UHGV virus genome: UHGV-0235625 | Length of the DNA stretch: 6,500 bases | DNA from: a virus | Direction: 5' to 3' (one strand) | In this document: in pieces, positions 1-6,500 of the stretch | Layout of the letters: each line of letters begins with the position of its first letter | Numbering within the stretch: position 1 is the first letter of the stretch | Notes under the pieces: model-generated | The model's input: only the letters and a program-made list of their open reading frames with translations | Database searches by the model: none | Told to the model about the DNA's origin: nothing | Position numbers and translations under genes: made by a program

Positions 1-58
1 ACGTAGACCGGTTAACACGATCTATATACTGATCTTTCTTTCTAAAAATATTAGCCAT
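1..58 (-). CDS. VP1: Major capsid protein VP1, first 19 codons (MANIFRKKDQYIDRVNRST); reading continues in frame across the window boundary into 6500..4315 if the molecule is circular
   Basis: The only ATG in this frame is at complement(56..58), with an in-frame stop upstream at 80..82. Translating 58->2, then pos1+6500+6499 (TTT), then 6498..6496 (GAT), joins exactly onto the frame of the 726-aa ORF. The join gives ...VNRSTFDLSFVNNLTMKFGAITPV..., matching the conserved Microviridae VP1 N-terminal RSxFD(L/R)S...KTTF motif. Confidence 0.75.
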   Translation of the reverse strand, partial: MANIFRKKDQYIDRVNRST

Positions 59-60
59 AA

Positions 61-261
61 TCAAAAATTTAAATTGATATCAGGAGTTTTTAACGTATCC
101 ACACGGGCACTGGTAGATTGCTCCGTAGATTGAGAAGATCCTTGATTCTTCCAGAACAAGGACATAGAGGCAGTACAACTATCCAAAAGGAGAGTAGCGG
201 CTACTCCTAAAATAAAAGTAGTCGCTAATTCAATGATCTTATAAAGCTTTTGCTTAGTCAT
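61..261 (-). CDS. Small predicted membrane-anchored protein (66 aa; MTKQK + ~20-residue hydrophobic helix LYKIIELATTFILGVAATLLL + DSC, then a polar S/T/Q-rich tail); candidate lysis (amurin-like) or signal-anchored/lipoprotein-like protein
   Basis: ATG at complement(259..261) and stop at 61..63, two nt upstream of the VP1 ATG. Its ATG overlaps the stop of the upstream ORF (ATGACTAAG). Codon usage (ACT, TCT, GCT, CCT, CGT, GAT) matches the large genes. The track ORF 61..273 is the same frame extended to an upstream TTG. Confidence 0.5.
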   Translation of the reverse strand: MTKQKLYKIIELATTFILGVAATLLLDSCTASMSLFWKNQGSSQSTEQSTSARVDTLKTPDINLNF

Positions 262-478
262 CTTCAGGCTCAATTAGATATTGTTCAAACAGACCATCAG
301 GGAGTTGACGATCAGTAACAATCAACTGCATAGCAGCAGAGAGAGGAATGTGTTCACGCACAATAACAAGAGTAGGCATCTCTTCCTCATGGGAAAGGAA
401 TTTACGAGTAGTGAACGTAACACGAGGTTCATTTTCTTGCGTTGCAGTCTTGCAACAATCAACATTTAACTTTACCAT
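254..478 (-). CDS. Hypothetical acidic protein, 74 aa (MVKLNVDCCKTATQENEPRVTF...EQYLIEPEDD)
   Basis: ATG at complement(476..478). Strong T-ending codon bias identical to Rep/VP1 (CGT x5, CCT x4, GTT, ACT, GCT). The stop overlaps the next gene's start. The track ORF 254..505 extends upstream of this ATG into an AT-rich stretch. Confidence 0.55.
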   Translation of the reverse strand: MVKLNVDCCKTATQENEPRVTFTTRKFLSHEEEMPTLVIVREHIPLSAAMQLIVTDRQLPDGLFEQYLIEPEDD

Positions 479-492
479 AATGTAAAAAAATT

Positions 493-672
493 TTAAGTGA
501 AACAAAAATTGTTAGATAAAATAATAATATAGTCATCAGCCATAAGGCCAGGTAACTCGAAATTACAAAACATCAAATAATCATCAAGTGTATTAAATGT
601 ACGATACACAATCTGATCTTTTTCACAGTTCAAAAGAACTTTCGGATATATTTTAGCATATATATACGGCAT
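493..672 (-). CDS. Hypothetical small protein, ~59 aa (MPYIYAKIYPKVLLNCEKDQ...); alternative GTG start at 678 overlapping the Rep stop (GTGA)
   Basis: The ORF directly follows the Rep stop (675..677) with 2 nt spacing. Codon bias is moderately consistent. Its 3' end runs into a very AT-rich tract (479..545), so this may instead be non-coding or promoter sequence. Confidence 0.35.
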   Translation of the reverse strand: MPYIYAKIYPKVLLNCEKDQIVYRTFNTLDDYLMFCNFELPGLMADDYIIILSNNFCFT

Positions 673-674
673 AA

Positions 675-2069
675 TCACAAAGTCTCTTTATAAATTGAAA
701 GAATATTCTCGTTGTCAGTCTTATACTTGAGATAATTTATATCTAACTCGGGTTGAGTAGACATATATTGAAGCATAAATTCCAAATTAGAAGATTTAGC
801 AGCAATCATTTTCCGGTAATAATCCAAATCAAACTCGTAAGCATTCAAAAAGGTAAGAATAGGATTCAAAATATTCTCAATAACAAGTAAGCTATCCTCT
901 TTATAAGTAAGGAAAAACGACTTAGCATTCTTGTAAATAAAAGAAGGGAACCTTTTCACACACGTATCAAAATCGTAAAACGGGAGTTTTTCAGAGAGAT
1001 CTTTACGCACAACATTAACAGAATCATCTATCAAATCAAACTGAATTTGCCACAAACAAGCACGGATAGATAAATAATAATCAGCCAACTGTATAGTATC
1101 ACGAACCTCTTTAGGAACAAGAGCAGACGGACACGGAAACAGTTTCCGGCGGAAATAAGCAGGAATAAACGAAGTAAAACGCTCACCTGTAAACTTATCA
1201 ACGATTTCAATAGTCAAAACATCAGGGTTCTGATAAAACCACATGGAATGATCCATACACCAACGATAACCGAGACCACCATTACGACGAGACGACAAAA
1301 AGAAGACAGGTTTACAGCCTGAAGGAACTTCACTCTCTTTACGCATATACTTCATGCAATACTGAATACCACCTTGAGTGCAAGGTTTACAATAAACAAA
1401 GCCTATTTCACCTAAATAATTCCAATCATAGCGATGAGTAGATTTATTATAATATCGTTCTCGAATAGACCAAGCCTTAAGCACAACCTTATAAACATCC
1501 ATAGCAGACATATTAATAGGCATGTTCCACAAAATAAGATGATAATGAGGCAGTTTCGTATGACTACCATATTCAGAGGCGGCAAAATAGCGAATCTTTT
1601 CAGAATAATCATGATCTCGAACAAGAATTTGACGCAAACGCTTAAGAAAATCTTGAACATCTTTTTTAGAAACACCATCAGATGGACGATTAATAGGATT
1701 GTAAGTCAACGTAATAAAATAGGGAACACTACGAGAATACTGTGTCTCAGCAACAGCACGAAACATCCAGGAGCGGGCATTACGTTTTTTACAAAGGGAA
1801 CATTTTCGGCAAGGAGTAGCTAAAAACATAGGAACAGCATCACCATCAGCATCAATAGCATAATTAGAATCCTGCCACGCTACGGAGAAATCGGTTCCTT
1901 TCGGAGAGAACAGAACATAAGGGAACTCATACTTCCAGGCAGCACGTTGCATAGGGGGAACAAAATGTTCATCACCATTCTGTACATAACGACCAGTAGA
2001 GAGAACGGCAGTCCGAAAGGCAGGATTAAAGATATATGACGGGTGTTCACAAAGAATATTAGTATTCAT
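675..2069 (-). CDS. VP4: Rolling-circle replication initiation protein (HUH endonuclease, Microviridae VP4 / phiX174 gpA-like), 464 aa
   Basis: ATG at complement(2067..2069). RCR motif 1 FITLTY, motif 2 (HUH) LPHYHLILW, and motif 3 with two tyrosines, YCMKYMRK. Motif 3 has the same Y-x-x-K-Y-x-x-K spacing as phiX174 A protein YVAKYVNK. There is an N-terminal Cys cluster, PCRKCSLCKK. No Walker A motif is present, so this is not a helicase fusion. Confidence 0.9.
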   Translation of the reverse strand: MNTNILCEHPSYIFNPAFRTAVLSTGRYVQNGDEHFVPPMQRAAWKYEFPYVLFSPKGTDFSVAWQDSNYAIDADGDAVPMFLATPCRKCSLCKKRNARSWMFRAVAETQYSRSVPYFITLTYNPINRPSDGVSKKDVQDFLKRLRQILVRDHDYSEKIRYFAASEYGSHTKLPHYHLILWNMPINMSAMDVYKVVLKAWSIRERYYNKSTHRYDWNYLGEIGFVYCKPCTQGGIQYCMKYMRKESEVPSGCKPVFFLSSRRNGGLGYRWCMDHSMWFYQNPDVLTIEIVDKFTGERFTSFIPAYFRRKLFPCPSALVPKEVRDTIQLADYYLSIRACLWQIQFDLIDDSVNVVRKDLSEKLPFYDFDTCVKRFPSFIYKNAKSFFLTYKEDSLLVIENILNPILTFLNAYEFDLDYYRKMIAAKSSNLEFMLQYMSTQPELDINYLKYKTDNENILSIYKETL

Positions 2070-2104
2070 AATGTTTATATTTTTAAGTTGTTTTTTATTG
2101 TTTA

Positions 2105-2288
2105 CGCCTCGCCGGCGGGGCGTCTGCCGACGGCTGGTGTATATGGGCGGTCGGTTCTAACCGACCTCACCGAGCGCTCGCTTAAGGCGAGAATCGCTCT
2201 CCAACGGAATACTCGTTAGCTCGCTTCGCTCGTTTGTCCGGCAAGCCGGGCGTATATAGGGGGCAAACACGCCCCCTATTACCCCGTG
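2105..2288. other. GC-rich multi-hairpin intergenic element between the VP2-side genes and the Rep start. Candidate complementary-strand origin / primosome (ssi) recognition structure, or packaging or regulatory structure.
   Basis: There is an abrupt switch from an AT-rich genome to a ~180-nt block with roughly 60-65% GC by eye. Stems readable directly in the sequence: ggtcggtt(2149-2156)/aaccgacc(2159-2166); gagcg-ctcgc(2172-2181)/gcgag..cgctc(2187-2199); ccggc(2238-2242)/gccgg(2245-2249); atagggggc(2256-2264)/gccccctat(2271-2279) with loop aaacac; and the palindrome cgccggcg (2110-2117). There is no ORF on either strand. Confidence 0.5.
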
Positions 2289-2352
2289 TTAGTACTGAAG
2301 AATCAGAACGGATATTCATCACCTAATTCGGAATCAGGAATGAAAGGATAAG

Positions 2353-2440
2353 AGCAAAAAGAAAAAAGGACCGAATTAGCAAGTTTGGGAAACTTGCAAA
2401 GCTGTGGCGAGCTTGAAGCTCGTGCAATATGCACAGTGCG
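2353..2440 (-). terminator. Candidate transcription terminator or regulatory hairpin cluster for minus-strand transcripts
   Basis: Hairpins gcaagttt(2379-2386)/aaacttgc(2390-2397), cgagc(2408-2412)/gctcg(2418-2422) and gtgc(2422-2425)/gcac(2431-2434). On the minus strand these are followed by a U-rich tract, the complement of aaaaagaaaaaa at 2356-2367. The ~11-nt spacer between stem and U-tract is longer than in a classic intrinsic terminator. Confidence 0.25.
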
Positions 2441-2538
2441 ACGTTTTAAGATAATCATAACAAGTTAATTCAAGAATTAAACATTCAGATCTATTCACAC
2501 AAGTTGAGCAATGTGTCAATTGTGCTATATAGATCAAG

Positions 2539-2805
2539 TTAGTCAATGCTGGCTGCTTGCGCCCAGTCCATATAGTCGTAACTACATAAGAGATTACGAC
2601 GCAAACGACGTTCACGAAAAACACCGTAAAATACATAACAACGCTCCGGAAAATCTTTATAAAGCCTGTCAAGAACCCACAGACAAAATTTATGGAAAGA
2701 ATTTCCAGAGAGAAGTACTAATAAGCAACTTTGAGGAACGTTAACCACTTCAACAAATTCCTCACAACCTTTGTCAATGTTAAAAAACTGTAAAATAAGT
2801 GTCAT
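2539..2805 (-). CDS. Hypothetical Arg/Cys-rich small protein, 88 aa (…GVFRERRLRRNLLC…); possible DNA-binding (J/VP5-like) protein
   Basis: ATG at complement(2803..2805), 80 nt downstream of the VP2 stop on the same strand. Codon usage matches the genome (six CGT Arg codons, GGT, GTT, CTT). It overlaps an alternative-frame 98-aa ORF and a plus-strand 77-aa ORF, both judged spurious. Confidence 0.45.
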   Translation of the reverse strand: MTLILQFFNIDKGCEEFVEVVNVPQSCLLVLLSGNSFHKFCLWVLDRLYKDFPERCYVFYGVFRERRLRRNLLCSYDYMDWAQAASID

Positions 2806-2885
2806 ATTCTTAATGCTTTAATGGGTTTTTAATTACACTGCAAACATGACACTTATTCAGATAAAAACCAAAAGAACCGTGTTAA

Positions 2886-4001
2886 TTAATCATAATAATC
2901 ATAATCTTCGAATGTAGTCTTACCATCCTTAGAACGAGTAGTCATCTTAGAATGAATCTTACCAGACTTAGGAGTAGCAGGATTAGCAAACGGAACAAAA
3001 CCAGACAGAGTTCGAAGAACTTCATTAATATGATTCATAGTACGATCAAGATCATCCCAATTCATATCCTGAGACAAGTCAAACAATATACGAGATTGCT
3101 CAGCATTCGCCTTGAGACCAAGATCAGTGAAATAAGAAGCCATAGCCTGGTTTCTCTTTTCCTCAGATTTCATAAGAGGCAGCTTAGCCATCAATTCTAT
3201 GGTAGCATTCTTTAATTGTTCCTGAGAAACCTTTAACTGTCCTTGAAGAACTTTCAACTTTCCATGCTCAATAAACGAATCGAGAGCAACACGAACATGA
3301 CGCTCCCAAACACGATCATCAACATCAGCAGCTTGTGAAATAAGCAGATCTATCTCAGAATCAATCTTAGAAATATTAGCATCAATTTGCCGAACCATAG
3401 CACGAGCTTGAGAAGACTGTGAATCATTCAACTGAATCTTACTATCATTAACCAAAATAGAAGAATGAATAGTATCAAGCTGGCCTTGATTAAACGCATC
3501 ACGAAACGAAGCATCAGACTTTAGAATATCGTTATTATATTGCTGGCCTGTCGTTTCTGCAGTAGTCTTAGAAACCTGTGCAGACAAAGCAGTATCAGCA
3601 AGAGCCTGCGAAGCAACAGAACCAAGAGGTTTATAACGATTCCAGGCCGAAGTATCAGCAACAGGACCAGATGGAGTCATACCACCTTGTGCAGTTACTG
3701 ATTGACCTAAAGACTGACCGTTCGTATACATCAAATCAGGATTCATTCCGGCAGCTTTCAAACGAGCAATATTAGCAGAAGGAGTGTTATAGGCATTATT
3801 AGCTTCCCATAATTTATAATTCCAATCATTTTGCGCTTCACGCTCGGAAGTCTGCCAACGGCGGGCCTTCTCAGCTTCTTCTCGCGCTGCTGCGAGCTGT
3901 TTTTTGACAGTTTTATTCTGAGAAATAGCACCAAATAAATTAGAGATACCGGAGAGTGCTCCACCTATGAGAGCACTACCGGCACCTGAAAAAAAACCCA
4001 T
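2886..4001 (-). CDS. VP2: Minor capsid / DNA pilot protein VP2 (Microviridae), 371 aa
   Basis: ATG at complement(3999..4001), overlapping the upstream stop (TAATG). It has a Gly/Ala-rich N-terminus, MGFFSGAGSALIGGALSGISNLFGAI, and the Microviridae VP2 signature NTPSANIARLKAAGMNPDLMY. The central region is coiled-coil-like and Q/S-rich. Confidence 0.85.
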   Translation of the reverse strand: MGFFSGAGSALIGGALSGISNLFGAISQNKTVKKQLAAAREEAEKARRWQTSEREAQNDWNYKLWEANNAYNTPSANIARLKAAGMNPDLMYTNGQSLGQSVTAQGGMTPSGPVADTSAWNRYKPLGSVASQALADTALSAQVSKTTAETTGQQYNNDILKSDASFRDAFNQGQLDTIHSSILVNDSKIQLNDSQSSQARAMVRQIDANISKIDSEIDLLISQAADVDDRVWERHVRVALDSFIEHGKLKVLQGQLKVSQEQLKNATIELMAKLPLMKSEEKRNQAMASYFTDLGLKANAEQSRILFDLSQDMNWDDLDRTMNHINEVLRTLSGFVPFANPATPKSGKIHSKMTTRSKDGKTTFEDYDYYD

Positions 4002-4318
4002 TATTCAAGCTGCTTGCGCTTTTCGTTGTAAGCAGCTACAATCTTAGCGCGAGCATCACGTTGAGCATTCCAAATATCAGCAATATCCTGACCTCTACGA
4101 TATTCAACAGGAACAATCCAACTCTCTTCATCAGTAAAATCACTAGTAGGAAGATGAGAGATGTTCTGAGTAGAAATAGGGATACCAGCTTTAGCGGCTT
4201 CATACATTTGAGCCGGAGTGTAAGATAAATCTCCACGAACGGGAAGTTCACCAGCTTTGCGGGTACACGTACATGTACGGTAATTCCACGCATGAATTAC
4301 AACTTGTTTCATAATCAT
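4001..4318 (-). CDS. Hypothetical protein, 105 aa, translationally coupled between VP1 and VP2 (possibly scaffolding or minor structural; unassigned)
   Basis: Its ATG at complement(4316..4318) overlaps the VP1 stop (ATGA). Its stop overlaps the VP2 ATG. Codon bias is typical of the genome (GCT x9, CGT, CCT, GGT). Confidence 0.6.
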   Translation of the reverse strand: MIMKQVVIHAWNYRTCTCTRKAGELPVRGDLSYTPAQMYEAAKAGIPISTQNISHLPTSDFTDEESWIVPVEYRRGQDIADIWNAQRDARAKIVAAYNEKRKQLE

Positions 4319-6500
4319 TCAATATGAGGTATAGAATTACGAGGAATAGTAGTTTTCTTAGTGATATCAAATCCAATACTACCAAGAATTTTATCACCAT
4401 TTTCGGAAGTCATAGCGAAGACATCATTAACATGATCGGGATTAACCAACAAGAAATCCTTAGACAGTTCAGGAGCCTGATCAAAAACACGGTTAATAAC
4501 GAAATTACGCATAGAACCACGGAACTCACCATGAACTTCATCAAAGGAAGAAATCAAATCCCAATAAGCACGCTGATAACCGAATACATTATTAATATTA
4601 GCAGGATTAACAGCATACGCTTGATAAGGACACAAATGCTTATACAACATAGGTTGATAACTAATGTTATTGAATTGCGGGAAATGCCAATCAAGCAGAT
4701 TCATACGAGTGAAATGAGGTGGTAAGAGCTGAGAATAATTCGCAGCAGGAACAACCGACATGACACCGAGAATATAACCATCTTCAGGACAATATTTGCG
4801 AATCACATGACGCATGCCAGACTGTAAAGAACCTTGACCAGCAAATGATCCAAGAGGATTACCATCAGTCGGAGTAGTCTGAGTAACCTTATAAACAGGA
4901 ATAGTATCAGAGATACCACCAAGGAACTCAGGCATCATAAGCTCGTCATAATCCAAATTAACATCAAACAAACCTTTTACAAGATTCTTATAACGAGGAG
5001 ACTGGCGAATACGAATCTCCAGAAAACGCTGAAGCGAATTCACATTACGGAAATCAGAAATACTAATACCGGAAGTAGCCATACCAATAAGGTTACGAAC
5101 TACATCAGCAGGAGCACTAGAAGACTTCATCTGAAAACCTGTAACAGTATCACCATCCTCAGCAGTCTCAAGTTGAGCAGTATAGGTAGTACCAGCAGCA
5201 TCACGAAAAGTAGCTTCACCAAGAGAAGTAATACCTACGAGAGGAGCAACACCAGACTGTGGAGACTGAAGAGCAGTAGTATAAGCATCAGGTTCCCAAT
5301 TAGCATAATGTAATTGATACTTATAAGAATCAGGACCACCTTCAACAGAAGGAACATAACGATTATATTCCGGCTTACCATCAACAATAAACGGATTATT
5401 ACGAATATCTCGACCGAACGCATTATAATACGCCTCATAAGCACGGAAAGGAAGTGCAGAAAGAGGTATAGGCGGTAACTTCCCAGAAGTATCAGAAACA
5501 AAAAACGGACAATTAGCTGCTTCAGGTTTCGTCCAAACGGCATTCGTAGTAACAAAACTAACATTAGAAAATACGCGTGTCGCCAAGGAAGTTAAAGCAT
5601 AAGTTTTTCCTGTCGGAACAGACACATGTTCAAACCATTGAGAAGTAGTTAACACAGAAGAATCTTCTGCCCAAGGCATAAAAAGCACAGCATAACCATT
5701 AGAAAACTCATCAGGACTATAAGAACCATCAAAGGTAAAAGTAATAATAGAACCTTTAACATTAGCTTCAGACGGATACAAGAAGGAACTGTCATCAGAA
5801 TCTAAACCTTTATAAATCGCAAGAGCGCCAATTTCATTGATAATAGAAAGAGCATTAGAAGAAAACGCAGAAAAGTCAAAGCTTAAACTGAGAGCATCAA
5901 CCGAACCAAACGAAACAGAAGATAATGGCATAACAAAAGCATTATACCCTGTTTTTAAATCAGATGCAGTACGAGCAGAAAACTTAGAAGTAAAACTGGC
6001 CGAAGATTGAAGAAAGGCCTTTAAGTCCGCAGCAGTCCTAATAGAAGAAGCGTAATAGCCAGATTCGGATAATTTATCCGTATCCGGATTAACAACAGTG
6101 ATAGTAGGACTATTATTATAATCAACAACAGAAGTAGCACCATAAGTACCAGTTATCGTAGTTGGAACACCAAGATAATCAGCAAGAGTACCAGTCTGCA
6201 AATCATCAGCAATAGAAAAAGAAGAAGAATTAGTAAGACTACGAGGATCCATCCAAGGCGGAGTAACAGTTTCATCACCACCAAAGAAACTCATCCAATC
6301 TTTCCAAATAGTACGAGTACGAACATAAACAAAGTGTAAACGCACATAGAGTTGGGTCTGGATAGGGAACACAGTAGGAAGCAATTGGAGATTGAAACGA
6401 GCATTGATCTGAAACGAATCACCAAAGCTTACAGGCAAACAACAAACAGGCGTAATAGCACCAAATTTCATTGTGAGGTTATTCACAAATGACAAATCAA
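4315..6500 (-). CDS. VP1: Major capsid protein VP1 (phiX174 F-like jelly-roll), main body. The true N-terminus is at 58..1 across the circular junction, giving a full length of about 747 aa.
   Basis: This is the 726-aa ORF; the track's first 'M' is a TTG. Microviridae VP1 hallmarks are present: KFGAITPVCCLPVSFGDSFQIN (compare Chlamydia-phage VP1 KTTFDAGYLIPIFCDEVLPGDTF), an internal Ser/Thr-rich insertion, and a C-terminal conserved block. The stop is at 4315..4317. Confidence 0.92.
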   Translation of the reverse strand, partial: DLSFVNNLTMKFGAITPVCCLPVSFGDSFQINARFNLQLLPTVFPIQTQLYVRLHFVYVRTRTIWKDWMSFFGGDETVTPPWMDPRSLTNSSSFSIADDLQTGTLADYLGVPTTITGTYGATSVVDYNNSPTITVVNPDTDKLSESGYYASSIRTAADLKAFLQSSASFTSKFSARTASDLKTGYNAFVMPLSSVSFGSVDALSLSFDFSAFSSNALSIINEIGALAIYKGLDSDDSSFLYPSEANVKGSIITFTFDGSYSPDEFSNGYAVLFMPWAEDSSVLTTSQWFEHVSVPTGKTYALTSLATRVFSNVSFVTTNAVWTKPEAANCPFFVSDTSGKLPPIPLSALPFRAYEAYYNAFGRDIRNNPFIVDGKPEYNRYVPSVEGGPDSYKYQLHYANWEPDAYTTALQSPQSGVAPLVGITSLGEATFRDAAGTTYTAQLETAEDGDTVTGFQMKSSSAPADVVRNLIGMATSGISISDFRNVNSLQRFLEIRIRQSPRYKNLVKGLFDVNLDYDELMMPEFLGGISDTIPVYKVTQTTPTDGNPLGSFAGQGSLQSGMRHVIRKYCPEDGYILGVMSVVPAANYSQLLPPHFTRMNLLDWHFPQFNNISYQPMLYKHLCPYQAYAVNPANINNVFGYQRAYWDLISSFDEVHGEFRGSMRNFVINRVFDQAPELSKDFLLVNPDHVNDVFAMTSENGDKILGSIGFDITKKTTIPRNSIPHIE

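What the first reader, a model, noticed from the sequence alone, without database searches (positions are those of the whole stretch)
61..261. Small N-terminally membrane-anchored protein immediately upstream of VP1 and translationally coupled to it: candidate single-gene lysis protein
Microviruses carry no endolysin. phiX174 lyses with the small TM protein E, which inhibits MraY. Gokusho- and alpa-like phages have no assigned lysis gene. This ORF has a basic N-terminus (MTKQK), a ~20-residue hydrophobic helix ending LLLDSC (lipobox-like but atypical), and a polar S/T/Q-rich tail. Its codon usage matches the genome. It sits 2 nt upstream of VP1 with an overlapping start/stop with the preceding ORF. 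It could be an amurin-like lysis protein, a signal-anchored or lipoprotein-like protein, or a superinfection-exclusion factor.
Basis: inference. Interest (0 to 1): 0.65.

Follow-up and report, generated by a model that had tools for sequence, protein, structure and literature searches.

The report
Conserved small lipoprotein of Bacteroides microviruses
The 66-codon reading frame just before the capsid gene is a real, strongly conserved gene for a small exported, probably lipid-anchored and sugar-modified peptide found in well over a thousand gut microviruses of Bacteroides, and it is the best (still unproven) candidate for how those viruses that lack a cell-wall-cutting enzyme break out of, or seal off, their host.

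Summary
Window 61-261, minus strand, is a 66-aa ORF. Its ATG overlaps the stop of the preceding ORF and its TGA lies 2 nt before the VP1 ATG. The window is a whole circular microvirus genome. The ORF is under strong purifying selection (dN/dS about 0.11; 0.015 in the core C29-G41).

It belongs to a large unannotated family (1,871 clusters) found only in microviruses, including dif-flanked prophages in Bacteroides chromosomes. The shared architecture is a charged N-terminus, a ~15-residue uncharged segment, hydrophobic/any/small/invariant Cys (lipobox-like), then CT-x-S-[ML]-S-[IV], a polar tail, and a near-universal D-[S/T]-[hydrophobic] Bacteroidota O-glycosylation sequon. This fits a cleaved lipoprotein better than a plain membrane anchor, but the window clade has an atypical Asp at -2.

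Function is inferred. The genome has no detectable endolysin. None of 107 family-bearing loci carries an M15 peptidase. Ten peptidase-bearing microviruses lack the family and carry the peptidase in the same genomic slots. I favour a lysis role (about 0.4). Superinfection exclusion is the main rival (about 0.25). It is not a member of phiX174 E, colicin-lysis or spanin families. Coupling to VP1 is not universal; other lineages couple it to Rep.

The parts
61..261 (-). 66-codon gene plus stop for the small exported lipoprotein-like peptide (called LIPO family in this report)
   Evidence: ORF and translation. dN/dS about 0.11 over 18 genomes. 154 close and 1,871 distant homologue clusters.
229..261 (-). 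n-region, residues 1-11 (MTKQKLYKIIE), with K3, K5, K8 and a family-conserved acidic/basic pattern
   Evidence: Alignments. The pattern x-[WIL]-[IY]-[EK]-[IV]-[IV]-[KE]-[LI] recurs across subfamilies.
184..228 (-). h-region, residues 12-26 (LATTFILGVAATLLL), an uncharged hydrophobic core of 15 residues
   Evidence: Hydropathy maximum 1.86. The median uncharged run before position -2 is 15 in 284 members. Substitutions between subfamilies are hydrophobic-for-hydrophobic.
175..186 (-). Lipobox-like L26-D27-S28-C29; predicted Lgt/LspA site, with Cys29 becoming residue +1 of the mature peptide
   Evidence: Cys is invariant. Position -1 is S/G/A in 277 of 284 members, position -3 is L/V/A/M in 271 of 284, and position -2 is free (D, Q, H, V, E and others). 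277 of 284 fit the PS00013-type pattern if -2 is left free; the window fails the strict pattern only by Asp at -2.
139..177 (-). Most conserved core, residues 29-41 (CTASMSLFWKNQG), membrane-proximal in the mature peptide
   Evidence: dN/dS 0.015. S32, S34 and N39 are invariant in the 86-sequence alignment.
64..138 (-). Polar S/T/Q/N-rich tail, residues 42-66, with invariant Q44, Q48 and D55 and a C-terminal alternating pattern I-N-L-N-F
   Evidence: Alignment. AlphaFold2 gives pLDDT below 50 for residues 44-66, so the tail is predicted disordered on its own.
91..99 (-). D55-T56-L57, a match to the Bacteroidota general O-glycosylation sequon D-(S/T)-(A/I/L/V/M/T)
   Evidence: The sequon is present in 274 of 282 members, against about 51 expected from composition-preserving shuffles; 263 of 275 motif occurrences fall at one position, +27 from the Cys. 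The motif and the periplasmic site of glycosylation are from PMC8550257 and PMC12871550.
254..261 (-). ATGACTAA start/stop overlap with the upstream 74-aa ORF (478-254)
   Evidence: Sequence. The upstream ORF is conserved in relatives.
56..63 (-). TGA-TT-ATG junction with VP1 (VP1 runs 58 to 1, then 6500 to 4315)
   Evidence: The same 2-nt spacing occurs in relatives.

Best explanation
The ORF encodes the precursor of a small envelope-targeted peptide that is a core gene of Bacteroides-infecting, dif-integrating microviruses.

Proposed path (inferred except where marked):
1. The N-terminal 28 residues act as a Sec signal peptide ending in a lipobox-like L-x-S-C.
2. Lgt and LspA lipidate and cleave at Cys29.
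3. This leaves a 38-residue lipopeptide on the periplasmic side of a membrane. Its conserved CTASMSLFWKN motif sits at the membrane surface.
4. The disordered polar tail is O-glycosylated at T56 by the host's general glycosylation system.

Its most likely job is to compromise the host envelope at the end of infection, acting as a single-gene lysis protein. It would stand in for the M15 endolysin module that other Bacteroidales microviruses carry in the same genomic slot. It could do this by blocking a conserved periplasm-facing step of wall or outer-membrane biogenesis (amurin-like), or by lipoprotein-dependent permeabilisation as colicin lysis proteins do.

Shown here: the gene is real and under selection, the family architecture is conserved, the host is Bacteroides, the relatives are temperate, and the gene is complementary in distribution to M15. 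Inferred: export, lipidation, glycosylation, and the lysis role itself.
For: - Real gene under strong constraint.
- Family-wide signal-peptide and lipobox architecture with an invariant Cys.
- A periplasm-specific glycosylation sequon is conserved in 274 of 282 members, which argues that the tail is exported.
- Host is Bacteroides: prophages lie between gyrA/TPR and Usp/BatD genes and are flanked by dif-like repeats.
- No endolysin or other lysis candidate was found among the window's ORFs by Pfam, PHROGs, NCBIfam or PADLOC. Apart from the pilot protein VP2, this is the only ORF with an export or membrane signal.
- The gene is present in every one of more than 100 genomes sampled across two architectures, with VP1 identity down to 20-30%. 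It is always on the coding strand, and in most loci it abuts or overlaps the next core gene. That pattern fits an essential function better than a dispensable moron.
- 0 of 107 family-bearing loci have an M15 peptidase. 0 of 10 M15-bearing microviruses and 0 of 80 M15-bearing dsDNA-phage loci have the family.
- phiHBP1 has VP1 about 43% identical to family-bearing L070/L066. It carries 54aa+M15 in the Rep-[X]-VP1 slot where those genomes carry this gene.
- Other M15 microviruses carry the peptidase in the VP2-[X]-Rep slot, which the family uses in the second architecture (Roux 2012).
Against: - No experiment supports any of this.
- The complementary distribution is confounded by phylogeny and by how the two sets were sampled (each was selected for one gene). 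The shared slots may simply be the permissive places for accessory genes.
- Asp, Glu or Gln at lipobox position -2 is unusual, so cleavage and lipidation are not certain.
- The n-region is more conserved than a mere targeting signal needs. The uncleaved form, or the released signal peptide, may therefore matter.
- The relatives are temperate, and in prophages the gene lies at or near the attL end behind a Bacteroides-type -7 promoter motif. That also suits a lysogen-expressed exclusion gene.
- A few members give weak, N-terminal-only PHROG hits to a Sie-like family.
- High early expression, coupled to Rep or VP1, is not what one expects of a fast-acting lysis protein.
- AlphaFold2 gives no fold for the tail.
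Confidence: 0.4

Rival explanations
1. Superinfection-exclusion or receptor/entry-blocking lipoprotein, working like T5 Llp, Cor or TP-J34 Ltp. The periplasmic lipopeptide would bind a conserved host envelope component or the incoming pilot protein VP2. It would stop further microviruses from adsorbing or injecting, both in lysogens and late in infection.
For: - Relatives are dif-integrated prophages of Bacteroides.
- In these prophages the gene is the first (L033-L036), second (L038) or fourth (L037) gene after attL and a TAnnTTTG promoter-like motif.
- In the window's architecture it sits next to the receptor-binding capsid gene, as llp sits next to the T5 receptor-binding gene (comparison from memory).
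- 7 of 86 members give weak hits to PHROG 8545 'Sie-like'.
- Small phage lipoproteins are a classic exclusion device (established knowledge).
Against: - Exclusion genes are usually accessory and variable. This one is present in all sampled genomes of several deep lineages.
- Its core is nearly invariant while VP1 diverges to 20-30% identity.
- The PHROG hits cover only the signal-peptide region, with E of 0.002 or higher.
- This reading does not explain the complementary distribution and slot-sharing with M15 peptidase.
Confidence: 0.25
2. Uncleaved type II signal-anchor membrane protein (N-in, C-out). Its transmembrane helix plus juxtamembrane motif would bind a membrane enzyme of wall synthesis, as the phage M LysM or phiX174 E helices do. 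The Cys would serve another purpose, for example dimerisation.
For: - AlphaFold2 models one continuous helix over residues 3-40, with high confidence for residues 1-30.
- The n-region and parts of the h-region are conserved within subfamilies.
- Position -2 is often D, E or Q, which is atypical for lipoboxes.
- The rabbit microvirus keeps only a 30-aa signal-like ORF next to its M15 peptidase.
Against: - The uncharged core is only 15 residues, bounded by E11 and D27. That is short for a membrane span and typical of a signal-peptide h-region.
- The trio of hydrophobic -3, small -1 and invariant Cys holds in 277 of 284 members, which is what LspA/Lgt recognition predicts.
- Across subfamilies the h-region sequence is free to change, while the residues after the Cys are fixed.
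Confidence: 0.15
3. Outer-membrane-disrupting spanin-like lipoprotein. It would complete lysis started by another, unrecognised phage function, for example an overprinted gene.
For: - Its size and lipoprotein character resemble o-spanins such as Rz1.
- A +1-frame ORF inside Rep stays open in 20 of 22 relatives. The +1 frame of Rep is significantly open in several other lineages.
Against: - There is no i-spanin-like partner, no C-terminal membrane segment, no Pro-rich domain and no endolysin in the genome.
- The family never occurs next to M15 endolysins in microviruses or in 80 dsDNA-phage loci.
- The window's overprinted ORF is no longer than synonymous-codon shuffles allow (p = 0.12).
Confidence: 0.07

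Closest known systems
Colicin lysis proteins / bacteriocin release proteins (Pfam Lysis_col; e.g. ColE1 Kil, pCloDF13 BRP)
   Same: Both are very small lipoprotein precursors: about 45-66 aa, giving a mature lipopeptide of about 28-38 aa. Both have a polar S/T/Q-rich mature part. Both are encoded on a small replicon without an endolysin. The proposed effect, envelope permeabilisation or quasi-lysis caused by the lipoprotein itself, is the same. The sequence comparison is from memory.
   Different: There is no sequence match: the Pfam scan returned nothing at E of 1 or below. The host phylum differs (Bacteroidota rather than Enterobacteria) and the gene is viral rather than plasmid-borne. This family has a conserved glycosylation sequon and an unusual -2 residue. 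BRP action depends on OmpLA and a stable signal peptide, and neither could be tested here.
phiX174 E and other single-gene lysis proteins (amurins: E/MraY, LysM and SglPP7/MurJ)
   Same: Both are the sole small membrane-targeted non-structural protein of a tiny ss-genome phage that has no endolysin. Both have a conserved membrane-proximal sequence that could bind a conserved envelope-synthesis enzyme.
   Different: This gene is not overprinted; it has its own reading frame. It has no Pfam hit and no Pro in the hydrophobic segment. Its predicted topology is N-in/C-out with an exported tail, whereas E has a cytoplasmic C-terminal domain. It is probably cleaved and lipidated, which no described amurin is, as far as the searched literature shows.
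Phage superinfection-exclusion lipoproteins (T5 Llp, Cor of T1/phi80/N15, Ltp of TP-J34)
   Same: Both are small phage-encoded lipoproteins exposed to the periplasm. In the window's architecture the gene is adjacent to the receptor-binding structural gene. The relatives are temperate. A few members hit a Sie-like PHROG weakly.
   Different: This is a core gene with a near-invariant active region across deeply divergent capsids, not a variable accessory gene. The mature part is shorter and predicted disordered. There is no detectable homology beyond the signal peptide.
o-spanins / u-spanins (lambda Rz1, T1 gp11)
   Same: Both are small phage lipoproteins involved in release from Gram-negative cells.
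   Different: There is no partner i-spanin, no C-terminal membrane domain and no endolysin or holin context. The family is absent from endolysin neighbourhoods.

Membership tests
Bacterial lipoprotein (signal peptidase II substrate) | Positively charged n-region within the first residues | tested here: met
   K3, K5 and K8 are present. K/R occur near the N-terminus in most family members.
Bacterial lipoprotein (signal peptidase II substrate) | Uncharged h-region of about 7-22 residues directly before the lipobox | tested here: met
   15 residues in the window (L12-L26). The median is 15 over 284 members.
Bacterial lipoprotein (signal peptidase II substrate) | Lipobox [LVI]-[ASTVI...]-[GAS]-C with an invariant Cys at +1 | tested here: inconclusive
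   Position -3 is L, position -1 is S and the Cys is invariant in the family. 277 of 284 members fit a PS00013-type pattern (recalled from memory) if -2 is left free, and 122 of 284 fit it strictly. The window has Asp at -2, which the pattern excludes. No SignalP or LipoP was available.
Bacterial lipoprotein (signal peptidase II substrate) | Diacylglyceryl modification and LspA cleavage demonstrated | not testable with these tools
   Needs globomycin sensitivity, lipid labelling or mass spectrometry.
phiX174 E-type lysis protein | Sequence membership (Pfam Microvir_lysis) and an essential Pro in the N-terminal membrane helix | tested here: not met
   No Pfam family at E of 1 or below. There is no Pro in residues 1-59.
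phiX174 E-type lysis protein | Gene overprinted inside another gene; cytoplasmic basic C-terminal domain | tested here: not met
   The gene has its own frame between two ORFs, overlapping them by only 8 nt. The tail is polar and nearly neutral, and it carries a periplasmic glycosylation sequon.
phiX174 E-type lysis protein | Inhibits MraY; depends on SlyD | not testable with these tools
   Requires genetics or biochemistry.
Colicin lysis protein (Lysis_col) | Match to the family profile | tested here: not met
   Pfam scan gave 0 families at E of 1 or below.
Colicin lysis protein (Lysis_col) | Small lipoprotein precursor giving a lipopeptide of roughly 30 residues that causes quasi-lysis | tested here: inconclusive
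   Size and architecture agree: 66-aa precursor, 38-aa predicted mature part. The effect on cells was not tested.
Spanins | Adjacent or embedded i-spanin partner, or a C-terminal membrane domain (u-spanin); lysis-cassette context with an endolysin | tested here: not met
   None of these is in the window. The family is absent next to M15 endolysins.
Superinfection-exclusion lipoproteins (Llp/Cor/Ltp, PHROG 8545) | Sequence relationship to a known Sie family | tested here: inconclusive
   The window protein has no hit. 7 of 86 members hit phrog_8545 with E of 0.0024 or higher; the one such match inspected covers the N-terminal third of the profile, positions 7-57 of 177.
Superinfection-exclusion lipoproteins (Llp/Cor/Ltp, PHROG 8545) | Blocks adsorption or DNA entry of the cognate phage | not testable with these tools
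   Needs plating or adsorption assays in a Bacteroides host.
Bacteroidota O-glycoproteins | D-(S/T)-(A/I/L/V/M/T) sequon in a non-cytoplasmic, soluble region | tested here: met
   D55-T56-L57 in the window. The sequon is found in 274 of 282 members, 263 of 275 occurrences at one position, against about 51 members expected by chance. Motif definition. Actual glycosylation was not tested.

The most novel reading that the evidence does not exclude
The family would be the first lipoprotein-type single-gene lysis protein. It would be a lipid-anchored, O-glycosylated peptide of about 38 residues. It would kill Bacteroidales by binding a conserved periplasm-facing step of envelope biogenesis, such as lipid II flipping or recycling, lipoprotein trafficking or outer-membrane assembly. 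It would be the functional alternative to the M15 endolysin module in gut microviruses. That would also yield a new 'protein antibiotic' target in Bacteroides.
Probability: 0.3. Interest if true: 0.8.

Novelty: new variant of a known kind. Interest (0 to 1): 0.6.

Why it matters
Outside phiX174 it is not known how microviruses leave their hosts, and microviruses are among the most abundant phages of the human gut. This gene is a concrete, testable candidate for a very large group: 1,871 sequence clusters, in gut viromes of humans, rodents, lemurs, tortoises and chickens. Every public record of it reads 'hypothetical protein', and it matches no Pfam or NCBIfam family and only weak, partial PHROG hits.

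If it causes lysis, it would define a new class of single-gene lysis protein and point to a vulnerable envelope step in Bacteroides. If it excludes superinfecting phages, it would be the first immunity function known for temperate microviruses. Either way, the conserved lipobox and glycosylation sequon show a 6.5-kb virus relying on two host-specific protein-modification pathways.

Tried and rejected
- Profile searches of the 66-aa protein against Pfam, NCBIfam and PADLOC found nothing; PHROGs gave only two non-significant matches (E 0.098 and 0.21). A family profile against PDB sequences also found nothing.
- AlphaFold2 with an 86-sequence alignment gave one helix and a disordered tail (pLDDT 66). 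I did not run a fold search because it would be meaningless.
- The broad alignment A2 was too diverse for locus searches, so I used a narrower one, A3.
- The genome-contig scan gave only 3 loci, of which only one, in a Bacteroides MAG, has clear chromosomal context.
- A second M15-based scan of viral contigs returned only dsDNA phages and no extra microviruses.
- Two apparent co-occurrences of the family with M15 (L053, L066) were short non-coding-strand ORFs with marginal E-values. I rejected them.
- The idea of an E-like overprinted lysis gene in the window (ORF 1678-1412 inside Rep) is not supported. Its length is within what synonymous-codon shuffles give (p = 0.12).
- Signal peptidase I cleavage following the Bacteroidetes Q-rule was considered because Gln is common at -2. 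I rejected it because the residues before that Gln are often V, I or L, and the window clade has Asp there.
- No dif-like attP was found in the window (3 loose matches against about 2 expected), and the Bacteroides -7 promoter motif occurs at or below chance (3 matches against about 7 expected). The sigma-70 scan is not informative for Bacteroides.
- Rfam found nothing in the window.

Full report
**What is there.** The window is a complete circular microvirus genome of 6,500 nt, with all genes on the minus strand. VP1 starts at the ATG at 58-56 and reads across the 1/6500 junction. The reported ORF runs from 261 to 61 on the minus strand and encodes 66 residues. Its ATG lies inside ATGACTAA, which also holds the TAA of the upstream 74-aa ORF. 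Its TGA is followed by TT and then the VP1 ATG. A 19-residue hydrophobicity maximum of 1.86 lies at residues 9-27. Codon usage follows the genome's T-ending preference only in this frame, though more weakly than in VP1.

**Is it a gene?** Yes.
- A search of 5.8 billion proteins returned 154 relatives at 74-98% identity. Nearly all are exactly 66 aa and sit on contigs of about 6.5 kb.
- GenBank relatives (Dulem virus 258, SH-CHD12) have the gene in the same place. So do all 15 IMG/VR loci, found through VP1, whose sequence covers the whole region upstream of VP1; two further loci cut at their 5' end retain C-terminal fragments.
- Across the window and 17 relatives, differences concentrate at third codon positions (8.0, 3.8 and 20.7 per pair). 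Median dN/dS is 0.115 at dS near 1. Codons 29-41 have dN/dS 0.015.
- The protein is about as conserved as VP1 or more so: 80-85% identity where VP1 is 64-71%.

**The wider family.** A profile search of 1.84 billion cluster representatives found 57 matches, about 50 of them small proteins of 48-125 aa. A profile search of the larger collection found 1,871 clusters, most of the listed ones on contigs of about 6-6.7 kb. GenBank microviruses from human, rodent, lemur, tortoise, dog and chicken faeces carry the gene. It is annotated 'hypothetical protein' or not annotated at all.

The shared architecture is:
- a short N-terminus with Lys and a conserved acidic/basic pattern;
- an uncharged stretch of about 15 residues;
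- hydrophobic, any, S/G/A, then an invariant Cys;
- T-x-S-[ML]-S-[IV]-x-[KW]-[NK]-N;
- a polar linker with invariant Gln residues;
- D-[ST]-[TLVIA];
- a short alternating hydrophobic/polar C-terminus.

**Lipoprotein or anchor?** Of 284 members, 277 fit a PS00013-type lipobox pattern (recalled from memory) if position -2 is left free, and 122 fit it strictly. The window clade fails only because of Asp at -2. Between subfamilies the hydrophobic stretch changes freely, while the residues just after the Cys are fixed. That pattern fits a cleaved signal peptide followed by a functional mature N-terminus. AlphaFold2 models only a helix over residues 3-40 and leaves the tail disordered. I could not run SignalP or LipoP, so lipidation is likely but unproven. 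An uncleaved signal anchor remains a rival.

**A second host-specific mark.** The invariant Asp55 belongs to D-T-L in the window and to D-S-T in most other members. This is the Bacteroidota general O-glycosylation sequon D-(S/T)-(A/I/L/V/M/T). It is used in the periplasm on non-cytoplasmic proteins and is usually fully occupied (PMC8550257, PMC12871550). The sequon is present in 274 of 282 members, nearly always at the same position, against about 51 expected from shuffled tails. This supports export of the tail and a Bacteroidota host. It predicts a glyco-lipopeptide.

**Host and lifestyle.** Exact-protein look-ups and a genome scan found the gene in microvirus prophages inside Bacteroides chromosomes. 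They lie between a TPR gene downstream of gyrA and a Usp gene followed by BatD. The prophages are flanked by imperfect direct repeats that resemble dif sites. Examples are CATAATATTGATTAT in L037 and TATATTAAACAT..TCATGATATT in L038. This matches what Krupovic and Forterre described for Alpavirinae proviruses. The window itself shows no convincing dif-like site.

**Genomic position.** The loci sampled show two main architectures.
- Type A, as in the window: Rep, small ORFs, this gene, VP1.
- Type B, the classical Alpavirinae order: VP2, this gene, Rep, VP1.
- In a third prophage lineage (L033-L036) the gene is the first gene after attL.

The next gene usually starts within a few nucleotides or overlaps it. 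Tight coupling to a downstream core gene is general. Coupling to VP1 specifically is not.

**What does it do?** The window's other ORFs give VP1, VP2, Rep and four small proteins with no significant family match and no export signal, and no peptidase or lysozyme. Some Bacteroidales microviruses do encode an M15 peptidase, a probable endolysin. These include the only cultured one, phiHBP1. The distribution is as follows:
- None of 107 family-bearing loci has an M15 gene. Two marginal hits were spurious.
- None of 10 M15-bearing microvirus genomes has the family.
- None of 80 dsDNA-phage endolysin neighbourhoods has it either.
- phiHBP1's VP1 is about 43% identical to family-bearing type A genomes (L070, L066). 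That places it inside the diversity spanned by family-bearing genomes. It carries 54aa+M15 between Rep and VP1, exactly where they carry this gene.
- Other M15 microviruses carry the peptidase just upstream of Rep, in the type B slot. Roux et al. described the same two slots.
- In a rabbit microvirus the peptidase is followed by a 30-aa ORF that resembles only the signal-peptide half of the family (E = 0.015).

Together with universal retention across deep lineages, this makes a release or lysis function the best-supported reading. I give it about 0.4. How a lipopeptide would lyse is inference. One option is blocking a conserved periplasm-facing step of envelope synthesis, amurin-like. The other is lipoprotein-dependent permeabilisation, as small colicin lysis lipoproteins do.

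**Rivals.**
- Superinfection exclusion (about 0.25) fits the temperate lifestyle, the position near attL behind a TAnnTTTG motif, and the general use of small lipoproteins for exclusion. The weak PHROG 'Sie-like' hits lie at the N-terminus, which holds the signal region. This reading explains neither the core-gene behaviour nor the M15 complementarity.
- An uncleaved membrane-helix amurin is given about 0.15.
- A spanin-like accessory role is given about 0.07.
- An overprinted E-like gene in the window is not supported. ORF 1678-1412 inside Rep stays open in 20 of 22 relatives, but it is no longer than synonymous-codon shuffles allow (p = 0.12). In contrast, the +1 frame of Rep is significantly open in several other lineages. 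That is a separate lead.

**Comparison with known families.** The protein works most like a colicin lysis lipoprotein or an amurin, or like Llp, Cor or Ltp if the rival is right. It is a member of none of them. It has no profile match, no overprinting, no Pro-containing helix, no i-spanin partner and no endolysin context (see the membership table). The searched literature on microvirus lysis, Alpavirinae and single-gene lysis proteins does not mention it.

**Verdict.** This is a real, widespread and so far unannotated gene family with a clear predicted cell biology (export, lipid anchor, O-glycan). Its role is plausible but unproven. Interest is 0.6: it makes the open question of lysis, or immunity, in gut microviruses directly testable.

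Noticed in passing
window 2100-2290 (both strands; intergenic, upstream of Rep on the minus strand): A GC-rich island (60% GC in a genome of about 38%) that folds strongly as single-stranded DNA (-47.6 kcal/mol, z = -4.0), with hairpins such as TAGGGGGCGTGTTTGCCCCCTA. Forty-five nt (about 2252-2296) are 98% identical to L038 13960-14004, a Bacteroides prophage of a distantly related microvirus. 25 of 110 related loci have a comparable GC-rich block. It could be a complementary-strand origin or primosome site, a terminator, or a small mobile element. There is no Rfam match.
   Followed up: partly
window 1412-1678 (-), and Rep genes of L088, L038, L117, L062, L113, L032, L127: The +1 frame across the HxH motif region of Rep is open for 70-209 codons in most lineages (median 136, against 27 in the +2 frame). 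It is significantly longer than synonymous-codon shuffles in L088, L038 and L117 (p of 0.008 or less) and at p about 0.02-0.03 in four others. It is not significant in the window (p = 0.12). This may be an overprinted gene inside Rep, as genes B and K are inside A in phiX174.
   Followed up: partly
L033-L038 (prophages); L037 3910 and 10378; L038 9720 and 15916: Three different microvirus lineages are integrated at the same Bacteroides locus, between a TPR gene downstream of gyrA and a Usp/BatD cluster. All are in the same orientation and flanked by dif-like imperfect repeats. A TAnnTTTG Bacteroides -7 promoter motif lies just inside attL. The window itself has no convincing dif-like site.
   Followed up: partly
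L128 (rabbit microvirus MT150091) 1138-1230: A 30-aa ORF (MKKLKTVLKIIGAVCAALLSALGVESLNLI) overlaps the stop of the M15 peptidase gene. It resembles only the signal-peptide half of the lipoprotein family (E = 0.015) and lacks the Cys and the mature part. It may be a remnant, or a holin-like partner of the peptidase.
   Followed up: no
window 2539-2805 (-): The 88-aa Cys-rich ORF between VP2 and the GC island has a counterpart in only 1 of 23 relatives and no significant family match. The VP2-Rep interval is the variable part of these genomes.
   Followed up: no
window 4001-4318 (-): The 105-aa ORF just after VP1 is the most conserved small protein of the clade: 87% mean identity and intact in 23 of 23 relatives. 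It has no family match. It sits where a VP3-like scaffold protein has been proposed for Alpavirinae.
   Followed up: no
L124 3245-3367; L125 3018-3125: M15-bearing microviruses carry tiny hydrophobic ORFs (35-40 aa; in L124 a membrane helix followed by a basic tail) between VP2 and the peptidase. These are candidate holins and are unrelated to the lipoprotein family.
   Followed up: no

What the first reader, a model, noticed from the sequence alone, without database searches (positions are those of the whole stretch)
2105..2288. Sharply GC-rich block of about four stable hairpins in the only large intergenic region, just upstream of Rep
The genome is AT-rich, with homopolymer A/T runs and T-ending codons throughout. 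Yet 2105-2288 is GC-dense and folds into several stems, including a 9-bp G/C stem atagggggc/gccccctat, an 8-bp ggtcggtt/aaccgacc stem, and a bulged ~10-bp gagcgctcgc/gcgag..cgctc stem. In phiX174- and G4-type microviruses, clustered intergenic hairpins are the sites recognised by PriA (n') or DnaG for complementary-strand synthesis. By analogy, this block is a strong candidate for the complementary-strand origin (ssi), since it would be exposed as structured ssDNA in the virion strand. Alternatives are a packaging signal, a Rep 5'-UTR regulatory structure, or a captured host fragment. The hairpins are not followed by U-runs, so they are not classic terminators.
Basis: partly seen in the sequence, partly recalled or inferred. 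Interest (0 to 1): 0.7.

Follow-up and report, generated by a model that had tools for sequence, protein, structure and literature searches.

The report
Candidate complementary-strand origin of a gut microvirus
A GC-rich cluster of small, evolutionarily preserved DNA hairpins just upstream of the replication gene of an uncultivated gut microvirus is most likely where the host starts copying the incoming single-stranded genome, though this has not been tested experimentally.

Summary
Window 2105-2288 has 63% GC in a 39% GC genome and folds better than shuffles (z about -4). It holds 6-7 hairpins, not four. All genes lie on the - strand, so the virion and mRNA strand is the - strand.

- **Close relatives.** Two relatives (92-93% identical) keep the block. 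All 7 stem substitutions preserve pairing: 3 compensatory pairs and 1 T.G wobble on the coding strand.
- **Sister clade.** A positional counterpart has 11 covarying pairs (0/500 shuffles), but its Rep-proximal hairpins are sometimes deleted.
- **Strand-specific loops.** Loops are C-GNA-G / C-GNNA-G DNA mini-hairpins on the virion strand: 28 versus 2 in blocks, 51 versus 53 elsewhere.
- **Shared 9-mer.** AGCGWAGCG (window 2222-2230) occurs once per genome, on the same strand and in the same region, in four clades. In phiX174 it occurs once, inside the F-G intergenic region that holds the primosome assembly site.
- **Viral-strand origin.** A phiX-like nick motif (AACTTGAT...TGACACA, 2512-2541) lies elsewhere.

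Best reading: a complementary-strand origin (ssi), confidence about 0.5. Rivals are a Rep 5'-UTR structure, a Rep cis element, and neutral hairpin expansion. There is no Rfam, tRNA, terminator, host or prophage evidence.

The parts
2105..2288 (-). GC-rich hairpin block: an array of 6-7 short hairpins on the virion/coding strand
   Evidence: GC 0.63 against 0.39 genome-wide. The DNA fold gives z = -4.0. The block is kept in L152 and L252 with only pair-preserving stem changes.
2256..2279 (-). H1: 9-bp stem ATAGGGGGC/GCCCCCTAT with a 6-nt loop, and conserved flanks GGTAATAGG...CCTATATACRCC
   Evidence: (I7). The flanks and stem base are invariant across the window, L152, L237, SH-CHD12 and Dulem 258, while the apex varies (GTA, GTAA, GTGTTT loops).
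2238..2249 (-). H2: CCGG-CTTG-CCGG hairpin
   Evidence: Becomes CCAG-CTTG-CTGG in L152, a compensatory double change.
2222..2230 (-). AGCGAAGCG: a d(GCGAAGC) mini-hairpin in its conserved context, inside the invariant 13-mer CGAGCGAAGCGAG
   Evidence: One copy in the window against 0.04 expected. It sits on the same strand and in the same region in all four clades. The 13-mer is invariant in A3. It is identical to the only copy in phiX174, at 2357-2365 in the F-G intergenic region.
2203..2217 (-). H4: weak AACG-AGTATTC-CGTT hairpin
   Evidence: Predicted. It is invariant in the three close relatives, so it is untested by covariation.
2172..2199 (-). H5: bulged two-part stem GAGCG-ATT-CTCGC / GCGAG-CGCTC with loop CTTAA
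   Evidence: Folds. Outer G-C becomes A-T, inner T-A becomes G-C, and inner C-G becomes T.G (a wobble only on the coding strand) in L252 and L152. H5 is absent from the SH-CHD12 group, where a 32-nt indel separates the groups.
2149..2166 (-). H6: GGTCGGT-TAGA-ACCGACC hairpin
   Evidence: (I9). The only change in L152 and L252 is in the loop.
2103..2141 (-). H7: imperfect hairpin containing the mini-hairpin CGTC-GGCA-GACG (2121-2132), preceded by the conserved single-stranded box GACCGCCCATATACACCAGCC
   Evidence: The stretch 2112-2152 is 88% identical to bajarodmic virus 1030, whose proteins are barely recognisable as related. In that genome the mini-hairpin is GTCC-GCA-GGAC.
2136..2150 (.). 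Direct repeat copy 1: GGTGTATATGGGCGG on the + strand, CCGCCCATATACACC on the coding strand
   Evidence: D2. Its function is unexplained.
2249..2263 (.). Direct repeat copy 2: GGCGTATATAGGGGG on the + strand
   Evidence: D2. CCTATATAC.CC is invariant in A3.
2070..2104 (-). A-rich, unstructured leader between the block and the Rep start codon
   Evidence: Left unpaired in the DNA and RNA folds. AAAC.ACTTAA.A.TA is conserved in A3.
675..2069 (-). Rep (replication initiator, 464 aa) immediately downstream of the block
   Evidence: Pfam PF23343 REP_ORF2-G2P, E = 4.6e-18.
2512..2541 (-). Candidate viral-strand origin (Rep nick site): TAACTTGATCTATATAGCACAATTGACACA. This is context, not part of the block.
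   Evidence: It shares AACTTGAT and 20 of 30 positions with the phiX174/G4 origin 30-mer. The motif AACTYGAT-N8-16-TGACAC is present in 102 of 132 related loci, including a clade with only 36-43% Rep identity.

Best explanation
The block is the complementary-strand (minus-strand) origin, or a major part of it. It would act as a single-strand initiation signal read on the packaged + strand.

**Proposed sequence of events (inferred).**
1. After the ssDNA genome enters the cell, host SSB coats the AT-rich DNA.
2. The GC-rich hairpins stay folded and SSB-free. This applies especially to the very stable C-GNA-G / C-GNNA-G mini-hairpins, such as GCGAAGC at 2223-2229 and CGTCGGCAGACG at 2121-2132.
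3. This structured island, with its conserved single-stranded boxes (CGAGCGAAGCGAG; GACCGCCCATATACACCAGCC), is recognised by the host priming machinery. That could be a PriA-type primosome, as for phiX174, or DnaG directly, as for G4.
4. The host lays down the RNA primer that converts the genome to the double-stranded replicative form.

**Shown here.**
- The structure exists.
- It is under selection.
- It is strand-specific to the virion strand.
- It shares its core motif with the phiX174 origin region.

**Inferred.** That host priming proteins bind it, and which ones. The surrounding hairpins look modular and partly redundant.
For: 1. **Stability.** Folding stability exceeds shuffles on DNA parameters: z = -4.0, 0 of 200 shuffles as good. 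This is comparable to the annotated G4 complementary-strand origin folded the same way (z = -4.7; annotation).
2. **Selection for pairing in close relatives.** Against L152 and L252 (92-93% identical genomes), 10 block positions vary. Seven are in stems and all 7 keep the pair: three compensatory double changes plus one C-G to T.G. The other 3 are in a loop, a bulge and a linker.
3. **Sister clade.** In the clade with 72-78% Rep identity, the counterpart shows a consensus structure of 37 pairs. Of its cells, 99.9% are paired. Eleven pairs have changes on both sides, against 5.5 +/- 1.1 in shuffles (0 of 500) and 0-2 in slid controls.
4. **Strand specificity.** C-GNA-G / C-GNNA-G hairpins number 28 on the coding strand against 2 on the complement in the blocks of six genomes from four clades. 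The rest of the same genomes give 51 against 53 (Fisher p = 5e-6). Density is 22.8 per kb in blocks against 1.4 per kb elsewhere. Triloops (GAA, GTA, GCA, GGA) and non-GNRA tetraloops dominate, which fits the DNA mini-hairpin class rather than RNA GNRA loops.
5. **Precedent for the loop class.** A published review places exactly this class at the primase start sites of G4 (GCGAAAGC), St-1 and alpha3 (GCGTTAGC), and in RSF1010 ssiA. It reports that these hairpins bind SSB poorly (PMC13037366).
6. **The shared 9-mer.**
   - AGCGWAGCG occurs once in the window, against 0.04 expected.
   - It is always on the coding strand upstream of Rep in four clades.
   - The motif was defined before phiX174 was examined. 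It occurs exactly once in phiX174, on the virion strand at 2357-2365.
   - That position is inside the 110-nt F-G intergenic region. This region holds the hairpin recognised by the primosome 'ahead of gene G' (PMC9865509; PMC5778457).
   - The best 16-mer match of every clade's block to that region lands on the same phiX site, up to 15 of 16 for L006 with 0 of 300 shuffles as good.
7. **The viral-strand origin has a better candidate elsewhere**.
Against: - There is no biochemical or genetic evidence.
- The block lies on the mRNA-sense strand between any possible promoter and the Rep ATG. It is therefore probably also transcribed, and strand specificity alone cannot separate DNA from RNA function.
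- Only 2 of the window's 6-7 hairpins are of the mini-hairpin class.
- In the sister clade, 8-9 of 58 unique variants have lost the Rep-proximal part of the block.
- That clade's GC block is not more stable than shuffles (z = -0.09). An adjacent 190-nt hairpin there is far more striking (z = -7.9) and carries the AGCGTAGCG motif in its apical loop. The essential element may therefore be the motif rather than the GC array.
- A clade with 36-43% Rep identity has only one or two small hairpins and no AGCGWAGCG.
- There is no E. coli-type CTG primase start site in the block, though the host primase's preference is unknown.
- Whether AGCGAAGCG belongs to the minimal PriA site of phiX174 was not established here.
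- The window's own 16-mer match to phiX is modest: 13 of 16, with 14 of 300 shuffles as good.
Confidence: 0.5

Rival explanations
1. The block is a structured 5' leader of the Rep mRNA. The hairpins would act at the RNA level, for example to protect the transcript from 5' decay, to pause or attenuate transcription coming from the structural genes, or to tune Rep translation.
For: - The block sits directly between the rest of the intergenic region and the Rep ATG, on the sense strand.
- The RNA fold is also significantly stable (z = -4.65), and it leaves the A-rich translation-initiation region free.
- In the sister clade, a perfect Bacteroides-type -7 box (TATCTTTG = TAnnTTTG, consensus from my own knowledge) lies about 40 nt upstream of the block. 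That would make the block a 5' UTR there.
- T.G / G.U wobbles are tolerated on this strand.
Against: - No Rfam family matches, even at E <= 10.
- There are no terminator-like hairpins with U-runs.
- No TAnnTTTG box occurs in the window's intergenic region.
- The loops are mostly GNA triloops and non-GNRA GNNA tetraloops. These are special in DNA, not in RNA.
- The hairpins do not touch the start codon region, so an occlusion mechanism is not apparent.
- The conserved core motif is shared with a phiX174 region that works as ssDNA.
- An RNA role and a DNA role are not mutually exclusive.
Confidence: 0.2
2. The block is a cis element for the phage's own Rep or packaging machinery. It could be accessory binding sites that help terminate or re-initiate rolling-circle synthesis, autoregulate the rep gene, or mark the strand for encapsidation.
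For: - The block lies about 230 nt downstream of the candidate nick site and abuts rep.
- Two direct copies of CC(C/T)ATATAC(A/G)CC each follow a hairpin (2136-2150, 2249-2263). They resemble the TATATAGCAC segment of the candidate origin and, loosely, the CTATAGACCAC part of the phiX origin 30-mer.
- CCTATATAC.CC is invariant between the window and SH-CHD12 groups, whose Reps are about 50% identical.
Against: - The repeats are short, and their resemblance to the origin is weak and was noticed after the fact.
- In Microviridae, packaging is coupled to Rep-driven synthesis and no separate packaging signal is known (established knowledge).
- bajarodmic virus 1030 shares block sequences although its Rep is barely related: 39% identity over 66 aa. 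That argues for a host-factor target rather than a Rep-specific one.
Confidence: 0.12
3. The array has no specific function of its own. GC-rich palindromes would arise and spread by slippage, template switching or recombination in the only tolerant non-coding region, as GC-rich hairpin elements do in AT-rich organelle genomes. Selection would then act only to keep them harmlessly paired.
For: - Hairpins are gained and lost between close relatives. Examples are the CCCC-TTTA-GGGG insertion and nested deletions in the sister clade, a 32-nt indel between the window and SH-CHD12 groups, and a tandem duplication in L001.
- Hairpin number ranges from 1-2 to more than 10 across clades.
- Repetitive hairpin-forming elements in AT-rich mitochondrial genomes offer an analogy (PMC2800124, title and abstract seen).
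Against: - Neutral palindromes would be strand-symmetric, yet the loops are 28:2 in favour of one strand.
- The 13-mer CGAGCGAAGCGAG and other single-stranded boxes are invariant across about 50% Rep divergence.
- The whole intergenic region is more conserved (98%) than the coding genome (92-93%) among the three close relatives.
- No copies occur elsewhere in the genome.
Confidence: 0.1
4. The block is an attachment site (attP), for example a folded dif-like XerC/D substrate, used for lysogenic integration as proposed for other microviruses.
For: The only support is by analogy from my own knowledge: Bacteroidetes microvirus proviruses, XerCD-dependent gokushovirus integration, and the folded ssDNA attP of CTX phage. 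The block does contain TGTATAT-like AT cores flanked by GC-rich arms.
Against: - A scan of one genome for each of 185,579 species with a Rep profile found a single hit: a free 6,689-bp contig, not an integrated copy.
- Contigs longer than the genome are either concatemer-like or chimeric, with junctions inside Rep rather than at the block.
- No 28-bp dif-like site was recognised.
Confidence: 0.03

Closest known systems
phiX174 primosome assembly site (n'/PriA site) in the F-G intergenic region
   Same: - Both are non-coding, hairpin-forming stretches of the virion strand of a microvirus, lying directly upstream of a gene.
- Both contain the 9-mer AGCGAAGCG (the d(GCGAAGC) mini-hairpin). It is the only copy in each genome and sits on the virion strand.
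- The sister-clade blocks match the same phiX site at up to 15 of 16 positions.
   Different: - The phiX region is 110 nt with one dominant AT-rich hairpin. The window block is 184 nt, GC-rich, and has 6-7 hairpins.
- There is no overall sequence similarity.
- The phiX site lies between capsid and spike genes, far from the viral-strand origin. Here the block abuts rep, about 230 nt from the candidate nick site.
- The host is different, probably Bacteroidota rather than E. coli.
- PriA dependence is untested.
G4 / St-1 / alpha3 complementary-strand origin (DnaG-dependent, G4-type ssi)
   Same: - Both are clusters of stable hairpins in an intergenic region of the virion strand, with similar fold z-scores (-4.7 against -4.0).
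- G4 hairpin I carries a C-GAAA-G mini-hairpin on the virion strand, exactly the loop class enriched here.
   Different: - G4 has three hairpins, with a CTG start triplet immediately 3' of hairpin I.
- The window block has no CTG at all and no sequence similarity to G4.
- G4 lacks AGCGWAGCG.
Single-strand origins (ssoA and others) of rolling-circle plasmids, and the M13/f1 minus origin (RNA-polymerase-dependent)
   Same: These are strand- and orientation-specific folded ssDNA of roughly 160 nt that primes lagging-strand synthesis and is host-restricted (PMC5703833). The sister clade's 190-nt hairpin, with ..GCGTAGCGAC in its apical loop, recalls the ssoA layout with the CS-6 TAGCGT/A loop (consensus recalled from memory).
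   Different: - The window block is an array of short hairpins, not one long palindrome.
- It has no TAGCG on either strand.
- No promoter-like duplex was recognised.
Hairpins proposed as minus-strand origins in other uncultivated microviruses (reekeekee- and roodoodooviruses)
   Same: Both are conserved intergenic hairpins next to Rep with compensatory substitutions, interpreted as possible primosome sites but unproven (PMC9865509).
   Different: Those are one or two hairpins. No GC island, mini-hairpin loop bias or shared motif with phiX174 was reported for them.

Membership tests
G4-type (DnaG-dependent) ssi | Cluster of stable hairpins on the virion strand in an intergenic region | tested here: met
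   z = -4.0 on the - (virion) strand. Compensatory changes are seen. The G4 control gives z = -4.7.
G4-type (DnaG-dependent) ssi | GNNA/GNA mini-hairpin on the virion strand at the priming hairpin | tested here: inconclusive
   GCGAAGC (2223-2229) and CGTCGGCAGACG (2121-2132) are present on the virion strand. The priming site itself is unknown.
G4-type (DnaG-dependent) ssi | CTG initiation triplet just 3' of the hairpin (E. coli DnaG) | tested here: not met
   There is no CTG anywhere in 2070-2300 on the coding strand. The host primase may use another triplet.
G4-type (DnaG-dependent) ssi | Sequence similarity to the G4/St-1/alpha3 origin | tested here: not met
   Only 9-11-nt chance matches were found.
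G4-type (DnaG-dependent) ssi | Primase alone primes SSB-coated DNA at this site | not testable with these tools
   Needs an in vitro priming assay.
phiX174-type primosome assembly site (PriA/n') | Hairpin-forming, fork-like ssDNA in a non-coding region of the virion strand | tested here: met
   The definition is taken from PMC5778457.
phiX174-type primosome assembly site (PriA/n') | Shared sequence with the phiX174 site region | tested here: inconclusive
   AGCGAAGCG is identical and unique in both genomes. The window's best 16-mer match is 13 of 16, with 14 of 300 shuffles as good. Whether the motif belongs to the minimal PriA site was not established.
phiX174-type primosome assembly site (PriA/n') | Activates PriA ATPase and supports primosome assembly | not testable with these tools
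   Biochemical assay required.
ssoA-type single-strand origin / M13 minus origin (RNAP-dependent) | One long imperfect palindrome with a conserved loop motif (CS-6 TAGCGT/A) and a promoter-like stem | tested here: not met
   The window block is an array of short hairpins. It has no TAGCG on either strand, no TAnnTTTG in the region, and no sigma-70-like site in the block.
phiX174-type viral-strand origin (Rep nick site) | Match to the conserved CAACTTG^ATATTAATAAC... origin core | tested here: not met
   The best match in the window is at 2512-2541, not in the block. That motif is the one conserved across clades.
Intrinsic (rho-independent) terminator | GC-rich stem followed by a T/U run | tested here: not met
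   No terminator-like sites in 1900-2900.
Any Rfam RNA family / tRNA / tmRNA | Covariance-model or ARAGORN match | tested here: not met
   No match in the block at E <= 10. No tRNA or tmRNA found.
dif-like attP (XerC/D integration site) | Integrated proviruses with junctions at the element | tested here: not met
   Only one free 6.7-kb contig was found among 185,579 species genomes. The junctions of longer contigs are not at the block.
Host-derived or plasmid-derived fragment | Similar DNA outside microviruses | tested here: inconclusive
   No match in 72,556 plasmids. Among 50,697 phage records the only match is another microvirus. Bacterial chromosomes could not be scanned with the block itself.

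The most novel reading that the evidence does not exclude
The block is a modular landing pad made of SSB-resistant DNA mini-hairpins, built around a conserved AGCGWAGCG core. That core would be shared between phiX174's primosome assembly region and gut microviruses of Bacteroidota.

If so, one ancient recognition element for the host restart/priming machinery (PriA-type) would underlie minus-strand initiation across distant Microviridae subfamilies and host phyla.

The accessory hairpins would be gained, lost and even exchanged between unrelated microviruses. The 41-nt, 88% identity to bajarodmic virus 1030 is an example.
Probability: 0.3. Interest if true: 0.7.

Novelty: new member of a known kind. 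Interest (0 to 1): 0.55.

Why it matters
The complementary-strand origin is experimentally known only for a handful of E. coli microviruses (phiX174, G4, St-1, alpha3). For the very large uncultivated diversity of gut and environmental Microviridae it is unknown.

This analysis gives a concrete, mutable target: AGCGAAGCG plus the flanking mini-hairpins. It also gives a sequence and strand signature, namely C-GNA-G / C-GNNA-G loops on the virion strand together with AGCGWAGCG. That signature can be searched for in other microviruses and tested in an ssi assay.

If confirmed, three things would follow:
- Minus-strand origins could be annotated across the family.
- The work would hint at which host factor is used in Bacteroidota.
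- It could help in building replicating vectors or rebooting synthetic gut microviruses.

The accompanying candidate nick site at 2512-2541 would complete the cis-acting replication map.

Tried and rejected
- **Rfam and ARAGORN.** Rfam at a permissive threshold and ARAGORN found nothing in the block.
- **Viral-contig scans with block sequences.**
  - The exact H1 sequence gave 0 hits.
  - CGAGCGAAGCGAGC gave more than 120 hits, almost all unrelated GC-rich phages and only one microvirus.
  - GGCTGGTGTNTATGGGCGG gave one chance hit in a coding region.
  - GACCGCNNATANACACC gave 75 chance hits.
  - These were too short or non-specific to collect homologues.
- **attP / prophage idea.** The Rep-profile scan of species genomes gave only a free contig. 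Over-length contigs (L023, L207, L199) are chimeric or concatemeric, with junctions at or inside rep next to tailed-phage-like genes.
- **Host or plasmid origin.** No match was found.
- **Protein coding.** The small ORFs over the block (2043-2219 +, 2182-2322 -) are not supported. Relatives differ by indels that are not multiples of three, and substitutions follow base-pairing rather than codons.
- **Whole-30-mer similarity of 2512-2541 to the phiX origin.** On its own this is not significant: 24 of 300 shuffles reach 20 of 30. The case rests on cross-clade conservation instead.
- **Strand choice from folding energy.** The two strands fold equally well, so this was uninformative.
- **The PriA-site hexamer AAGCGG.** I recalled this consensus from memory but could not verify it in the held literature, so it is not used as evidence.
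- **Exact-protein look-ups.** Two of the three found nothing.
Full report
**What the window is.** The window is essentially a complete genome of an uncultivated microvirus.
- All genes lie on the - strand: major capsid 6495-4315 (Pfam Phage_F), a 105-aa ORF, a 371-aa pilot-like ORF at 4001-2886, an 88-aa ORF at 2805-2539, and Rep at 2069-675 (Pfam REP_ORF2-G2P).
- Microviridae package the mRNA-sense strand (established knowledge), so the virion strand is the window's - strand.
- The closest GenBank records are human- and lemur-gut microviruses (SH-CHD12, Dulem virus 258) at 75-80% nucleotide identity over the capsid and pilot genes.

**Check of the observation.**
- Positions 2101-2250 are 62.7% GC against 38.6% for the genome.
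- Folded as ssDNA, 2095-2300 gives -47.6 kcal/mol on the virion strand. Dinucleotide shuffles give -34.6 +/- 3.3, so z = -4.0 and 0 of 200 shuffles are as stable. The opposite strand gives z = -3.75 and RNA parameters give z = -4.65.
- I count six to seven hairpins, H1-H7 (see parts), rather than about four.
- None is followed by a T-run.
- The block ends 35 nt before the Rep ATG. That A-rich leader stays unpaired in all folds.
- Nothing in Rfam matches and there is no tRNA.

**Is the structure selected?**
- Two close relatives were recovered. L152 is 93.4% identical over 3.9 kb. L252 is 92.6% identical over 4.8 kb.
- Both keep the block.
- Ten block positions vary among the three genomes. Seven are in stems and none breaks a pair:
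  - CCGG/CCGG becomes CCAG/CTGG.
  - GAGCG/CGCTC becomes GAACG/CGTTC.
  - T-A becomes G-C in the inner stem of H5.
  - C-G becomes T.G, first seen alone in L252 and then together with the G-C change in L152.
- That wobble is a pair only on the coding strand.
- The other three changes lie in a loop, a bulge and a linker.
- The full 470-nt intergenic region is 98% conserved against 92-93% for the genome.
It is not met for this lineage.

**Counterparts in other clades.**
- *Position.* Relatives with 72-78% Rep identity (27 IMG/VR and about 55 metagenome loci) have a GC-rich block at the same position, about 170-180 nt before the Rep ATG. Its primary sequence is different.
- *Covariation.* On 43 distinct full-length versions the consensus structure has 37 pairs and 99.9% of cells are paired. 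Eleven pairs have changes on both sides, against 5.5 +/- 1.1 in shuffles (0 of 500) and 0-2 when partners are slid.
- *Caveat: deletions.* Eight or nine of 58 unique variants have lost the Rep-proximal hairpins to different extents, and others have gained a CCCC-TTTA-GGGG hairpin.
- *Caveat: stability.* That clade's block is not more stable than shuffles (z = -0.09).
- *Caveat: a neighbouring element.* Directly upstream of it lies a 190-nt imperfect hairpin with z = -7.9, which the window lacks.
- *SH-CHD12 group.* The SH-CHD12 / Dulem 258 / L237 group (Rep about 50% identical) has a block that is alignable to the window's. Invariant segments are GGTAATAGG..CCTATATAC.CC around H1, CGAGCGAAGCGAG, and AACGACCGC. 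Whole hairpins are replaced: CGGC-GAA-GCCG, CGGAC-AAA-GTCCG and CGACC-GATA-GGTCG occupy the same slot. The window also carries a 32-nt extra hairpin module.
- *The most distant clade.* A clade at 36-43% Rep identity has only one or two small GC hairpins before rep.
- *Overall.* The array is modular, and hairpin number is not fixed.

**Strand-specific loop chemistry.**
- *Counts.* In the blocks of six genomes from four clades, hairpins closed by C-G with GNA or GNNA loops number 28 on the coding strand against 2 on the complement. With stems of at least 3 bp the count is 15 against 0. The rest of the same genomes give 51 against 53.
- *Statistics.* Fisher p = 5e-6, and density is 22.8 per kb against 1.4 per kb. 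The same bias shows as k-mers: AGCG 43 against CGCT 3, and AGCGA 21 against 0. The k-mer result is not independent of the loop result.
- *Loop types.* The loops are mainly triloops (GAA, GTA, GCA, GGA) and GNNA tetraloops that are often not GNRA. This is the d(GCGNAGC)/d(GCGNNAGC) 'mini-hairpin' class.
- *Published precedent.* A 2026 review documents this class at the primase start sites of G4 (GCGAAAGC), St-1 and alpha3 (GCGTTAGC), in RSF1010 ssiA, and in N4 virion-RNAP promoters. It reports that such hairpins bind SSB poorly (PMC13037366).
- *Check on G4.* In the G4 record, hairpin I (GGACGGCGAAAGCCGCCGTCC) lies under the annotated primer at 3970-3997. A CTG lies at 3996-3998. The 136-nt F-G region folds with z = -4.7.
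- *In the window itself.* Only two hairpins belong to this class: GCGAAGC at 2223-2229 and CGTCGGCAGACG at 2121-2132.

**A conserved core shared with phiX174.**
- *Distribution in the gut microviruses.* AGCGWAGCG (A-GCGWAGC-G) occurs once in the window, at 2222-2230 on the - strand, against 0.04 expected. It is present, always on the coding strand and always upstream of rep, in four groups: the window group, the SH-CHD12 group, the 72-78% clade, and the very distant bajarodmic virus 1030.
- *Survival in deletion variants.* In the 72-78% clade the motif sits in the apical loop of the 190-nt hairpin, and it survives in all the deletion variants.
- *phiX174.* I defined the motif first and only then looked at phiX174. 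It occurs exactly once there, on the virion strand at 2357-2365 (0.10 expected for both strands of the whole genome).
- *Where that falls.* This is inside the 110-nt F-G intergenic region. According to the literature this region carries the hairpin recognised by the primosome 'ahead of gene G' (PMC9865509; PMC5778457).
- *16-mer matches.* Every clade's best same-strand 16-mer match to that region falls on the same phiX site, GACCAAGCGAAGCGCGGTAGG:
  - window 13 of 16, with 14 of 300 shuffles as good;
  - L006 15 of 16, with 0 of 300;
  - the L008 hairpin loop ACCAAGCGTAGCG against phiX ACCAAGCGAAGCG.
- *Limits.* I could not establish whether the motif is part of the minimal PriA site. G4 lacks it.

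**Where the viral-strand origin probably is.**
- On the coding strand, 2541-2512 reads TAACTTGATCTATATAGCACAATTGACACA. It shares AACTTGAT and 20 of 30 positions with the phiX174/G4 origin 30-mer. I verified the location of that 30-mer in gene A.
- The 30-mer score alone is not significant: 24 of 300 shuffles reach it.
- However, AACTYGAT-N8-16-TGACAC is present in 102 of 132 related loci, including the clade at 36-43% Rep identity.
- It has the phiX layout of a conserved nick core, a variable AT-rich spacer and a conserved distal box.
- The GC block is therefore unlikely to be the Rep nick site.

**Horizontal signal.** bajarodmic virus 1030 has a Rep only 39% identical over 66 aa, and its capsid is undetectable by tblastn. 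Even so, its best nucleotide match to the window is 41 nt at 88% inside the block (2112-2152). It also has the same H1-type terminal hairpin and AGCGAAGCG repeats. Either the sequence is constrained by a shared host factor, or the module moves between microviruses.

**Interpretation.**
- *Proposed mechanism (inferred).* The GC-rich mini-hairpin array resists SSB coating and presents conserved single-stranded boxes to the host priming machinery. AGCGWAGCG would be the core and the other hairpins would be redundant scaffolding.
- *Choice of machinery.* Whether PriA or DnaG is used cannot be decided. The phiX motif leans towards a PriA-type site, and the absence of CTG argues against an E. coli-type DnaG site.
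- *Main rival.* The main rival is an RNA-level role as the Rep 5' leader. It cannot be excluded, because the sense strand is the same. It may also coexist with a DNA role. The loop types favour DNA.
- *Lesser rivals.* These are Rep- or packaging-related cis sites (the unexplained CC(C/T)ATATAC(A/G)CC direct repeats), neutral hairpin expansion (contradicted by the strand bias and the invariant boxes), and an attP. The attP has no integrated copies in 185,579 species genomes.

**Novelty and score.**
- Hairpin clusters as minus-strand origins are a known kind, and similar proposals exist for other uncultivated microviruses (PMC9865509).
- Three things appear new for this lineage: the GC-island array architecture, the strong strand-specific mini-hairpin signature, and the unique motif shared with the phiX174 origin region.
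- I found no paper describing these in the held library.
- I rate it a new member of a known kind, of moderate interest (0.55). It gives directly testable targets for a question that is open for nearly all non-E. coli microviruses.

Noticed in passing
window 2512-2541 (- strand): TAACTTGATCTATATAGCACAATTGACACA resembles the phiX174/G4 viral-strand origin: AACTTGAT is exact and 20 of 30 positions match overall. The motif AACTYGAT-N8-16-TGACAC is conserved in 102 of 132 related loci across clades down to 36% Rep identity. It is likely the Rep nick site, and it lies at the base of a predicted hairpin.
   Followed up: partly
window 2500-2513 and 2535-2548: Two direct copies of CATTG(A/C)(C/T)(T/C)AACTTG on the coding strand, 35 nt apart, so the AACTTG nick-like core occurs twice (D3). 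The second copy reads CAACTTG, exactly as in phiX.
   Followed up: no
L008 2425-2625 (sister clade, just upstream of its GC block): A 190-nt imperfect hairpin with z = -7.9, an apical loop ..CCAAGCGTAGCGAC.., and a perfect Bacteroides-type -7 box TATCTTTG in its descending arm. It is absent from the window. It recalls ssoA-type single-strand origins.
   Followed up: partly
L021, L171, L168, L191, L178, L194, L182, L179, L025 (Rep-upstream regions): Nested natural deletions remove the Rep-proximal part of the GC block in the sister clade. Other variants (such as L006, L010, L017) carry an extra CCCC-TTTA-GGGG hairpin. The hairpins behave as gain/loss modules.
   Followed up: partly
L001 (bajarodmic virus 1030) 2060-2450; window 2112-2152: A very distant microvirus shares 41 nt at 88% identity with the block. 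It has about 10 mini-hairpins and a tandem duplication of a roughly 60-nt unit (GGAAGCGAGC[A/G]AAGCGAGCAGTAGCG..). This points to horizontal transfer or strong host-factor constraint.
   Followed up: partly
window 2136-2150 and 2249-2263: Direct repeat GGTGTATATGGGCGG / GGCGTATATAGGGGG. On the coding strand this is CC(C/T)ATATAC(A/G)CC, each copy just 3' of a hairpin. CCTATATAC.CC is invariant across about 50% Rep divergence. Its function is unexplained.
   Followed up: no
window 2379-2397 and 2340-2362: Hairpin GCAAGTTT-CCC-AAACTTGC is conserved with compensatory changes: CGAGTTT/AAACTCG in SH-CHD12 and CGAAGTT/AACTTCG in the sister clade. It is followed by a T-rich run. This may be the end of the structural-gene transcript, although the terminator scan did not call it.
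   Followed up: no
window 2070-2538 against L152 and L252: The whole 470-nt intergenic region is 98% conserved while the genomes are 92-93% identical. The non-coding region is under stronger constraint than the genes.
   Followed up: partly
L209 = NZ_QTJV01000041.1 (also L025): A complete 6,689-bp sister-clade microvirus genome sits as its own contig in a Chitinophaga silvisoli (Bacteroidota) assembly. It is either a host hint or contamination. It is not integrated.
   Followed up: no
L023 1-3000; L207 3337-6336 (ODYN01000239.1, 67.8 kb); L199: Contigs in which the microvirus sequence stops at or inside rep and continues into unrelated phage-like DNA (endolysin-like ORFs, a YMDD reverse-transcriptase-like ORF, a tail-fibre-like ORF). 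These are probably assembly chimeras.
   Followed up: partly
L238-L251, about 170-190 nt upstream of Rep: The clade at 36-43% Rep identity has a textbook intrinsic terminator (AGCCGGGTGTCCCCCGGCTTTT) right after the upstream gene, then the ori-like motif. Some members have a single CCGC-GAA-GCGG or CCGC-GGA-GCGG mini-hairpin just before rep.
   Followed up: no
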